Source of the DNA: a virus | Lineage: Duplodnaviria > Caudoviricetes | IMG/VR virus record: IMGVR_UViG_3300030055_000003 | DNA length: 64,000 nt | Strand: one strand, 5' to 3' | In this document: positions 1 through 64,000 of the stretch, piece after piece | Position numbering within the stretch: position 1 is the stretch's first letter | Layout: each line of letters begins with the position of its first letter | Notes under the pieces: generated by a model | Database searches by the model: none | What the model saw: the letters and a program-made list of their open reading frames with translations, nothing else | Told to the model about the DNA's origin: nothing | Made by a program: the position numbers and the translations under genes

Positions 1-185
1 GCTAAGTCAAAATTTTTACGTTCTGAAACTTCTCTTGATATTTTTCTAAATGTATTTTCTGCTTCTGTCTCTTCATCAGTTCCTAATTCAGCTCTGAAAA
101 AATTGTTTCTAGCTTCTTGATATTGTATAGATTATTCATCATTAGTTAATGTTGAATAATCTATATTTGTATTTATATTTTCCAT
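1..185 (-). pseudogene. Small ORF running off the window edge, with an in-frame TAA at 132-134
   Basis: GGAG RBS, MENINTNIDYSTLTNDE*SIQYQEARNNFFRAELGTDEETEAENTFRKIS; the frame stays open after the stop. Confidence 0.5.
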
Positions 186-232
186 AATTAATCAAACTCC
201 TTCATTCTATATTATTTTATTATTATTTAGCA

Positions 233-349
233 CTATTTCTTTTTAAGTTGCTCCGCTAATTTGCTATTTTTATCTAGTAATCTATTTGTTATATCCTCAA
301 AACTTACTTCACTTGCTTTTTTCTTTTTGCTGAATATTGATTTAAACAT
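233..349 (-). CDS. 38-aa hypothetical protein
   Basis: AAAAGGAG RBS; MFKSIFSKKKKASEVSFEDITNRLLDKNSKLAEQLKKK (own translation, not in ORF track). Confidence 0.55.
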   Translation of the reverse strand: MFKSIFSKKKKASEVSFEDITNRLLDKNSKLAEQLKKK

Positions 350-641
350 AAGATACAACTCCTTTTAAGTCTTAAAGACTTTCTATTTACTATTAATTTG
401 TTTTATGTAAGTTACAACTTTAAACTATTTAAATTTTATACTCTTACTATCCTACCATGTATTCTAGCAGTTAGATTCAAAAGACTTTGTTAAGTTGTAA
501 CTCTTAACTGGTATAATTTATTATAACATAGATTTTTATGGTATGTCAACAAATTAATATAAAGAAATATCAATTTTACCATTTATTTTTTAGGTTGTTA
601 GTATGTAAATAATAGTTAAATACTAACAACCGTTATTTAAT

Positions 642-2486
642 TTAGAATATTGGTCTATAAGTATTTATTACTGGTAGAATATTATTTTTTTCAAAGTATG
701 TCAATATATCTTCTAATGCTTTTTCGTCATAGCTTCCAAACTTTGTTATACTTCCACCGTCTGTAGCTTCAAATAATACAGCTTGTGGTAACTCAAACCA
801 ACCTTTATATATTAATAGTTTGGTATTTTCTAAATTAGTTCCATATAGTTTATTTTTACTTTCATATATAACTTTTATATTATCAGTATATTGTGCATAT
901 TCTTCCTGTTTCCATTCCTTAAATGTTATATGAGTTGCTGAAGCTCCTCCTATCATTGATGGTCTAATTATTGTTAGCTTTTCGCCTTCTTGTATATCTA
1001 CATTTATAAATTGTTCTTGAGTTGGTTCGCACTCTCTTATTAATCTATACATTGAAGTTTTAATATATTCATTATCCTTAATTTGTTGAATAATATCTTT
1101 ATTAAGTTTTATTTTATTATCTCTTATTGATTGAGAAATTTCTTTTCTGAATACATTCCAGTTATCAGTTAAATAAATTTTTTCTTTTTCAATATTATTA
1201 TTTTCTATTACTACATTATTTAATTCAATAACCTTCTCAGCTACTTCTGTACGCTCTTGAACTTCTTCAGGTGTTAATAGTTGCTTATACTCAACTTTCT
1301 TTGTAATAGTTGTATTCTCGTCTATTAATCCAACATATCTAGCATATGAATAGCCTTGAGCATCAATTACAAATTGTATTTTATCATTTAAATATACTGC
1401 TATTCCTTGTGAATTAAATTTTACTGTTTTTCTTTCTAACTCTGTCATATTATCATAGTCAGTCATAGAATTGATTCTGTTATCGTCTGTATAACTTCCA
1501 CTTGTTCCAGTAATAAATTCAAAGTCAACTAATAATAAGTTATTAAAGTTTTCTAATGATTCAGCATTGTTAAAATGTACTTCTCTTGTTATTTTAACAG
1601 TTTGGTTATAACAAGCCCCTTTTAAAACTTCTTCTTCATATTGTGATAGTGTACAATTTTTATTTAAATTTGCAAATTTTGAGTTAATAACGAAATATTG
1701 TTTTTCTTCTTCAATTTCTACAACTTCAATATTATTATTAACATTTTTAATTTCTTTCTTTTCTTCTTCTTGTCTGATTAAATATTGTTTGTGTTCTTCA
1801 TCTCTTTGTGCTTGGGAAACTTCAAAATCTGCTTTTTCTTTAGCTTTGTCAATTTCAAATTGTTCAACTTTTTTCACGTCAAAATCTTTCATAGCTTCAA
1901 TAATTGTTTCATTTGCTTCTGTTTGTGTATAGTCCAATAAATCAGCACCAAAGAAATATAAATTATAACTTGAACCGTAATCACCATAAGGATCATCAGA
2001 AGTGCAAAAATTATGACTTTCAACAACTTTTTTACAATACTCTTGAATAGCTTTTATATAAATACTTTCTTTTTCAAATGGTGCTGATTTTATATCAATA
2101 CTTATTCTATCACTATAAGGATTTGTTATAGAAAATTTAACAAATGAAAATCTAGCTTTTAATTCTGCTCTTATTGATTTAGTTATTTCTTTTACATTAT
2201 AACTCTTTTCTCTTTTAACTTCTGTATAAGTTGTTAAGCTCCATAAATCAATTTTATTTGTTTTATTTTGTTTAACTGTTTTAACTTCTTCTGTATGTAT
2301 TTCACTATCTGAATATTTTTGAGCTTCTGCAATTGTTTCTATTGATTGTTTAGCATACCAACATTTCTTAATTTTATTCCATCTGAATTTTAAATCTTTT
2401 AAACTATCTATAACTGTTTGTACTGGCTTTCCTTCAAAATACATTTCTACACCGTTTAATTCACTATTTAATACTACTTTACACAT
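642..2486 (-). CDS. Polyvalent-protein-like phage protein (LPD29-like domain)
   Basis: N-term NGVEMYFEGKP...FRWNKIKKCWYAK and KEITKSIRAELKARFSFVKFSI resemble domains of large polyvalent proteins; GAGG RBS. Confidence 0.55.
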   Translation of the reverse strand: MCKVVLNSELNGVEMYFEGKPVQTVIDSLKDLKFRWNKIKKCWYAKQSIETIAEAQKYSDSEIHTEEVKTVKQNKTNKIDLWSLTTYTEVKREKSYNVKEITKSIRAELKARFSFVKFSITNPYSDRISIDIKSAPFEKESIYIKAIQEYCKKVVESHNFCTSDDPYGDYGSSYNLYFFGADLLDYTQTEANETIIEAMKDFDVKKVEQFEIDKAKEKADFEVSQAQRDEEHKQYLIRQEEEKKEIKNVNNNIEVVEIEEEKQYFVINSKFANLNKNCTLSQYEEEVLKGACYNQTVKITREVHFNNAESLENFNNLLLVDFEFITGTSGSYTDDNRINSMTDYDNMTELERKTVKFNSQGIAVYLNDKIQFVIDAQGYSYARYVGLIDENTTITKKVEYKQLLTPEEVQERTEVAEKVIELNNVVIENNNIEKEKIYLTDNWNVFRKEISQSIRDNKIKLNKDIIQQIKDNEYIKTSMYRLIRECEPTQEQFINVDIQEGEKLTIIRPSMIGGASATHITFKEWKQEEYAQYTDNIKVIYESKNKLYGTNLENTKLLIYKGWFELPQAVLFEATDGGSITKFGSYDEKALEDILTYFEKNNILPVINTYRPIF

Positions 2487-2540
2487 TTTACATTACCTCG
2501 CTTCATTTATTTAATTTGTTTACTTGTTCTCTATGTATCT

Positions 2541-2570
2541 ATTATAAGTCATGACTTATATATCTGTCAA
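2541..2570 (-). promoter_or_regulatory. SigA promoter overlapped by the 18-bp palindrome TATAAGTCATGACTTATA
   Basis: TTGACA (2570-2565), 18-bp spacer, TATAAT (2546-2541); perfect palindrome 2543-2560. Confidence 0.75.
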
Positions 2571-2617
2571 TAACTTTTTAATAAATTAATAGGATTATTT
2601 AATATATTTTTTATTAC

Positions 2618-2815
2618 TTAAAGATTATTATATTTACTTGCTTTGACTTCTTTTATTAATTTCTCGATATCTTCTATATCTTCAAACGTTGCTTTATTCT
2701 TAATAAAACTTTTACATGATGATTTACTTTTAGTATAAGTAACTTTATCTTTGTTCTTGTCTTCCCATGTCTTAACAGCTTGTAATTGTGCCTTAGATGT
2801 TTTTATACCTTCCAT
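2618..2815 (-). CDS. 65-aa basic protein, possible small DNA-binding regulator
   Basis: KTSKAQLQAVKTWEDKNK...KSFIKNKATFEDIEDIEKLI pattern common in small Firmicute MGE proteins; GGAGG RBS; TTTACA-17-TATAAT promoter upstream. Confidence 0.6.
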   Translation of the reverse strand: MEGIKTSKAQLQAVKTWEDKNKDKVTYTKSKSSCKSFIKNKATFEDIEDIEKLIKEVKASKYNNL

Positions 2816-2927
2816 TGTTTAACCCTCCTTAAACGTTCTTATATAGCTTCTATATGCTGAATATAATTATAATGGTATTGAGTATTATTGTAAATAAAAA
2901 GAGCTTTTCAGCCCCTATTATTATTTA

Positions 2928-3512
2928 TTAATACAATTTATATTCAACCGCTTTATTAATGTTATTTATCAATGATACATAACCCTCATTTTTTACATAC
3001 TCTTTTAATGTATTTACATTGTATTTTACTAGCAATGATTTAATATAGCTTATATAGTTTTCATTGATTCCAGCTTCATAACCTTTGATATTGTTATTGA
3101 TTAAATAATCGGCTGTAACATCAATGAAACAATCAAAATTATCATTAACATTAAATTCTTCTTTAAAATCATGATAATATACTAATGTTTTATCATCCTT
3201 TAAATCATTATATGTCCATCTATGAAGTAATGAATGAGTAATTGTTTTAGTATCTTTTATAACTTCTTTCCTGTGTATTTCTTTAAAATCACCTTTAAAT
3301 ATAAAACACTTTTCTATTGATATTATTATTTCGTCAACTCTTTTTACTCTTGGTCTTTGTATGTAGATATATAAACAGTTTTCATATTGTGCCCATTTAT
3401 CAAAATGATATCCTTTTAAGATGCCACATATTCTAAGTGGAACTAATTCATCTGTTTTTAATACTGTATATTTTTCACCTATTATTAAATTTAATTCTTT
3501 TACATTTTTCAT
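2928..3512 (-). CDS. Hypothetical protein
   Basis: 194-aa ORF, GGAG RBS, co-oriented with neighbours. Confidence 0.7.
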   Translation of the reverse strand: MKNVKELNLIIGEKYTVLKTDELVPLRICGILKGYHFDKWAQYENCLYIYIQRPRVKRVDEIIISIEKCFIFKGDFKEIHRKEVIKDTKTITHSLLHRWTYNDLKDDKTLVYYHDFKEEFNVNDNFDCFIDVTADYLINNNIKGYEAGINENYISYIKSLLVKYNVNTLKEYVKNEGYVSLINNINKAVEYKLY

Positions 3513-3566
3513 TTTAATCGACTCCTTTAATTTTATTAATCTATTATGTATGTAAGTTACTAAAGT

Positions 3567-3686
3567 TTATTTAACATATAACCATGAGAATATTTTAGCT
3601 TTAGCAACTTGGTCTTTTAACATCTTTTGTAATTCCTCAGACTTAACTTCCTTAACTGTTCTGTCCGTGTATACCACTACTGCCAT
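3567..3686 (-). CDS. 39-aa hypothetical protein
   Basis: MAVVVYTDRTVKEVKSEELQKMLKDQVAKAKIFSWLYVK; purine-rich RBS and its own promoter. Confidence 0.55.
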   Translation of the reverse strand: MAVVVYTDRTVKEVKSEELQKMLKDQVAKAKIFSWLYVK

Positions 3687-3738
3687 TTAAATCAACCGCC
3701 CTTTTATTTATTATTAATTTGTTTTACTTGTTATATTT

Positions 3739-3767
3739 AGTATAAGTCATGACTTAGATTTAGTCAA
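3739..3767 (-). promoter_or_regulatory. SigA promoter overlapped by the palindrome TAAGTCATGACTTA
   Basis: TTGACT-17-TATACT; palindrome 3743-3756, same core as 2543-2560. Confidence 0.75.
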
Positions 3768-3849
3768 GCGTTTTTCTAAATAAATTAAAAGAAATAGTAA
3801 ATATATTTTAAATCATAAAAAGAACCCTATTTCTAGAGTCCTTAATTTA

Positions 3850-4671
3850 TTATATTACATTGCTATACCAATTAGTTAAAAATGTTTTTAGTTGCTTTTC
3901 ATCCTTCACACCTGACATAATTAAATTACACATAAAATCTTCTGCTTTGGATATATGGTTAAGTTCTGTTGACATATCTTTATCTTTTAAATAATCTCTA
4001 AGGTTGTCCTTTTCTTCTGCTCCAATTAAAATTTTATATGGTTTACAATCCAATCCAAACAATACATTATAGACTATATTCGTAAACCCTCCATAGTATC
4101 TATCGCTTTCATATGGTGCTGGATTAATATACTTCTTAATAGTATCTGTTAATGACTTTCTAATGTTTATACCATGCTTTCTTAATATATACGCCTCGGT
4201 TCTTTCCTTTACTGCAATTTCAATTTCTGATGCTGACATATTCTCCATGTTAGTTATGTATATACCATATTCTCTTAAACAAGGTAATACAACTGTAGCC
4301 AACCATTCTCTGAATTTCTTTCCTTGTTCTCCATCAACTCTAAAACTCCACAAGTACAATTCAGATTCAGAAATAGTCATTTGTTTTAATTTATTTCTTA
4401 TCTCTTTTTTGGTGTCATTATCAAGTTTTTTAAAATCCCCACTATTGGGGATTCTGTCTATACCTACTAAATCACTATAAACTCTTTCCCATCTTATTGT
4501 TATAGAATCACCATTTTGTGTATTTTTAGTTTGTGTAATTCCTAAAGACTTTGCACAATCTTCAACATATAATTGCAGTTTCTTATCTTCTGTGACCTCA
4601 TATTTAATAGGTATATTACAGTATGTAAATTCATCTGAAAACCCTATTTGTGATATTTTTTCATTTTTCAT
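3850..4671 (-). CDS. BRO-N-like phage antirepressor / DNA-binding protein
   Basis: LYVEDCAKSLGIT...ISESELYLWSF...GKKFREWLATVVLPCLREYGIY; C-term RKSLTDTIK...FTNIVY...LRDYL. Confidence 0.75.
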   Translation of the reverse strand: MKNEKISQIGFSDEFTYCNIPIKYEVTEDKKLQLYVEDCAKSLGITQTKNTQNGDSITIRWERVYSDLVGIDRIPNSGDFKKLDNDTKKEIRNKLKQMTISESELYLWSFRVDGEQGKKFREWLATVVLPCLREYGIYITNMENMSASEIEIAVKERTEAYILRKHGINIRKSLTDTIKKYINPAPYESDRYYGGFTNIVYNVLFGLDCKPYKILIGAEEKDNLRDYLKDKDMSTELNHISKAEDFMCNLIMSGVKDEKQLKTFLTNWYSNVI

Positions 4672-4877
4672 TTTAAATCCTTCTTTCTTCTATTAATTTG
4701 TTTCACAACCTTATATTATCACATAGCTTGTACTATTTCAAGAAAAAGTTAATAAATTAATAGAAATATTAATTAATTTTCACCTTAAAAGAGTTGTTTT
4801 AAGTGGTATTGATTGTTATTGTCAATTATATTTAGATTATAAAAAAGAACTCTAATTTATAGAGTTCTACAATTATA

Positions 4878-5048
4878 TTATTCTCCAAATTCATTTTCTA
4901 AATTCTTAAGAGTTTGTTCCATTGATTTTCTCATAGTTTTAAATTCATTCTTTTGATATTGTTCTTTACTTGTTTGTTCTAATCTCTCATACTCTTCTAT
5001 ACAGTTTCTTAATGCTAATATACAATTGTCTGCATCTGCTTTACACAT
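4878..5048 (-). CDS. 56-aa hypothetical protein
   Basis: MCKADADNCILALRNCIEEYERLEQTSKEQYQKNEFKTMRKSMEQTLKNLENEFGE; AAGGAGGT upstream; overlaps the stop of the previous gene. Confidence 0.6.
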   Translation of the reverse strand: MCKADADNCILALRNCIEEYERLEQTSKEQYQKNEFKTMRKSMEQTLKNLENEFGE

Positions 5049-5529
5049 CCTCTGTCACCTCCTTGTCATCTGTTAAAATTATTTCTATATGCCCTATTGA
5101 TCCATATACAGGTTGTGTATTAATCTTATATCTTTTTAATAAACAATCACTAACTCTATGCCAACTAAAAATTTCTTTACTAAATTCATTATTAAGTAAA
5201 TATAATGAGAATGAAAATGTCCCTTCTCCTATACTCCATCCTTTACAAGCTATTTTATTTATAAAAGGAAAAGTCTTTTCGCCAGTATCATTATATAATT
5301 TTAACGTTAGTTTTATTGAATTATGAGTTATATTGCACTTTTTACGATTATATTTGCAATCATGATATAATTGTCTGAATATTTCTGATTCTTCTTTAGA
5401 TAAAGTATCAATATAGTTATCAATCAATTCATGATCTTTATTTGTAACACTATCTGTATATAATCTTTGTATGTCTATCTTTAAATATATCTTGAATAAC
5501 TCTAAATCATTAATATTAATATTAACCAC
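5041..5529 (-). CDS. Hypothetical protein
   Basis: 162-aa ORF, GAGG RBS. Confidence 0.7.
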   Translation of the reverse strand: MVNININDLELFKIYLKIDIQRLYTDSVTNKDHELIDNYIDTLSKEESEIFRQLYHDCKYNRKKCNITHNSIKLTLKLYNDTGEKTFPFINKIACKGWSIGEGTFSFSLYLLNNEFSKEIFSWHRVSDCLLKRYKINTQPVYGSIGHIEIILTDDKEVTEDV

Positions 5530-5577
5530 CTCATTTCTTGATTATATTATAATAAGGTGGAATAATCCACCTTGTAA

Positions 5578-6147
5578 TTATGCTAATGTTTCAATTACTA
5601 AGTTTAATAATTCAATTTGTTTTGCATTTAATATATTTTGATTTTGTATTAAACTTTCAACTATTTGATTATTTTCAATTTTTAATACTGCTACCATTCC
5701 GTTATCTTCAAAGTTGTTAAATTCTTTATTAAATTTACTTCCTTCTTGTTTATAGCTTTCAAATCTATCTATACTATAGCTGTTGAATTGTTTGTTATCC
5801 CAAACTATTAAAGTTAAGTTATTGTTATCTTTTAATTCTGCATTTAACCTCTTTAATACTAATTCGTTTCCTGAAGCTCTTTTCTTGCCGTTATCTAATG
5901 TTATTTTACTATTCTTATTTACCCAATCCCATAATCCATTATTTTGAATAGTGATATATGAAACATATAATTTATTATCTATATTTTGAACTAATGATTT
6001 TGGAATCCATTTAATATTGTCTTGCATTGATCCATATACTGTTATTTTACTATTATATCCATTATCTAATCCATAAGCTTTTTCAGTTTCTTGTATTATG
6101 TAGTCTTTTACCAATTCCATACATGTTATTTTCATATTAACAACCAC
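5578..6147 (-). CDS. Hypothetical phage protein
   Basis: 189-aa ORF; TTGACT-N17-TATAAT promoter at about 6226-6198. Confidence 0.7.
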   Translation of the reverse strand: MVVNMKITCMELVKDYIIQETEKAYGLDNGYNSKITVYGSMQDNIKWIPKSLVQNIDNKLYVSYITIQNNGLWDWVNKNSKITLDNGKKRASGNELVLKRLNAELKDNNNLTLIVWDNKQFNSYSIDRFESYKQEGSKFNKEFNNFEDNGMVAVLKIENNQIVESLIQNQNILNAKQIELLNLVIETLA

Positions 6148-6360
6148 CTTTATATATTAATTTGTTTCGTTATGTATTAACTACCTTCTATACTTATTAT
6201 TATACTCTTATTCTATCCTAAGTCAAGAACTTTTAAATAAATTAATATAATAATATTCTGTTAAAAGGTGGTTTTTATATGGTTATTTTTTACATTTAAA
6301 TATAGGTACATTAGTTCCAATTATAAAGAAAAGGATATATTTCTATATCCTCAATTCCTT

Positions 6361-7974
6361 TTAATTAGCTAGATTTTTAAATGCAAAATATAGTGATTTA
6401 CTCTTAAAATATTTGTGACAATCAAATTTAGTATATACTTTCCAGTTCCCTTTAATACATGCTATTTGCTTCTCTGTTGGCTTGTCTTTCTTCCATTTAG
6501 CATTCTTATCTATAAAACTACTTCCATATGTATAAGCCATATTATCAATGTTATCTACTATTTCTTTTAGATTTTCATTTCTTTCATGCTCTATTAATTG
6601 CTTATCTTCATATTTATATGTAATAAATTCATCATCAACTTTAGTTAATACTATATCTAATTTATCATTTAAACTCAATATATAATATATGTTTTTATTA
6701 TAATACCATTCAAACCAATCAAGGCTGGAATATTCATATATATTACTAATATTGGAGTTAAACAAATCTATTTCTTCAGCTTCAAGTCTTAATTGTTCAA
6801 TCTTTTGTTTTTCTCTCTCTTCTTGTTCTAATCTTAATAATTCCTTTTCGTCTTCGTCTGCTTTTCTTATTCTTTCCTCAGCTTCTGATAAAGTTTCATC
6901 ATCTTTAAAAGTTATATTAAAAATACTATCTATATTAACCAATGAAAACTTTTTTGTTATATCACCTATATCAATTATAAGTGCATTTTCTTTCCCTTCT
7001 GATAACCTTAAAACTCTTCCTAAACATTGCATATATAAAATTCTAGACTTAGTGCTACGTGCCATTATAACGCAATCTAAAGCAGGAAAGTCAAAACCCG
7101 TTGTTAATATACTAACATTTACTAATATTTTGAATTTTCCTTTTTTAAAATCTTCTAAAGTGTTTTTGCGTTCTGTTGAATCTATTGTACTATCAATTGA
7201 TCTTGCATCTATTCCGTTATCTTGAAAACATTGCGTTATTGCATTAGCATGATTTATTCCACTTGCAAATATTATCGTGTGCTTTCTATCTTGTGCATAA
7301 TCTAAATAAGATTTTACTATTATATTATTTCTATCATCATTATTAATAGCTTCTTCTAAATGTTTTTGAATGAATTCTCCTCCAATAGTTTTAACATTTG
7401 ATATATCAGTATTACTATATACTTTCTTTGCTTTTGGTTCAACTAAGTAACCACTTTTGATAGCTTTTAATAAAGTCATTTCATATATTATATTATCAAA
7501 TATTTCTACCATTTTTGGATTATAAGGAGTTGCAGTTACTCCAATAACAATAGAATTTTGTCCTATAGCATCAATTATTTTTTTAATTTGTTCAACTGCT
7601 ACATGACATTCATCGAATATAATATATTTAAAATCACCACTAACAGTTATATCCTTCAATCTACTACTTCTTACATGGGTTAAACTTTGTCTTGTTGCTA
7701 CAATAATATTATTATCACACTCATTTAATTTTCCTTGTATACTTCCAACATCAACATTTTCTCCGCATACAAATTTTAGTTTATCAATTGTCTGCTCTCT
7801 TAACTCTGTACTCATAACAACTATCAATATTCTTTCTGTTGCTTCCTCCTTAACAAGACCACTCATTACAATAGTTTTTCCAGTTCCAGTTGGTAAAGAT
7901 ATTATACCCTTATCACCTATCTTTAATTCTTTTATTTTATTAATACTTTCTTGTTGATATTCTCTTAATTCCAT
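6361..7974 (-). CDS. Superfamily 2 DEAD/DEAH-box helicase
   Basis: Motifs LPTGTGKT, FDECH, VTAT, ILTTGFD, QCLGRVLR. Confidence 0.92.
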   Translation of the reverse strand: MELREYQQESINKIKELKIGDKGIISLPTGTGKTIVMSGLVKEEATERILIVVMSTELREQTIDKLKFVCGENVDVGSIQGKLNECDNNIIVATRQSLTHVRSSRLKDITVSGDFKYIIFDECHVAVEQIKKIIDAIGQNSIVIGVTATPYNPKMVEIFDNIIYEMTLLKAIKSGYLVEPKAKKVYSNTDISNVKTIGGEFIQKHLEEAINNDDRNNIIVKSYLDYAQDRKHTIIFASGINHANAITQCFQDNGIDARSIDSTIDSTERKNTLEDFKKGKFKILVNVSILTTGFDFPALDCVIMARSTKSRILYMQCLGRVLRLSEGKENALIIDIGDITKKFSLVNIDSIFNITFKDDETLSEAEERIRKADEDEKELLRLEQEEREKQKIEQLRLEAEEIDLFNSNISNIYEYSSLDWFEWYYNKNIYYILSLNDKLDIVLTKVDDEFITYKYEDKQLIEHERNENLKEIVDNIDNMAYTYGSSFIDKNAKWKKDKPTEKQIACIKGNWKVYTKFDCHKYFKSKSLYFAFKNLAN

Positions 7975-8044
7975 TATTATATCTTCCTCTCTTATTCAAA
8001 ATTATTTTAATTTATTTCAACTCTAAATTCATTTGCATATGCTC

Positions 8045-8257
8045 ACGCACTTTTTTAAATTTTACTGTATGTCACCAACGCACCTTTTTAAAAAAAGTTG
8101 TATGAGCTTGACCACTTTTAAAGTAAATGTGCGTTGGTGTTGACCACTATTGACTATGTACATGTTCAAATATTAAGCACGATTGAAGTGTATCAATATA
8201 GACTAACTATCAAGATAAATTAATTAAACAGATAGACTAACAAGCCAGATAGACTAA
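8045..8257. repeat. Repeat cluster between initiator-like gene and helicase (possible origin)
   Basis: 11-bp inverted repeat CACCAACGCAC 8073-8083 / 8129-8139; TTGACCACT x2 (8108, 8140); ATAGACTAA x3 (8198, 8232, 8249). Confidence 0.6.
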
Positions 8258-8288
8258 GGTCAAGAGAGAATCTACAAATAGCAAAAAG

Positions 8289-9212
8289 CTATTTAACGGG
8301 TTTTTCTTTTTTCTCTCTTTCTTCTTTTTGTTGTTCTTCTATTTTCTTATATTCTTCTTGTAGCAAATCAAGTCTTATTTGTTCTACATCAGTAATAGTG
8401 TTTTTATCTATTTTGTCATTTAATTTATTTATCATTTGTTTTAAGCTTCTTTTCATATTTGATTTATTTTTACTTAATTTATTTTGTTTTATAAATCCTT
8501 CTTTCTCTCTATAGTTATTTATTCTAGTGATTAATAATTCTTTATCTTGATATCTACAATAAAACATTTTACTATTTCTTATTCTTCCTTTTGTAGTTTC
8601 TTTATATCCTGCATAATCACATTCTATTATTTTATTTTCTTGAAGGATATCAATATATTTTGTAATTGTTGATTCACTCAATCCAATATCCTCATTTATC
8701 TTATTGTAAGATGGATAACATAACTTATAATCTTCGTCTTGTTCATTGTTATCTATAAATGAATATATGTATACAATAAAGTTTATTAATGAATATGTAT
8801 CTAGTCTATTTATATGAGCTATATTTATTAATTCTAAAAATTCCCTATCATATATTAATGTGAAATTTTCAGGTTCTTCCACATAGCAATATAATAAATC
8901 ATTTCTATCTACATTTGTTATATCTGTTATTATATTATCCTCATTCAATACCGTATCATATACTTTAATAGTTTTATCATTTATAAACTGTTGCAATATA
9001 GCTTTGATATCTTTTATTTTTCTATTGTTACTTCTAGCGTGATTTAAAGTATCTAATAACCATGTAATAGAGAATATACAACCTCCTTTACAACTTAAAT
9101 TCATAGTCATTAATGCTAATATAGTTAATTGCTCACTGGATAATATGTATTCAACATCTCTTATATATTTATTGTCAATTCTTATGTAAGTATCATTTTC
9201 TTTCATTCTCAT
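8289..9212 (-). CDS. HTH replication-initiator-like protein
   Basis: CYPSYNKINEDIGLSESTITKYIDILQENKII winged-helix signature; directly upstream of the helicase; paralogous to 25399..26364. Confidence 0.6.
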   Translation of the reverse strand: MRMKENDTYIRIDNKYIRDVEYILSSEQLTILALMTMNLSCKGGCIFSITWLLDTLNHARSNNRKIKDIKAILQQFINDKTIKVYDTVLNEDNIITDITNVDRNDLLYCYVEEPENFTLIYDREFLELINIAHINRLDTYSLINFIVYIYSFIDNNEQDEDYKLCYPSYNKINEDIGLSESTITKYIDILQENKIIECDYAGYKETTKGRIRNSKMFYCRYQDKELLITRINNYREKEGFIKQNKLSKNKSNMKRSLKQMINKLNDKIDKNTITDVEQIRLDLLQEEYKKIEEQQKEEREKKEKPVK

Positions 9213-9245
9213 ATAGTTTTTAATTCCTCTCTTATTTTGTATTTT

Positions 9246-9437
9246 TTAATTTTGTTCAAATCTCATGTTTTGGAATATTCTCCACTTCTTTAAAATACTA
9301 TCAAGCTTATCACCTCTTTCAAATATCCAAAATTCTTTATTAGTTGTATAATGTTTTCCAGTATCAATATATACTTGTCCCATGTTGCAAATGAAGTCTT
9401 TCTTTACTGGATTATAACAATAATAATTATTTGTCAT
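9246..9437 (-). CDS. DUF5659-like small protein
   Basis: YCYNPVKKDFI...TGKHYTTNKEFWIFER pattern. Confidence 0.55.
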   Translation of the reverse strand: MTNNYYCYNPVKKDFICNMGQVYIDTGKHYTTNKEFWIFERGDKLDSILKKWRIFQNMRFEQN

Positions 9438-9690
9438 AATTAATCATTCCTTTACTTTTGATTTTTGATTAAGTTTTATTCTCTATTAATTTATTCAATA
9501 TCTCAGCATCTTATCAAGCCACCTTTCAATATTATTCATTAATGCACTTTAAGACTAACTTTCTAATTATTTTTAAAAAGCTAGTCTTTATCTATATTAA
9601 CCACTTGTTTGTGGATTGTATTATACTCTATCTATATTAAACAATCATTTCAGATTGTAATAATTTTTTATTAATATTATTTTTTTATTT

Positions 9691-10119
9691 TTAATCTTCA
9701 TATTTACATTTATTAATAGCTAAATTCAATCCTTTTAACAGTTTTGCATCTTGGTTTATTTCTTCTCTAGTATATCCCAAACACTCTAAAGTGTCGCTAA
9801 TATCTCCAGTATAACAATATTCATGGTTTGACAACTCATAACTAAACATATCTAATATATAGCCAGTTCCGTCTGTATCGTTGTTTACTTCTTCTTTTCT
9901 TTCTACCTCGTGTCTTGCTAATATATCATCAAAAGCTTTTTCGTCTGATTTTTTCATATATCCACCAGCACCTATAGAAATTATTTTATCGGTGTCATTT
10001 TCTTTTAATCCTAACTTTTCCATACCCTCAGCAAATTGTTTGTTACTGAATGCAAACATTAGTGGAAAGTCGTTTATTTCCTTTTGATGTTGTTCCTTTA
10101 ATACTGAATACTTATTCAT
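9691..10119 (-). CDS. Conserved hypothetical phage protein
   Basis: FAFSNKQFAEGMEKLGL...MFSYELSNHEYCYTGD; GGAG RBS. Confidence 0.75.
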   Translation of the reverse strand: MNKYSVLKEQHQKEINDFPLMFAFSNKQFAEGMEKLGLKENDTDKIISIGAGGYMKKSDEKAFDDILARHEVERKEEVNNDTDGTGYILDMFSYELSNHEYCYTGDISDTLECLGYTREEINQDAKLLKGLNLAINKCKYED

Positions 10120-10180
10120 TTTAAAATCACTCCTATTAATTTATTTTGTTTTTAGTTTGTTTAACTTGATAATATTATAT

Positions 10181-10741
10181 TTAACTTACTTTTAATAGCT
10201 CAAATTTTTCAATCATTTCTTTATAGGAATCTTCTAGTTGTTTCTCTTTAAACATAACCATATTTAATTTTGCATCATTTAACGCTTCTTCTTCAGTTGA
10301 TCCATGAGCAATTGAAATTCCTGATTTCAAATCTATTATAAACCATTTATTTTGTTTTTCATATGTATCTTCAGTATTCTCATATATTCCAAAAATCATA
10401 TTTTCTATTTCAACTTCTTTTCCTTCAACGGTTTAAACATACATTCCTTTATTATATTTAACAACTTCAATTTTAATTTCTTCTACAGTTTCTTCTTCAA
10501 CTTTATTTTCTTCTATTATATTAACTCCTTGTAACATAAAATGTTTATTTAGATAGTACTTTTGTAATTCGTCTAAACTTTCAAAAATCTCTTGAGATAT
10601 TTTTCCACCATCTTTAATTCCGTTAATTACATATTCAAACCATTCACCTTCAAATTGATTTTTTATAATGTCAGAGAATTCAATTCTTGCTTCAATACAT
10701 TCTTTTTCTATTTCACTTACATATTATTGTTTAGTTTTCAT
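10181..10741 (-). pseudogene. 187-codon frame interrupted by two in-frame TAA stops; C-term has a HicB-like motif
   Basis: GAAAGGAAG RBS; MKTKQ*YVSEIEKEC...KYNKGMYV*TVEGKEVEIENMIFG...AHGSTEEEALNDAK; stops at 10724-10726 and 10433-10435. Confidence 0.7.
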
Positions 10742-10901
10742 AATTATAACTTCCTTTCGTTCTATTAATTTGTTCATGTACTTCTTATCTCTTATATTAC
10801 ACTTGTTGCATATTAAAGTCAAGAAGTATTTGTGTTAATTTGTTAATATTTCTATTAGATGATTTTATTATCAATTATGTACTGGATTGCATAAAGCAAC
10901 C

Positions 10902-10988
10902 CTATTTGTATATTAAATTTATGATTGATAATATTATACTTATTACTATTAAGATTATTGTTATATTCTGCTTAGTATCTTTATTCAT
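10902..10988 (-). CDS. 28-aa hydrophobic peptide, type I toxin-like
   Basis: AAAGGAGGT RBS; MNKDTKQNITIILIVISIILSIINLIYK; hairpin right after the stop. Confidence 0.6.
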   Translation of the reverse strand: MNKDTKQNITIILIVISIILSIINLIYK

Positions 10989-11028
10989 ATTCTTTATACC
11001 TCCTTTATTAAATAGATATTATTAACTA

Positions 11029-11057
11029 TTGATTAGTTTATATTTATATATTATAAT
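11029..11057 (+). promoter_or_regulatory. SigA promoter with no downstream sense ORF, pointing antisense into the peptide gene 11122..11253
   Basis: TTGATT-17-TATAAT. Confidence 0.6.
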
Positions 11058-11121
11058 GATATCAAAGAATTTTAAGAGTGGAAACCACTTTTTAAGTGAT
11101 TCCCAAAAGGTTTGAGGTTTA

Positions 11122-11253
11122 TTACTTTTTGAATATATTATTAATTATAAATGTTATGACTCCAATCAACGTATTTATAATTGCTAATATGAAAAGTATT
11201 GAACCTCTTTTGTCGTTCCTTTGTTGTTTCCTTCTCTCCATTCTTTTTATCAC
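11122..11253 (-). CDS. 43-aa basic and hydrophobic peptide, type I toxin-like
   Basis: GTG start after GGTGGT (alternative ATG 11241): MERRKQQRNDKRGSILFILAIINTLIGVITFIINNIFKK. Confidence 0.6.
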   Translation of the reverse strand: MIKRMERRKQQRNDKRGSILFILAIINTLIGVITFIINNIFKK

Positions 11254-11796
11254 ATTTTACCACCCACTTATATTTATTTGGTAAAGTTGTAATCCCTTAC
11301 CACATCTTTAATTATACTCTTATTCTTATGTAAAGTCAATAAATTAATATAAGTAAATAAAATTATTATAAGTATATGTACTCTATTATATCCAATACAA
11401 TGACGTTCTTAGAGTCTGTATATTGTTGTATCTATATGCTAGTGTAATTGCATTGTTATTATTAGTTGCTTATATAAGATGTATTGACGTATTCATTCCA
11501 GTTATTGAGTTGTTATATCTATTGTATAAGATGATTTAGTATATCTGTTATATGTTTATGGCATTGTTAGTTATTCATATGTTGTGCTTCATATTGACAC
11601 TGTGTTGAGTCTTATTAATAGTAGTAATGCAATTGGATGTGTTGATTGTTTGGTTTTGTATGAGGTTGTTTAGTTGGTTATAATAGTATTTTATCATATC
11701 TTTAATAAATTAACAAAATCATTGCAAACTAATTCTAAATATGATAAAATTAATTTGACAATAAATTAATATAAATAAGAAAGGAATTGATAAATT

Positions 11797-12759
11797 ATGA
11801 AAGAAAAACAAATTTGTAAAAACTGCGGAAAGGAGAAAGTTATTCATGCTCGTGGATATTGTAGTGGTTGCTATCAAAAGTTACTTTACAATGGTGAACT
11901 TAAAAAAGATACTCCAAAATGTAAAGTTGAAGGATGTGAAAAATTTTCTCGTGCTAATGGATATTGTATGAGGCATATTAATCAGCTTAGATATAATGGT
12001 AAAATAACTGATTCTAATCCTAATAGAAGTCATTATGATTCTAATGAAATAGTATTGTATGAAGATTATGCAGAGATAGTAATGTATGATACTAAGTGTT
12101 ATGAAAAAGCTAGAGCAATTATTGATATTGAAGATGTTGATAAATTAAAAGAATATAAATGGAATTGTGAAGTTAATTTACATGTGCATTCTGGAAATAC
12201 TTGGCTACATAGATTACTAATGAATTGTAATGATGATAATCTAGTTGTTGATCATATTAACCATAATCCTTTAGATAATAGAAAGGGAAATCTTAGAATC
12301 TGTACACCACAAGAAAATGGAATGAATAATAGTTTATCTAAAACAAATACTACTGGAATAATAGGAATATGCTATATTAAACAGAGAGATACTTGGCAAG
12401 CAAATATAACTGTTAAAAGTAAAGTAATATCATTAGGTGAATATAATAATAAAGAAGATGCAATAAAAGAAAGATTAAAAGCTGAGGTTTATTATATGAA
12501 AGAGTTTGCACCTCAACGTCATCTATATACACAGTATGGTACACAGTATGGAATTGATGAACATGGAGAATATGAAGTTAAACAATATACACCTAGAAAG
12601 AAAGGCAATGAGCATGGTGTCAAAGGTGTATTTAAAGGAAGTGGAAATAATAAAGACAGATGGAAAGTTGAATTTCAAATTAATGGTAAGCATATTTATT
12701 TAGGACATTATGATACAATTGAAAAAGCCATTGAAGTTAGACAAGCATATCAAGGTTAA
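11797..12759 (+). CDS. HNH homing endonuclease with AP2-like domains
   Basis: LHRLLM...VVDHINHNPLDNRKGNLRICTPQENGMN; WQANI..LGEY and WKVEF..LGHY AP2-like repeats. Confidence 0.9.
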   Translation: MKEKQICKNCGKEKVIHARGYCSGCYQKLLYNGELKKDTPKCKVEGCEKFSRANGYCMRHINQLRYNGKITDSNPNRSHYDSNEIVLYEDYAEIVMYDTKCYEKARAIIDIEDVDKLKEYKWNCEVNLHVHSGNTWLHRLLMNCNDDNLVVDHINHNPLDNRKGNLRICTPQENGMNNSLSKTNTTGIIGICYIKQRDTWQANITVKSKVISLGEYNNKEDAIKERLKAEVYYMKEFAPQRHLYTQYGTQYGIDEHGEYEVKQYTPRKKGNEHGVKGVFKGSGNNKDRWKVEFQINGKHIYLGHYDTIEKAIEVRQAYQG

Positions 12760-12788
12760 TACATAATAAATTAATATAATATTATATG

Positions 12789-12818
12789 AGAGTAGTTGAA
12801 ACATACTACTCTATTTTA
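12789..12818 (+). terminator. Intrinsic terminator
   Basis: AGAGTAG/CTACTCT stem followed by a T-rich tail. Confidence 0.65.
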
Positions 12819-13284
12819 TTTGCTTATATTTAGGATGTTATTATATGTATATTAACATCATGTAGTTATTAAAACTATGTGCTATTATAGTTATATTTAT
12901 GTATTGATAATAGTGTACTACTTGATATAGTACAGATAGAACACATTGCAGTAGCTTTTAAACTTTAAAACGAAAAATAAACAACTATATACAAAAAGTG
13001 TTCGTGTTTTGAAAATGTCACCAGTTTTCAGTAATCCAATATAAGTTGATATGAAATTGATTTTAAGATGCTAATTGGATAATATTAAAGTATCTGCAAC
13101 TCATAAAAGCAGTAAATTAGTTACCAATTATTAGGATATGTTTATATATGAAATATGTATTTCACACTGTTAAGCTGAAACCGTTGGTATGACTTGGTTT
13201 CATAGGTTTGATGGTGTAAAAAATGGTATATTTATGTTTGTTGGTTCAATTGGATGGAATTGGAATGAGCGTATTGCTTGGATG

Positions 13285-13312
13285 GGGGCGTATAATACAT
13301 ATTTTGGTAAGT
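13285..13312 (+). other. dif-like 28-bp site (candidate tyrosine-recombinase resolution site)
   Basis: GGGGCGTATAA-TACATA-TTTTGGTAAGT versus E. coli dif GGTGCGCATAA-TGTATA-TTATGTTAAAT (9/11 and 8/11 arm matches); lies at a strand-skew switch. Confidence 0.4.
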
Positions 13313-13411
13313 CATGTTCAGAGATTGAACGCTGATGTGTTGTACTCGTCTATATGGACAATTTTGGTAACGAAGGCTAAAAACACGAACATTAACATCG
13401 TAAGAGTGATC

Positions 13412-13441
13412 GTCAACCCCAGTAATACCAACGTCTGACAT
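13412..13441 (-). repeat. 30-bp element, inverted copy of 32950-32979
   Basis: ATGTCAGACGTTGGTATTACTGGGGTTGAC; 28/30 identical. Confidence 0.85.
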
Positions 13442-13619
13442 AAAATAAATAAACTATAATTACCAAATAATTAAACCTAATAACCCTCAAACCTAGTGAC
13501 ACTAACCTATTGAACGATACGTACTATGTAACACCGATTAACCACTACTATTCTACGCTATATAAACATCTTTAAACCATTGGTATTACTACTCTAACAC
13601 CTATTTTAATCCACTCAAA

Positions 13620-13659
13620 AAATAGGCATTACGAAAGGCTTTATTCGCAATGCCTATTT
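13620..13659. terminator. Bidirectional terminator-like hairpin
   Basis: AAATAGGCATT / AATGCCTATTT 11-bp stem downstream of gene 13684..14466. Confidence 0.7.
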
Positions 13660-13683
13660 GCATTAATTTATTAAATATGTATT

Positions 13684-14466
13684 TTAATCAGTAATTTCCA
13701 CTTTCCAATTGTACATAGCATTAAATAACTTATTTGGTATCTTATCTTTGTATTCATCAGCAATTTCTTTTATATATTTTTCTTTAAATGGTTTGTAACC
13801 TTTATAAAAAGCATCATCAGTATTATTAAACAAACCTATTGTTATATTTCCTTTTTTATCACAATTACATTGTGCTCTATACTTGTTTTCTATTTTAAAA
13901 TAATTAACTCCTATTGGATATATTCCTCTTGTCCTATTACATTTAGTAAATAATACATTTATTCTTTGTGGTACAAAAACACAAGTTTCTGGACTGTATA
14001 TTTTATTACCCTTAACCAAAATATCTTTATCTAGAGCCATTCTTTGTCCTTCTACTTCGTAATGATTATCATTATACCACTCTTTAAAGTTTTTATAACA
14101 TAACCATTCATCACAACAAGTTACATTTTTATATGTCAAATGTTTATCTTTATATTTTTTACTATAACAACGTTCTATCATACCATGCCAAATGGTATAA
14201 CTATTATAAAAAACATCATTCCCATTTTTAGTTTTCTCTAGTCCAACTATTCCTACTTCATAAACTGTTGGTGAAAAGTGACTTTTTATTGATCCATTTT
14301 TAAAACATCCATAAGTCGTGTTTTTTAATTCTCCTGTTTCCTTGAACATAACTACTATATCAATAGCTGAATTATATTCAATTATTGTAGCCTCCTTTTC
14401 ACAGCATCTCATTATTTTACTCATACCCATTCTTTCTAGCTTGTCCTTTTCTAATTTGTTTCCCAT
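13684..14466 (-). CDS. HNH-type homing endonuclease with C-terminal AP2-like domain
   Basis: WHGMIERCY...CDEWLCYKNFKEW...LDKDILVKGNKIYSPETCVFVPQRIN; YRAQC..IGLF. Confidence 0.8.
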   Translation of the reverse strand: MGNKLEKDKLERMGMSKIMRCCEKEATIIEYNSAIDIVVMFKETGELKNTTYGCFKNGSIKSHFSPTVYEVGIVGLEKTKNGNDVFYNSYTIWHGMIERCYSKKYKDKHLTYKNVTCCDEWLCYKNFKEWYNDNHYEVEGQRMALDKDILVKGNKIYSPETCVFVPQRINVLFTKCNRTRGIYPIGVNYFKIENKYRAQCNCDKKGNITIGLFNNTDDAFYKGYKPFKEKYIKEIADEYKDKIPNKLFNAMYNWKVEITD

Positions 14467-15117
14467 AAAACCACTCTCTTTCTTCTATTAATTTGTTTCA
14501 CTGTAAACCCTTTTGAACAAATAGAAACACTTGTCCAACTCCTATATTATAACTTTTAATAATGATTGTCAACTTGATTCTATTAATTTATTTAAATGTT
14601 GATATCGTGAATTATAATTCCAAACTAAAAATACTAAATTCTAAAAATTAAATATAACAACTTTCACATCAATTCTAATACTACTCTCCTATCACACAAC
14701 TACTATTTACCTAAAAACTAAAATACCCTATTAAAAATCTACACATGGAGCTTGTACAATCAATAATAACTATAAAATATCAACAGTTAAAAATAAACAT
14801 AAAAATAAGACTGTCCTTTTACAGACAATCTTACTATAAGGGTAAAAGATTAAATTTATTAAAAATAAAGATTAATAAATAATCAAAAAACTTTACACAA
14901 CTGAATTATATACTAAACTACTAATTATTTATAGATGTAAATTATGGTAAATAGAATTTGCAATAATAGAAGCATAGGGAGGGGGCGTACTTTTTAAATC
15001 TAAAATATAAGTACCTACATACTACCCTAGCCTTATATAAATGTAGAATAAATAATATAACAAGTTATTAAAAACCCTTTAACTACTTCAAGTAATAAAG
15101 TATTAAAAACCATATAT

Positions 15118-15264
15118 CTATTCTACATTTTGCATTTGTCTTGTTTCTTTCTTAATATTATATCTAACCAATTCTATTTTCTTTTTAGTCTTGCCTACAA
15201 TAACATATTTTTCTCCTAAACAATCCACTACATCATAGATAGTATACATATACCATTTGAACAT
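15118..15264 (-). CDS. Short hypothetical protein or gene remnant
   Basis: MFKWYMYTIYDVVDCLGEK... within track ORF 15118..15357; no clear RBS. Confidence 0.3.
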   Translation of the reverse strand: MFKWYMYTIYDVVDCLGEKYVIVGKTKKKIELVRYNIKKETRQMQNVE

Positions 15265-16199
15265 TATTAGATTGATTATACTATCCTTATTTAGTTTATT
15301 TAATGTATCAATGTTTATATTCTTAATAGTGTATAGTGCAATAGCAAAGTGTAACAAAACGCAATGATTTTTCTATTAAGATATTTCCAATAGTTATAGA
15401 ATATTTTGAAGGTTCTTAATTACCGTCTGGCATATGTATTATTAGGTTAAGAGTGAAACCACGGAGTATAAGCATTCTTTCTCCTTGAGCTCTTAATAAA
15501 TATGCCACAATCCATTTCTTAACCTGCAAATGCAAAGATGATAATTCCAATTAGTTGTATTGCATAATGTTACACTTTTACTTTGCAAAAAACAATAGTC
15601 AGCTCTACATCATTATCTAAAATAAAACTTGTGTTAACTACTAATTTATAATCTTCCTCATCACTCATAATTTATACCTCAAATCAATCATTTTATATAT
15701 TATATGCCAGTCCTTAAAAATAATTTACAAATTAATAATATTTAATGTATAGAAATTTATCTAATGGTTAATACTATTAATGTATACAATCTCAAATAGA
15801 ATATAGAACGCAAGTCGCAATTCAATTCCTTAGGTGAATGATTCCGTTTTTCGGTCTTATTACTTCTATTCTCTCTCCCCCTATTACTTTTATTATCTTA
15901 TTGAATAAATTCAAGTCGGCTATGACTGGTTTTAAACCCTTCAATAGTCAATGAGTCAATGATATATAATACTACAAATAAAAATACAATTGAAATAGAC
16001 TACTAAAACATATTATAAATAAGTACAAAATAAAAGGACTAGTTTAACTGATATATTAAACATAATCCTCAAACTAACTATATGTAGGATAAAAGTAAGG
16101 AGAAGAATAGAATATAAATGCTAGTGGATAATCCAAAAATCAAATACAATAATCTATTTCTCACCTACTTGAAGTAATATCTGCTAGACCAAAGAAAAA

Positions 16200-16787
16200 C
16201 TAAGCTTCTTTTGGTAAAATCAAATTATTACTTATGAAGTTTGTTAAATACAAATAATCGTCTTTAGTTAATACAGAGCTTTTACTCAAAGTATAAATGT
16301 AATGCATATCATTCTTAAATTCAAAATTCTTATAAACTTCTATATGAACACCAAGTCTATAGTTTAATTCGTATTTAAGTCTTAATATACAATCTCTATT
16401 CATTAGTTTGTTTTTTACACTAGCTTTAAGTATATTATTAAACTCCATATAACCATCAGTAGTCACAACCTTAAGTTCATGCTTGTCTGCTACTGTATTA
16501 GGCTTTGAGATTGACTTAGATATATTTGTATTAAACTCATTACAAGTACCATTAGAATCCAATCCTATTAGTTTAAGACTACCAAGAACAATATTGAACA
16601 AAAATACAACTATAATAGGTATCATTGGTATTAATAAACCCACTCCTAATATAGCAACTGCCATTCTTTCAAATATATTGTCCATAGAGTTATATAACAT
16701 AAGAACATTAATTGCTAAGAATCCTAATATACCACTAAATATTAATGATTGTTTAATACTTTTCTTAAATATACTTTGTTTTTTCAT
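16200..16787 (-). CDS. Membrane protein, two N-terminal TM helices
   Basis: LIFSGILGFLAINVLMLY and MAVAILGVGLLIPMIPIIVVFLF hydrophobic segments; AAAAGGAG RBS. Confidence 0.7.
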   Translation of the reverse strand: MKKQSIFKKSIKQSLIFSGILGFLAINVLMLYNSMDNIFERMAVAILGVGLLIPMIPIIVVFLFNIVLGSLKLIGLDSNGTCNEFNTNISKSISKPNTVADKHELKVVTTDGYMEFNNILKASVKNKLMNRDCILRLKYELNYRLGVHIEVYKNFEFKNDMHYIYTLSKSSVLTKDDYLYLTNFISNNLILPKEA

Positions 16788-16819
16788 TTCTTTCTCTCCT
16801 TTTGTAATTTAAATTATTT

Positions 16820-16987
16820 TTAATATATTTCTATAATGTTATTTTCCCAATCAAATTCGTAATTGTCGGTATCATATAAATCGCTCATAGTAATTTCCAT
16901 CTCATCTTCTGTTTTTATTACTATAAGTTTTTCTTTATAATACTTTTCAAAATCAGATTTAAATTGTTTAAAAGTTACAGTTGTCAT
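16820..16987 (-). CDS. Small acidic hypothetical protein
   Basis: Start moved to MTTVTF after the AAAGGAG RBS (track start 17008). Confidence 0.6.
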   Translation of the reverse strand: MTTVTFKQFKSDFEKYYKEKLIVIKTEDEMEITMSDLYDTDNYEFDWENNIIEIY

Positions 16988-17071
16988 TAGTTTGTTCTCC
17001 TTTCTCAATTAATTATTCATATATAAATATATGTACTGGGACTACAACAAACATTCATAGTCCCATTTAAC

Positions 17072-17698
17072 TCATGGCAATACTATCTTTTGTAGTAAAT
17101 CAGTAAAATTATAATCAAGTCCTATTATCTTGTATTCAGCTCTATCACTTTTGATACATTGTCCATTATAATTTATAATAATTACATCTGGAAAGTAATC
17201 TTCTTCGTCTTGATTTTCCTTATACCATTCTTGAACTTCTTCTGTATCATAAATTGAATTATATTTTTCAGTTGGATTAGTTTTATGATATTTATCAAAC
17301 TCTATTAAATAAGAATTAAAATCAAGTTTTCCATTTACATTATTGTGAAAAATTATATGTGCATCACTTCTTCTTTTAGATAAAGACCATGTCTCTTCTA
17401 ATTTAAAATAATCTATCTGAGTTACTATATTGTTTATTTCTGCATAAAGATTTAATAAATAATATTTATGATCTGATACTGTATTCTTTTTGAATTGATA
17501 AATCAACTCTCTACCATAGCTATTTTTATTAGCTACAATATCTTTATTATCAACTAATCTATTAAGAACTCTTCTTGCTACATCTAATTTACATTTATCT
17601 TCTTTATAAAATAAATTGGCACAAATCCTAGTAGTAATAAATCCATATGTTTCTATAAAATTAAGTATATTTCTAATCTTTTGAGTATACCTAATCAT
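17072..17698 (-). CDS. Replication-relaxation-like protein (wHTH + PD-(D/E)xK fold)
   Basis: GFITTRICANLF..ARRVLNRLV; SDAHIIF..YLIEFDK..FPDVIII; abuts the FtsK gene. Confidence 0.55.
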   Translation of the reverse strand: MIRYTQKIRNILNFIETYGFITTRICANLFYKEDKCKLDVARRVLNRLVDNKDIVANKNSYGRELIYQFKKNTVSDHKYYLLNLYAEINNIVTQIDYFKLEETWSLSKRRSDAHIIFHNNVNGKLDFNSYLIEFDKYHKTNPTEKYNSIYDTEEVQEWYKENQDEEDYFPDVIIINYNGQCIKSDRAEYKIIGLDYNFTDLLQKIVLP

Positions 17699-17700
17699 TA

Positions 17701-19365
17701 TTATTCACTCCTTTGTTTCTTAAACTTAGACCATCTTTTTTCAGATTTATCAGGTTTTTTAGTAAAATCAATAACTTTTTTATCTTTTTCTTCTGTTTTT
17801 TGTTCATTTTCATTGATTTCTTGTAGTTTTTCTTGATTTTTTTGAACTATATTTCCTTTATTATCTAATGTCATAAATTCTTTGTTTATATTTATTAATG
17901 GCTTTAAAAATTTTATCATCATTTCTGTAGTTAAATAAAGTGTCTTACCATTATATACTTGATCTGCAACACAAATAAATTCCCTTTGTGGTTTTTGTCT
18001 TATTGCTAGAGTAGCTAGTTCTCCATCACCTAGTATAGTCATTGCTGAAGGTATATTAGAAAAATGAAAACATATTTGATTTCCAAGATTACTCTTAATT
18101 TCAGGTGACAGATTTGCTACACTTCCACGCTGAGTTGCAAGTAAACAATATACACCAGCACTACGTCCTTCTCTATTAATTTGCCACATTATACTACTTG
18201 ATAATTCTTTCATTCTCTTTTCATTTTTATCATTTTCTGTTCCGTTTACTGAAAAGGACGCTATTTCATCTATACAAAAATAAATTAGTGGAAGTTTTTT
18301 ACTTGGGAATCTATCATTATATTCATATATATTAACTATTCCACCGTACTCATCTGCGTTATCAAACAGTTTATTTCTCCTTGTAACTTCATTGCTTAAG
18401 AATAACAATTCTTTTAATGCATCTTGATAAGTATTAGCATAATATTTACATTGTTTTATCTTTTTAAAAACTTTAAGGTCTTGTTTTGAACTCAGCATAG
18501 TTACAAATAGCTGAACTGATTTTTCATCATTATGCAATACTAAGTTCAAAACAGACATTATCATAGAAACTGTCTTTCCACTTCCTGCTTGTCCTCCCCA
18601 AATAGCATTAGGAGATATAGAGAAGTCTAAAATTATAGGCTTATAATAATGAGTCATACCACAATATAATTCATAAGGTTTTACTTTAATAGGTTCAAAT
18701 TTTTCTTTATCAGGTAATTTAGTTATCATTATTTCTATAGTAGTTTGATTTCCAGTATCATTAAAATGCAAAGAACAGATTCCAAATACCTTATTCAAAT
18801 CTACTATGCTCCCTTCTAACAAATCGTAACTAAGTCCATTAGGAATAGAAACTTTAAATCTATAACCTATTAATATTTTGTTATTCTTTTTATCTATTTG
18901 GGTAGGATGATATATTTTTTCAGATTCTCCTAGCGAAAAGGTTTCTCCATTATAATTTCTTTGCTTAGAATCACTAAACATTTGATACCATTTAAATTTT
19001 ATATCATTCATTTCACTAATATCCAATCCTTCAAGATGGTATCTCATATAAATACTAGATTTTGTAGAACTATATTCTGCTATTACTTCTCCCCTATAAA
19101 TAACACTTATAGCTGGTAATAGTTTTCTAAAATCATTTAAGCTTTTTCCATAAGGTAGCACTATAATTACATCAAAGCCATAATGTTTTATAAAAATATC
19201 TTCTAATACGTAATAATTAGCCTTTTTATTAAAGTCACTAACTCCTTTATTTTTTGCAACATCTTTAGTTATATCAACATTGTTTGTACGTTCCATTAAT
19301 ATTTTCCATTTATTTTTTATACCTTTTTTAATTTGGTATTCAGTATATATACTACTTAATTCCAT
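17701..19365 (-). CDS. FtsK/SpoIIIE-family ATPase without N-terminal TM domain
   Basis: Walker A GQAGSGKT, Walker B YFCIDEIA, LLATQRGS motif. Confidence 0.88.
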   Translation of the reverse strand: MELSSIYTEYQIKKGIKNKWKILMERTNNVDITKDVAKNKGVSDFNKKANYYVLEDIFIKHYGFDVIIVLPYGKSLNDFRKLLPAISVIYRGEVIAEYSSTKSSIYMRYHLEGLDISEMNDIKFKWYQMFSDSKQRNYNGETFSLGESEKIYHPTQIDKKNNKILIGYRFKVSIPNGLSYDLLEGSIVDLNKVFGICSLHFNDTGNQTTIEIMITKLPDKEKFEPIKVKPYELYCGMTHYYKPIILDFSISPNAIWGGQAGSGKTVSMIMSVLNLVLHNDEKSVQLFVTMLSSKQDLKVFKKIKQCKYYANTYQDALKELLFLSNEVTRRNKLFDNADEYGGIVNIYEYNDRFPSKKLPLIYFCIDEIASFSVNGTENDKNEKRMKELSSSIMWQINREGRSAGVYCLLATQRGSVANLSPEIKSNLGNQICFHFSNIPSAMTILGDGELATLAIRQKPQREFICVADQVYNGKTLYLTTEMMIKFLKPLININKEFMTLDNKGNIVQKNQEKLQEINENEQKTEEKDKKVIDFTKKPDKSEKRWSKFKKQRSE

Positions 19366-19675
19366 TAGTTATCTCCTTCTTTTTATTATTCAATTTCTTT
19401 ATTAAATTTGCTAATTCACTATTATCAACTACTCTACCATTCTTATAAGTGTTAGTTATTAATTTAAAAAGCAATGGTGCAATTACAATCATAGAACCTT
19501 CAATTACTAACCAATAAGGAACAATTGGAATTCCACCAATATAAACCATTGCATCATTTTTAAATATAGTATAAAACTTAGAAACAACTATAACTGATTC
19601 AGTACCTATAAAACCATATATACAACCATACAAAACTTTATTCATCATTGAATATCTCCTGTCGTTTTTGTTCAT
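19352..19675 (-). CDS. Small membrane protein, first gene of the FtsK operon (probable start 19648)
   Basis: Two hydrophobic segments; overlaps the FtsK start; GGAG RBS before ATG 19648. Confidence 0.65.
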   Translation of the reverse strand: MNKNDRRYSMMNKVLYGCIYGFIGTESVIVVSKFYTIFKNDAMVYIGGIPIVPYWLVIEGSMIVIAPLLFKLITNTYKNGRVVDNSELANLIKKLNNKKKEITNGIK

Positions 19676-19728
19676 ACTATATTTATATTCAGATATTTTT
19701 AAAATGTGATTAAAAGGAGGTAATTTTT

Positions 19729-20301
19729 ATGTATTTAATTTTAGGAATTATAAGTGTATTTATATTAGTATGTTGGATTGCTTCAGAGTGGATTATACGT
19801 GGCAACTATAAAGATAGTCATGATGTAGTTAAATATAGTATAAACAGACAATTAAAACTTATATCTGATGCAATAGATAAACTTGATGGATTTCAATTTG
19901 AGAGTTTTTGTTGTCATATGTTCAATTTAGGTGGTTTAAATGCAAAAGTAACTCCTCGTACCCGAGATGGAGGAAAAGATATTATAATTAAAGATAAAGA
20001 TGGAATAATGTATGTTGAATGTAAACATTACGCTGAAGGTAATAAGATTTCAACTAACTTTATTCATAAATTGATAAGTGCTTGCGTTGTCGATAGTGTT
20101 AATAGAGCTATATTTATTACTACTTCAAGCTTTAATAAGGATAGTATAGCTTTAATAAAGAAATGTAAGGTAGTTGATATAGATATTTGGTATAAAGATG
20201 ACGTACTTGATTTTTGTAGGAATATTGATAGATTAGAATTATTAGATTGGCTAGGATATGATAGAGATGAGGTATTGAAATATTGTATGATAAGTATTTA
20301 A
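19729..20301 (+). CDS. Mrr-like restriction endonuclease with N-terminal TM anchor
   Basis: LDGFQFESFC..TPRTRDGGKDII..YVECKHY; N-term MYLILGIISVFILVCWI. Confidence 0.8.
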   Translation: MYLILGIISVFILVCWIASEWIIRGNYKDSHDVVKYSINRQLKLISDAIDKLDGFQFESFCCHMFNLGGLNAKVTPRTRDGGKDIIIKDKDGIMYVECKHYAEGNKISTNFIHKLISACVVDSVNRAIFITTSSFNKDSIALIKKCKVVDIDIWYKDDVLDFCRNIDRLELLDWLGYDRDEVLKYCMISI

Positions 20302-20343
20302 TAAATAGGTATTTATCATACAATATTACCTATTTTTTAGTTA

Positions 20344-20560
20344 AAACTAGTAAAAAACCAACTAAAGAGGTGATTTTATTGGAATTTTAATAATTCCTTA
20401 TATGTATATGTTAAATATTACAAACTAGTAGACTTTATTAGTATTCAGTAGTAACTATTAGTAATTCTTATAAATACTAATAGTTATATCGTAATTATAA
20501 GATACTATTATAGTTTCTGATTATATATTATTATTTATTAGCAACTAGTAAATATACTAA
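20344..20560. repeat. Degenerate short repeats upstream of tubR (candidate centromere tubS)
   Basis: AACTAGTA x3 plus TATTAGTA/TACTAATA variants in a 340-bp intergenic gap. Confidence 0.5.
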
Positions 20561-20648
20561 TTAAAAACAATAAACTAAAATAACTTGTAATAGTTTATAA
20601 CAAATGATAATATAATATTATAGAATCTATAAAAGGAGGTTTTTTGCT

Positions 20649-21005
20649 ATGGATAATGATATTGAAATACTTTCAGAATCAGAATATAAAGATAAAACAA
20701 TTAAACCAATAGAAATTGATAAATTTGATATTGAGATTTTATACGTATTATTTGTAAATGATAAAACTACACCATTAGAATCATTTAAAATAAAAGAAAT
20801 AATTCAAAATACTGATTCAGATTTGTCTTACTACACATACGTCACAAGAGTACAAAAGAAAATGATGTCTTTGAATTATATAAAAGAAGGCTATAAAGAT
20901 GGGAATGCAAAATGTTTTTATATAACGGATTTTGGAATTAAATATTTAAAAGACAATATTTTAAATACAGAAAATATATATGGGGAGGAAAATGATAATG
21001 AATAG
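20649..21005 (+). CDS. tubR: Winged-helix DNA-binding protein, TubR-like adaptor
   Basis: wHTH with wing GYKDGNAKCFYITDFGIKYL; directly upstream of and overlapping tubZ. Confidence 0.55.
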   Translation: MDNDIEILSESEYKDKTIKPIEIDKFDIEILYVLFVNDKTTPLESFKIKEIIQNTDSDLSYYTYVTRVQKKMMSLNYIKEGYKDGNAKCFYITDFGIKYLKDNILNTENIYGEENDNE

Positions 21006-22194
21006 AGGAGATATGCTTTTTGTTGGACTAGGGGGAGCTGGAGGTAGATTAGTTGATAATTTAATGGATTATGACGGAATGTATCAAGGATTTTTTATAA
21101 ATACAAGTATAGGAGATATAAAAAGCCTTACAAATTCTACTGAAGAAACCCATAATTATTATTGTATTTCTACTTTAAATGGCGTTGGTAGGAATAGAAA
21201 ATTAGGAAAAGCTTTTGCAGATCAAAGTGGATATAATATGATTGATATACTAACTAAATATCAACAAGAAGTAATATATTTAGTTGCTAGTCTAGGTGGA
21301 GGTAGTGGCAGTTCAATATTAAGTGTTCTTTTAGAAGCTATTGAAGAATTGAAATCAGATGAAGATGGAAGTTTTAATAAAATTATAAACGTTATAGCTA
21401 TATTACCTAGTTTGAATTCTCCAGATGTTATTTTAAATAATGCACTTGAAACATGGGACGAAATTATTGATAATAAAGGTATTAACGGAATAATGTTTAT
21501 TGATAATGGTTCTAATATAATTAAAGCTAAAAATATACCAGAATCTCAAAGAGATACAATAATTAATAGTAATTTCATTGAATTATTTGATTCAATATTT
21601 GATATTCCTGAAAATAATAGCATCAGATTTGATAATGGTAATTTAGGCAATATATTAAGAGATAAGGGGTGTCTATATATTTATGATATTCCAAATGATT
21701 GTACAAGTATAGATATTGCTATGAGTAAATCTGAAGCAAATAGTGTTTTTGCTAAAATGTACAAAGAGGATAATATTGTTACTGAAAGTAATAAACTTAT
21801 CCAAAAAGATAATAGCGAAAACAACTATATAGAATGTGGATATTTAGGTATGTCTTTTTTAAATCAAACATATAATAAAGATTATTTTTATCAAAAATTT
21901 TCATTTAGAGAAGAAGATTACGATGGAGTAAATGCAAATAAAAATTTATTCTTAATAAGCGGATGTAAACCACCAATAAACTCTATGAAACTAATACAAC
22001 ATGAAATAAAAGATAGAAAGAAAAACGGGAATACTCATACTAAGTCAGATAATAATAGTTCATTTAAAATTAATAAAGAAACTAATGAGAATAATAATTA
22101 TACCTCAGAAACTAATGAAAATAATGCTTCAGATGGTAATGCTAATTTAGTAAAGAAAGCTATGAAAAAGAATTTATTTAGAAAGAAAAGATAA
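20980..22194 (+). CDS. tubZ: Tubulin/FtsZ-family partition GTPase TubZ (probable start 20992/20998)
   Basis: VGLGGAGGR, SLGGGSGSS tubulin signature, FDNGNL T7-loop-like; basic C-terminal tail. Confidence 0.88.
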   Translation: MGRKMIMNRGDMLFVGLGGAGGRLVDNLMDYDGMYQGFFINTSIGDIKSLTNSTEETHNYYCISTLNGVGRNRKLGKAFADQSGYNMIDILTKYQQEVIYLVASLGGGSGSSILSVLLEAIEELKSDEDGSFNKIINVIAILPSLNSPDVILNNALETWDEIIDNKGINGIMFIDNGSNIIKAKNIPESQRDTIINSNFIELFDSIFDIPENNSIRFDNGNLGNILRDKGCLYIYDIPNDCTSIDIAMSKSEANSVFAKMYKEDNIVTESNKLIQKDNSENNYIECGYLGMSFLNQTYNKDYFYQKFSFREEDYDGVNANKNLFLISGCKPPINSMKLIQHEIKDRKKNGNTHTKSDNNSSFKINKETNENNNYTSETNENNASDGNANLVKKAMKKNLFRKKR

Positions 22195-22230
22195 TACTAA
22201 AGGGATGAAATACTCCCTTTAGTATTTATA

Positions 22231-23055
22231 ATGTGGAGGATTATATTTATGAACGATAAATCAATTGATGTTCATTTTGAAGATATAAATAAAAAATACT
22301 ACACTATAGATGAAGTTGCAAATATTTTAAATATTGAACAATCTACAATTGCATATTATTTTGAAAAACTAAATGATTTCTTAAATATAACGTCTGTAGG
22401 AATGTATCAATTATTTGATAATACTGATATTGAAAATTTAAAAAAAATAAAAGATTTAGAACAAGTAAATAATATGAGTATGAATGAAATAAGAAAATTT
22501 CTAACTCAAAATAAACAGGAAGTCTTACTTAGAAAAGAATCAAATAATAAGGTAGACCAATCAGTATTAAATATATTTCAAACATTTGCAAATGCTATGA
22601 TAGAACAGAACAATAAGATAGAAAAAATGTATAATACTAATGTTCAGTTAACCGAGACTATAAATATAATATCTAATAATCAAAAAGATATTAAGCAAGA
22701 ATTACAAGAACAAAGAGGAATCCATCAAGAGCTTTTAAAAGAATATAAAGAGAAAACTAATGAGCAGTCTACACAATTAATTTTAATTCAAAAAGAATTA
22801 TCTATTACCAAGGAAGAAAATAAAAAAGTGTCACAAAAATTATATAAACAAGAGAAAAATACACAAACTAATTTTAATAATATCAGCCAAAAAATAGATG
22901 AAGATATAACTTTAGTTAAGAATCTGAGAGAAAAAGCTGAAAATAATAAGGTTAAAGCACAGGAGAAAGAGATTGAAGAATTAAAAAGACAATTAGAGAA
23001 TAAACATCAAGGATTATTTGGAAATATATCAAAAATATTTTACAAAAAGAATTAA
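22231..23055 (+). CDS. tubY: MerR-type HTH + long coiled coil, TubY-like
   Basis: YYTIDEVANILNIEQSTIAYY HTH, coiled coil, amphipathic C-term GLFGNISKIF; follows tubZ as in phage c-st. Confidence 0.75.
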   Translation: MWRIIFMNDKSIDVHFEDINKKYYTIDEVANILNIEQSTIAYYFEKLNDFLNITSVGMYQLFDNTDIENLKKIKDLEQVNNMSMNEIRKFLTQNKQEVLLRKESNNKVDQSVLNIFQTFANAMIEQNNKIEKMYNTNVQLTETINIISNNQKDIKQELQEQRGIHQELLKEYKEKTNEQSTQLILIQKELSITKEENKKVSQKLYKQEKNTQTNFNNISQKIDEDITLVKNLREKAENNKVKAQEKEIEELKRQLENKHQGLFGNISKIFYKKN

Positions 23056-23211
23056 CAACTCAACATAAAGATAATAATGTCGATAAAGGAATTAATTTCT
23101 GATAGCCTAACAGGTCATAAGAACAGAGATATAAGTTTTATAATAATAGTTGTTGTCTTTAAATTTAGATTGTCTATGGACGTCTTAGACGGGTTATATT
23201 TACAAATAGAT

Positions 23212-23796
23212 AAAATGTAGGTTTCTAGGGTGAATAGGTAGCATTTTTCTTCTACGAAAATTAAAATGTAGGAAAGTAGGGTATAATAAAAATTATGATA
23301 TTAGTTTTTGCTTCTAATTCTTAAAAATGTACTTTTCTAGGGTATGAACATTATAATTTAAAAGTAATATCCACCTGTTTTTGTTATAGAATCAGTTTTA
23401 ACCCTACTTCACTACATTTTATAACCTAGTAAGATACATTTTATGACCTACTATTAAACATATTACACCCTACTGTAATACATTTAATTACTCAACAACG
23501 TTACTATAAGCTATTTAAGGCATCACAGTATTATAATAAAAAATAAGTTGTTGTGAACACAACAACAAATATATTTATATTAATAGCTAGATTTAAATGT
23601 ATGATAATAGGGTTAAAAATGTACTACAGTAGGGTATATGATTATTAAAATGTAATCTTCTAGGGTGAAGATGCTTATTTATCACCAAAATTTAATAATA
23701 AATATTGAAATTTTGTAATTTAAACCCATATAATACCCTACTAAAGTACATTTTAATTATCATAAGGTATATAGTAACCCTACAAGACTACATTTT
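23212..23796. repeat. Iteron array (11 copies of AAAATGTA-N6-TAGGGT), plasmid-type origin
   Basis: + copies at 23212, 23263, 23324, 23594, 23616, 23647; - copies at 23401, 23423, 23467, 23735, 23777; immediately upstream of Rep_3. Confidence 0.9.
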
Positions 23797-23860
23797 AATA
23801 ATAAGTTATTGTTTCTATTTAAATAAGATGTTATATTAAATTTATTGAGGTGAAGAATAC

Positions 23861-25111
23861 ATGGGATATCAACAACTTTCTATTTTAGATGATATAGATG
23901 GACTTAAACCACTTAATAATACTAAATACACATATAAATCTCCAAGCCTTATAGCAACTTCTTATGAATTATCTTTTACGCAACAAAGAATAATTGCTTT
24001 AGCTTGTAAAAAGATGCAACCAATTTATATTGAAAAAAGAATGACACCAAATAATCTCACAAAAGTATTGGGTGCTATGCAATTTAGATTAATAGAAATA
24101 TCTGTTTCAGAATTCAAAGATGAATATGATATTGCTGGAAAGGGTATTTATGAGTATTTAAGTAAAGAAGTAGATGATTTATACGAAGCAGGTTTTTATT
24201 ATTATGATGAACATTCTAAATTAAGTAAAAGAAGATGGGTTTCTTCATGTGACTATGATGGGAAAAATGGTGTAATATCAATAACTTTCAATATAGATAT
24301 TTTATTAGATTTGTTGATATTTAAAGGAAAATATGTAGCTTTATTTTTTGATTTATCCCAAGATATTAGAAGTAAATATGCATATAGAATTTATGAAATA
24401 TTAAAAAGCAAAGCTTATCTTGGAATATATAAAATGACTGTTGATGAATTTAAATTTATGCTTGCTATACAGAATAAGTATGATAATTTTGCTGAATTAA
24501 ATAGAAATATTATAAAACCCAATTTAAATATAATTAATAAAATTAGTGATATTGATGTTGTATTTAAACCAATTAGAAGTGGTAGAATAATTACTTTATT
24601 GCAATTTAATATTACTAAAAAAACAAATATTGAATTTTTAGCAGACGATGATTTTAAAAATAAAATTCCATCAGCATTTAAAGAAGTTTCAGATGCTTTA
24701 TTAAAATATAATGTAAAATTATCTTCCAAAGATACTCAAAATTTATTTGATACAGCTATGGAAATAACTAAAGAAAAATATAGAGATACTGATCCGGTAG
24801 CTTATTTGATTGAAAAAATAAAAGTATTAGATAATTATATAAAGAATAATGATGTAATATCTCCAATTGGATTCTTATTGGATGCAATGACAAGAGAATT
24901 TTCAAACAGTAATTCTATATCAAAACAACTAAATAAAAAAGGATTCAATAATTTTGAAGGTAGACCTGAAGCAAAAGATGAAAAACATATGCGATCTGTA
25001 GAACATAGGTTGCTAGGTTGGGATGATAATGAATCAGAAGAAGAAATAGTAGTTGATGTTGAAGATAATAATAGTGTTGCATCAAATTTACTTAAAGAAA
25101 TGCAAAAATAA
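23861..25111 (+). CDS. Rep_3 (RepB-type) plasmid replication initiator
   Basis: LSFTQQRIIA, ISVSEF, RWVS, SKYAYRIYEILKS, FAELNRNIIKP. Confidence 0.88.
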   Translation: MGYQQLSILDDIDGLKPLNNTKYTYKSPSLIATSYELSFTQQRIIALACKKMQPIYIEKRMTPNNLTKVLGAMQFRLIEISVSEFKDEYDIAGKGIYEYLSKEVDDLYEAGFYYYDEHSKLSKRRWVSSCDYDGKNGVISITFNIDILLDLLIFKGKYVALFFDLSQDIRSKYAYRIYEILKSKAYLGIYKMTVDEFKFMLAIQNKYDNFAELNRNIIKPNLNIINKISDIDVVFKPIRSGRIITLLQFNITKKTNIEFLADDDFKNKIPSAFKEVSDALLKYNVKLSSKDTQNLFDTAMEITKEKYRDTDPVAYLIEKIKVLDNYIKNNDVISPIGFLLDAMTREFSNSNSISKQLNKKGFNNFEGRPEAKDEKHMRSVEHRLLGWDDNESEEEIVVDVEDNNSVASNLLKEMQK

Positions 25112-25398
25112 GCCACTATTTGACCTTATATAACATTAAAGGTCAAAGTAGTCACCTAAAAATAGAACGTCTGTGTGGAGCTTATAATGGCATTGTACCC
25201 TATATATAATTATATGTGAGAAGTTATAGTAATATGACTTCTTTTTTCATGTCTAATATTATAAATTTAAAATACAGTAAGTTTATAGTAATTAATAATA
25301 AAAATGTTTTTGACAGAAGTGGTGTTACACAAAAATATATTCGTAAACATTATATATTAATAAATTAATAGAAACACTATTGCAACAATTAGAATATT

Positions 25399-26364
25399 AT
25401 GGTAGGATATAAATTAAGGAAGGAGGGGAGAGTTTTGGATGAAAGTTTTTATAGTAAAATAACAAATGAGTTATTCTATCTAAAAGAAGGTAAGTCAACA
25501 ACAGAAAAAGGTAGTATATTAAACTTATTAAAAGATGATAAAGTAATAATTATATTACATGAGTTATATTCAAATACATCATTCAAAAGAACTTATCAAG
25601 TAAATTTAGATTATTTAATAGAACAATGTCGTTACCAAGTAAATCAAAAATCTAGAAAGAGCTTTGAAATAACATTAAATCAATTAAGAAAAATAAAAAT
25701 AATTAATTTTGATGGAAATTTTAAAGATAAAGTAGTAGTTATAGATACTGAACAATTAATATTGATGTCTTCAAATGAATATTTTCAAATACATAACTTA
25801 GAATTAAAAATATTAAATACAATTAATGATATAAGATTAAGAAATACATTGATTAAATTATATTTTTATTTAAAAGCTAGAACAAAGAAAAGAAGTAGAA
25901 ATAGTAAAACAGGAAAAATATTTAATATTCAAGCTGACCCAACACCACAAGTAACATGGCAAAGCTATGAATATATTGAAAGATACACAAATATAGGGCA
26001 GTCACATATAAAAGAATACATAAATAAATTAAAGGAATTAGGATTAATAGATTATACTAATTGTGGGAAGAAATATCACTCTAATGATAAAAATAAGAAA
26101 TTAAGCGAATGTCCTAATATATATACTATGAGTAATTTAAATCTAGAAGGAAATAAACAAGAATTAGAATTAGGATTAAAACAATGCAAAGATAGTTTAG
26201 AAAAAGATGGATGGATAGTTATAAAAGCAAGTTATAAAAATAACGATAGACAATTGAATGGTAAAAAAGGAGGATTGACCAAAAAATTAAACAATGGAAC
26301 TATAACAGAAGAACAATTAAAAGAACTTGAAACCTTAACAAAAGAAAAAGAACAAGAAGAATAA
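25399..26364 (+). CDS. HTH replication-initiator-like protein, paralog of 8289..9212
   Basis: TWQSYEYIERYTNIGQSHIKEYINKLKELGLI wHTH; similar C-term KKLNNGTITEEQLKEL. Confidence 0.55.
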   Translation: MVGYKLRKEGRVLDESFYSKITNELFYLKEGKSTTEKGSILNLLKDDKVIIILHELYSNTSFKRTYQVNLDYLIEQCRYQVNQKSRKSFEITLNQLRKIKIINFDGNFKDKVVVIDTEQLILMSSNEYFQIHNLELKILNTINDIRLRNTLIKLYFYLKARTKKRSRNSKTGKIFNIQADPTPQVTWQSYEYIERYTNIGQSHIKEYINKLKELGLIDYTNCGKKYHSNDKNKKLSECPNIYTMSNLNLEGNKQELELGLKQCKDSLEKDGWIVIKASYKNNDRQLNGKKGGLTKKLNNGTITEEQLKELETLTKEKEQEE

Positions 26365-26598
26365 ATTCTGTGAAGTTTTAAAACGAACAGAGAGTCTTAT
26401 TCTTCTTTTATTTAAAACTTATTATATATTATTGCACCTACACAAGGTATAGGATATTGATACTCTACGTGTAGCCAAATACTACATTTAAGGTATAGAA
26501 TTTTGAACCCTAAATATTTTACTACAAAATATTTAAAAGTTTGAAAAGTAAATTTTGTATATTAGAAAATACATTTAAACAAATTAATAGAATAATAG

Positions 26599-26627
26599 TT
26601 GACAACATATTAATATTATGGTAAGAT
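26599..26627 (+). promoter_or_regulatory. SigA promoter preceded by the AAATTAATAGAA box
   Basis: TTGACA-17-TAAGAT with TG extension; box at 26581-26592. Confidence 0.7.
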
Positions 26628-26717
26628 AAGTCTTGTAAGGAGGAAATAGAAAATTTAGTAATTTAACACATTTAAATAAATTAATAGAACTAAACGATAT
26701 AAGGAGGATATAAAAAA

Positions 26718-26894
26718 GTGGTATTAGAATTTAAAACAAAGAAAGAAGGGATTTTACAAAAGAAAATAAAGCGATTTGAAGAACTAAAGGTAAAGAATTT
26801 TAGTGATACAATGGATAAGAAAGAAGAAATTGAATTTGATAAATTAGAAGAATGGCTAAAAATACATAATAATACTTATAAAGTAGCGAATTAA
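26718..26894 (+). CDS. 58-aa hypothetical protein
   Basis: AAGGAGG RBS, GTG start, VVLEFKTKKEGILQKKIKRFEELK...KVAN. Confidence 0.6.
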   Translation: MVLEFKTKKEGILQKKIKRFEELKVKNFSDTMDKKEEIEFDKLEEWLKIHNNTYKVAN

Positions 26895-26918
26895 TAAAAA
26901 TAAAAAAGGAGATTAAAA

Positions 26919-27545
26919 ATGAAAAATACTTATATTATAGATTTGGATTCAACAATAATAGATACTTGTAAATCAATAATAAATTTACATAATAAACTGA
27001 ATGATAAAAAGATTAAATATCAAGAAAACTATTCATGGAACTTCTACCCTATGATAAAAACTAAAGAAGAATTGAGTGAATTATTTAAGTTATTTGACCA
27101 TGAAGAGTTTTATGATGATACATTAGTTGTATTTGATAAAGCTATTGAAGTAATAAATGAATTATCTAAAGATAATATTGTAAAAATAGCAACAAAACAT
27201 GACATGTTAAGAAGACCAATAACTCAAAAATGGATAGAAGAAACTTTTCCGAATGTAGAGTTAATATTTTTAGATAGTTTCGACAAATCAAGTGTAGGTA
27301 AATGCAATATATTCATAGATGATAAACTAGAAGCAATTGAAAGTATGGATAGTTTAGCTGATTATAGAATTTGTTATGGAGAATATGACTGGAATAAAGA
27401 CTACAATGATTTAAGAGTAAATGATTGGAGTGAATTATATAAAATGGTTAAAAATATAGAAAATACAAAAGACAGTAATAATAAATTAATAGAATTAAAA
27501 AATAATAATGAAGAAAAGGATGGTATAAAGAGATGGGAATTTTAG
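26919..27545 (+). CDS. 5'(3')-deoxyribonucleotidase, HAD family
   Basis: IIDLDSTIIDT motif I; IFIDD motif IV. Confidence 0.85.
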   Translation: MKNTYIIDLDSTIIDTCKSIINLHNKLNDKKIKYQENYSWNFYPMIKTKEELSELFKLFDHEEFYDDTLVVFDKAIEVINELSKDNIVKIATKHDMLRRPITQKWIEETFPNVELIFLDSFDKSSVGKCNIFIDDKLEAIESMDSLADYRICYGEYDWNKDYNDLRVNDWSELYKMVKNIENTKDSNNKLIELKNNNEEKDGIKRWEF

Positions 27546-27733
27546 AAGGGTTTTTAAACAAAAGAGAAAGAGAAACGATAGAAAGAGATAAAATGAATAG
27601 AATGTATTATAGTGCAGACTATCGTGATGAATGGTGTAAAGGAAATGATTTTTTAAATGAAATACAAACGGAAACACAATTATTTAATGATTCTTACCAT
27701 CTAGAATGGGGCAGAGATAGTTATAATGACTAA
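27533..27733 (+). CDS. Small hypothetical protein
   Basis: 66-aa ORF overlapping the previous stop. Confidence 0.5.
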   Translation: MGILEGFLNKRERETIERDKMNRMYYSADYRDEWCKGNDFLNEIQTETQLFNDSYHLEWGRDSYND

Positions 27734-27979
27734 ATACATATTAAACAGTGGACAAGTAATACATATAGGTTAGAATTGATTTTAGAGTATATATTAGGCT
27801 TGTAGTGAGGTTTTAGAATAATAGTAATACAAGTTGTTGTCTTGAAATTGGACAAGATAGTGAAGCTGATAAATGGATTTAAATGAAATGTTAATAAATT
27901 AATAGAAGAACGAAAGTTTAAAATGCGTGTTTTATTGGGTTTTAGAGTGAGATGAAGATTAAAATTAAGGAGTGAGAGA

Positions 27980-29557
27980 ATGGATAATATAAATATTTGG
28001 TTTGCTAGAAATAAAGATGGAAATATAGTAACCATAGACAAAATTAATGAAGATAATAGATATGAGGAATATAGTTGCCCTATATGTGAAAGTAAACTTA
28101 TTCCAAAGTTAGGTGATATAAACGCCCATCATCTAGCACACAAAGATGTCAGTAAATGTAGTAGGGAAACTCAGATACATTTCTTTGTTAAAAATGAATT
28201 ATTAAAACAAGGAGATAAATTTACTGTAAAATTAGATAATGAAAGTAGAGAATTTGTTTGTAAGGAAATACTAATAGAACAAGAATATAAAACTGAATTT
28301 GGAGTGTATAAGCCTGATATAACAATAATAACTGAGAATAATAAAACTATTTATTTTGAAGTTGCTCATACCAATAAAAAGAAAATAGAAGATTATTTAG
28401 ATATTTGGGTAGAGTTAAATAATATAGTTGTAGAGATTGAAACAAAAGAAATGATTGAAGGTAAAATTATAAAAGAGTTCGAAGCAAAATTTTATGAAGG
28501 AAAATGTTTCAATATTAGACAAGAAGATAAAGACTACTATGAATTAGTAGGTAAAGTAAAGTTAAACAATACTAAATATCCTAAAGAACAAATTGAAAAA
28601 TTAAACTGGCTTTGGAAGGATATTAATAGATATTTACTAGGAGAAGTTGAAATTTCAGAAATTAGTGATTTAATTCAAGTCATTGAAGATAAAGAACTTC
28701 AAGAAATAGTAGTTAATATACTAAGAAAAAATAAATGTACAAGAATTATGAATGAGTATATTAGGTTTAATGTTGACTATATAAAAAATGAATTAAATAT
28801 AGAGATAAATGAAATAATAATAGAAATTCCAAGATTAATTTATGATAGAATTTATGGTAAATATAGTATATGTGGAAATAAAATAGAAGAATATGTTAAT
28901 TTAACTGAAAAAAATTATGATATAAAAAGAATTAAAAGGAATATAAAAAATCAAATCCTTTATATTAAATGCAATGCCTGTATAAATTATATAGAAACAG
29001 AGATTAGGAATTACTTTAAAAACACAAATAATTTTTATTCAATAAACTTATATAATTCAAATAATATAATAAAAGGAAGTATAAATTATAATTGTAATCA
29101 TGTACTCAATTTAGATAATTATTATTATAATGAAAACAATGATTATATAAAAAACAATATAATGGATAAAATAGACAATTATAGAAAATCATTGGACGTA
29201 TTAAAAACAGATAATGTATTAAAGCTTGATTATATGTGTGATAAAATCAGTATAATATTAAAGAAAGTATATGCTATAAAATATACTTATTATACTAAGG
29301 TATCTAGTTGGCATCCGAAAAAACATAATGAAGATCATTATTATAGATTGATAAATAATAAGTGTATTAATGAGGAAAATTACAATGTAAAAATATCAAT
29401 GTTAAATACTGATATAATTATAAACATAACTAATCAAATTATAGATATAAATAATGATGAAAAAATATTAGTTAATAATAAGGATTATGAATATATTCAA
29501 AAAGAAATTATGAATTTTATTTCAGATAAGATAAGAAATGAAAGATATGGGAGGTGA
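27980..29557 (+). CDS. CoiA-like Zn-finger PD-(D/E)xK nuclease domain protein
   Basis: YSCPICESKL..HHLAH..CSRETQIH; EQEY..YKPDITI..YFEVAHTNKK. Confidence 0.7.
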   Translation: MDNINIWFARNKDGNIVTIDKINEDNRYEEYSCPICESKLIPKLGDINAHHLAHKDVSKCSRETQIHFFVKNELLKQGDKFTVKLDNESREFVCKEILIEQEYKTEFGVYKPDITIITENNKTIYFEVAHTNKKKIEDYLDIWVELNNIVVEIETKEMIEGKIIKEFEAKFYEGKCFNIRQEDKDYYELVGKVKLNNTKYPKEQIEKLNWLWKDINRYLLGEVEISEISDLIQVIEDKELQEIVVNILRKNKCTRIMNEYIRFNVDYIKNELNIEINEIIIEIPRLIYDRIYGKYSICGNKIEEYVNLTEKNYDIKRIKRNIKNQILYIKCNACINYIETEIRNYFKNTNNFYSINLYNSNNIIKGSINYNCNHVLNLDNYYYNENNDYIKNNIMDKIDNYRKSLDVLKTDNVLKLDYMCDKISIILKKVYAIKYTYYTKVSSWHPKKHNEDHYYRLINNKCINEENYNVKISMLNTDIIINITNQIIDINNDEKILVNNKDYEYIQKEIMNFISDKIRNERYGR

Positions 29558-29736
29558 TAATAATGAAGATATTTAAAGTATTTAAAAAATCTATAGCTTT
29601 AAAACTCATCTCCCAAGGATACATATTAGAAGATATACAACCACTAAGTTATAAACCTTGGTTTAGTGTATTTCTATTTAAAGATAGCAACGAAATAAGA
29701 AATGATTTTGAAAGAATACAAAAAGAAGAAAAATAA
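29554..29736 (+). CDS. DUF5659-like small protein
   Basis: FKVFKKSIALKLISQGY..VFLFKDSNEI; directly upstream of the RNAP gene. Confidence 0.6.
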   Translation: MIIMKIFKVFKKSIALKLISQGYILEDIQPLSYKPWFSVFLFKDSNEIRNDFERIQKEEK

Positions 29737-29775
29737 ATTAATGCAATCTAATACAAATATCGAAAGGAGAATTTT

Positions 29776-32700
29776 ATGAAAATCATAAAAGAACTAAAAG
29801 TTGGAGAAGGTATAAATATAATTCAAAGAGAAGGTAAGGACTTTGTATTATCAAAGAAAAGTGGTTATAGAACAATGTTTACAGATAAAAAAGAAAAAGA
29901 GCATAGAAAAAACATATGGAATGCAACTATGGATTGGTGTTTTGATTCAGTAAAAATGAATGAAATAAAAATTAACAAAGATATGTCCAAGCCTTTTTAT
30001 ATGATTGATGGTAAACAATATTCAGACGCTATAATAAGCGTAAAATTTAAATGTGCAATAAAAGAATCAGAAGAAATAAATGGATTTAATGAACAATTAC
30101 TAGGATTAAGTAAAACGAATAAAGAAATAGAATTAAAGTTAGTAGAACTTAGAAAACAAGGAGTATCATTAAGACAATGTAAACATAAAGGAGAATATAA
30201 AACTAATCTTACACAGGAGCAACAATTATATATTGAATTATATAAAAGACAACAAAATATTATTGAAGAAAAGAGAGATAAGGTAAAAAAACTAAAAGAG
30301 CAGAAAAAAAATGATATACAAAATACAGAACAAATCAGAAAAGAATTATACAAAAATGGATTTGATATTATAGATAGTCAAGGTAAAAAATCTCATATGG
30401 TTAGATATAAACGTTCTAGTGGTTCTAGTAGAGTTGGAAAATGTTTATTTATTAGAGAAGATTTATATAAACCTATGATGGATTGGACTATGATGGACTT
30501 ATGTATAAAAGATGGAGATGAAATTGATTTAGCTAGTTATGAAGCATATATAAGTTTAACATTAAGTTCTATGATAGATACTATTAATATAAAACCAGAA
30601 AATATATTAATACTTAAAGATGAAGAATCAAAAATAAGAGAAGAATGTATGGTTACTGAACAAGTAATAGATAAGGATGGAAAAGCAGTATTATGCACAA
30701 CAAAAAAATATACTGATGTAATTAATAAAATTTGGGATGGAGAAAGCTTGGCAGATAGTAGTTTGTTTGGTGATAAATATAAGAATAAGGGAATGTTATT
30801 GTTAAGAAATCAAATGATAAAAACTTGTGCCTTTAACACAGAAATCCAAAAAAATTATAAAGATTACAATATAACAATGGAAGATATAAAAAATAGTGAA
30901 TATTATCTTTATACAAAAGCTAAAAAAGTTGAAGATATATTATTAATAACAACTCCGTCTAGTCTAAAATATTATAAATTCGGTTTAATTGAAAATTATT
31001 TAAATAATATGGATGAAAAATGGGGGATAGTTAAGTATGATAAACCAACACATTATTTTGATGGAGAACTAGTTCAAACACATTATCAGTTGTTAAACTC
31101 TCTTAATTGCAATAAAAAAGATATCTCGGAAATATTAAAAGAAACAAAAGAATATGTTAGTTTATTAAAAAATGATATGGCTGTATTAAGAAAACATTTA
31201 AAAATGCAAATAGAACAAAATGAAGAATGCAAATTGTCAGATGAAGAGATTATGAATAGAGAAATAGAAGGATTTTATAATGAAGATCATTTAAATATAA
31301 ATAAAGATAATCATACAAAAGATATGATGTATACTCTATTAACATTAAATGATAAAATTAAATTTACTACTGAATTTATTAATTTTCAGAAAGATGTTAT
31401 AAGGGCATATAAAGATAATGCTAGACTAGGACATATTTTAATTCATGGTAATTATAGTGTATTATGTGGAAATGGAATAGAAATGTTAAAAGGTTCTTGT
31501 GGAAAATGGAACATTAAAGATGGTTCAATTATCAAAAAAGGAACAATATACTGCAATAACTTTGAAGAAGTGAAACTTATAGGATCAAGGAGTCCTCACC
31601 CTTCTCCTAGTTGTATATTCGTTTCTAAAAACACTATATATAATGAAATAGATAAATATTTTAATAGTAGTAAACAAATAGTACATATAAATGCAATAGA
31701 AGAGAATAACTTAGAAAAATTATCATCAGCAGATTATGATAGTGACCAAATGCTTCTTAGTGATAATGAAAAACTTATTGAAATTGCAGAAAGACATTCC
31801 AAAGATTATCCTGTATCAGTAAATTGTGTGATTGGAAAGAAGACTCCTAGATATTATACTAATGAAGATAAATGTGATTTAGATGTGAAAACTAGCAAGA
31901 ATTTTATAGGACAAATAATAAATCAAGCACAAATATTAGAAAGTCATTTAAATGACATTAGATTTAAAATAAAAAAAACAAAGGATAAAAGTATAAAACA
32001 AAAATTACAAGAACAGATAGATGATGTATTCATTGATATATCAACGTTAAATATAATGTCTTGTATAGAAATAGATAAAGCAAAAAAAGAATTTGATATA
32101 GATAATGAATCTGAATTAAATAAAATAAAAGAAAAATATAATAATATTAAATTACCTAATTTCTTTAAATATACAGCAAAAAAAACATATCAAGATAAAA
32201 AAAACAAGATAAAAGAAAAGATATTAAAAAACACTCCATATGAAAAAATAGATAAAATTAGTGATACGGATGATATTATTATCAAGAAGAAAGAAAACAA
32301 TAAAGTAATTAAAGAGATAATAGATAAAGCAATTTCTTCTATGGAGAAGGAAAAATATCATCATTACGAAACAACAATGGATTATTTGGAAACGGAAATA
32401 GATAAATTTACATATAGAAAAATTGATAGACGAGTTGACAATAAAGATAATATTACTAATATACTAGATTTATTAACTAATAAATATAAAGAAATATTAA
32501 AGCATATAAGTGATGCAGACAGAAAGCAGATAGATAGAATCATGGGTTTAATAATAGATAGCGATAAAAAAACTAGAGCATTATGGTGTAATACCAATTT
32601 AACAGGTGAAGATAAATATTTTAAAACTATCCAGTATAGAGTCGAATTAATAAATAAACTATCTACTTTTAAAATAAAGTTTGTAACTTTGATATCAATT

Positions 32701-32895
32701 TTAAAACAAATTAAGGAAGGAAAATATAGTAACATAGGAAGAGTTGCATTAAGTGTGCTATATTCTAGTCATAGAGAAATGTTCCTTGAAATGTTTAGGA
32801 TTCAACAAGAAGAAATAGAAATACTATGTGATGGAGAAGATATAGAGTTATATGGAATGTGCTTTGGGAAAAAGAAAACAACTAGGGATATTTAA
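29776..32895 (+). CDS. Single-subunit DNA-dependent RNA polymerase, SPbeta YonO / RdRP-like family
   Basis: YKRSSGSSRVGKCLFI, WDGESLAD, GSRSPH, catalytic SADYDSDQ, IGQIIN, IDKAKK. Confidence 0.88.
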   Translation: MKIIKELKVGEGINIIQREGKDFVLSKKSGYRTMFTDKKEKEHRKNIWNATMDWCFDSVKMNEIKINKDMSKPFYMIDGKQYSDAIISVKFKCAIKESEEINGFNEQLLGLSKTNKEIELKLVELRKQGVSLRQCKHKGEYKTNLTQEQQLYIELYKRQQNIIEEKRDKVKKLKEQKKNDIQNTEQIRKELYKNGFDIIDSQGKKSHMVRYKRSSGSSRVGKCLFIREDLYKPMMDWTMMDLCIKDGDEIDLASYEAYISLTLSSMIDTINIKPENILILKDEESKIREECMVTEQVIDKDGKAVLCTTKKYTDVINKIWDGESLADSSLFGDKYKNKGMLLLRNQMIKTCAFNTEIQKNYKDYNITMEDIKNSEYYLYTKAKKVEDILLITTPSSLKYYKFGLIENYLNNMDEKWGIVKYDKPTHYFDGELVQTHYQLLNSLNCNKKDISEILKETKEYVSLLKNDMAVLRKHLKMQIEQNEECKLSDEEIMNREIEGFYNEDHLNINKDNHTKDMMYTLLTLNDKIKFTTEFINFQKDVIRAYKDNARLGHILIHGNYSVLCGNGIEMLKGSCGKWNIKDGSIIKKGTIYCNNFEEVKLIGSRSPHPSPSCIFVSKNTIYNEIDKYFNSSKQIVHINAIEENNLEKLSSADYDSDQMLLSDNEKLIEIAERHSKDYPVSVNCVIGKKTPRYYTNEDKCDLDVKTSKNFIGQIINQAQILESHLNDIRFKIKKTKDKSIKQKLQEQIDDVFIDISTLNIMSCIEIDKAKKEFDIDNESELNKIKEKYNNIKLPNFFKYTAKKTYQDKKNKIKEKILKNTPYEKIDKISDTDDIIIKKKENNKVIKEIIDKAISSMEKEKYHHYETTMDYLETEIDKFTYRKIDRRVDNKDNITNILDLLTNKYKEILKHISDADRKQIDRIMGLIIDSDKKTRALWCNTNLTGEDKYFKTIQYRVELINKLSTFKIKFVTLISILKQIKEGKYSNIGRVALSVLYSSHREMFLEMFRIQQEEIEILCDGEDIELYGMCFGKKKTTRDI

Positions 32896-32949
32896 TCAAA
32901 AAATATCACAAATTTCCACACTTTAAATAAATTAATAGAAGAATAAATG

Positions 32950-32979
32950 ATGTCAGACGTTGGTATTACTAGGGTTAAC
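32950..32979 (+). repeat. 30-bp element just downstream of the RNAP gene
   Basis: ATGTCAGACGTTGGTATTACTAGGGTTAAC; 28/30 identical to 13412-13441(-). Confidence 0.85.
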
Positions 32980-33406
32980 AGATATACATATAATACGAAA
33001 CTTCGGGATTATAGGGAGAAAGAAAAACATTTTAATAGTTGAAAAATCTAAGACCGTATAAGTGTATTCTCCCAACACTTATAAAAACAAAAAGATATTA
33101 TAGCTTTAATTAGCTTTATTATACCAACGCCTTGAAACATAGGCGAAACACTATATATTTTTTAATTTTTCATAAACATTTCATTTTACCCCTTTATTTA
33201 TTTAACTTTTCTCTCTCCTAAATGGACGTTTAGTTATAACACAGATAACTGGCGTTCATTAGAGAGAAAGAGTAAAAGAAATGTAATTGAAAATAAATTA
33301 ATAGAAGTATAAAAACTAATAAACTTACAGTTTTAACAATTAGTAAATATCCCTATTAAGGGTTATAAATAAAAAAAATTAGAGAGAAGAAAGAGGAGAT
33401 TTTAAA

Positions 33407-33718
33407 ATGAAGAAAGAACAAGTAATTGAAGTAATTAAGGAAACATTAGGACTAGAAAGCAAAAAGGAAACAGAAGGTAAATTTACTGAATTTGATAAAA
33501 TTATTAAAGCAGTAGTAGAAAAATTAGAAGTAGGAGATAAAGCTAAAATTGGTTCATATTTAGAAGTAGAAAAGAAGCATATGGAAGCTAAGCATACAGA
33601 TGCTAGAGTAGGAAGAAATCCTAGAACCAAGGAAGCTATCAATATTGATGCCAAGGATTATCCGGCATTTGATAAAGTAACAATTAAAGCAACTAAGGCT
33701 TTGGGTAAAGCAGAATAA
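33407..33718 (+). CDS. hup: HU-family histone-like DNA-binding protein
   Basis: MKKEQVIEVI..., ARVGRNPRTKEAINI; follows the RNAP as yonN does in SPbeta. Confidence 0.88.
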   Translation: MKKEQVIEVIKETLGLESKKETEGKFTEFDKIIKAVVEKLEVGDKAKIGSYLEVEKKHMEAKHTDARVGRNPRTKEAINIDAKDYPAFDKVTIKATKALGKAE

Positions 33719-33865
33719 TAAAGACATTTGAGAAGGACTAGATTAGAAATAATTCAGTCCTTCTATTTTGTATTAATCATAGAACTTATATTAATGTATA
33801 GGTTGTTAGTTAATATAAACAAAAATATATACCGTATATATCGGTGGAGGGTTTGAGGGAGAATT

Positions 33866-35347
33866 ATGGGAGGAAAAAAGAATAAAGAAAATGAAATTGT
33901 AATAAGTCTAAATGGAAATCAAGCCGAAGAAGTAGTAGGCAGTAATTTAAGCATTTCATATTTATCAGATATAGGTAGAAAATGTGTTTTGGTCGAATTA
34001 GGAATGATACAAAATAACGATATGGCTGACGAATATATACTAAATAAGGAAATGTTAAATAATATTCCTATTAAAGAGTCAGATTATTGTTTTATGCTTC
34101 ATTTACATTGTGATCATATTGGATTGTTTCCAGCATTATCTTCAATGGGATTTAAAGGTAGGATAATAACTACAAAGACTAATTCAATATTATCTAAACC
34201 AATGTTAAAAGATTGCATTAAAATTCATGTGAAAAATTGCGAGTATTTAAGAGAAAATAAAGATAAATTTAAAAAGAAAATCAAAGGGAAAGTAAAAGAA
34301 TTATTTGAAGAAAAAGATTTAGATAATGTAATGAGTATGATGGACGTTTATGAATTGGATAATATATATCATTTAGATGACTATTTGTCTTTTAGATTTA
34401 CAAATAACTCACATATTATTGGTTCGACACAATTAGAAATTTTTATAAAGAAATTTGGAACAAATATTGTAAAAAAGATTTGTATTACAAGTGATTTAGG
34501 AAATACAGATAATTACTCATATACATATTTTACAGAACCAACAATTCCAGTATCTAATTCAAATATTCTATTTATAGAAAGTACATATGGATTAGGAGAT
34601 AGAAATTTCAACAAGAGAACTTGTATAGAAGAAAGAAAACAATTAGAAAAAGATATACTAGGATTTGTAAATTATAATCATTCGTGTATGATACCATGTT
34701 TTGCCTTATCTAGACTTAGTAATATGATGAGTTGGCTATATGATACGTTTAAAGATAGATGGGATATGTCTAAACCAATTATAATAGCAACTAATCTAGG
34801 TAAAAAAATAAATGACAAAATGTATGAGGTTTTAGATAATGAAGATTTGGCTTATTGGGATGAAGTTATGACTTGGAAAGCTTTTAAATTTATAAATGAT
34901 AATAAGAGTTGTGAAGCTTTTGTTAATTCTAAACCAAAAAGTTACCTAGTACTAAGTTCAAGTGGGATGATATCAGGAGGTTTTAGTAATCTATTTGTTA
35001 ATCAAATGTTACAAGATTCTCATAATGGAATATTATTTTGTGGATATTGTTCTCCTAATACAATAGGTGGTCAATTATTAGATAATAGTACAGATACAGT
35101 TATTGTTGATGGTAGAACATTAAAAAAGAGATGTATTGTGAAAAGATACTATTCATTCAGTAGCCACGCATCACAAAAAGATATTGTAAACTATATTAAG
35201 CAGTGTGATTGTCAAAAAGTAGTATTGCAACATGGAAGTAGTGACGCAAAAGAAGAATTAAAGAAATTATCTGAAATAGAATTGAGCAAAATGAACAGGA
35301 CAACAAAAGTTATTTCATCATATAAGGATATGCAAATAACTTTGTAA
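33866..35347 (+). CDS. Metallo-beta-lactamase / beta-CASP nuclease
   Basis: HLHCDHIG, SHIIGS, TSDLG, IESTYG, SSGMISGG, FSSHAS. Confidence 0.9.
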   Translation: MGGKKNKENEIVISLNGNQAEEVVGSNLSISYLSDIGRKCVLVELGMIQNNDMADEYILNKEMLNNIPIKESDYCFMLHLHCDHIGLFPALSSMGFKGRIITTKTNSILSKPMLKDCIKIHVKNCEYLRENKDKFKKKIKGKVKELFEEKDLDNVMSMMDVYELDNIYHLDDYLSFRFTNNSHIIGSTQLEIFIKKFGTNIVKKICITSDLGNTDNYSYTYFTEPTIPVSNSNILFIESTYGLGDRNFNKRTCIEERKQLEKDILGFVNYNHSCMIPCFALSRLSNMMSWLYDTFKDRWDMSKPIIIATNLGKKINDKMYEVLDNEDLAYWDEVMTWKAFKFINDNKSCEAFVNSKPKSYLVLSSSGMISGGFSNLFVNQMLQDSHNGILFCGYCSPNTIGGQLLDNSTDTVIVDGRTLKKRCIVKRYYSFSSHASQKDIVNYIKQCDCQKVVLQHGSSDAKEELKKLSEIELSKMNRTTKVISSYKDMQITL

Positions 35348-35379
35348 ATAAATTAATAAAATAAAAGGAGATAGAAATA

Positions 35380-35715
35380 ATGGCTAAAGCATTAAAAGTA
35401 GATTATAAAGGCATTAAAGTAGAATATAAAGATGGTGAATTAAAGGGAACTATAAAAGTTGAGAATGAGGAAAATGAATTAGTAGAAACAGAAATTAATG
35501 TAACTGCTGAGGTAAAAGAATTATTAGCTACATTAGAGGAAGAAGATACAATCTCAATTAATATTAAGAAATTTAAAGAGCCTAAAGAAAAAGAAAAACA
35601 ACCTATATTTAAATATGTATGTGGTTGTGGAAAAGAAATTAAATCTAAGTTTGAAGGACTTGATATAACATGCAATGAGTGTGAGAATACATTCTGCATG
35701 GAAGAAGGCAAATAA
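35380..35715 (+). CDS. Hypothetical protein with C-terminal Zn ribbon
   Basis: YVCGCG..ITCNEC. Confidence 0.7.
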   Translation: MAKALKVDYKGIKVEYKDGELKGTIKVENEENELVETEINVTAEVKELLATLEEEDTISINIKKFKEPKEKEKQPIFKYVCGCGKEIKSKFEGLDITCNECENTFCMEEGK

Positions 35716-35716
35716 T

Positions 35717-35842
35717 ATGAAATGTGATAACTGTCAACATGAAAGAGTTTGTATAATGTATAAAGAGTACATATTAAAACTTGAAAGAAGTGGTGTAGAA
35801 ATTACAATTGATAAATGTAAAGAATTTGATGAAGTCGAATAG
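35717..35842 (+). CDS. 41-aa Cys-rich protein
   Basis: MKCDNCQHERVCIMYKEYILKLERSGVEITIDKCKEFDEVE. Confidence 0.6.
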   Translation: MKCDNCQHERVCIMYKEYILKLERSGVEITIDKCKEFDEVE

Positions 35843-36239
35843 CAGATACTTGAGAAAGATTTGACTATAAAATAAATTAAAACAACTAATTGATATTAAC
35901 GAGAACCTTATAGATGTTACAGAGAAGTCGTGAGAAATATCTATAACCTTGTAATATTTTATATTTATCTATGGGTTTAAATAATATATGAGGACTAACA
36001 CTCATTCCCCAGAGTAATTTTCAGTTACTCGGTACTCCTTGAGGGGACGTTAAAATAATATTCAAGGCAAGGTTAGAAAACAGGCTCACTAGCTGAGGAA
36101 ATTATAATGATTAATTCGGTCACACCCCTGTATAAAAAATAATAGTGAACGCTTACCATTAGTCCGATAGGGACGTTAAATCTATTTTTATTTAGATGTT
36201 ATCGTAGCATGCCAAAAACGGAATAGATAACAAGTGTAT

Positions 36240-36690
36240 CTATTAAGCAATAAAGTAAATGTCGTTTCAAGATTAGGTATTTAACTTTGCTTTATAATGG
36301 TTTTATGTTTACCAAAACTTGAATAGGATTGATAATCTGAAAGAAAACATATGATACAAAACGCTGGTCAATATGCGTTTAATAAATGGTTGATTGGATT
36401 GAATAGATGGAGACGTTTTAGTTGTACCATCGAGACTAATTAGTCACTCTAGATTAATTAGATGTTGAAGATAGGCTTTACGCCAGTGATTAGGGAGTTG
36501 ACATAGGTAATTCTTCCGTAGATATATGTAATAGTCTATATTAAAAACCTACTATCAGAAAATTTCTAAGACAGGATTAAGGAAATGCGATAGCTATTCG
36601 TTAACTGGAAAAGCTTCCGATTATATGATACTCGAAGTACAAGAGTATTACCCTATAGAATTAGTGGACATAACCATACGGATAGGGATT
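36240..36690 (+). ncRNA. Candidate large structured ncRNA (ROOL/GOLLD-like setting; family not established)
   Basis: ORF-free, GC-enriched, many nested helices (e.g. 36359/36380, 36406/36431, 36436/36461, 36504/36551, 36628/36648, 36651/36687). Confidence 0.5.
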
Positions 36691-37014
36691 TTAAAAATAA
36701 ATTAATAAAATAAAGTAGCAATAAAATCACATATATAAATATAACAACCTCCTACAGTTTTTATAAAAATGTGTGATTTTATTGGTGTTTTATTACACTA
36801 TGTTCCAAGTGATGATACTTGGTAAAAACTAAATATAAATAACTAGAATTATTTCCAGTAGCACTCTTAGGATAGTTAGTGCTTTACAATTAGACTTCCT
36901 CATTTAATTGAATATTTATTATTAGCAATACAGCTAAGATGTGATTTTAGGATATTTTCACATTTATCAACAAAATACCTCATTTAATAATAAATTAAAA
37001 AGTGAGGTAATAAA

Positions 37015-37878
37015 ATGAAGAAATTTACAAAGCAAGAATTAAAAGAACAATTAGGTATGACAGAAAAAAACTCTAAGTTAGTTATGGATGCACAAAGAAA
37101 ATTTCCAGCAGTATTAACAAATACTGATGATGGATTTTGTATTGATGGTAGAAAATTACATAGTAATCTAGTTGAGAATGTAAAAACAGGAAAAAACGGA
37201 AATAAAATAAAATCAACTAAATTTAGTGATTGGATAAAAGGAAGAATAGAAAAATATACCTTTGTTGAAAATGAAGATTATATTAAACATTATAAAATAC
37301 CATCAAATCCAGTAATAGCCTACGTTCAAAAATTTGGGAACGCACTGTTATCACAGGAACAAATATTAGAACTTAATTCTCAACAACGTTCATACTATGG
37401 AATAACAGAAGAATATTCTTTAAATTTAGAAATGTCAAAACAATTATGTATGATTGAAAACAATGAAATGGGTTTGTTATGTAGAAAATATTTTATTAAA
37501 ATAGAACAAGCAATAAAAGATAAAATTGAATGGCTAGAAATTAGAGAACCCGAGGCTAAAGGGTATACTGACATGAAAGTGTATATTAATAAATGGTGTG
37601 AATTAAATGGATTTGATAATTCAGATGACTCATTAACAAAACGAGAAGCTAACTTATTGAATATAGCTTTAACTGGAAAATCGGCTATGGAATTAAGAGA
37701 CTATATTGGATATAAAGATATTACTACAAGAAATCACTTACAAGGTTCAGTTAATAAAGCTTTATCAGAACTACAATTAGTTAATAGTAGTTTATTGATG
37801 GCTAATTTAGATTTTAAAACTAGAAAACCAATTATAGAAGATACTTGTAAGGCTAAATATTCAGACTTGAAATTCTAA
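37015..37878 (+). CDS. AntA/AntB-type antirepressor
   Basis: IDGRKLHSNL..FSDWIKGRIEKYTFVENEDY..EYSLNLEMSKQLCMIENNEMG..CRKYFIKIEQ. Confidence 0.85.
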   Translation: MKKFTKQELKEQLGMTEKNSKLVMDAQRKFPAVLTNTDDGFCIDGRKLHSNLVENVKTGKNGNKIKSTKFSDWIKGRIEKYTFVENEDYIKHYKIPSNPVIAYVQKFGNALLSQEQILELNSQQRSYYGITEEYSLNLEMSKQLCMIENNEMGLLCRKYFIKIEQAIKDKIEWLEIREPEAKGYTDMKVYINKWCELNGFDNSDDSLTKREANLLNIALTGKSAMELRDYIGYKDITTRNHLQGSVNKALSELQLVNSSLLMANLDFKTRKPIIEDTCKAKYSDLKF

Positions 37879-37907
37879 TAAATTAATAATACATATATGT
37901 AAATTAT

Positions 37908-37942
37908 AAATCGGATTGACATTGAAGTAAATCCGATTTTGA
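37908..37942 (+). terminator. Intrinsic terminator
   Basis: AAATCGGATT / AATCCGATTT stem. Confidence 0.65.
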
Positions 37943-37970
37943 TAAATAAAAACGAAAAGGAAGATATAAA

Positions 37971-38183
37971 ATGGGAGAAAAAGAATATCAACAAGGTAGT
38001 AATAAAGATAAGAAGAAAAAACACAAAAAGTACAGAGATATTAAATGTAGTGGTTGTAAAGATATTATAGATATTGATTTATGCATCAGTAATGATGATA
38101 TGGATTATGTAGATACTACTAAATCTAAAATATATGTTTATTGTGGCTCATGCGGATTACAACATGAAGTAAAACTAAAGTAA
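37971..38183 (+). CDS. Small Zn-ribbon protein
   Basis: KCSGC..YCGSCG. Confidence 0.7.
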   Translation: MGEKEYQQGSNKDKKKKHKKYRDIKCSGCKDIIDIDLCISNDDMDYVDTTKSKIYVYCGSCGLQHEVKLK

Positions 38184-38210
38184 CAAATAATAATAAGGGG
38201 AGAAATTATT

Positions 38211-39818
38211 ATGAATGAAATATTGAAGAAGAAAATTGAAGAGTATGACAATGAGTATATAGGTCGTATTTACAGAAATAAGTGTGAATACGAATTAACT
38301 AATACTATGTGTAAGAATGCTATAAATGAAGAGCTAGGAACGAGTTATGCCGAAAGTACATTAAGAGGAATTGCTAAAATTTTCAATGAAACCTATGAAT
38401 TAATTCTTGAAAGAGTATTAAATAAAGATAATAATGAATGTTTAAAAGGATTGGAAATAAAAAAGAAGTCATTAGAAGTTGAAAGCAATAAACAAATTAA
38501 AGAACAAGAAAAAGAGTTAGATAAAATAAAGAAAGAAAAAGAAAAATATGAGAAGGAACTTGATAAATTAGATGCTAAAGAAGAAAAAAGATTAAGAGTT
38601 ATTGAGAATGGTGAATACTATACAATATCATCTAATAAGAGAGAGATAAAAGTATCTAAAGAAAAAGTAAAAGAAATTAAGAAAATATATTGTGATGAAA
38701 ATGGAATAGGAGTTTCTCAATTGTGTAGAAAACTGGATATTCCAAGAAGAGATTTTATGTTAATCAAGTATGCTTTCAATATAGTTCATGATGATGTTCC
38801 TTATTTAGATGAAGAATTAGAATGTGAAGATAATATAGACTCATTAGTTGAAGAAACTATTGAAAGAAGAAAAGAAAAATATTTCTTAAAACTTCAAGAA
38901 GAAGAAATAAATAAAATGAAACAAGAATTAAAGTCTTATAGAAATAAAGACTATCTTTATGATAAGATATTTGATAAATTAAGCGAAATAGAAATTAATC
39001 CTGTTAAATATAATGTTGAATTAAGACCTAGCATTAAAACAAGATGTGGATTATTGGATTTAGAAGATATGCATGTGGGAATTAAATCAAACAATTTATT
39101 CAATAAATATGATGTAGAAACTGCATATTTAAGGGGAACAGAATTAACAAAAGAGATTATTAAAACATCTTCTGAACTAGGCATTACTGAATTATATGTA
39201 AACAATCTTGGTGATAATATTACAGGCATAATCCACGATAGTCTTATAGCAGAAAGTGAAATACCAGTAGAAGAACAAGTTAAAGTTGCAACAGAAATAA
39301 TATTAAATATGTTGATATCATTTGCTGATTGTGGTTTATTCAGTAAGGTTCATTATAGTGCTGTTAATGGTAATCATGGACGCATATCAATTAAAGAAAA
39401 AACTCCAAATGATATGCATAATTTTGAAACTTTTATCACATGGGGAATTGAATTATCATTAGCAAGTAGTGAATATGCAGATAAAATATTAATAGAGAAA
39501 AACTATTTAGATGAAGGAGTTATTTCAACAGAAATAAATGGATGCAGAATCCTTTCTACACACGGACATAATGATAAATTTGGAAAAATAGTTCAAGATT
39601 TAATACTAATGTTTGGTGATGCAGTTGAAGTTCACACAGCACATTTACATCATAATAAATCAGATGAAATTCATTGTAGAGAATTGTTTATGGGTAGAAG
39701 TTTTGCTGGTACTGATACATATGCTAAAGATGGAAGACATACGTCAAAAGCTGGACAAAGACTATATGTTTATTCAGAAGGTGAAAGAGAGTTTATAAGA
39801 GATATAATATTTAAATAA
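38211..39818 (+). CDS. Calcineurin-like metallophosphoesterase with N-terminal coiled coil (SPbeta YonJ-like)
   Basis: DLEDMHVG, LGDNITG, NGNHGR, STHGH, AHLHH. Confidence 0.85.
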   Translation: MNEILKKKIEEYDNEYIGRIYRNKCEYELTNTMCKNAINEELGTSYAESTLRGIAKIFNETYELILERVLNKDNNECLKGLEIKKKSLEVESNKQIKEQEKELDKIKKEKEKYEKELDKLDAKEEKRLRVIENGEYYTISSNKREIKVSKEKVKEIKKIYCDENGIGVSQLCRKLDIPRRDFMLIKYAFNIVHDDVPYLDEELECEDNIDSLVEETIERRKEKYFLKLQEEEINKMKQELKSYRNKDYLYDKIFDKLSEIEINPVKYNVELRPSIKTRCGLLDLEDMHVGIKSNNLFNKYDVETAYLRGTELTKEIIKTSSELGITELYVNNLGDNITGIIHDSLIAESEIPVEEQVKVATEIILNMLISFADCGLFSKVHYSAVNGNHGRISIKEKTPNDMHNFETFITWGIELSLASSEYADKILIEKNYLDEGVISTEINGCRILSTHGHNDKFGKIVQDLILMFGDAVEVHTAHLHHNKSDEIHCRELFMGRSFAGTDTYAKDGRHTSKAGQRLYVYSEGEREFIRDIIFK

Positions 39819-39836
39819 AATATAAAGGATTAAAAG

Positions 39837-40439
39837 GTGATTATTATGGGAGAGATGTTTCAACCAATAGATAATATTTACAATGAAATGATTGTTCAAG
39901 ATGCGCTTAAACGTAGAAAATTACATTTGAATGATGATGTAGATGAAATATCAATGTTTAAATTAATGTATTATATGGACAAAATTAAGCAAAAAGATGA
40001 TAATGAAGGAATTAAATTAGGAGAAAGACAACCTATAAGAATAATAATTAATTCATATGGTGGGGTAATTTATGATTGTATGGCTTTATTAAGTAAAATA
40101 GAAAGATTTCAACAAGAATATAAGTATAAAATAATAACTGAATTAACTGGTAAAGGTATGAGTTGTGGAGCTTTTATTTTTGTATTCGGAGATGAACGTT
40201 TAATAAATAGTTATGGAACTTTATTATTTCATCAGTTGTCTGGAGGAAATTATGGGAATTTTACTCAATTAAAAATAAGACATGAGGAACAAGTTAGGTT
40301 ACAAACATTAATTGATGATTTAATTGTTAAAAAGACAAGTATACCAAGAGAATTATTTGAACAAAAGACAGATGGTAAAGATTGGTATTTAAGTCCAGAA
40401 GATTGTATTAAATATGATATTGCTACAAAAATAATTTAA
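39837..40439 (+). CDS. clpP: ClpP-like protease
   Basis: INSYGG, GMSCGA (Ser), FHQLSG (His), DWYLSPEDC (Asp). Confidence 0.88.
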   Translation: MIIMGEMFQPIDNIYNEMIVQDALKRRKLHLNDDVDEISMFKLMYYMDKIKQKDDNEGIKLGERQPIRIIINSYGGVIYDCMALLSKIERFQQEYKYKIITELTGKGMSCGAFIFVFGDERLINSYGTLLFHQLSGGNYGNFTQLKIRHEEQVRLQTLIDDLIVKKTSIPRELFEQKTDGKDWYLSPEDCIKYDIATKII

Positions 40440-40444
40440 GGAAT

Positions 40445-40789
40445 ATGGTGATAGATATGAATGAAGAATTAAATCAAGTAGAAGAAATGGAAGAAGAATA
40501 TATAGGTTCTGAAGAACAAATGGGATTAATTGCAGTTGATGAGGAATTAAAAAGAATACAAATACAAGATAATCCTAAATCAGAAATAAGTGAAGATGTT
40601 AAAAATAGTGATTTCTATAAAGACAGTATGTCTTATATTGATATTATTGGTGCTGGATTTCAGAAATTAATAGGATATGGGATTGATTATAATAATGCAG
40701 TTAGTATTTCTAATAATGTATATCAAAATACTATTAATGAAAGATTAGCTAAGATACAACAAGTTCAAGCAGAACAAAATCAAGTTTAA
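40445..40789 (+). CDS. Hypothetical protein
   Basis: 114-aa ORF in operon. Confidence 0.7.
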   Translation: MVIDMNEELNQVEEMEEEYIGSEEQMGLIAVDEELKRIQIQDNPKSEISEDVKNSDFYKDSMSYIDIIGAGFQKLIGYGIDYNNAVSISNNVYQNTINERLAKIQQVQAEQNQV

Positions 40790-40791
40790 GA

Positions 40792-41382
40792 TTGGAGAAT
40801 AGAATAATGAATAATGAAAAGATAAATGTAGAAAAAGTATATGAGGATTATTTAGATGCATTAATGAAAGTGTTAAAGGATTTTGATAATATTAGTTTTA
40901 TACTTTCAAATGAAAAAGCTTTAGAATTGATAGAAAGAATGGAAACTTTAGGTTATAAATTTAATGAATATGATACATTCAGTTTTAAGGAATTTGAAGA
41001 GTTGTACAATACTGATATATTACTAATTTCTAAATCATATTGGGACAATAAAGAACATTATAGTTTAGAAAGTGCTTATGGTTATGATAATTTAAAAATC
41101 ATTGAAGGTCAAGATGTAGTATTTATTGAAGAAGATTTAATTGATTCTGATGAATTAAAAGAATACATTGATTGCCCAATAGTAACTTTAACTGAAAAGG
41201 AATATTCCGATGAAGAAGATGAGTTAGATGATTTGTATGAGGAATTAACACAAGATTTAATTGAAAGTTTAAATGAGAATATGGAGGATGAAGATTTTTG
41301 TCCACATTGTGAAATTAAAGATATTGTAAGAGAAGCTTATGAGATTGGATTTCAAGACGGATTTTATTGTGAAGAAGAATAA
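40792..41382 (+). CDS. Acidic hypothetical protein
   Basis: 196-aa ORF, C-term FCPHC. Confidence 0.7.
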   Translation: MENRIMNNEKINVEKVYEDYLDALMKVLKDFDNISFILSNEKALELIERMETLGYKFNEYDTFSFKEFEELYNTDILLISKSYWDNKEHYSLESAYGYDNLKIIEGQDVVFIEEDLIDSDELKEYIDCPIVTLTEKEYSDEEDELDDLYEELTQDLIESLNENMEDEDFCPHCEIKDIVREAYEIGFQDGFYCEEE

Positions 41383-41504
41383 ATTAATAGAATAATAATC
41401 GAATAAAAGAGTAGTTTTAAAGCAACTTAAGGAGGTATTTTAAAACAAAAAGTGAATCTATAGAATTTTAAATAAATTAAAAATATCAAGGAGGAAAATA
41501 TAAT

Positions 41505-41801
41505 ATGAAATTAGCAAATGGAATACAATTAACCGATGGTTCTATTTTAGATGAAGCCTTTTCAGAATTAAAAGAAAAGGTGAAATCTTTATCTGGAGTT
41601 TCTAGTACAGGAGTAACAGATAATACTTATATAGATAGTAAAATAGAAGAAGTAAAAGCTTTAATACCTGTGGTTGATTTAAGTGGATATGCTAAAACTA
41701 CTGATATTGCTGAGGTTGTTAATAGTTTGAATTCTTTAATTGAAGAGTTAAAGGCTGGTAAATATAATGTTAGTGTGGCTAATACAACTACCACAGTATA
41801 G
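41505..41801 (+). CDS. Hypothetical protein
   Basis: 98-aa ORF, AAGGAGG RBS. Confidence 0.7.
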   Translation: MKLANGIQLTDGSILDEAFSELKEKVKSLSGVSSTGVTDNTYIDSKIEEVKALIPVVDLSGYAKTTDIAEVVNSLNSLIEELKAGKYNVSVANTTTTV

Positions 41802-41931
41802 GTAAATTGGATTATTTGACTAAGTAGATTTAGGTTTACTTAGTTGTTTTTTGATATTTATATGTTATTTATTTTAATGGAACTTATTTTTTTGGTAAGT
41901 TGCTAAAGATAAATAAATTAAAATTAAAATA

Positions 41932-41960
41932 TTGACAGTGAATACTCTATGGAGTATAAT
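41932..41960 (+). promoter_or_regulatory. Consensus SigA promoter of leader A / HNH gene
   Basis: TTGACA-17-TATAAT. Confidence 0.85.
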
Positions 41961-41964
41961 TGTG

Positions 41965-42083
41965 ATATAGGATAGATAAGAAAGTCATGAGTCTTATTAA
42001 TAAGTGAGTGTTCCGAAACTCATTTCCTATATTCTAAATAATAAATCGGAATAAATTAAATGCAATCGGAGGTAATAAATATT
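41965..42083 (+). ncRNA. Three-way-junction leader RNA, copy A
   Basis: Outer stem 41965-41972/42025-42032, hairpins ATAAGA/TCTTAT and TGAGT/ACTCA; loop TTCCGA complementary to TCGGA(A/G) at 42046 and 42066 (RBS). Confidence 0.7.
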
Positions 42084-43045
42084 ATGGGGAAAGGTCAATT
42101 TTGGACAATAGAAGATGAAGAATTTTTAAAAGAAAATTACATATATTTATCGAAAGAAGAATTAATGAATAAATTTAATAATAGGACTTGGAAGGGAATA
42201 AGACATAAGGCTAATGATATGGGAGTTAAAAAACAAAACGACTATGAAAATATTTCAAACGATGAATTATATAAAATAGAAGGTGGAATAAAATATAAAT
42301 TATGTAAGTGTTGTAGAAGATATTTACCTTTGGAATTAAAATATTTTCCAAAAGACAATACGTGTACAGATGGGTTTAGAAATATTTGCAAGGAATGTAA
42401 AGGTGAGAACTTTGAGATTTCAAATGCGATTGATTGGACAGATAAAGATGTGGAGTTATTAAAAAAGTTTATTCCAATATGATAAATGAAGATATTATTA
42501 AAGAATATTTTCCAAATAGAAAAATAAAACATCTAACAGATAAATCTTCGAAATTAGGATTAAAGAAAAATAAAGAGACTTTTAATAGATGTAGAATTAT
42601 GAGTTGTGAGGGCAGAATTAAGATATCTAATATTAGAAAAATAGATGGAATTTTTAAAGGAAGAAATAATCCAATGTATGAATCTAAAAGATATGGTAAT
42701 CTTAATCCTAATTGGCAAGGTGGGATTACTTCAGAAAAAAGCAGAATAATGAATACTGAGGAATATAAAAATTGGAGAAAACAAGTTTTTGAAAGAGATA
42801 ATTATACTTGTCAATGTTGTGGTGAGAAAACACATAATAATGAAGCTCATCACATAGATAATTTTGCAGACTATGAAGATAAAAGATTTGATGTTGAAAA
42901 TGGAATGACTTTATGTAAGCAATGTCATAATCCAAATCAAGAAGGAAGTTTTCATAATACTTACGGAACGTTGCACAATAATAAAGAACAGTTAGAAGAA
43001 TATATTGAAAGTAAAACAGATAAAGATTTAAAAGTCGCTAATTAA
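42084..43045 (+). CDS. HNH endonuclease with Myb-like HTH repeats, split over two frames at 42461-42482
   Basis: WTIEDEEFLKENY and WTDKDVELLKK/YSNM repeats, the second spanning the junction; NPNWQGG..VFERDNYTCQCCG..AHHI..NGMTLCKQCH HNH core; probable start ATG 42084. Confidence 0.8.
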
Positions 43046-43060
43046 TTTAGTGGCTTTTTT
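43031..43060 (+). terminator. Intrinsic terminator
   Basis: AAAGTCGCTAA / TTAGTGGCTTT plus T tract. Confidence 0.75.
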
Positions 43061-43096
43061 ATTATGTAAAAAATCAATCAAAGGAGAAATGAGAAA

Positions 43097-43987
43097 ATGG
43101 CAAATGCAGTAAAAAATAAATTAACATGTACTTGTTGTGGACAAGAATCTAGTGAGAGAAACTTTTATATAAGTAAATCATTTATATATAAAGCCAATTC
43201 TCATTTACCTATTTGTAAAACATGTTTAGGAGATTTATACGATAAGTATTATAGCAAGTATCAAGATTATAAATTAGCTTTATATTACATGTGTAGAGCA
43301 GTAAGTATATGCTTTAATCTAGGTAGTTATAATGCTGTTTTACAAGAAATTCAGAACGGGAAAACAACAAATGTATGGCAAATATATATGACCAAGTTAA
43401 ATAGTCTTGGTGGGAAAAATGGTGCTGGGGACGATTTCGATTCTAGTGATGATGTAAATGTTGTGGCACAGATAGAAGACTCAAATGAAGAACGAGGACT
43501 TAGTAAAGATATACTCATTAAGTGGGGCAATGGATATAATGATGATGATTATATATGGCTAGAAAACACATATAATGAATGGGTTGGAAAATATAAGAGT
43601 GACACATTATCAGAACAAAAAACTTTTAAACTTCTTGCTATCAAAGAATTTCAAATAATGAAAGCAGTTGAGAAGAATAGTAATACTGATAAATTAGAAG
43701 AAACTTATCTTAAATTAATGTCAGCAGGTAATGTTACTCCTAGAGATGCTAATGCTTCAATGGACGATGAAAATACAAAAGGACTTGGAGTTTGGACTAA
43801 AGACATTGAAAAGTATAGACCAGCAGAATATTTTGCAGACAAAAAATTATATAAAGACTATGATAGTTTAATTGATTACTTAAATAGGTTTGTATTCAGA
43901 CCTATTAAAAATTTATTAATGAAAACTAAAGAATATGATGGAGAGTTCTCAATAGAAGATGACTTCAAAGTTGGTGGTGAAGATTAA
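43097..43987 (+). CDS. Putative terminase small subunit (SPbeta YonG-like, Zn-binding)
   Basis: CTCCG..ICKTC; immediately upstream of TerL. Confidence 0.6.
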   Translation: MANAVKNKLTCTCCGQESSERNFYISKSFIYKANSHLPICKTCLGDLYDKYYSKYQDYKLALYYMCRAVSICFNLGSYNAVLQEIQNGKTTNVWQIYMTKLNSLGGKNGAGDDFDSSDDVNVVAQIEDSNEERGLSKDILIKWGNGYNDDDYIWLENTYNEWVGKYKSDTLSEQKTFKLLAIKEFQIMKAVEKNSNTDKLEETYLKLMSAGNVTPRDANASMDDENTKGLGVWTKDIEKYRPAEYFADKKLYKDYDSLIDYLNRFVFRPIKNLLMKTKEYDGEFSIEDDFKVGGED

Positions 43988-43989
43988 TA

Positions 43990-45780
43990 ATGGCTAACAA
44001 CTTTAAAACAGCAAGACAAAATAATGCAAAAAAAACCAATATACATGAAAAACCTAGACAACAAGAAAAGAAACAAGAAAAAACTTTTGATTATACAGAA
44101 AGGCTAATAGATTGGATTACATTCTATAGACGTAATTTACATAGAGCTGTTCAACATTATTTACAACTAGATTTACATTTATATCAAGCTATAGCATTAT
44201 ACCTAATGAATATATGCCCATTAGTAGTAATAGTTGCATGTAGAGCTTCTGCAAAATCATATATTATAGCTATTTTTGCATGTATAAAAGCGATACTTTA
44301 TCCAAATTCATTAATTGTTATAGCATCAGCCACAAAAAAACAAGCATCTTTAATTGTAACTGAAAAAATAGTTAAAGAATTAATGCCAAAGTCTCCTAAT
44401 TTAAGGAGGGAAATTAAACAAATTAAAACAAGTGGTAATGAAACTGAGGTAATGTTTGTTAATGGAAGTTCAATAGTTGTTGTTCCTGCAACAGATAATG
44501 CGAGAGGATACAGGGCTACTTGCTTGGTATATGAAGAATTTCGGATGATTAAAAAAGATATTATAGATTTTGTATTATCACCATTTTTAATTATACGTCA
44601 AGTACCATATTTGAATAATCCAGAATATGAACATTTAAAAGAAGAACCTACTGAAATATATATAAGTTCAGCATATTTTGCACAACATTGGATGTCTAAA
44701 ATGATAAAATTATCAGTAACTGATATGTATAAAAAATCAGAAGCTCTCTTTTTAGCATTTGATTATTCTATTACATTAAAACATAATATACGTACAAGAA
44801 AACAATTAATTAAAGAAAAGAAAAAATTAGGAACGGTTGCGTATGCAATGGAGTATGAAAACACAATGGTTGGTCAAGGAGAAGATGCTTTCTATTCGTT
44901 TGATTTAATGAATAATGCACAAAGTATGAAAAAAGCCTTTTATCCAAGAACTACTCAAGACGTATTAGAAAAGAAGAAAAATCCACATGACATACCTAAA
45001 CAAAATGGTGAAAAAAGATTAATTTCGGTTGATATAGCTATGGTTAATAATGATAAAAATGATAATACAGTTATAACCTGTATTAGAGCTTTGCCGAGCG
45101 GAGATATCTATGAAAGACAAATACCATATATTGAAGCTTTCAAAGGAGATAATACAACAGTACAAGCAACAAGAATCAAAGAAATATTTTATGATTTTGA
45201 TGCAGATATATTAGTATTAGATACTCAGAATGCAGGATTATCAATAGCAGATGAATTAGGTAAAATAACTTATTCAGAAGAAAGAGATAAAGAATACCCT
45301 CCATTTAAATGCTTTAATGATGAAGATGTTGCTAAAAGAATTAAAAATAAAGATGCTTTGCCTGTATTATTTAGTTATAAAGGTCAATCAAAAATTAATG
45401 AACAAATGCATTATGCTATGAAAGATGCATTAGATAGGAAGAAATTAAAACTATTAATTAATGCTGTTCAAGCGAGAGACTATTTAGATACTAAACCATT
45501 TTATAATAAAAAAGATATTGGACTTGAACAACAAGTATTATATGAACTTGTTTATGTACAAACAGATTTATTGATAAATGAAATGGTAGGTTTAAATCAA
45601 ACTATAAGTAAAGGTTGTTTAGCACTTGAAGAACCTACAGCCTCAGCAACAAAAGATAGATATATTTCATTAGCAATGGGAAATTATTTAATCAAACAAT
45701 GGGAATTGGATTTACAAGAAAAAGATAGTGAAGAATCTTGGTCAGACGCCCCATCATTTGTAACCTCATACACGTTCTAA
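43990..45780 (+). CDS. terL: Terminase large subunit
   Basis: ACRASAKS Walker A variant, ARGYRA, VYEEFR Walker B, ISSA, ISVDIA and KDRY nuclease motifs. Confidence 0.92.
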   Translation: MANNFKTARQNNAKKTNIHEKPRQQEKKQEKTFDYTERLIDWITFYRRNLHRAVQHYLQLDLHLYQAIALYLMNICPLVVIVACRASAKSYIIAIFACIKAILYPNSLIVIASATKKQASLIVTEKIVKELMPKSPNLRREIKQIKTSGNETEVMFVNGSSIVVVPATDNARGYRATCLVYEEFRMIKKDIIDFVLSPFLIIRQVPYLNNPEYEHLKEEPTEIYISSAYFAQHWMSKMIKLSVTDMYKKSEALFLAFDYSITLKHNIRTRKQLIKEKKKLGTVAYAMEYENTMVGQGEDAFYSFDLMNNAQSMKKAFYPRTTQDVLEKKKNPHDIPKQNGEKRLISVDIAMVNNDKNDNTVITCIRALPSGDIYERQIPYIEAFKGDNTTVQATRIKEIFYDFDADILVLDTQNAGLSIADELGKITYSEERDKEYPPFKCFNDEDVAKRIKNKDALPVLFSYKGQSKINEQMHYAMKDALDRKKLKLLINAVQARDYLDTKPFYNKKDIGLEQQVLYELVYVQTDLLINEMVGLNQTISKGCLALEEPTASATKDRYISLAMGNYLIKQWELDLQEKDSEESWSDAPSFVTSYTF

Positions 45781-45850
45781 AACTAATTAATAAAACGACA
45801 CTAACATCTAAACAAATTAAAATAAAAAATAAAAAGGAGGTGAAAGCGAT

Positions 45851-47554
45851 TTGCCTACAAAGAAAGAAAAGACAATAATTTCAGTAGAAGTAGCGAATGA
45901 AATATTAGATGCTTCACAACCAATAACTCTAGTTCCAAATGAAAATAAAGAATATACTGCGTTTGCATCAACTCATGTAAAAACTGGTGATGAATTAGAT
46001 TTTGAACAAGCATCTTATAATTTTAGTACAAATCAACATCTAATAAATAAGATAGTTCAAAATGAAAATCATTGCTATAGTACATCAATAGAAGATTTAA
46101 ATATGTTAGCACGAGGGACACAAAATAATATTGACAAAGTATTGAAAATAAATAGTTTGATTAAGTATTATGCTAATAAAAATGATTTAGTTGGTATTGT
46201 TATTGGAACTATAGAAAATAATGTAAATACAAATTATAAGATATCGTATCCTAAATTACCTGATAATGTAAAAAAGAAAAATAAATTAAAAGATAAAGTT
46301 GATACTATATTGAGTAATTTCATTGACAATGTAGATTTAAAACTTCAAATAAGAAAAGAAGGAATGTCAACATTTACGCAAGGAACATATTTTACTTATT
46401 TGAGAAGTAATAATGATGGTACATACGGAATATCTACATATCCATTAGGATTAGTTGATTTTACTGATTATACCATTGATGGAGAACCTGTTATATATAT
46501 GGATATGATAAAATTAAGAAGTTCGTTAGCAACTACTCAATCGAAATATAAGACAATAAAATCTAGCTTTATTAATTTTTCAGATAAAATAGAAGATGAA
46601 ATACAAAAAAATTATCCACCAGAAGTATATGACGCATATATCAATAATTATAAATGGGCAATATTAAATCCTCAAAGAACTGGCATACATAGAATAAATG
46701 AGTTAGATGGTATATATGGAGTGTCACCTATATTTAAGGCTTTAAATGCGTTACTTATGCTTGAAACTATAGATAATATAGATAGGGAAAATATACTAGC
46801 TAGGTCAAAGAAGATATTCTATCAAAAGACTAGAAAAGAAATATTAGGAACTAATGGTGATAAAACAAAAAACTTTGCAGAATTGAAATTTGCTCAAGAT
46901 GAATTAGTTAAAGCTATGAGTCAAAAGATTGTAATATACACATCTCCTGCTTATATTGAGGATTTACAAATAATAGAACCTAAAGCTGAATTAGTTAGTC
47001 AAGAAGTTATAGCAAGATATAAAAATCAAGTATTAAATAGTTTAGGAATATCATTTTTAAGTAATGAAGCTAAGTCATCTTTTAATACTGTGCAAGTTTC
47101 AGTTGATGAATTATTAAAAACAGTTAATAAAGTAGTTTATCAGTTTGAGAATACATTAAATAAATATATTAAAGTTATTTGTCAAGAGAATGGAATCGAT
47201 TCTAACTATATCCCAGTAATTAATATTGAAAAATCTGAACTATTATCAGATGATGCAAAACTGAAGTTAGTTGAAATTTTATTTTCAAAAATGGGTATGT
47301 CTTATTCTACTATCTTTGAGATGTTAGGTATGGATTATAATACTGAGGTCGAAAGACGAAAAGCTGAAAACGCTGATGATATAGAAAATGTCTTTAGCCC
47401 ACATATTACTTCATATACTTCAAGCGATAGTGAAAAGGGTGATATAACTGGTACTAATACTATAGACACAACAACTAATACAAATGGTTCAATTAAAAAT
47501 ACCAACCTAGATAAAAATGCAAATGATAAAGCATTAAAAGATGGTCAATTATAA
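45851..47554 (+). CDS. Portal protein (YonE-like)
   Basis: 567 aa, TTG start with AAAAGGAGG, directly after TerL. Confidence 0.8.
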   Translation: MPTKKEKTIISVEVANEILDASQPITLVPNENKEYTAFASTHVKTGDELDFEQASYNFSTNQHLINKIVQNENHCYSTSIEDLNMLARGTQNNIDKVLKINSLIKYYANKNDLVGIVIGTIENNVNTNYKISYPKLPDNVKKKNKLKDKVDTILSNFIDNVDLKLQIRKEGMSTFTQGTYFTYLRSNNDGTYGISTYPLGLVDFTDYTIDGEPVIYMDMIKLRSSLATTQSKYKTIKSSFINFSDKIEDEIQKNYPPEVYDAYINNYKWAILNPQRTGIHRINELDGIYGVSPIFKALNALLMLETIDNIDRENILARSKKIFYQKTRKEILGTNGDKTKNFAELKFAQDELVKAMSQKIVIYTSPAYIEDLQIIEPKAELVSQEVIARYKNQVLNSLGISFLSNEAKSSFNTVQVSVDELLKTVNKVVYQFENTLNKYIKVICQENGIDSNYIPVINIEKSELLSDDAKLKLVEILFSKMGMSYSTIFEMLGMDYNTEVERRKAENADDIENVFSPHITSYTSSDSEKGDITGTNTIDTTTNTNGSIKNTNLDKNANDKALKDGQL

Positions 47555-47590
47555 TAAATAAATATATTTGAAGGGAGGTGAGGAGAATAA

Positions 47591-49222
47591 ATGGAAGATA
47601 ATAAATTGATTTTAAATGGAGAATTATTAGCACTTTCCTCAAATGACAACGGGGATTTAATAGGTAAATTTTTAATATGTCCACTTGATGAATCAAATTT
47701 AAACGGAGTAGGACTTCGTGAATCTGACTTATCACAAGATGAATTATTAGGACTAGCTACAAGACCAGTTCAATGCAAAGTAATTGATAGAAATGGAACA
47801 TTGGATTTTGGCAGTCATGAGGCAAAACTAACATATGTAAAAGACGAAAATGGAAATTTAGTTAAAAAATATGTTTTTGATACTCAATCGGTTGGTTATC
47901 ATACAGAAGTTTCAGTAGAAAATATTGAAATTGATGGAATAACTAAAAGGTGTATTGTTGCTATAGCTACAATTTGGGCTAGATATGAAAATGTTATTTC
48001 AGTAATTAATAGATTAGGAGAATCCTTACATACAAGTTGGGAAATTGCATACTCAGAATATTATATGGATGAAGGTATTAAATGGATAAAGGGTTTAAAT
48101 TGGCTTTCAAATTGTTTATTGGGAAGTAATATTTGTCCTGCTTATGGCGATGCTGGATTGCTTGAAGTAGCAGAAGAAGACCAAGAAATCCAATTATCTA
48201 ATGCAATCATTGAAGATAATAACAAAATAGAAGTGGCTAATAAAATTAACGAACCTAATATAGAACAATTTACTAATACAATTATAAGTAATCAAACTGA
48301 CGAAAATTCAGTTGATAATAAATTAAACAATGAAAATTCGCAATGTAATGAAGGAGGAAATAAAAAAATGGCAAATAAAAAGAAAAGTAAACAAATAGAA
48401 AATTCATCTTTAACTATTGGGGATGTTTATCAAGCTATTTATAATGCATTATGGGATAGTGAATATGACCCAGATACAGTAATAATTCATCCAGTAGAAC
48501 AAGAGATATTAATTCATCAATATGGTGATTTGGAAGAAAATTATATTCAAATTTCATATACAATTAATGAAGATGGAACAGTTACTTTAGGTGATGGCAC
48601 ATGTGTTGCTATGGTATTTATGCCACAATCAACATATAATATGCAATGTTGTGAATCAACACTAGCTAAAGAGAAAGCAACTAAGGAATTAGATGAAGCT
48701 AACTCAACATGTAAGAAAAAGGATGAAGAAATGTCAGAGTTAAAAAAAACAATAGAAACACAAAAAACTGAATTATCTTCAAAGATTAGTTCTATAGTAG
48801 ATCTAGGTAAAAATATTTCCGAAAAGGAAACTGTAATTGCTGAAAAAGATGAATTACTTCAAACTAAAGAATTGGAACTTTCTGAATTAAAACCTTTTAA
48901 AGAAGAATTAGATAAAATAAATGCAGAAAAAGAAGCTTTAGAAATAGCTGAAAAGAAAGAAGCATTTAAAAATGAATATTTAGGAACTAAATTAATTTCT
49001 GAAAAAGATTTGGAAATTGCAGAAGTAAAAGAAGCTATTGATACTATGGATAATTCTAAAATAGAAATATTTATAGCTCAAAAGGTAATTGCAAAAGCAA
49101 AAGCTGGAAAACCACAAGTTGAAGTTTCAGAAATAGTAAAAGAACAAAAAGTTGAGGTTGTTTTAAGTTCAGTAAATGATGATAGTAATGAACTTAACTT
49201 TTCAGAAATGAATTGGAAATAA
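47591..49222 (+). CDS. Prohead protease / scaffolding protein (YonD-like)
   Basis: N-term FGSHE..VGYH..IWARY..TSWEI protease-like domain, C-term coiled coil. Confidence 0.75.
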   Translation: MEDNKLILNGELLALSSNDNGDLIGKFLICPLDESNLNGVGLRESDLSQDELLGLATRPVQCKVIDRNGTLDFGSHEAKLTYVKDENGNLVKKYVFDTQSVGYHTEVSVENIEIDGITKRCIVAIATIWARYENVISVINRLGESLHTSWEIAYSEYYMDEGIKWIKGLNWLSNCLLGSNICPAYGDAGLLEVAEEDQEIQLSNAIIEDNNKIEVANKINEPNIEQFTNTIISNQTDENSVDNKLNNENSQCNEGGNKKMANKKKSKQIENSSLTIGDVYQAIYNALWDSEYDPDTVIIHPVEQEILIHQYGDLEENYIQISYTINEDGTVTLGDGTCVAMVFMPQSTYNMQCCESTLAKEKATKELDEANSTCKKKDEEMSELKKTIETQKTELSSKISSIVDLGKNISEKETVIAEKDELLQTKELELSELKPFKEELDKINAEKEALEIAEKKEAFKNEYLGTKLISEKDLEIAEVKEAIDTMDNSKIEIFIAQKVIAKAKAGKPQVEVSEIVKEQKVEVVLSSVNDDSNELNFSEMNWK

Positions 49223-49280
49223 GTTAAAACTAAGAGGTTTGAGATATAGCTTCTTTTTTATTGTAAAAAATAATATTAAA

Positions 49281-49309
49281 AAATTAAAATTATGAAAGCG
49301 AGGAAATAA
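49281..49309 (+). repeat. 29-bp translation-initiation region duplicated at 49802-49830
   Basis: AAATTAAAATTATGAAAGCGAGGAAATAA identical in front of two consecutive head genes. Confidence 0.85.
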
Positions 49310-49312
49310 ATT

Positions 49313-49774
49313 ATGTTAAGAAATTTACAAACAAACGGAAATGGTGCAAGTAATGGTCAAAATAAAGCTTCAGTTGATATGGTAAGGGGGTCTTTTGTTA
49401 CTGCTGATGAAGCAACAAAAACATTAGCACTTGCAACAGGTATCGCAGGCGTTAAAATCGTAGATAGAGGAACTAAATTAACAGTATCAGTTGCACAAAA
49501 TTTTGCAATATCACCTTATGACGCCGATCAAGATACAATTTTAGCTGGTGAAAGAGGATATTTAAATGATTTAGAAGGTAGATGGGCAACATCAATGTAC
49601 GATTCAACAGTAAATTCAGTATTGGCAATTGGTAGTTATTTAACTATAACTGCTGGTAAATTAGTAGCTTCACCTTTAAATGCAGTTACAATAATTAAAT
49701 TTCTAGGATTAATTCCAGATAACGGACATACATTAGCTGGATTTGAAATAGATGCTACAGTAAAATTAGCTTAA
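49313..49774 (+). CDS. Capsid decoration / cement protein
   Basis: 153 aa, Ala/Gly/Thr-rich, between scaffold and MCP. Confidence 0.65.
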   Translation: MLRNLQTNGNGASNGQNKASVDMVRGSFVTADEATKTLALATGIAGVKIVDRGTKLTVSVAQNFAISPYDADQDTILAGERGYLNDLEGRWATSMYDSTVNSVLAIGSYLTITAGKLVASPLNAVTIIKFLGLIPDNGHTLAGFEIDATVKLA

Positions 49775-49829
49775 TAAATTAAAAACAATATTAACAAAAA
49801 TAAATTAAAATTATGAAAGCGAGGAAATA

Positions 49830-50825
49830 ATGATGAATATAGAATTAAGTAATCACGTAAAAGAAAGAGGTACTATGTATGAATGGGCAGAAAAAGTAGT
49901 AGGGAAAAAGGAACTTTCACCAGACCAAATTATAATTTCCGAATCAATGAATAAGTGGGCATTAGAAATTGCAAATAGTGGAACAACTAATGTAGCATTA
50001 TCTGATTATCTACAAAGAGTTGTTCAAGAACAAATTTATGATGAACCATCACAATTATTAGATACAATGTTTAATCAAGGTTCAATTGGAGAATTTGATG
50101 ATTATAATTCAATCGGAACTTATAAAAATAATCTATTAGCACATGAAGTTTCTGAAAGAGGCGGTTCTGTTGATAAGTCTTATGTAGATTTCAGTAGATA
50201 TTCAATGGTACATACAAACTTACAAATAGAAACTGAATTAAGATATGATGAACTAAGAAGAAATGGTGCTATGACAATTGCACAATTAACTCTTTATGCA
50301 ATTGAATCATTACAAAATAAAAAGTTCCAATCAATATTTACTAACCTTAATACATTGTTAGTATCAGGTTCAAATGTATTTGATGCAACTGGTGGATTAA
50401 CAGTTCAATTAATGGATGATTTTGCAGGTTATGTAACAGACCATTCATTTACAGGTCAACAATTAATTACTGGTTTGTCAACTGATTTAAGAGATATCAA
50501 GAATATGCCAGGATATACAGACTTCTTATCTTATACTATGAAGGATGCTTTAAACATGGGTTCTGGTGTACTTAGTGTATATAACAGTGTTCCATTAGCT
50601 TCTATTTCTGCTGGTAAATTACTTGCAGATGGAAGCACTTTAATTCCAGCAAAAACAATCTATGGTTTCTCAGACAAAATTGGTCAATGTGATATGAGAG
50701 GATCTTTAAGAGTCCTACAAACTCCAGACAATGCTAAAGAAGTAATCAGATTGAAATTTACTGGATATGAATTCATTTATGCAATAGATAAATTAGAAAA
50801 AGTTTCAAAAATTAAAGTAAAATAA
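49830..50825 (+). CDS. Major capsid protein
   Basis: 331 aa, position, followed by a strong terminator (50841-50865). Confidence 0.8.
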   Translation: MMNIELSNHVKERGTMYEWAEKVVGKKELSPDQIIISESMNKWALEIANSGTTNVALSDYLQRVVQEQIYDEPSQLLDTMFNQGSIGEFDDYNSIGTYKNNLLAHEVSERGGSVDKSYVDFSRYSMVHTNLQIETELRYDELRRNGAMTIAQLTLYAIESLQNKKFQSIFTNLNTLLVSGSNVFDATGGLTVQLMDDFAGYVTDHSFTGQQLITGLSTDLRDIKNMPGYTDFLSYTMKDALNMGSGVLSVYNSVPLASISAGKLLADGSTLIPAKTIYGFSDKIGQCDMRGSLRVLQTPDNAKEVIRLKFTGYEFIYAIDKLEKVSKIKVK

Positions 50826-50886
50826 TAAATTAAAATAAAAAAAGGGAGGAATTATTCTTCCCTTTAAATTTAAGGAGAGATATACA

Positions 50887-51501
50887 ATGATTAATAAAAA
50901 AGAAGAATTTGAAGTATTGAATTATTATGATTATCCTAAATATTTACCTAGTATGGATGGATTAGGATATAAGATTAGTGGTCAAACAGAGAATGAAGCA
51001 GGGTTTGACTTTGTAACATTTAATGATATAAGATCAATAAATCAAAAATCAGAAGCATTCAGAAATGGTACTTTAGAATTTGCTGAGGATGTAAAAGAAG
51101 GGTTATTTAAAGAATTAAGAATAGATATAAATAACGATAACTATTTCACTAGAAAAATGATTGAAGATATAATACTAGACCCTAACGATGAAAAAATGAT
51201 AAAAATAGTACATATAACAAGTAAAGATACTATAGATAATTTTAGAAGAATGTTAGTTAAACTTACTAATGATAATGAATATGATATAAGTAATAGAGTA
51301 AGAGAATATATAGACGGTAGAGAATATGAATTAAATCATAAGATTACAAAAAGTACTTTACCAATCCCAAAAAGTAAAATATATATACCAATAAAAGAAG
51401 AAAATATTGAAATAGCAGTAGTTCCAGAAAATAAGGAAATTATTAGCGAAGAAATAATAGAACCAAAAGCGAAAGTTCAAAAACCAAAATTAACAAAGTA
51501 A
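50887..51501 (+). CDS. Head-associated hypothetical protein (YonA-like)
   Basis: Position after MCP. Confidence 0.55.
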   Translation: MINKKEEFEVLNYYDYPKYLPSMDGLGYKISGQTENEAGFDFVTFNDIRSINQKSEAFRNGTLEFAEDVKEGLFKELRIDINNDNYFTRKMIEDIILDPNDEKMIKIVHITSKDTIDNFRRMLVKLTNDNEYDISNRVREYIDGREYELNHKITKSTLPIPKSKIYIPIKEENIEIAVVPENKEIISEEIIEPKAKVQKPKLTK

Positions 51502-51553
51502 AGATAGGGTAAAAAATCTCTATCTTTTTTTATATTTGAAAGGAGAAGAGAGT

Positions 51554-52024
51554 ATGGTAAAAACACCCTATCAATATGTAATAGCAAAATTCATAAAAAA
51601 GATAAAGCAAGATGTAAAATTCTTTTTATATAACGGTTTAACCGAATCAGAAGTAGAAATTATAGTGAACGAACGTTCTTTAGAATTATTAGATTCTGCT
51701 TGTGATGAGATTGAACCACAATTAGACCAATTAGTTCTATCTAGCAGAGATGATACCTTAGAATGTTTTGATGATGAATTAACAAGAATAGAGACTGATA
51801 CTATCTCAGATATGATGAAAGTTATATATATGAGAGAACCAATATTAAGATTAGCAGAATTTCAAAAATATCTTGGAACTGATATTAAAGCATGGAGTCC
51901 AGCGGATGAAAGACGAACCTATTTAGAAATATTAACTGACACAGAAGACAAAATGCAATTAAAAATTGATAAATGTAATTCAGTTAATAGAACTACAGGG
52001 AAGCCAAGGTCGTTATATGAGTGA
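51554..52024 (+). CDS. Head-tail adaptor-like protein
   Basis: Start at MVKTPY after AAGGAG; WSPADERRTY motif; position. Confidence 0.55.
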   Translation: MVKTPYQYVIAKFIKKIKQDVKFFLYNGLTESEVEIIVNERSLELLDSACDEIEPQLDQLVLSSRDDTLECFDDELTRIETDTISDMMKVIYMREPILRLAEFQKYLGTDIKAWSPADERRTYLEILTDTEDKMQLKIDKCNSVNRTTGKPRSLYE

Positions 52025-53333
52025 TATAGGTAACATAATAAATTATTGCAGAACTATAAATGGTTCTAAAGGCTTTGATGATAGAAAATCCCAATTACAA
52101 TCTGAAATGACAACTGATTATAATATTGCTAGACCTAATGTAGTTACTAGATTCTCTATAATGGTCAATACAATTGATGGTAAAGATGTATATATCAATA
52201 ATTCAGATACTTTAATAAGAGGCGTAATTGATGTGAAAAGACATCAAACTGCTGATACTGAAATGGAAGAAACTGTACAGGTATATCCTAATCAGATTAA
52301 ATGTGGAGACTATTTAAAATTTAAAGTAAATGATACTGATGAGTTACGTGATTATATAATAACTTCAAAGATAGAAAAGAAACATGGATATGATGAAGGT
52401 GTATTTAAGGAATGCAATCATTTATTGAAGTGGGTGTATAAAGGAAATTTATATGATACACAAGTTATTATAAGTAATCAAACTAAATACACATTAGGAA
52501 TTTCAACGATTGTAGCAGGCATTACCGAAGGGGATAGTAGATATGTAATTACTTTACCATATAATTCTAAAACTCAAAATATTAAAGTTGGACAAAGATT
52601 TATATTTAATGCAAATGCTTGGAAAGTAACTCAAACTGACTTTGTAAGCGATGTGGGTTTATTGTCTATATTACTTGGTCAAGATAGTATCAATACTGAA
52701 ATTGATGATGTGGATAATGAAATAGCCAACAAATGGGAAATCAAACATAACTATGATACTACCTGTACAAATTCGTTAAGTGTTACTAAGGGTAGTGATT
52801 GTGGTTTAGTTTATTCATTTTTAGATAATGGTAATCCTATTGATAATAATTTAATAAATATAGAAAATACAAGTAACTTGATTTCAATTATTAAATCTAA
52901 TGATGGTAAAATAACTATTACTGGAGTTGATATTGGAACTGGAAGTTTTAAAATTAAATTAAATCTCACTGATGAAGTTAGAGAATTTATTGTGAATTTT
53001 GAAGTAGTATCTAGTATTGTTAGTCAAGTAAATTATGAAATCAAAACAAGTAATGGATACGTATATAGAACAAAAGAAGGTAGTACAATTTCAGCTATAA
53101 AATATGAAAATGGCGTAATTCAAAATAATTTAATAATTGAATATCAATTAGATTCATTTGGTCAAGATTTGTTAAATAAACAAAACATATCAATTGTTAA
53201 AAAAACAGACTCTAGTTTTACAATTAGAAATCTCAATATAAATGTATTAAAAACATTTACTATAACTATAATTGATAAAAACACAGGAGAAAAAATATTA
53301 AATAGTCAAACAATAACACTAAAAGGGATGTAA
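52017..53333 (+). CDS. Head-closure/neck protein with C-terminal Ig-like domains
   Basis: Start MSDIGN; KCNHLLKW, AWKVT; beta-rich C-term. Confidence 0.6.
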   Translation: MSDIGNIINYCRTINGSKGFDDRKSQLQSEMTTDYNIARPNVVTRFSIMVNTIDGKDVYINNSDTLIRGVIDVKRHQTADTEMEETVQVYPNQIKCGDYLKFKVNDTDELRDYIITSKIEKKHGYDEGVFKECNHLLKWVYKGNLYDTQVIISNQTKYTLGISTIVAGITEGDSRYVITLPYNSKTQNIKVGQRFIFNANAWKVTQTDFVSDVGLLSILLGQDSINTEIDDVDNEIANKWEIKHNYDTTCTNSLSVTKGSDCGLVYSFLDNGNPIDNNLINIENTSNLISIIKSNDGKITITGVDIGTGSFKIKLNLTDEVREFIVNFEVVSSIVSQVNYEIKTSNGYVYRTKEGSTISAIKYENGVIQNNLIIEYQLDSFGQDLLNKQNISIVKKTDSSFTIRNLNINVLKTFTITIIDKNTGEKILNSQTITLKGM

Positions 53334-53421
53334 AATTGTATGTTAATTATAAAGACATTAGGATTATTTCTAGTGTCTTTACATTAGTATATAAATAAAT
53401 TAATGTAAATTAAAAAAGATA

Positions 53422-53450
53422 TTGACAATCTTTGTTAAAGATGTTAATAT
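53422..53450 (+). promoter_or_regulatory. SigA promoter of leader B / endonuclease gene
   Basis: TTGACA-17-TAATAT with TG extension. Confidence 0.75.
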
Positions 53451-53456
53451 AAATTT

Positions 53457-53575
53457 AGGAAGATTACTTAGTATAAGGTTCGAAACTTATACTAAGGACA
53501 GGGTTTTTCATGTGCCTTTCTTTCTTTTATAAAATACACATGAAAATAAATTATAACATGAAGGAGATAATACAT
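53457..53575 (+). ncRNA. Three-way-junction leader RNA, copy B
   Basis: Perfect 11-bp hairpin 53467-53496 with GTTCGAAA loop; TTTTCATGTG (53505-53514) complementary to 53537-53546 and ACATGAA 53556-53562 at the RBS. Confidence 0.7.
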
Positions 53576-55207
53576 ATGAATGAAAAGGAATATTTAGAAT
53601 TTATTAAACAGTGGAAAGAAGAGAATAAGGAATTAATTAAAAGTGGTAAGTGTAGAAAAACTTTTTTAGAATGTTTACCTAGGAAGTATGGAGTCGGTGG
53701 AAATAAAAATAAATTAGTTATTGATTGGATAAATTCAATTGGATATAATGTGTATTTTATATACGAAAATATTATAGGGTGGATTGAAATTATTAGTTAT
53801 AAAAAAGATAAAAGAATATTAAAAGTAAAATACAACAAATTTGAATCAGAGATAAATACTAATCAAATGTCAAACTGTAATATAGGAAGAATTATAGGAA
53901 AAATCACATCAGAATTCAAAATAGAAATTGGACAAACTTTTAAAGATAACAAAAGAGATATAACTGTAACTGATAAAGAAATTAGAATTAGATATAAAAA
54001 AGATGGTTCTTTGTGCAATGATAAATGGTACAAATACACTTGTAACGTTTGTAGTTGGAATGAAGGGTGGATGACAGAAGGAGATTTATTAAGAAAAGAA
54101 AAACGAGGATGTTCATGTTGTTCTGGGAAAACACTTATAGAAGGTATTAATGATGTAGCTACAATATCACCTTGTATAGTTAAATATTTTCAAGATGGTT
54201 ATGATGAGGCTAAGAAGTATACAAAATGGGGAAGTGGAAACCCTGATAATCCAAAAGGTTATATCTATCCTATCTGTCCTGATTGTGGAAGAGTTAAAAA
54301 AAAGAAAACTAATATTGGTTATATTTACAAATCACATTCAATAGGGTGTTCTTGTAGTGATAATATTTCAAAAGGGGAAAAATATGTTTTTAGTTTATTA
54401 GAACAAATAGGTATAAAATTTATAACTCAATTATCAAAAAGAGAACAATCGTGGTGTAATAATTATAGATATGATTTTTATTTTCAGTTAGGTAATAAAG
54501 AAAATTATATAATAGAAGTAAATGGACAACAACATTACGAAGAAAATACTAATTTTGAAATGAATTTGGATGAACAGGTAGAGAATGATAAAAACAAAAA
54601 AGAACTAGCATTAAAAAATGACACAAAAGAAGAAAACTATATTATTATTGATTACAGAAAAGCTGATTTAAATTTGCTAAGAAAAAATATATTGAATGAT
54701 AAAATATTAAATGAATTATTTGATTTAAGTAAAATTAATTGGATAAAATGCTATGAATTTGCTTTGTCTAACTTAGTAAAAAAAGCTTGTGAACTTAAAA
54801 AACAAAATCCTAAGATGACTACTACTGAAATAGGTAAATTAATGGGAGGATATTGTAGGCTTTCAATTCAAAAATGGTTAGAATCTGGTAATGAATTGGG
54901 CTGGTGTCACTATAATAAAAATGAAGAAATAAATCAAAATTATAAAAACAGTGTAATAAGAAATAAGAAAAATTATTCAAAACCAGTAGAAATATTTAAA
55001 GATGGAATTAGTCTAGGTTTATTCCCCTCAGCTAGTGAATTAGAAAGACAAAGCATAGAACTTTTTAAAGTAAAATTAATTAGAAGTAATATTACTTTAG
55101 TCTGCCAAGAAAAACAAAAGCATCATAAAGGTTATGAATTTAATTATTTAACACAAGAAGAATATGATAGAAGGAAAAATGAAGAAAATTTAAAACAAGC
55201 AATATAA
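53576..55207 (+). CDS. Free-standing Zn-ribbon + Vsr/DUF559-like endonuclease with NUMOD1-like C-term
   Basis: CNVC, CSCC, CPDCG; YRYDFYF..IIEVNGQQHY; HKGYEFNY; probable start 53576. Confidence 0.78.
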   Translation: MNEKEYLEFIKQWKEENKELIKSGKCRKTFLECLPRKYGVGGNKNKLVIDWINSIGYNVYFIYENIIGWIEIISYKKDKRILKVKYNKFESEINTNQMSNCNIGRIIGKITSEFKIEIGQTFKDNKRDITVTDKEIRIRYKKDGSLCNDKWYKYTCNVCSWNEGWMTEGDLLRKEKRGCSCCSGKTLIEGINDVATISPCIVKYFQDGYDEAKKYTKWGSGNPDNPKGYIYPICPDCGRVKKKKTNIGYIYKSHSIGCSCSDNISKGEKYVFSLLEQIGIKFITQLSKREQSWCNNYRYDFYFQLGNKENYIIEVNGQQHYEENTNFEMNLDEQVENDKNKKELALKNDTKEENYIIIDYRKADLNLLRKNILNDKILNELFDLSKINWIKCYEFALSNLVKKACELKKQNPKMTTTEIGKLMGGYCRLSIQKWLESGNELGWCHYNKNEEINQNYKNSVIRNKKNYSKPVEIFKDGISLGLFPSASELERQSIELFKVKLIRSNITLVCQEKQKHHKGYEFNYLTQEEYDRRKNEENLKQAI

Positions 55208-55437
55208 TAAGTGAGACATCTTTATATAAGGTGTCTTTTTGTTATGTAAAAATAAAATATAGAAAGAAGTGATGATATGAAATTAGGTGTATTAACGTCT
55301 TCTTATAAAATAAGGGGATATAACAATAATAAATTAATAGAAAAAACAGTTAATAAAAGTACAATTTTATGGGGTTTTATAGGCGTGAAAATTGAAGTAT
55401 TCGATAGTATGAGAGAGTATTTGGGAGGTGATGGTTA

Positions 55438-56022
55438 GTGAATATTGATGATTTGAAAGAATTAGATGATTTTGATTTATTTAAAAAGTATATAAAAAAT
55501 TTCATTATAGATAATGATGATTTGTTTCGTTTAATATGGTTTTCTAATAGTAACCCTTTAGATGAAGATATTTGCCAATATCCAGATAATCCTTGGGATA
55601 TATTTAAACCATCATCAAATTCAGAACATGGTTGTTTATTATTTAGACGTAAGAATGATATCGTTCAAAGTGGAGAACAAGTTTGCATTTTAATAACTTT
55701 TCATTCAGCGCCAAAAGGCAATTCTTTAACTTTTAGAGATATATTTGTAATTGTAAGAATTATAACAAAAGGTACTAATATACAAGAGTTAGAGAATGGT
55801 TTAAATCGTATAAATTGTATAGCCAAAATTTTTGATGATGAATTTAATCAAGCTAATATAACTGGACTAGGTAAAACAAATAAAGAAAAATATCGTGATT
55901 TAAGTCTTAACGAGGAAAATGACGGTATGATGTTAATGTATACAGCTAATGATTTTAGTTATGATTATTTAAATAATAAAAATATTCAAAAACAAATAAG
56001 AGGTGATGATACTAATGAATAG
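55438..56022 (+). CDS. Tail terminator-like structural protein
   Basis: Position in the neck/tail module; GTG start with GGAGG. Confidence 0.5.
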   Translation: MNIDDLKELDDFDLFKKYIKNFIIDNDDLFRLIWFSNSNPLDEDICQYPDNPWDIFKPSSNSEHGCLLFRRKNDIVQSGEQVCILITFHSAPKGNSLTFRDIFVIVRIITKGTNIQELENGLNRINCIAKIFDDEFNQANITGLGKTNKEKYRDLSLNEENDGMMLMYTANDFSYDYLNNKNIQKQIRGDDTNE

Positions 56023-56893
56023 TGATTCACTTAAGTATCAACTAATTAGAGGTTTATCAATTATATTTCAAGATAATAATAATCAACGAATTAAAGTTAA
56101 ACAACCTAAAATAGAAGATATAGACGATATTGGATTATTACCATATCTTAGTATGACTTATATATTTAGAATACAAAAAGAACATTTACAAATATATGAT
56201 GAAATAAAAGATAAAATAAATAATAAGTCATTATTTGAATCAATGATAATTCAAGAAGAAATATTAAACAGTAAATCAGATTTTAATATTTCAGAGTCAA
56301 TAATTATGTTATTAATTCAATCATTAGCTTTTTTTTTAGATATTAAAGATTTTAATAGAATTGGAGTATCTGATAACATTGATGCTATTATAGTTTATGA
56401 TTTTAAAGATGTTAATGGGGAAATATGTAAGATTCCTATATTTCAGCTAGATAATAATAACTTTGGTGAATTTAGTGAACTTATTAGAATTATTACTTGT
56501 AATAGCATCATTGAGATTGATAAAGATAATAATGTTAAAAAATTGTATTATGCAGACCCAGAAGTTCAAAGAATGTATGAGGAACAAATTAAGTTATATT
56601 TAGAAGAAGAAAAGAAAGAAGAAAAAGAAAATCAATTGACTATATCTGATGTTATTGGTTCTATTTGTATTAATGAAAATACAAAATATAATTATAAAAA
56701 CATACAAGATTTAACTATTTGGCAATTATTTTATCAATTTAATTCAATGTTTGCTAAAGAAAATATTGAAATAGTTAAATCTCAATATACATCTGGTAAT
56801 TATAATTTTGAAAAAGTACCTGATTTAGATTGGTTGCGAAAAGTTAAAGTTAAATTACCTAATGATATGGAAAACAATAAAATGAATGATTAA
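56003..56893 (+). CDS. Conserved phage tail-module protein (YomV-like)
   Basis: C-term LTIWQLFYQF motif; position before the tail tube. Confidence 0.55.
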   Translation: MMILMNSDSLKYQLIRGLSIIFQDNNNQRIKVKQPKIEDIDDIGLLPYLSMTYIFRIQKEHLQIYDEIKDKINNKSLFESMIIQEEILNSKSDFNISESIIMLLIQSLAFFLDIKDFNRIGVSDNIDAIIVYDFKDVNGEICKIPIFQLDNNNFGEFSELIRIITCNSIIEIDKDNNVKKLYYADPEVQRMYEEQIKLYLEEEKKEEKENQLTISDVIGSICINENTKYNYKNIQDLTIWQLFYQFNSMFAKENIEIVKSQYTSGNYNFEKVPDLDWLRKVKVKLPNDMENNKMND

Positions 56894-56959
56894 GTCTTTA
56901 TAATATAAAGACTTTTTTATTATATAAAAATTACACAAATTAAAAGGAGGAATTTATAA

Positions 56960-58072
56960 ATGTCAAATATAATGGAAAGATTTGGTATACTAAATGCAAG
57001 TGAAGTAAAACTTTTTGATAAAAGTTCAGGTAAATTAATATTAAAAATACCACAAGCTAATACTTGTAGTTTGGAATACAAATCAACTCAAAAAACAGCA
57101 AAAGAACAAGGTTTAGATGTAATGGCGTGGTCAGTTGACCCACAAGGAACTTATAAAATGTCAACAGAGACAATATCATTTGCACAATTAGCAGAAGCTT
57201 TAGGTAGCAATGGTATGAAATTAAATACTGAAAATGGGACTTATGATAAATCAGAAACATTTACAGTAACAACAGATGGTTCTATGGTAATTACATTAGT
57301 TTCTGAACCATTATTAAATTCAGTAACTAATTTCCATTTATTAACTAGAGACGGAGAATTACAAAAAGAACTTGTAGCAGTACAAGATGGAACAGATAAA
57401 AAGAAATTTACAATAACTGATACAGATTTAGTTGCAAATACTAGTATAGTTGAAGCTAACTATATTGAGTCAATGCCAATAGGTACTGTATATTCATTTA
57501 ATGTAAGTGGAAAAGGAAGTTTAAATGGAGCAAGAAAGTTAGTCGCTAATGTATTATGTAAAAATAGAGTAGATGGAACTATGAGTTTTAAACAGCTTGT
57601 TATTCCTAATGTATTGGCAGAAAATTCTATAACAATTACATTTGATGCTTCGAATCCATCTAAATTTGATATTTCAATGAAAGTTATGGCTGATTCTATA
57701 TTAAAAGATGAGAATGGAGATCCACTTTTCTTCACTTTAAAGGAAAAAGCACCGATTGTTGCAGTAGTAACACCAATTACAGATTTAGCTGGAAGTAGTT
57801 TAATAGCAGGACAAGCTAGTTTAACATTTACCGCACCAACATCAGCTACAAATATTGATTTGATGTACAAGTTAAGTACAGATAGTACATATTCTACAGT
57901 AGCTACTAGTGGAACTACTGGTGTGTATTTAAATGGAGGTGCAATAACTGCAACTTCAACTAGTGCATTAGTTAAAGGATTGACTTCAAGTAGCTCTTAC
58001 AACTTTAAATTAGTTGTTACTGGAGGAACTCATGAAGGTACTTCAAATGTGTCAACTACTACTATAGCATAA
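56960..58072 (+). CDS. Major tail tube protein with C-terminal FN3-like domain
   Basis: FGILNASEV N-term; NPSKFDISMKV; PITDL..LTFTAP..SYNFKLVVTGG. Confidence 0.75.
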   Translation: MSNIMERFGILNASEVKLFDKSSGKLILKIPQANTCSLEYKSTQKTAKEQGLDVMAWSVDPQGTYKMSTETISFAQLAEALGSNGMKLNTENGTYDKSETFTVTTDGSMVITLVSEPLLNSVTNFHLLTRDGELQKELVAVQDGTDKKKFTITDTDLVANTSIVEANYIESMPIGTVYSFNVSGKGSLNGARKLVANVLCKNRVDGTMSFKQLVIPNVLAENSITITFDASNPSKFDISMKVMADSILKDENGDPLFFTLKEKAPIVAVVTPITDLAGSSLIAGQASLTFTAPTSATNIDLMYKLSTDSTYSTVATSGTTGVYLNGGAITATSTSALVKGLTSSSSYNFKLVVTGGTHEGTSNVSTTTIA

Positions 58073-58159
58073 TAAGTTATAGAAATTAAAATTAAATATT
58101 GATAGTAGGCACTTTCGGGTGTCTATTCTTGAGTATTTAAATAAATTAATATAAAAGGA

Positions 58160-58612
58160 GTGCAGATAATGGATTATGGAAGTATTGAAGAATTTTATGC
58201 ACAGTTACAAAGAGATACTCTTCGAGAATTAGAAGAAATAGCAGTTAAAGTACAACAAGATATTAGATTATATTTCTTAGAGAATATCTATAATTATGAA
58301 CCAAAAGTTTATGAAAGAACTGACATGTTACTAAATTCATGCAAAGTATCGCCAGTACAAAATAAAAATAGTGAGTTTTATATTGAAATATACATAGACC
58401 ATGATACAGTACATGCAAATCCAGCTTGGTATGATGAATCTGAAATGGGAATATCTGTTGGAGACTACATGACACTTGATGAAGTCTCTGAGCATTTCGC
58501 ACTTGAAATGGGTAAAGATGCAGTAGGAACGGTCAATGAAGAATGGGAAAGTACAGGAAAGTTTATAAATGAAATGATGTCATTTTTACGTTCAAAATAC
58601 GATATGGTATAA
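58160..58612 (+). CDS. Tail-module hypothetical protein (HK97 gp10-like?)
   Basis: YEPKVYERT motif; after the tail tube. Confidence 0.5.
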   Translation: MQIMDYGSIEEFYAQLQRDTLRELEEIAVKVQQDIRLYFLENIYNYEPKVYERTDMLLNSCKVSPVQNKNSEFYIEIYIDHDTVHANPAWYDESEMGISVGDYMTLDEVSEHFALEMGKDAVGTVNEEWESTGKFINEMMSFLRSKYDMV

Positions 58613-58839
58613 TAAATTAATAGAACGAACATAATTCAAAACACAGATTTTAACAAGACTTTTATCTATATATTGTGGTTATATTTATTTATAAACACAA
58701 TATATAGTGTATAAAAATTACTTAAACAAATTAATAGAAATAAGTATTGACTTTAATCTTTCCTAGGTGTAATATTAATCTTGTAAAGGGAATTAATAAC
58801 TTTTACAAAATAAATTAATATATTAAAGGAGAGAAAGAA

Positions 58840-59598
58840 ATGGACAAGAGGATTATGATTTTTGAAAACAAAGAAGTTGAAGTATTTGAATACGAAGGGA
58901 GAGTTTTATTTAATCCAAAAGATGTTGCTAAGTGTTTAGACATTACTGATGTTAATAGTAGTATGAGAAATTTTAATGAAAAGCAAGTAATAAAGCTAAC
59001 TAATTCAGATATGCATGATGTGCAAATCCGAAAATTAAACAATGCTGGAGAGAAATTCTTAACTGAGAGTGGAGTGTATAAGCTAATATTTAAATCTAAA
59101 AAAGAAGAAGCTGAAAAATTTCAAGATTGGGTAACTGATGAGGTTTTACCTTCATTAAGAAAGAATGGTACATATTCAATTACTACACCAAATGTAAATA
59201 ACAATCTAGTAGATTTAGTACAAGCTACAATTACTAATATAATTCCATTAATAACTAACGAGATGGGTAAGTTAGTATTGCAATCACAAGATAAAATAGA
59301 TCAAAGTATTGAAATGCTACATAATCAATCAGTAATATACGATTCAGACAGAGAAAATTTAAAAGATTTAATTGGATTCCATTCAGTAAATACAACTAGA
59401 ATAGTAAAGACTATCAAGGAAATACTAAGTGAAAAATTAGGATATCATATAATGGCTAATAATCCTATATTTCAAAAGGTTAAGAAATCAGTATTTAAAG
59501 AATTTAAAGTTATTAAATGGGAAGATGTTCCTGTAGAAAAATATTCAAGAGTATTTGCTTTTGTTGATGAGTATATTAGTGAAATGGAGTGTAAATAA
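58840..59598 (+). CDS. BRO-N domain antirepressor
   Basis: VLFNPKDVAKCLDI..FLTESGVYKLIFKSKKEEAEKFQDWVTDEVLPSLRKNGTY. Confidence 0.9.
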   Translation: MDKRIMIFENKEVEVFEYEGRVLFNPKDVAKCLDITDVNSSMRNFNEKQVIKLTNSDMHDVQIRKLNNAGEKFLTESGVYKLIFKSKKEEAEKFQDWVTDEVLPSLRKNGTYSITTPNVNNNLVDLVQATITNIIPLITNEMGKLVLQSQDKIDQSIEMLHNQSVIYDSDRENLKDLIGFHSVNTTRIVKTIKEILSEKLGYHIMANNPIFQKVKKSVFKEFKVIKWEDVPVEKYSRVFAFVDEYISEMECK

Positions 59599-59599
59599 T

Positions 59600-60106
59600 A
59601 TGAGTATAGATTGGAAAGAACAAATTAAAATAAATGAGAAATATAGTATAAAATTATGCGAATTATTAAATAAAAGTGTTAAAAATAATAATGTAGAATA
59701 TTTTCCATATGTATCTAGCGATACTGTTGGAGTTAAACAAATATTAGATAAACGAGGACTTCAATATAATGAAATATGTTTTGATTATAAAATAATAGAA
59801 GCAAGTAAATTAGAAGAAGTAAAAACCTTGATATATTATAATTTAGGGCGTGGAATGTTCAAGTCGGTTTATCCAAGAGATAGAGATATTGAATTATATG
59901 ATGATTTGGAATCAAATGGTTGGAATATTTATATAGATGAAGGAACATTATATATTAACAATAAAGGAGTTATGATAGAAGATATTATTTCTAAAGAAAT
60001 TAATAAAGATAATATCAAATTGGAAGTAGATAGATATAATTATGATTGCTCGTATATAGTTGTAACTAAAAATAATGATGAATTTACTATTGAATACATA
60101 GATTAA
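59600..60106 (+). CDS. Hypothetical protein
   Basis: Start MSIDWK after GGAG; coupled to the BRO gene. Confidence 0.65.
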   Translation: MSIDWKEQIKINEKYSIKLCELLNKSVKNNNVEYFPYVSSDTVGVKQILDKRGLQYNEICFDYKIIEASKLEEVKTLIYYNLGRGMFKSVYPRDRDIELYDDLESNGWNIYIDEGTLYINNKGVMIEDIISKEINKDNIKLEVDRYNYDCSYIVVTKNNDEFTIEYID

Positions 60107-60205
60107 CAAATTAATAGAATAATGAAAACATAAGACAATCCAAATGAAACAATATAGATTGGACTGAATTAGATGATAAAAGTATGTAAGACTAGAATTT
60201 ATTTT

Positions 60206-61033
60206 CTAGTCTTTTTGCTTAGTAGTGGATTTATTTTTAGAAATTTCATTGAAAAAATAAACAGAAGCATTTGATATAACTTGCAAGTCATTATCACTTA
60301 AATCTAATAATCCACCATGCGCATATATATTTCTTAATCTTGTTAAAAATCCAAGAAGTTCAGAAGAATTAGATTGCGAAGAAAGAATATTATAAATTAA
60401 GCGATACGATGGTATTAATTTAAATGTTATATTAAATTCTTCCATACTATAAATATAATATTTATCAATTTCATTTTTATATTTTTCATAGATTGATGGT
60501 TCACAATTTAAAACTATGTTATTTAATATTGAATTAAGATTAGATTCAATATTAAATTCCAAATCTAATTTAGATTGCATTTCTTCCATTTCAAGAATTT
60601 CTTTATCTGATTGAATTGGATTATAACCATTTTGTTCTTCAAATATTTCATTTTCTTTTATTTCTTTACGACCTAAAAGAAAGCCTGATTTATGTTCTTC
60701 TTTAAGTATATTAACCATTTTTAAAGTATATTGATTTAATAATGGTTTTTTATTATATTCGTGTCCAACCGCATCAGTATTACTAATATCCATCCAGTTT
60801 CCAATTTCAGAAGGTGGAAACATCTTTTGTTGAACTGGTTCTAATTCTAATAAATCATTAGGAGTACACCTAAAGAGGTCACATAGCAAATCAATATGTC
60901 CTTTATCAATTTTTTCAAAGGTATTATTTACATATTTGCTAATAGTATTTTTATTGATTCCAGTATAATCAGATACATCTTTTTGATTATATCGGCTATC
61001 TTTTAATAGTTTATCTAACTTCATTTTAGCCAT
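60206..61033 (-). CDS. XRE/Cro-C1 HTH transcriptional regulator
   Basis: QKDVSDYTGINKNTISKYVN..LCDLFRCTPNDLLE. Confidence 0.88.
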   Translation of the reverse strand: MAKMKLDKLLKDSRYNQKDVSDYTGINKNTISKYVNNTFEKIDKGHIDLLCDLFRCTPNDLLELEPVQQKMFPPSEIGNWMDISNTDAVGHEYNKKPLLNQYTLKMVNILKEEHKSGFLLGRKEIKENEIFEEQNGYNPIQSDKEILEMEEMQSKLDLEFNIESNLNSILNNIVLNCEPSIYEKYKNEIDKYYIYSMEEFNITFKLIPSYRLIYNILSSQSNSSELLGFLTRLRNIYAHGGLLDLSDNDLQVISNASVYFFNEISKNKSTTKQKD

Positions 61034-61119
61034 ATTCTCACCTCTTTTATAGTATATAACATTTTTTGACTATATGCAATAAAGGGATTTAATATTTACT
61101 ATAATACTTAAAAAACATA

Positions 61120-61148
61120 TTGACATTATACAAAAAGAGGATTACTAT
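61120..61148 (+). promoter_or_regulatory. SigA promoter divergent from the XRE gene
   Basis: TTGACA-17-TACTAT. Confidence 0.7.
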
Positions 61149-61279
61149 AGTTACATAAGGTAAGTTAATCCAACTTATCCAAATAAAAATAAGGCAACAA
61201 CAAAAATAGTTATCACCTAATCCCTCAACAAGATTAATGATAACACATTGTTTAGCCTAAATCAAGGAGATGTGTTAAT

Positions 61280-61768
61280 ATGGAAAGTATTATGCAAACA
61301 GGAATGAAAAGAGAAAATTACTATGAAGGAACAATTATTGATATCCGTAAAATTTTTGTAGGCTTTGGTCATTATCTTGAAAGGTTAGGTATTGAGGAAG
61401 AAGGAGAAATTTCAGATTACGAACAGTATCTTATAGAAGTGGACAAGCGAAGGGAATTGAAAAGGCAGGATGAGCATTTGCATTTGCTTAAATGGATTGA
61501 TGAAAATACAGATGATGACTTTCCATTTAAAATTTCTACTAGGAAAGAATTTGATAGGTTTTATAATTCAGATGATGAAGATGATATAATGGACATGCTG
61601 ATTATAGAATGTGATGAATTTTATGCTAGGTTTAAAGAAATAACAGGTGTAAATTTGTTGAGCAATAATGACTTTATAGAAATGTCATACATAGATGAAT
61701 CACAAAATGATATAGAACTTGTAGTTAGGATAAATGATAGACAGGAAAGATTTATTATAGGAGTTTAA
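61280..61768 (+). CDS. Acidic hypothetical protein
   Basis: 162 aa, AAGGAG RBS. Confidence 0.7.
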   Translation: MESIMQTGMKRENYYEGTIIDIRKIFVGFGHYLERLGIEEEGEISDYEQYLIEVDKRRELKRQDEHLHLLKWIDENTDDDFPFKISTRKEFDRFYNSDDEDDIMDMLIIECDEFYARFKEITGVNLLSNNDFIEMSYIDESQNDIELVVRINDRQERFIIGV

Positions 61769-61811
61769 AAATTAAATATTGTTTAAATGAATAGATATGA
61801 TATAATTAGAG

Positions 61812-61930
61812 TATAATAAAAGAAAAAGGAACGAATTGTAGTTCGTCCCTCAGCCCCAGCTCTAATTCAAGTGTTCGGCTCTCTACTTCAGAATACTTAA
61901 AATTAGGGCTATTATTATGTCTTGACTTAC
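61812..61930 (+). ncRNA. Candidate antisense antitoxin RNA (ends approximate)
   Basis: TGnTATAAT at 61798-61806, no sense ORF, overlaps the 3' end of peptide gene 61883..62017. Confidence 0.45.
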
Positions 61931-62017
61931 GCCATTATTAATAGCGTATATAACTAACTCAATAGCCAAAGAGAATAACAATAGTGTGCTAAAGCTTTTT
62001 ATGTACCATTCTTTCAT
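61883..62017 (-). CDS. 44-aa hydrophobic peptide, type I toxin-like
   Basis: AAAGGAGGTG RBS; MKEWYIKSFSTLLLFSLAIELVIYAINNGVSQDIIIALILSILK; terminator hairpin about 61823-61845. Confidence 0.7.
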   Translation of the reverse strand: MKEWYIKSFSTLLLFSLAIELVIYAINNGVSQDIIIALILSILK

Positions 62018-62310
62018 AAAAACACCTCCTTTATAAAGTATTTTATTTTGGAAACAATAATATTTCTAATGTAAAATACTTTAAAGAAGATGGCAAAGAG
62101 TTATGAATGGATACAATATTCTATATTAATTTAGATATAATGTTTTATTTTAAATAGGTTTAGTTTCATTTTCATAACATTTCATTTTTTCCCTTTATCT
62201 ATTTTAATATAGTATGTTTATTATACCATAAAATTGGAAAACTGTAAAATTAGATATAAAATTTTAGGATTGATTATAAATTACTTGAAAAAGTGTTATA
62301 ATATAGATAT

Positions 62311-62432
62311 GGAAGGATAGATATATGAAGGGTTGCAAACTGGATTATATTGATAAGTGAATTTCGACCTCACTTCCTTTCTATTTTTATAAAATGGTCG
62401 AATAAATTAAATTATGAAAGGTCGAGATTGTA
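62311..62432 (+). ncRNA. Three-way-junction leader RNA, copy C
   Basis: Outer stem GGAAGGA/TCCTTTC, hairpin AAGTGA/TCACTT; loop TTCGACC(T) complementary to GGTCGAA 62396-62402 and AGGTCGA 62419-62425. Confidence 0.72.
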
Positions 62433-63983
62433 ATGGAGGATAATAAACAACTAAATCAAGAAGAATATATGGAGATTATTGAAAAATTTAAAAAAGAAAA
62501 TAAAGAAGATTATGAAAAGGGTAAGATTAGAAAGGTATTTGATGAAAATCTTATATATAGTAAAAGTGGAAGAACTATTCATTGGAATGCTAGTATAGGT
62601 TATCAAGTATATTTTATACATGAAAATATAGAAGGATGGCTTAAAATAATTAATTATGATGTAAAAACAAGAAAATTAACAATAGATTATAATAATGAAT
62701 TGTTTTATATATTTTATGGAGATTTTTGCAAAGGTGGATTGTGTGCTATTTTGGGAATTGTTACAGTAGATTTCAAAATAGAAATAGGACAAACATTTAA
62801 AGATGATAAAAGAGATTTAACTATTATTAATAGAGAATATAGAAAAGAAGAACATATTGATAAAAAAGGTAGAAAAAGTATAGTGAATTTAAAATACTAC
62901 ACATATAAGTGTAATAAATGTGGGCACAAAGGATTGTCATTAGAAGGGTCATTATTACGACAAAAGACAGGCTGTGCATGTTGTAATTCATCTAATAGAA
63001 CTGTTGTATTGGGGATTAATACAATATATGATACTGATAAATGGATGATTCCATATATAGGTGAAGAATGTGCCAAAACTCATACTCATGGTAGCAATAA
63101 AAAAGTTGAAGTAACTTGTCCCGATTGTGGAAGAATTAAAAACAAACCTATGACAATAGGTAATATTTATAAACGACATTCAATAGGATGTCATTATTGT
63201 TCTGATTCTGTAAGTTATCCAAATAAATTTGCATATGAACTATTAAATCAATTAAATAAAATATATAAATTTATTTATTTTCAACATGAATATTCACCAT
63301 CTTGGCTAGGTCAAAGAAGATTTGATAATTATTTTATATATAATGATAAAGAATACATAATAGAGATGGACGGAGGATTAGGTCATGGTAAAGGAAATTA
63401 TAAAAATAACATGACATCTGAAGAATCTAAAGCTATTGATGATGAAAAAGATAGATTAGCTAAAGAACACAATATTGAAGTAATCAGAATAGATTGTGAA
63501 ATAAGTAGTTTGGATTATATTAAAAAACATATATTAGAAAGTAATTTAAATAAATTATTTGATTTAAGCAAAATAAATTGGCTAAAAGTCGAAGAATTTG
63601 CATTATCTAATTTAGTTAAAGAAGCTTGTAATTTATGGGATAGTGGTATTCATGATACTTTGAAAATTGCTGAGATAATGAAATTATCGAGACCTACAAT
63701 TACAACATATCTCAAAAAAGGTTCAAAGGAAGTATCTTGGTGTGAATATAACCCTAATGAAGAAAGTAAAAAAGGTACTATTCAATGCAAACAAGTTAAT
63801 AAAAAACCTTTAGAAGTATTTAAAGATAATATTTCTAAAGGAATATTTGAATCTGCTAGTGAATTAATAATAATAAGTGAAAAGTTATTCGGAGTTAAAT
63901 TTGATTTTAGAAAAATATCATTAGTTTGTCTAGGAAAACAAAAGAAACATAAAGGATATACATTTAAATATATAATGAATTGA
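62433..63983 (+). CDS. Free-standing Zn-ribbon + Vsr/DUF559-like endonuclease, paralog of 53576..55207
   Basis: FKIEIGQTFKD, CNKC, CACC, CPDCG, RRFDNYF..IIEMDGGLGH, HKGYTFKY. Confidence 0.78.
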   Translation: MEDNKQLNQEEYMEIIEKFKKENKEDYEKGKIRKVFDENLIYSKSGRTIHWNASIGYQVYFIHENIEGWLKIINYDVKTRKLTIDYNNELFYIFYGDFCKGGLCAILGIVTVDFKIEIGQTFKDDKRDLTIINREYRKEEHIDKKGRKSIVNLKYYTYKCNKCGHKGLSLEGSLLRQKTGCACCNSSNRTVVLGINTIYDTDKWMIPYIGEECAKTHTHGSNKKVEVTCPDCGRIKNKPMTIGNIYKRHSIGCHYCSDSVSYPNKFAYELLNQLNKIYKFIYFQHEYSPSWLGQRRFDNYFIYNDKEYIIEMDGGLGHGKGNYKNNMTSEESKAIDDEKDRLAKEHNIEVIRIDCEISSLDYIKKHILESNLNKLFDLSKINWLKVEEFALSNLVKEACNLWDSGIHDTLKIAEIMKLSRPTITTYLKKGSKEVSWCEYNPNEESKKGTIQCKQVNKKPLEVFKDNISKGIFESASELIIISEKLFGVKFDFRKISLVCLGKQKKHKGYTFKYIMN

Positions 63984-64000
63984 AAAGGAGAGATATTATG

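Follow-up and report, generated by a model that had tools for sequence, protein, structure and literature searches.

Homing endonucleases are selfish and potentially toxic enzymes. Concealment of the Shine-Dalgarno (SD) sequence in a pseudoknot is characteristic of the preQ1-II and SAM-II riboswitches, and HIV-1 DIS is a kissing-loop dimerisation site. For the T4 genes of I-TevI, I-TevII, I-TevIII and segB and for Aeh1 mobE, RNA structure was described to hide the ribosome-binding site on long transcripts, and in genes of the T4 family a late promoter located between the inhibitory arm and the ribosome-binding site yields short transcripts that can be translated (PMC2988022). Another related architecture is int-alpA (Rfam RF02996), which is given without an assigned function where it is described by Weinberg et al. 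(2017; PMC5737381).

The locus considered here belongs to a low-GC peat-soil phage, probably of more than 200 kb, whose terminase is closest to those of Lysinibacillus phage LC76P1 (43%) and of SPbeta-like Bacillus phages. As a separate observation on the terminase, the close relatives L035 and L036 contain about 308 extra bases (2021-2329) in the large-terminase gene in comparison with 44510-44525 of the window, by which the whole analysed stretch of 64,000 nucleotides is meant; this insert could be a small intron or an insertion. Leader A precedes an HNH homing-endonuclease gene of the window (Table 1) and was found with zero differences in contigs of all four peat metagenome runs that were compared, 24 runs being listed with the stretch. 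As in T4-type sequestration, the SD of a homing-endonuclease gene is complementary here to an upstream RNA segment; however, the T4 structures are simple local hairpins that possess neither a three-way junction, a decoy nor a palindromic loop and do not make up a conserved portable RNA family. With preQ1-II and SAM-II leader A shares the predicted pseudoknot pairing of a hairpin loop with the SD, but conserved ligand-pocket nucleotides are absent from the leaders, their junction and loops drift and covary, and a competitor site replaces the ligand. We hold, with somewhat more confidence than doubt, that leader A acts as a cis-acting bistable gate on initiation of nuclease translation within a self-contained homing-endonuclease cassette.

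Table 1. Features of the leader A cassette and location of leaders B and C in the window
Feature	Position	Strand	Remarks
Promoter of sigma-70/sigma-A type, TTGACA-17-TATAAT	41932-41960	+	Consensus match 12/12
Three-way-junction leader core	41964-42033	+	Minimum-energy fold and compensatory changes
P1	41964/5-41972 with 42025-42033	+	
P2	41976-81 with 41992-97	+	ATAAGA paired with TCTTAT; loop AAGTCATGAG
P2 loop AAGUCAUGAG	41982-41991	+	Palindrome UCAUGA 41985-41990, purine-flanked
P3	42002/3-42009 with 42018-42024/5	+	Loop GTTCCGAA 42010-17
P3 loop GUUCCGAA	42010-42017	+	Core UUCCGA, the anti-Shine-Dalgarno "code", complementary to both downstream sites
Site 1 (decoy), UCGGAA 42046-51	42046-42053	+	Extends to UCGGAAUA with one G-U pair
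Conserved spacer AAUAAAUUA	42050-42058	+	Between site 1 and site 2; copy of a genome-wide intergenic motif
Site 2, UCGGAG 42066-71	42066-42072	+	Overlaps Shine-Dalgarno GGAGG 42068-72, 11 nt upstream of ATG 42084
HNH homing-endonuclease gene, two frames	42084-43045	+	Pfam HNH E 2.4e-6; PHROG HNH families
ORF1	42084-42482	+	
ORF2 (HNH domain)	42479-43045	+	Joined to ORF1 only by a -1 shift
Slip heptamer A_AAA_AAG	42461-42467		Zero-frame codons AAA AAG, 12 nt before the ORF1 stop
Intrinsic-terminator-like hairpin and T run	43030-43066	+	Closes the cassette
Leader copy B	53454-53576		Layout as A, other sequence
Leader copy C	62307-62430		Layout as A, other sequence

A preliminary description of the locus had proposed an outer stem, two hairpins and two targets of the second hairpin loop, TCGGAA and TCGGAG, the latter at the SD of the nuclease gene. 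All these elements are present at the proposed coordinates to the base, and the minimum-energy fold of 41963-42034 (72 nt) is exactly the same P1/P2/P3 junction, in which T42025 is unable to serve P3 and P1 both. The energy of this core is -18.0 kcal/mol versus -9.7 ± 2.4 kcal/mol for shuffled sequences (z -3.43), none of 200 shuffles being equally stable. The 131-nt stretch that includes the tail is of ordinary stability in comparison with shuffles (z -0.10) because the tail is unstructured, and thus by energy the core alone stands out. Promoters of the type located upstream of leader A occur three times in the window versus 0.33 expected; the predicted start of the leader A transcript coincides with the 5' edge of P1, and relatives of leader A carry TGnTATAAT 7-9 nt upstream of P1.

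Leader layout with a fourth code was recognized in L007, a relative of nuclease C from another IMG/VR contig. Since A, B and C were out of structural register when aligned with MAFFT, the model was seeded from this one relative; the single-sequence model ranked B first, C second and A fourth in the window and detected further leader copies in five phage contigs. The covariance model R2, built from five leaders of other IMG/VR contigs and zero window sequences, gave 51.2 bits for B, 43.7 for A and 41.2 for C, with the next window match at 21.7, and with models free of window sequence these three leaders are the only strong matches in the window. The earlier view that B and C share the architecture of A, each with its own sequence code, is therefore borne out by the layout and by R2, and the outcome named as its refutation, chance-level matches without conserved stems, is contradicted by the 41-51 versus 22 bits and by alignment A7, where in 12 members compensatory changes were found at all 27 of 27 stem pairs. 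Pairing in A7 reaches 88% of cells versus 64% for column shuffles and 42-52% with the partner slid, figures which are favoured somewhat by the fitting of A7 to the model. Compensatory changes in P3 and, as A-U to G-C, in P2 also distinguish leader A from L018 and L155. About nine contigs supplied the members. Most of them belong to the phage's own peat series, many are probably related phages, and the sequences are non-independent; L145, L130, L155 and L158/L159 were added by an IMG/VR pattern scan for the A-like subtype and by further model searches. An initial home-made scan of the whole window for a loop with two sites was swamped by AT-rich noise and was replaced by an anchored scan and the covariance models.

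Searches outside this set were negative. Rfam scans returned nothing at the leaders, the leader had no real counterpart among cultured phages by blastn, R2 had no match in Lysinibacillus phage LC76P1, whose terminase is the nearest among cultured phages, and model R3 had none in 151 genomes of one bacterial class, in a weak search with 23 candidates scored per genome. The sole Rfam match of the window lies elsewhere and is the known candidate drum RNA (RF02958; 36245-36355, + strand), with 55.9 bits versus the gathering score of 43. A riboswitch was also considered for the leaders and rejected, there being no Rfam match and no invariant paired position in A7, and the loops covarying with their targets.

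The covariance model cannot represent a pseudoknot, and the statistics of loop and sites given here are home-made. In 12/12 members the P3 loop is complementary to two sites at fixed distances, namely site 1, located 16-21 nt past P1 in all 12, and site 2, located 35-47 nt past P1 on or adjoining the SD. At least eight loop codes carry out this complementarity: UUCCGA, UUUUCAUGUG, UUCGACC, CUCCAAU, UCUCAAUC, UUACUAACC, UAUUGACC, UAUCCUAG and AUCAACCU. The summed score of cognate loop-tail pairing was 83.5, whereas loop-tail permutations averaged 53.7 and went no higher than 74; the cognate score was reached by none of the 20000 permutations and none of 2000 shuffled loops. In leader A the two sites differ by one A-to-G change, which keeps the pairing with the loop U as G-U. 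Such differences, mostly A/G or C/U facing U or G of the loop and retaining the pair as G-U, are found in A, B, C, L027, L028, L039 and L130, and in L039 two wobbles occur at site 1 where site 2 is Watson-Crick; this compatibility with G-U points to RNA pairing and not to a DNA operator. The calculated duplex energies of both alternatives range over the members from -5.6 to -14.6 kcal/mol and are of similar size, which fits what a toggle needs. Site 1 is the stronger partner in 7/12 members, including leader A (-10.3 kcal/mol for site 1 and -7.6 kcal/mol for site 2), and consequently the SD may be mostly free at equilibrium, with the leader being permissive rather than a brake.

The P2 loop has a different kind of regularity. 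A purine-flanked 6-nt palindrome is present there in 12/12 members and is of seven kinds, i.e., UUCGAA, UUGCAA, GUCGAC, UCGCGA, UGAUCA and UAAUUA besides the UCAUGA of leader A; the chance of a palindrome is 5-18% per composition-matched shuffled P2 loop. Close relatives swap the sequence and keep the palindromy (UUGCAA in L028, UUCGAA in L039, UAAUUA in L130), and the members added later, L145 with TTCGAA and L130 and L158/L159 with TAATTA, agree with this. Three different palindromes belong to the three window leaders, and four different ones to four of the leaders of G002. In its form the P2 loop resembles kissing-loop dimerisation sites such as HIV-1 DIS, with which it has in common six self-complementary nucleotides, unpaired purine flanks and a hairpin loop of 8-10 nt; DIS is a packaging signal, whereas leader A is an mRNA leader of a bacterial virus. 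The palindromic loop could let two copies of one and the same leader kiss.

The spacer AAUAAAUUA located between the two sites is kept in nearly all leaders, yet it is not private to them. In the window it has 54 copies versus 16.6 ± 3.8 expected, the motif AATAAATTA being 3.2-fold over-represented (for example at 25359, 35347, 36989, 41471 and 58809) and often lengthened to AATAAATTAATAGAA. Intergenic copies make up 39 of the 54 (72%), with 22% of the window being non-coding; the motif follows the gene strand, and 12 copies are located 12-36 nt upstream of a start codon. In related phages it exceeds the reversed word 2-2.5-fold and is arranged in strand blocks. The simplest reading of the motif is a putative promoter or processing signal specific to the phage; as a candidate promoter it would lie downstream of the inhibitory arm and upstream of the SD, which is the position of the T4 late promoter. 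Two neighbouring genes are preceded by near-identical ribosome-binding modules (..aaattatgaaagcgaggaaataa..; 49290-49313 and 49808-49830), which the leader C spacer resembles.

The genes downstream of the leaders were surveyed over 12-14 distinct members, and all of them are of homing-endonuclease type. Leader A is followed by the HNH gene and L027 by a GIY-YIG/NUMOD1 gene, a family of about 500-aa zinc-finger proteins follows B, C, L010, L015, L018, L028, L030, L145 and L155, and the others are followed by genes to which PHROGs assign the label of homing endonucleases. The survey of following gene families with covariance models, which the preliminary description had suggested, revealed several nuclease families (HNH, GIY-YIG and zinc-finger), in support of its claim that the RNA module is bound to no single family. 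The assignment of leader A to an HNH gene holds as well, while the "Vsr-like" label that had been given to the B and C nucleases is only loosely backed, by the core motif D..E.DG..H of the zinc-finger family and by weak matches of an AlphaFold model for this family (pLDDT 81) to PD-(D/E)xK nucleases; the model also weakly matched the DNA-binding region of I-HmuI. These Foldseek matches had E>0.008, with none at E<=0.001; the B/C family profile gave no match against PDB sequences, and no relatives of the gene B protein were found among viral contigs.

The HNH gene of leader A is split between two frames, and a -1 slip at the heptamer would carry a repeat motif into ORF2 (..LLKKVYSNMINED..). Its relatives L004 and L042 have a single intact ORF. 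As the split stretch is identical in contigs of four peat runs, it is a real allele, and the gene may be a candidate for programmed frameshifting or else a recent pseudogene.

Leaders and nuclease genes have different relatives. The nearest relatives of leader A, L018 and L155, agree with it over about 85% of the junction, carry its UUCCGA code as well as its UCAUGA palindrome, and head genes of the zinc-finger family, not HNH genes. The nearest homologues of the HNH gene, L042 (81% nt) and the more distant L004, are without a leader, and in phages with 92% identical terminase this HNH gene is present at about 81% nt with the leader absent. Only from 42074 on, at a point that separates the SD from the ATG, is the leader-less relative again homologous to the window; upstream of the HNH gene the window has 309 nt (41765-42074) versus 1.47 kb with two other ORFs in the relative. 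At the place of leader A, L042 contains an intergenic stretch (1390-1600) of markedly higher GC, flanked by a 244-aa ORF and by a small ORF of DUF5659-like type; this stretch could represent a further structured RNA. Contig G152 carries two identical 113-nt leaders, L158 (186664-186776) and L159 (190714-190826), on opposite strands 4 kb apart, and each precedes a different, diverged nuclease paralogue. Because the nearest leaders belong to another gene family, the HNH homologues are leader-less and the G152 leaders are identical, the proposal of a portable cassette gains support, and the leader with its promoter and SD appears to move as a module.

Of the described RNA families int-alpA has the same order of elements as the leaders, i.e., P1, UA(G), P2, an A-rich joiner, P3, P1', a pyrimidine/U tract and a purine-rich site that can pair with the P3 loop, although the joiner is GAAAA in int-alpA and UGAA/UAAU in the leaders and the U tract of leader A is weak. 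In a Comamonas instance (control L088; 58.5 bits against RF02996) the order is P1, UAG, short P2, GAAAA, P3 with a CCU-containing loop, P1', U run and AGGG. Among 29 Burkholderiales instances a match of the loop to site 1 was found in 25, a second copy of the site 3-11 nt downstream in 23, and a start codon after the second copy in 22. At many of the int-alpA loci L094-L123 a short hairpin immediately precedes the start codon and holds the second site, which is the SD, in its loop, an arrangement that suggests a loop-loop contact. The two groups differ in GC content (about 27-35% in the phage leaders versus 61% in int-alpA, the latter figure from one match with reported GC) and in P2, which is long with a 6-nt palindromic loop in the leaders and a 4-bp hairpin without consistent palindrome in int-alpA. 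Unlike int-alpA, the leaders head nuclease genes, have codes of 6-11 nt that extend past the SD, and carry AAUAAAUUA between sites that are separated by 12-20 nt. RF02996 (gathering score 35.8 bits) found nothing at E<=10 on 41900-42150, on five relatives and on five whole phage contigs; R2 gave 0 matches at E<=10 on 20 int-alpA loci; and int-alpA was not found in E. coli K-12, either near alpA or genome-wide. Since neither covariance model detects the other family and int-alpA has no long palindromic P2, membership is withheld, and leader A is filed as a variant of that kind that presumably works like int-alpA and is not a demonstrated member.

In the proposed gate the cassette would consist of its own promoter, leader A as 5' untranslated RNA, the HNH gene and the terminator. 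The P3 loop would pair alternatively with the decoy site 1 or with site 2 at the SD, so that the ribosome would be blocked with the loop on site 2 and would bind with the loop on site 1. The gate may keep nuclease translation low or timed, and since the arbitrary code of loop and sites differs per cassette, each leader would address its own message only. Should AAUAAAUUA act as a phage promoter, short transcripts without the gate would arise from it, as in T4 I-TevI, segB and mobE. The regulatory nature of the leader, which the preliminary description had already proposed, is inferred from sequence, and the leader probably sets the amount of enzyme made.

An extended form of the gate, which we regard as doubtful and put forward tentatively, would combine it with the P2 palindrome. 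At a high level of transcript, and hence of genome copies, the private palindrome would bring about kissing between copies of the same leader, the P3 loop would shift from the decoy to the SD, and the nuclease would in this way cap its own translation according to mRNA concentration, int-alpA being a simpler form of the device. If true, the private loop codes would insulate each selfish nuclease of the phage from its remaining cassettes.

Among the alternatives to the gate, a separate small RNA of about 75 nt survives best, but we consider it unlikely. The sigma-A transcript would end at the U-rich tract past P1 and its P3 loop would block the SD in trans, as an antisense or antitoxin-type regulator, with the nuclease mRNA starting at AAUAAAUUA and site 1 being left for readthrough RNAs. 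A run of U4-U6 directly past P1 in 8/11 members and the stacking of P3 on P1 are in agreement with such a transcript, as are the typing of int-alpA as sRNA in Rfam, the U run past P1 in the int-alpA consensus and the behaviour of AAUAAAUUA as a genome-wide gene-oriented upstream signal. The U run is, however, missing in leader A, L018 and L155. In leader A two of the P1 pairs are G-C and no U run is formed by the tail UCUAAAUAAU, which is not the form of a terminator or of a stand-alone sRNA; no terminator was called at 42025-42045, P1 being AU/GA-rich and a poor terminator stem, and site 1, kept in all members, has no role for a free small RNA.

It is also rather improbable that the fold mainly protects or processes the RNA, either as a 5' helix acting against 5'-end-dependent RNases or as a kissing dimer that is the substrate of a double-strand RNase, with the loop-site pairing being secondary. 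In 11/12 members the -10 element is located 7-9 nt before P1, so that the 5' end of the transcript would be buried in P1, and the palindromic P2 loop of all members suits the kissing dimer; both observations fit this explanation, but it leaves two covarying target sites, one of them always at the SD, unexplained, and it is compatible with the translation gate rather than exclusive of it.

That the repeats are DNA operators seems very improbable. The inverted loop, the direct sites 1 and 2 and the P2 palindrome would then bind a protein, for example the nuclease repressing itself, and the precedent is I-TevI, which represses its own late promoter via an operator resembling its homing site (PMC2988022); sites 1 and 2 do flank a promoter-like motif. 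Nevertheless, one and the same CTCCAAT precedes GIY-YIG (L027) and zinc-finger genes (L010, L015), and TTCCGA precedes HNH (A) and the zinc-finger family (L018). Moreover, the differences between sites are G-U-compatible transitions, the stem changes are compensatory and not conserved, and purine-purine mismatches flank the palindrome, so P2 is no continuous DNA palindrome. A chance fold in AT-rich intergenic DNA, to which only the shuffle-like stability of the whole 131 nt would correspond, has practically no probability left, as the covariation and the independent model search already contradict it, together with the permutation test and the z value of the core.

In summary, the known controls of homing-endonuclease genes in T4 are ad hoc hairpins, whereas here a conserved portable module is found across unrelated nuclease families and keeps three covarying features, i.e., the stems, the anti-SD loop with its two targets and the palindromic loop. 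The leaders give the orphan Rfam architecture int-alpA a testable function and would constitute a natural set of orthogonal, sequence-programmable translation gates. They also suggest how one phage genome may leash several selfish nucleases individually.

Follow-up and report, generated by a model that had tools for sequence, protein, structure and literature searches.

A widespread three-stem leader RNA ahead of selfish-nuclease genes of phages, with a probable diverged member in an AT-rich jumbo phage

Introduction

Sequestration of the ribosome-binding site is a known control of T4-type homing-endonuclease genes (PMC2988022), and in the documented cases, I-TevI, I-TevII, I-TevIII, segB and Aeh1 mobE, it is brought about by simple local hairpins that contain the ribosome-binding site. 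A second system of similar layout is the int-alpA RNA motif (Rfam RF02996), a candidate RNA without an assigned function (Weinberg et al. 2017, PMC5737381). In our reading of the literature, no function was found assigned to int-alpA.

Two further RNAs are relevant because of their loops. The c4 antisense RNA of phages P1 and P7 (Rfam RF01695) is cut out by RNase P and uses two loops to target the icd/ant immunity operon. The dimerisation initiation site of HIV-1 is a kissing loop that serves as a packaging signal for the retroviral genome.

Here we describe positions 53457-53575 (+) of a 64,000-nt stretch of DNA from a virus of the Caudoviricetes (IMG/VR record IMGVR_UViG_3300030055_000003), which is referred to as the window throughout. 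The phage carrying it is an AT-rich jumbo phage from peat; the protein encoded directly downstream of the leader is recorded on contigs of up to 283,734 bp, and the DNA occurs in 24 metagenome runs from peat, from which it may originate. An earlier note, made from the letters alone, had described these positions as one of three structured leaders in the window (here copies A, B and C, with 53457-53575 as copy B) and had proposed that a loop pairs with two places further downstream, one of which overlaps the Shine-Dalgarno (SD) sequence. This description stands. We consider it likely, with a probability of roughly 60%, that the transcript of a free-standing homing-endonuclease-like gene has 53457-53575 as its 5' leader, and that this leader is a diverged representative of a conserved class of leader RNAs.

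Results

Position and structure of the copy B leader

Copy B lies between a sigma-70-type promoter and the start codon at 53576. The promoter (53422-53450, +) combines TTGACA at 53422-27 with a TG-extended TAATAT at 53445-50 across a spacer of 17 nt, with 10 of 12 matches, and from its position transcription is predicted to start at about 53457; in related leaders, a TATAAT lies 6-9 nt ahead of the first stem. The minimum free energy (MFE) structure of the copy B core is a three-way junction in which a stem P1 encloses two hairpins, P2 and P3 (-20.5 kcal/mol). For the complete leader, the RNAfold MFE differs and has the pyrimidine tract paired with the SD over a long range. The fold of the whole 141-nt copy B leader has z = -3.0, a level reached by 1 of 200 shuffles.

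The 5' strand of P1, AGGAAGA (53457-53463, +), pairs with the 3' strand UCUUUCU (53519-53525, +) both in a descriptor scan and in the core MFE, and P1 covaries in the family. The descriptor was loose and served as a lead only, with many false matches in AT-rich DNA; it also picked up copy A and one related leader, L002. After P1 comes a U/A-rich tail at 53526-36 (UUUAUAAAAU); a U-rich tail at this place is part of the consensus of our covariance model R2 and is common in the family. A terminator scan of 53300-53650 found no terminator-like site and no GC-rich stem with a T-run directly after P1.

P2, hairpin 1 of the earlier note, occupies 53467-53496 (+). Its 11-bp stem is perfect, as had been claimed, with CTTAGTATAAG (53467-77) pairing with CTTATACTAAG (53486-96) around GTTCGAAA (53478-85). 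The loop, GUUCGAAA, is 8 nt long and reads G-UUCGAA-A, with a self-complementary hexamer at 53479-53484. This hairpin is present in the RNAfold MFE of the leader and has -12.3 kcal/mol alone; its 30-mer occurs once in the window, where 0 matches are expected in shuffles. The statement that copy C carries GGTTGCAAAC at the position equivalent to this tip was also correct.

P3 (53500-53518, +), found in the descriptor scan, is a weak hairpin with the stem AGGGU/GCCUU, and its loop UUUUCAUGU (53505-13) is the anti-RBS loop, called X below. That this second hairpin is weaker in copy B was borne out by its 5 bp, two of them G-U, at -2.6 kcal/mol compared with -6.4 kcal/mol in copy A. Two sites downstream are complementary to the loop. 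The first, X' (CACAUGAAAA, 53537-53546, +), is a potential decoy: the reverse complement of TTTTCATGTG (53505-14) is identical to CACATGAAAA (53537-46), giving the 10 Watson-Crick pairs already reported and a duplex of -11.4 kcal/mol. The second, X'' (53556-53566, +; ACAUGAAGGA at 53556-65), overlaps the SD AAGGAG (53561-66). Here, the earlier note had seen 7 nt complementary to ACATGAA (53556-62); the match is real and grows to 10 bp, 8 Watson-Crick and two G-U pairs, reaching 53565, covering AAGGA of the SD and giving -10.0 kcal/mol.

The genes served by the leaders

Copy B precedes a free-standing homing-endonuclease-like gene of 543 aa (53576-55207, +) with Zn-ribbons, a Vsr/PD-(D/E)xK-like core recognised by motif and a NUMOD-like C-terminus. 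The protein matches the phage homing-endonuclease families PHROG 4538, 9084, 559 and 7140 and has 631 relatives, one of which is called a 'very-short-patch-repair endonuclease' by one source; a Pfam search gave no match. A paralog in the window, 42% identical, starts at ATG 62433 behind copy C. A search of viral contigs with the single protein of the copy B gene returned no close relatives, and a collection of cultured phages contained no near-identical DNA and, by protein, one distant match only, in a Clostridium perfringens phage.

Leaders with the same P1/P2/P3 architecture were found ahead of some 33 nuclease genes, from no fewer than four unrelated families. The genes behind the leaders encode HNH, GIY-YIG, LAGLIDADG, DUF4379/CapR/NUMOD and DUF2726 nucleases, together with a few helix-turn-helix proteins. 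As the nuclease families are unrelated, the leader is best seen as a module of selfish nuclease cassettes rather than of one gene family. Two overlapping open reading frames, 42084-42482 and 42479-43045 (+), make up the split HNH endonuclease gene that follows copy A, with the HNH domain in the second.

A conserved leader class absent from Rfam

These leaders form a widespread class of three-stem leader RNAs of phage selfish-nuclease genes that is absent from Rfam. From the 5' end, the layout is the P1 5' strand, a junction, P2, a junction, P3 with loop X, the P1 3' strand, a U/A-rich tail, X', X'' in the SD region and the start codon; in leaders of an AT-rich clade, a motif AATAAATTA stands between X' and X''. 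The canonical consensus reads P1, GA-UAG, P2 (6 bp), AAGUC(AU or GC)GAG, P2', UGAU, P3 (starting AAG...) and P1'. Scanning viral contigs with the canonical P2-loop pattern yielded 14 distinct structured leaders, while among the 80 loci listed for the pattern AAGGATAG..TRATAAG there was no true member.

A covariance model was built from a gap-free seed of five sequences (A8) and rebuilt from its own matches (A9), giving models R1 and R2. The MAFFT leader alignments (A2, A4, A5, A6 and A7) were left out of the pair counts, with their 3' half out of register. Across 27 distinct relatives, in an alignment that was fitted to the model's structure, 95.6% of cells held standard pairs, compared with 63.4% in shuffles, and 17 of the 19 pairs had changes on both sides. 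The covariation score, again for an alignment fitted to that structure, was 0.871 compared with 0.248 when shuffled (0 of 500 reached 0.871), and slid partners gave 0.08-0.18.

With model R2, the core of copy A (41963-42039, +), a canonical member ahead of the split HNH gene (ATG 42084), scored 72.8 bits (E 2.8e-14), and the core of copy C (62308-62389, +), ahead of the paralogous nuclease gene (ATG 62433), scored 47.1 bits (E 3e-8). A fourth copy of the same phage, L379, lies outside the window ahead of the paralog P0009 and scored 38.0 bits (E 4.7e-7). Scans with Rfam 15 of copy B, copy A, the window, related loci and viral records showed no family that detects any of the leaders.

Some other structured elements were seen along the way. 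At one related locus, L044, a weak leader-like match (2654-2726, +; R2 17.7 bits, E 0.27) with the junction letters GG-AUAG and UGAUAA lies directly 3' of that locus's nuclease gene and may head the next gene. The viral contig L161, which also bears a canonical leader, has an RT-9 RNA (Rfam RF03080, 66.6 bits) at 9901-10012 (+). The only real Rfam match in the window is a drum RNA (RF02958; 55.9 bits, E 9e-8) at 36245-36355 (+), in the non-coding region 35716-37014, a gene-free stretch of 1.3 kb that is GC-richer and highly structured in appearance; drum is described as an orphan motif with 'sophisticated' features (PMC5737381).

Copy B as a derived variant

Copy B itself matched model R2 at full length (53455-53532) with 16.1 bits and E 0.64, no better than a few chance matches in the window. 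This low score is mainly due to junction letters that depart from the consensus: before P2, copy B has GA-UUA in place of GA-UAG, and before P3 it has GAC in place of UGAUAAG. As the model score alone is not significant, its place in the class is based on architecture, loop-target code and descent. In architecture, P1 closes P2 and P3, the promoter stands at the start of the core and the nuclease gene follows just downstream. As for descent, a 63%-identical ortholog of the copy B gene is preceded at the same position by a canonical leader, L378 (R2 44.3 bits, E 1.6e-8), whose promoter, P1, tail, motif and SD can be aligned with those of copy B. Ahead of a 79% ortholog, the leader L376 is 94.2% identical to copy B, compared with 83.2% for the coding sequence, and the two letters by which its P2 differs from that of copy B make up one compensatory change from a G-C to an A-U pair. 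Copy B is thus a derived variant, with P2 lengthened to 11 bp, changed junction letters (UUA, GAC) and a weak P3. The low score, the off-consensus junction letters and the weak P3 stem also mean that it could be a decaying copy.

A loop-target code of P3

Every P3 loop was paired with every downstream region in 31 leaders. Pairing of a leader's own loop with its own downstream region had a mean of -9.2 kcal/mol (z = -2.46 compared with unrelated loops), and the own loop was the best of all in 12 of 31 leaders and held ranks 0-2 in 26 of 31. For copy B, the own loop was the second-best partner of its downstream region when set against 28 unrelated P3 loops of relatives. Two separate sites of at least 5 nt were present in at least 24 of the 31 own pairs, compared with 7.2% of cross pairs, a count that misses copy B only because of its two G-U pairs. 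The decoy site X' lies 28-52 nt and X'' 10-21 nt ahead of the start codon, and the two are similar in pairing strength.

The letters of the loop itself differ freely among leaders, including copies A, B and C and L379 of one phage: UUCAUGU in B, UUCGACC in C and UUCCGA in A, with UCUCCAAU, ACUAACC and UUUCCCAAA in the leaders L001, L027 and L161. In nearly all copies, the loop fits its own decoy and ribosome-binding site; as G-U pairs are tolerated in these matches, the code points to RNA pairing and not to protein operators.

From these features, the function of the leader is most likely that of a translational brake on the nuclease. The leader RNA would begin at the host-type promoter and fold into the P1/P2/P3 three-way junction, upon which the P3 loop UUUUCAUGU would be able to pair either with the decoy X' (53537-46), 20 nt downstream, or with the SD region X'' (53556-65). 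Pairing with X'' would hide the ribosome-binding site, so that translation of a potentially harmful nuclease would be held down, and the decoy would set or switch the share of P3 loop that is left free. Both the repression of translation and the role of the decoy are what we infer from the pairing. Since pairing with the decoy is no weaker than pairing with the SD site (-11.4 compared with -10.0 kcal/mol), the default in cis may leave the SD open, in which case the leader would be a weak brake or a switch.

A phage-wide motif and alternative roles of the leader

The motif AATAAATTA of copy B (53545-53553, +) lies between the decoy and the SD. In the window, AATAAATTA(A/T)(T)AGAA has 54 copies, a 3-fold enrichment over the 16.6 expected (for example at 58140, 58809, 35347 and 49799); they are mostly intergenic, co-oriented with genes and usually 25-32 nt ahead of start codons. 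The motif may be a phage-specific promoter, a candidate role suggested by its placement. Two blocks made of a hairpin plus AATAAATTA, at 53348-53383 and 58113-58155, are 81% identical over 43 nt; one lies at the end of the gene before copy B and the other at the end of the gene before that at 58160, and they look like a shared terminator/promoter junction. Just after another copy of the motif, and outside the leader class, 36709-36794 (+) forms a long stable hairpin (-31.7 kcal/mol for a 141-nt stretch, z = -4.5) with ACCUCCU, a perfect anti-Shine-Dalgarno sequence, in its loop.

A candidate promoter at this place opens the possibility of a T4-type timing device, in which the anti-RBS leader would be present on early transcripts from the host-type promoter and limit their translation, while late transcripts would start at the motif, be free of the leader and be translated. 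Such an arrangement is documented for I-TevI, segB and mobE (PMC2988022), and both the enrichment of the motif at a set distance ahead of many start codons and its position between X' and X'' in all leaders of the AT-rich clade are what such a device would call for. However, this reading depends on the motif being a promoter, for which it is a candidate only, and it leaves the decoy and the self-complementary P2 loop unexplained. The motif is also absent from GC-richer members of the family, so a timing device cannot explain the class as a whole. We regard it as possible, though on balance unlikely.

Somewhat more doubtful is a small RNA acting in trans in the manner of c4, with the core released as an RNA of about 70-80 nt, either because transcription terminates at the U-rich tail or because the RNA is processed, and its P3 loop repressing transcripts that carry the SD, including leaderless ones from read-through or from the phage promoter. 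Like c4, the leader is a small structured RNA directly upstream of its target in one transcript, and loops match two sets of sites, one over the ribosome-binding site; c4 RNA shares a transcript with its targets and acts by blocking a ribosome-binding site. The copy B core begins at a promoter, transcripts starting at AATAAATTA would have X'' without the leader, and a U-run directly follows P1 in the family consensus and in several members (T6 in L184 and L150). In contrast, copy A and L137 are without a U-run, the terminator scan finds none in copy B, and a branched structure closed by P1 is unusual for an intrinsic terminator. c4 also differs in its target, the icd/ant immunity operon and not a nuclease, and in having two loops, and RF01695 gave no match to the leaders at E up to 10. 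A mention of c4 RNA is found in PMC8198154.

Self-complementary tips of P2

The earlier note had read the tip of hairpin 1 as a tRNA-like T-loop, with a possible role in a tertiary contact or as a signal for RNase P/Z processing that sets a small RNA free. The loop of copy B does hold the T-loop pentamer UUCGA, closed by a G-C pair, but it has 8 nt instead of 7, and among the homologous leaders the pentamer recurs only in the 94%-identical L376, with most homologous P2 tips breaking the U..R-A pattern of T-loops. There is no tRNA-like context either: ARAGORN called no tRNA-like gene in the window, and the tRNA/tmRNA search found none. What is conserved is the palindromy of the loop. Canonical members have AAG-UCAUGA-G or AAG-UCGCGA-G, copy B and L376 have G-UUCGAA-A, copy C and L027 have G-UUGCAA-A, and GUCGAC is found in L021, L090 and L379, GUCAUGAC in L024 and L061, G-UAAUUA-A in L011, UAGCUA in L044 and G-UUAUAA-A in L378. 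A 6-nt palindrome between non-pairing purines is present in 10 of the 12 types of P2 loop, compared with 1.43 expected (0 of 20,000 shuffles reach 10), and a 6-nt palindrome in only 1 of 30 P3 loops. Likewise, the pattern scan had allowed central AC, AU, GC or GU, and 14 of 14 structured matches carried AU or GC. The T-loop reading is accordingly highly improbable, and no feature of the letters asks for a small RNA to be released by RNase P/Z.

Six consecutive letters have no way of pairing with one another inside a single loop, so that pairing between two molecules is the simplest reading, and since self-complementarity is kept where UUCGA is not, the tip would be a site of loop-loop pairing between two RNAs rather than of a T-loop contact. 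It is possible, judging from these letters, that P2 loops join two copies of the same leader. The HIV-1 dimerisation initiation site likewise has a 6-nt self-complementary loop, unpaired purine flanks and a sequence that varies by lineage while the symmetry is kept. The difference is that the HIV-1 site is a signal for genome packaging, whereas a dimerisation of nuclease leaders is suggested by sequence.

The least probable reading, that X, X', X'' and the P2 palindrome are DNA operators bound by the nuclease or a repressor, can draw on I-TevI, whose promoter is repressed by I-TevI itself at an operator similar to the homing site (PMC2988022), and on sites that vary between paralogs with different proteins, but it is at odds with X, whose reverse complement is found in X' and X'', invariably lying within a hairpin loop, with X'' coinciding with the SD in every case, with G-U wobbles accepted at matching positions, with stem covariation that is not required of a protein site and with one design serving at least four unrelated nuclease folds.

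Discussion

Among described RNAs, the closest in layout is int-alpA, for which five true RNAs from Comamonas, Klebsiella and Acidovorax genomes were compared; in E. coli K-12, Sakai and CFT073, no example of RF02996 was found. Both have a three-way junction, in int-alpA of the order P1, UAG, P2, GAAAA(G), P3, P1', where some members also carry a U-run after P1. Int-alpA and the canonical members of the nuclease leader class have the junction letters UAG and GA(A/U)AAG in common, and in both the P3 loop has two complementary sites further downstream, of which the second falls on the ribosome-binding site. They differ in P2, which has 2-7 bp in int-alpA and 6-11 bp with a purine-flanked self-complementary hexamer in the nuclease leaders, and in setting, as the nuclease leaders are found in low-GC phages ahead of homing endonucleases. 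Copy B stands further apart, being without both junction consensus elements (UAG and the GAAAA type). The RF02996 model (gathering score 35.8 bits) gave no match at E up to 10 on copies A and B, 21 related loci and five whole viral records, and model R2 in turn gave no score to any of the five int-alpA RNAs. As each model is blind to the other's RNAs, we file the class as a variant of the int-alpA kind and not as a member of it.

With the T4-type hairpins (PMC2988022), the nuclease leaders would share the occlusion of a nuclease gene's SD by structure in the leader RNA, and in both a phage promoter may let some transcripts escape. In place of a local hairpin containing the ribosome-binding site, however, the nuclease leaders use the distant loop of a junction hairpin, in pseudoknot or kissing style, and they add a decoy site and a second conserved hairpin. 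They are, moreover, a portable class found across many nuclease families.

The translational brake could be extended to include the P2 loops. Each cassette would then have a private RNA circuit of two codes, in which leaders form homodimers whose two P3 loops divide between decoy and SD; repression would rise with the concentration of the same transcript, making a dose-sensing, self-limiting brake. The four leaders of one phage have four hexamers (UCAUGA, UUCGAA, UUGCAA and GUCGAC) and four P3 loops, and so such circuits would stay orthogonal in one cell. We offer this extension as speculative and consider it rather unlikely. A search of the literature found no paper on such dimerisation in a phage messenger leader, nor on the present leader class.

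Homing endonucleases are needed in small, well-timed amounts, as the carrier genome is otherwise harmed, and their control has so far been known mainly from a few T4 hairpins. If the proposed brake is true, a portable leader with its own anti-ribosome-site code in each copy would be a general solution across at least four unrelated nuclease folds. The design would suggest a function for the orphan int-alpA motif, whose layout is alike, and the purine-flanked self-complementary loop would be a candidate element for dimerisation between RNAs in the leader of a phage messenger.

Follow-up and report, generated by a model that had tools for sequence, protein, structure and literature searches.

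Folded leader RNAs of phage nuclease genes: an apparent AT-rich branch of the int-alpA class with a proposed loop-to-ribosome-site pairing

Homing endonuclease genes are toxic passengers, and their silencing is, to our knowledge, known mainly for T4. The 64,000-nt stretch of phage DNA analysed here (the window; 25.6% GC) raises the question of what kind of RNA precedes its nuclease cassettes and what that RNA might do. An initial annotation placed endonuclease genes at 42084, 53576 and 62433, each behind a leader in which an outer stem encloses two hairpins and a linker leads to two sites complementary to the leader's own second hairpin loop; no described family was recognised in it. Here we argue that these leaders are most plausibly a previously undetected branch of a known, uncharacterised RNA class, for which we propose a specific pairing mechanism.

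Three leaders in the window and their genes

Leaders A, B and C follow a common plan (Table 1): a promoter, a three-way junction of helices P1, P2 and P3, an AU-rich linker, and then two sites, T1 and T2, both complementary to the P3 loop, with T2 overlapping or abutting the Shine-Dalgarno (SD) sequence. In each of them the module of ~70 nt starts ~7-10 nt 3' of the promoter. Folds and positions bore out the outer stem around two hairpins, the linker and the two loop-complementary sites for all three leaders, and every loop and target word first listed was found where it had been placed. The predicted loop-to-site duplexes range from -7.6 to -15.5 kcal/mol among the three.

When folded alone, the 5' modules of A (z -2.85), of B (z -3.80) and of an IMG/VR homolog, D (z -3.55), formed an outer stem around two hairpins. 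Leader C took the three-way-junction fold only if cut before its U-tract (-12.6 kcal/mol), and its 83-nt and 141-nt folds were no better than shuffles (z -0.10 and +0.39, respectively), so that copy C, first presented as the clearest example, is not so thermodynamically. The initial claim that each leader has its own SigA promoter stands for A and B, which have full sigma-70-type promoters; leader C has an extended -10 with no recognisable -35, and a consensus scan gave no -35/-10 pair there. No canonical intrinsic terminator was found between RNA and gene in leaders A, B or C.

Table 1. Coordinates of the leader features and cargo genes in the window.
Feature	Position	Strand	Details
Leader A	41964-42083	+	
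A promoter	41932-41960	+	TTGACA-17-TATAAT, 12/12 consensus match
A P1	41964-41972 with 42025-42033	+	fold
A P2	41975-41998	+	fold; loop AAGUCAUGAG
A P2 loop	41982-41991	+	
A P3	42003-42024	+	loop GUUCCGAA; loop word TTCCGA inside 42010-42017
A T1	42046-42051	+	TCGGAA
A box	42050-42058	+	AATAAATTA
A T2	42065-42070	+	ATCGGA; SD GGAGG 42068-42072
Cargo A, first ORF	42084-42482	+	132 aa; no Pfam domain
Cargo A, second ORF	42479-43045	+	HNH endonuclease, 188 aa; overlaps the 132-aa ORF by ATGA
Leader B	53457-53575	+	
B promoter	53422-53450	+	TTGACA-17-TAATAT with TG (extended -10), 10/12 match
B P1	53457-53463 with 53519-53525	+	fold
B P2	53467-53496	+	fold; UUCGAA in loop
B P2 loop	53478-53485	+	
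B P3	53500-53518	+	fold; loop UUUUCAUGU; loop word TTTTCATGTG at 53505-53514
B T1	53537-53546	+	CACATGAAAA
B box	53545-53553	+	AATAAATTA
B T2	53556-53562	+	ACATGAA; SD AAGGAG 53561-53566
Cargo B	53576-55207	+	543 aa, paralog of the C protein; phrog_4538 and homing-endonuclease PHROG matches
Leader C	62311-62432	+	
C promoter	62294-62302	+	extended -10 TGtTATAAT, read directly from the sequence
C three-way junction	62311-62381	+	constrained fold, -12.6 kcal/mol
C P1	62311-62317 with 62376-62381	+	
C P2	62320-62326 with 62346-62352	+	UUGCAA in loop
C P2 loop	62327-62345	+	
C P3	62355-62360 with 62370-62375	+	loop 62361-62369 (AUUUCGACC); word TTCGACC 62363-62369
C T1	62396-62402	+	GGTCGAA; loop:T1 duplex -11.0 kcal/mol
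C box	62401-62409	+	AATAAATTA, between T1 and T2
C T2	62419-62426	+	AGGTCGAG; loop:T2 duplex -15.5 kcal/mol; 7 nt before ATG 62433
Cargo C	62433-63983	+	516-aa Cys-rich homing-endonuclease-type protein; phrog_4538, weaker HNH/homing-endonuclease PHROG matches; no Pfam domain

The cassettes sit between structural-type genes. For cargo B and C the homing-endonuclease type is assigned from PHROG matches only; with that reading the endonuclease genes first placed at 53576 and 62433 stand, and the ORF at 42084 has no nuclease domain, the HNH endonuclease of cassette A being the ORF that follows it. The ORF caller placed the start of gene B at 53510, where an in-frame ATG falls within the P3 loop of its leader; the start with an SD sequence is 53576. 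Deposited phages yielded no megablast match to 61000-64000. The closest annotated homolog of the C protein, from Clostridium phage vB_CpeS_BG3P (41.7% identity), is preceded by a plain promoter only and by no leader of the A/B/C type; the leader is therefore not tied to the C protein family.

The box AATAAATTA lies between T1 and T2 in A, B and C, and also in leaders of contigs G001, G002 and G020. It had been taken for a spacer belonging to the leader design, a view that does not hold: most family members (among the matches listed) have no box, the L055 group has only 3 nt between T1 and T2, and the window contains 54 copies against 16.6 expected, a 3-fold excess. Of these copies, 39 (72%; 12 expected) are intergenic, 46 of 52 share the orientation of the neighbouring genes, and many stand 11-35 nt upstream of start codons; the 54 copies include those at 25359, 27893, 32926, 41378, 49799, 58140 and 58809, and on the minus strand at 14592, 10145 and 9495. 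The related phage contig G001 has 80 copies against 35 for a control, and there the strand of the box switches with gene orientation. Extended, the consensus reads roughly AATAAATTAAtAgAA over ~15 nt, and no element is conserved upstream of it. The box is a genome-wide, gene-start-associated feature of this phage lineage, outside the leader family, and is probably a phage-specific promoter-like or transcription-unit signal.

Several other features of the window were recorded. A strong sigma-70-type promoter (11/12 plus TG) at 62248-62220 on the minus strand is directed away from leader C, and the ORF-poor stretch downstream of it (61770-62220) may hold a small minus-strand gene or RNA. A perfect palindrome, AAGTCATGACTT, occurs at 2546-2557 and 3744-3755 between the -35 and -10 of minus-strand sigma-70-type promoters, which stand back to back with a AATAAATTA box; it resembles the P2 loop of leader A and may be an operator or a coincidence. 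The sole Rfam family in the window at its curated threshold is a drum RNA (RF02958; 55.9 bits, gathering 43) at 36245-36355 (+).

A widespread family and its relation to int-alpA

Searching IMG/VR with the C protein yielded three loci, and a 41%-identical homolog proved to have the same leader type with a new word (loop CTCCAAT, ATTGGAG twice). A covariance model trained on A, B, C and the leader of this homolog found only the three known copies in the window (next best 20 bits) and, elsewhere, more copies with further words in contigs G001 and G003. Model R1 gave leader C, one of its training sequences, 107.8 bits. Two IMG/VR pattern scans anchored on the P2 loop AAGTCATGAG extended the set to at least ~70 distinct leaders, many from GC-richer phages. 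Minimum-free-energy parsing gave noisy results, as its nested model can form the loop-T1 helix only at the expense of P1 and P3; it was replaced by a rule-based parser, which together with hand-parsed copies gave at least 47 members from IMG/VR phage contigs that differ in their P3 loops.

All 47 listed members keep the order of promoter -10, P1, UA, P2, GAAAA or GAUAA, P3, P1 3' strand, U- or AU-rich linker, T1, T2 and start codon, and in most members (among the matches listed) the -10 box lies 6-10 nt upstream of P1. A U-run directly 3' of P1 is present in leaders B, C and D, in the L055 type and in many GC-rich members, and absent from A, L009 and L010. The leaders are a real, widespread family of folded RNAs. 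The idea of a separate address for each element agrees with the words of A, B and C, which are all distinct, and fails for two G001 leaders, which carry the one word ATTGGAG.

Helix covariation was scored on 24 AT-rich members in an alignment fitted to the model, a caveat that applies to each of these values: 81% of cells were paired, where shuffles gave 61% and none of 500 reached the observed level; the covariation score was 0.594 against 0.246 in shuffles and 0.11-0.18 in slid-register controls, and 19 of 22 pairs showed changes on both sides. A MAFFT alignment of 48 cores left P3 and the P1 3' strand too poorly aligned for a third covariance model. Among 52 distinct cores there are 35 different P2 stems, and the six pairs beside the loop comprise 279 Watson-Crick pairs, 31 G-U, 0 A-C and 2 others. 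Because G-U is tolerated and A-C never occurs, P2 behaves as RNA read from the gene's strand and not as a DNA palindrome. The element is accordingly an RNA of the sense strand, and it lies at the 5' end of the transcript to which it belongs.

The genes behind these leaders are diverse. Low-GC members precede GIY-YIG genes with NUMOD3 and AP2, NUMOD1/I-HmuI-like, SegE-like GIY-YIG, T5orf172/MUG113 and HNH genes and genes for DUF4379 treble-clef zinc-finger proteins; GC-richer members precede DUF1376, HNH and proteins of unknown function. The class is strongly, though not exclusively, linked to free-standing nuclease genes; the DUF1376 and unknown-function genes mean that it is not specific to them, contrary to what had first been supposed. 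In low-GC phages the promoter and leader travel as a portable module with nuclease genes of at least four kinds (HNH, GIY-YIG, T5orf172 and zinc-ribbon/DUF4379). In three related phages (L131, L133 and L134, on IMG/VR contigs G008, G005 and G007, ~1500-1640), a near-identical leader with the word CCTCATT and AATGAGG twice precedes three unrelated genes, encoding a 436-aa protein, a 364-aa HNH endonuclease and a long zinc-ribbon protein; this leader marks a slot for the exchange of nuclease genes. Group I introns (Rfam RF00028, 70-89 bits) at L145 5073-5389 and 5486-5822 and at L176 660-980 share phage contigs with leader-bearing nuclease cassettes.

We found a described relative in int-alpA, the Rfam RF02996 RNA motif of Weinberg et al. 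2017 (PMC5737381); the main text of that paper does not mention it. Rfam types it as 'Gene; sRNA'. Our literature search returned no functional study of int-alpA and none on pseudoknots in leaders of homing endonuclease genes. The int-alpA consensus is a three-way junction consisting of P1, a short J1/2 (UAG), a P2 hairpin, J2/3 CGAAAAG and a P3 hairpin, with a U-rich 3' tail ending in AgGG. The three-way junction is common to int-alpA and the window leaders, as judged from the folds of A, B, D and C and the covariation in 24 relatives.

GC-rich members connect the two. L173 9511-9579, which has the same loop/T1/T2 design upstream of a DUF4379 zinc-finger gene, passes the curated int-alpA gathering threshold (40.4 bits against 35.8). 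L197 reaches 33.9 bits with P1, UAG, P2, CGAAAAG and P3 aligned; int-alpA is the only Rfam match of 7 of 9 further GC-rich members (27-33 bits) and, overall, the only family-level Rfam match of eight GC-rich members (27-34 bits). Model R2, trained on leaders of the window type, picks up AAGUCAUGAG-type members with a GC content of 38-40% (L173 4525-4645 and L235). Members of this type match int-alpA alone (27-34 bits), so the window leaders are linked to accepted members through intermediates; in L173 the AAGUCAUGAG-type copy and the threshold-passing int-alpA copy share one contig.

The window leaders themselves matched no Rfam family at gathering threshold and none at E<=5 over 20 kb. For A and C, 161-nt scans gave no int-alpA match even at E<=10, and leader B was covered by the 20-kb scan at E<=5 only, with nothing found; the window copies thus lie below the int-alpA gathering threshold with no score at all. 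Their P2 loops are long (8-19 nt), and J2/3 is AAUAAG or UGAUAAG, or GAC in B, in place of CGAAAAG, with GAUAAG or GAAAAG before P3 in the intermediates. P1 is followed by GGAUAGAU in A and C and by UUA in B. The context also differs, being homing-endonuclease cassettes of a low-GC phage with no int/alpA gene neighbourhood, and a loop pairing with two sites, one of them on the ribosome site, is absent from the Rfam int-alpA structure line. Together, the shared junction and the intermediates indicate that the window leaders are a divergent AT-rich branch of the int-alpA architecture below the formal Rfam threshold. The window copies have no Rfam match at any threshold. The initial view that the leaders had no described relative gives way for the class, in which GC-rich relatives match RF02996 and nothing else, one of them above gathering. 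The current Rfam int-alpA model misses the AT-rich and long-P2-loop branches.

Pairing of the P3 loop and its possible role

A first comparison of own and other complementarity, between 30-nt and 87-nt regions, did not discriminate, and a test on parsed loops took its place. In this test the two best non-overlapping Watson-Crick matches between the P3 loop (±2 nt) and the 62 nt after P1 were summed, and each member's own loop was compared with all non-homologous loops among the 47 listed members with different loops. Own loops scored a mean of 11.55, and foreign loops 8.03 (sd 1.48). The own loop was better than every foreign loop in 20 of the 47; no foreign loop equalled the own loop of B or C, and 5% did so for A. 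Close homologs show the same dependence at single positions: between L165 and L185 the loop changes A to U and both T1 and T2 change U to A, and between L209 and L246 a U-to-C change in the loop goes with A-to-G changes in both sites. Covariation of loop and targets in homologs, which the initial annotation had set as one test of its proposal, was thus found. Loop, T1 and T2 varying in concert make an unusually clean comparative case for two alternative long-range pairings.

The geometry of the sites is regular. Medians over the 47 listed members are 11 nt from the end of P1 to T1, 9 nt between T1 and T2 (range 0-40) and 7 nt separating the end of T2 and the start codon, the last in keeping with the original placing of the second target on or beside the ribosome-binding site. 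T1 is at least as long as T2 in 36 of 47. In 40 of 47 the loop nucleotides for T1 and T2 overlap; hence one loop can hold one site at a time, and the pairings are mutually exclusive. L165 and L185 have no SD sequence, yet T2 lies 2-3 nt upstream of the ATG, which argues that the target is the initiation region as such. These comparisons show the P3 loop to be under selection to pair with two sites, one of them in the translation initiation region.

Two other candidates were rejected. For a leader peptide, the tails inspected offered no suitably spaced start codon downstream of T1. A wider trans regulon was sought through the A, B and C words elsewhere in the window, which occur only inside coding regions.

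The position of T2 suggests translational silencing by RNA-RNA pairing as the natural reading. We tentatively favour, at somewhat less than an even chance, a model in which such pairing would mask the translation start mainly in cis, with T1 as a decoy. The cassette would be a self-contained unit of its own promoter, a ~70-nt 5' three-way junction, an AU-rich linker and the two sites, and the variable P3 loop would act as an anti-ribosome-binding-site sequence. Pairing of the loop with T2, at the SD sequence, would block translation of the nuclease gene; T1, ~11 nt after P1 and using the same loop nucleotides, would compete with T2, relieving or setting repression. The leader would thereby be a two-state switch on its own mRNA, and the box, if a promoter, would, as in T4, start short loop-less transcripts that are free of this control. 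For int-alpA this offers a concrete proposed mechanism, a loop that alternates between decoy and ribosome site.

We favour cis on account of the compact unit, the constraint on the P1-to-T1 spacing and the lack of any visible terminator. The model has a weakness. T1 is made first, is nearer and usually has at least the strength of T2, so in pure cis the loop would be expected mainly on T1, with the ribosome site open; a trigger that moves the loop from T1 to T2 is missing from the model. The lack of a box in most members (among the matches listed) and the fold of copy C, no better than shuffles, also count against it. Two further points weigh specifically against cis: the loop words are replaced quickly in an otherwise conserved RNA, as selection for trans antisense specificity produces, and the U-run after P1 in many members could end a short RNA.

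These last two points lead to a trans-acting antisense RNA like P1 c4 or P4 CI, which we consider rather unlikely. Most RNAs started at the strong upstream promoter would stop or be cleaved within the U- or AU-rich linker that follows P1, to give a stable RNA of ~70-80 nt whose free loop would silence T2 on sister or read-through mRNAs; T1 would neutralise the RNA's own loop on read-through transcripts, a role suited to a site at least as long as T2, and distinct words would prevent cross-talk. Duplicated targets, as in c4 and CI, rapid diversification of words with compensation at three sites, the distinct words of the three window copies, the U-run that directly follows P1 in the members named above, and the Rfam type of int-alpA are all consistent with this. 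It is opposed by the lack of a canonical intrinsic terminator, with A, L009 and L010 lacking even the U-run; by the constrained P1-T1 distance, which points to contact in cis; by the absence of an Rfam C4 match at any threshold; by the single recognition loop where c4 and CI have two; by the one word common to two G001 leaders; and by the window, which holds no further ribosome-site-proximal targets.

The P2 loops add a further argument for action in trans, since their palindromes could dimerise two RNAs over two sites. Among loops found without anchoring on the loop sequence, 6-nt palindromes flanked by purines recur as UCAUGA (A, L009 and L011), UCGCGA (L008), GUCGAC (D), UUCGAA (B and L171b) and UUGCAA (C and L264); besides those of the window leaders (Table 1), P2 loops were recorded in L001, L008, L171 8780-8924 and L264. 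Two of the differences between palindromes (AU to GC and CG to GC) preserve self-complementarity. The palindrome is not universal, the P2 loop of L173b being a plain GACG. The pattern suggests kissing-loop RNA dimerisation, resembling retroviral dimerisation loops. More broadly, the int-alpA class including its AT-rich branch might be a general sequence-addressed silencer, in which the 5' three-way junction would be released or dimerised through P2 and would shut off targets in trans via the two tandem sites, with T1 neutralising the loop on full-length transcripts; we hold this doubtful. If true, it would amount to a sharp, element-specific off/on switch on mobile nuclease and replication genes and would extend c4/CI-like immunity logic across phages of Firmicutes, Proteobacteria and others.

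The trigger missing from the cis model would be provided if the three-way junction were a ligand or protein site (riboswitch-like or in a protein-controlled leader) or a 5' stabiliser, a reading we judge improbable. The loop-T1 pseudoknot would then be part of an aptamer or protective structure, and a factor would decide when the loop is released to T2. The structure does lie at the extreme 5' end, its junction nucleotides are conserved (UA before P2, GAAAA or GAUAA before P3), and a 10-nt P2 loop is conserved over phages of 25-55% GC. That conservation comes partly from the search, the pattern having been anchored on this loop, and B, C, D, L008 and L173b have other P2 loops; the invariant junction positions are few for an aptamer, and there is no candidate ligand or protein.

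Purely temporal control of the T4 style, for which I-TevI, segB and mobE are the paradigm (PMC2988022), appears still less probable. The loop would mask the ribosome site on a long transcript from the host-type promoter, the box would be a late or middle promoter whose short transcript alone is translated, and T1 would have no function. The box does lie between loop and T2 in A, B, C and the G001 and G020 copies, and is enriched, intergenic and co-oriented with genes. It is nevertheless missing from most members (among the matches listed), and the 3 nt between T1 and T2 in the L055 group leave no room for a promoter; moreover, the covariation of T1 with the loop is no less tight than that of T2, so T1 is under selection. 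Finally, a DNA-level element (an operator, a recombination site or a target-site duplication around an inserted promoter) would accommodate the direct repeats on both sides of the box, the near-palindromic P2 and the AAGTCATGACTT palindromes within early promoters, and is very improbable given the G-U and A-C counts in P2, the strand-specific structure with covarying helix sequences, and the material between the repeats, which varies in length and sequence.

Likeness to known systems

In the repZ/repA control of IncI-alpha and IncB plasmids (Rfam PK-repZ), a hairpin loop pairs with a short downstream sequence adjacent to where ribosomes bind on the controlled gene. Formation of this pseudoknot switches translation on, and a distinct antisense RNA blocks it. 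The leaders described here resemble this system in having a hairpin loop that would pair with a short downstream sequence by the ribosome site. They differ from it in that the second site covers the SD position and no separate antisense gene is seen.

The duplicated targets of c4 and CI are a1/a2 and seqA/seqC. The initial comparison with these immunity RNAs (c4 antisense mechanism: PMC8198154) is apt as an analogy: here too a small folded RNA stands just upstream of its target with short exposed recognition sequences, the targets are duplicated with one at the ribosome site, and specificity shifts by covariation. Unlike c4 and CI, the family has one recognition loop, not two, and both targets are downstream. 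Rfam C4 (RF01695) matched neither the window leaders, at any threshold, nor the GC-rich members scanned.

Homing endonuclease genes of the T4 type (I-TevI, I-TevII, I-TevIII, segB and Aeh1 mobE) have a structure that sequesters the ribosome-binding site, with a late promoter inside it (PMC2988022). As in those genes, the ribosome site of the nuclease gene in the window cassettes has its complement farther upstream in the same leader, and in the window lineage a promoter-like box, putatively a promoter, lies between the two pairing partners. T4 uses a simple hairpin; here the anti-ribosome-binding-site sequence is in the loop of a three-way junction, where it would form a long-range pseudoknot, and a second site competes for it. 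Unlike its T4 counterparts, the window-type module has its own host-type promoter and is conserved over very different phages and cargo genes.
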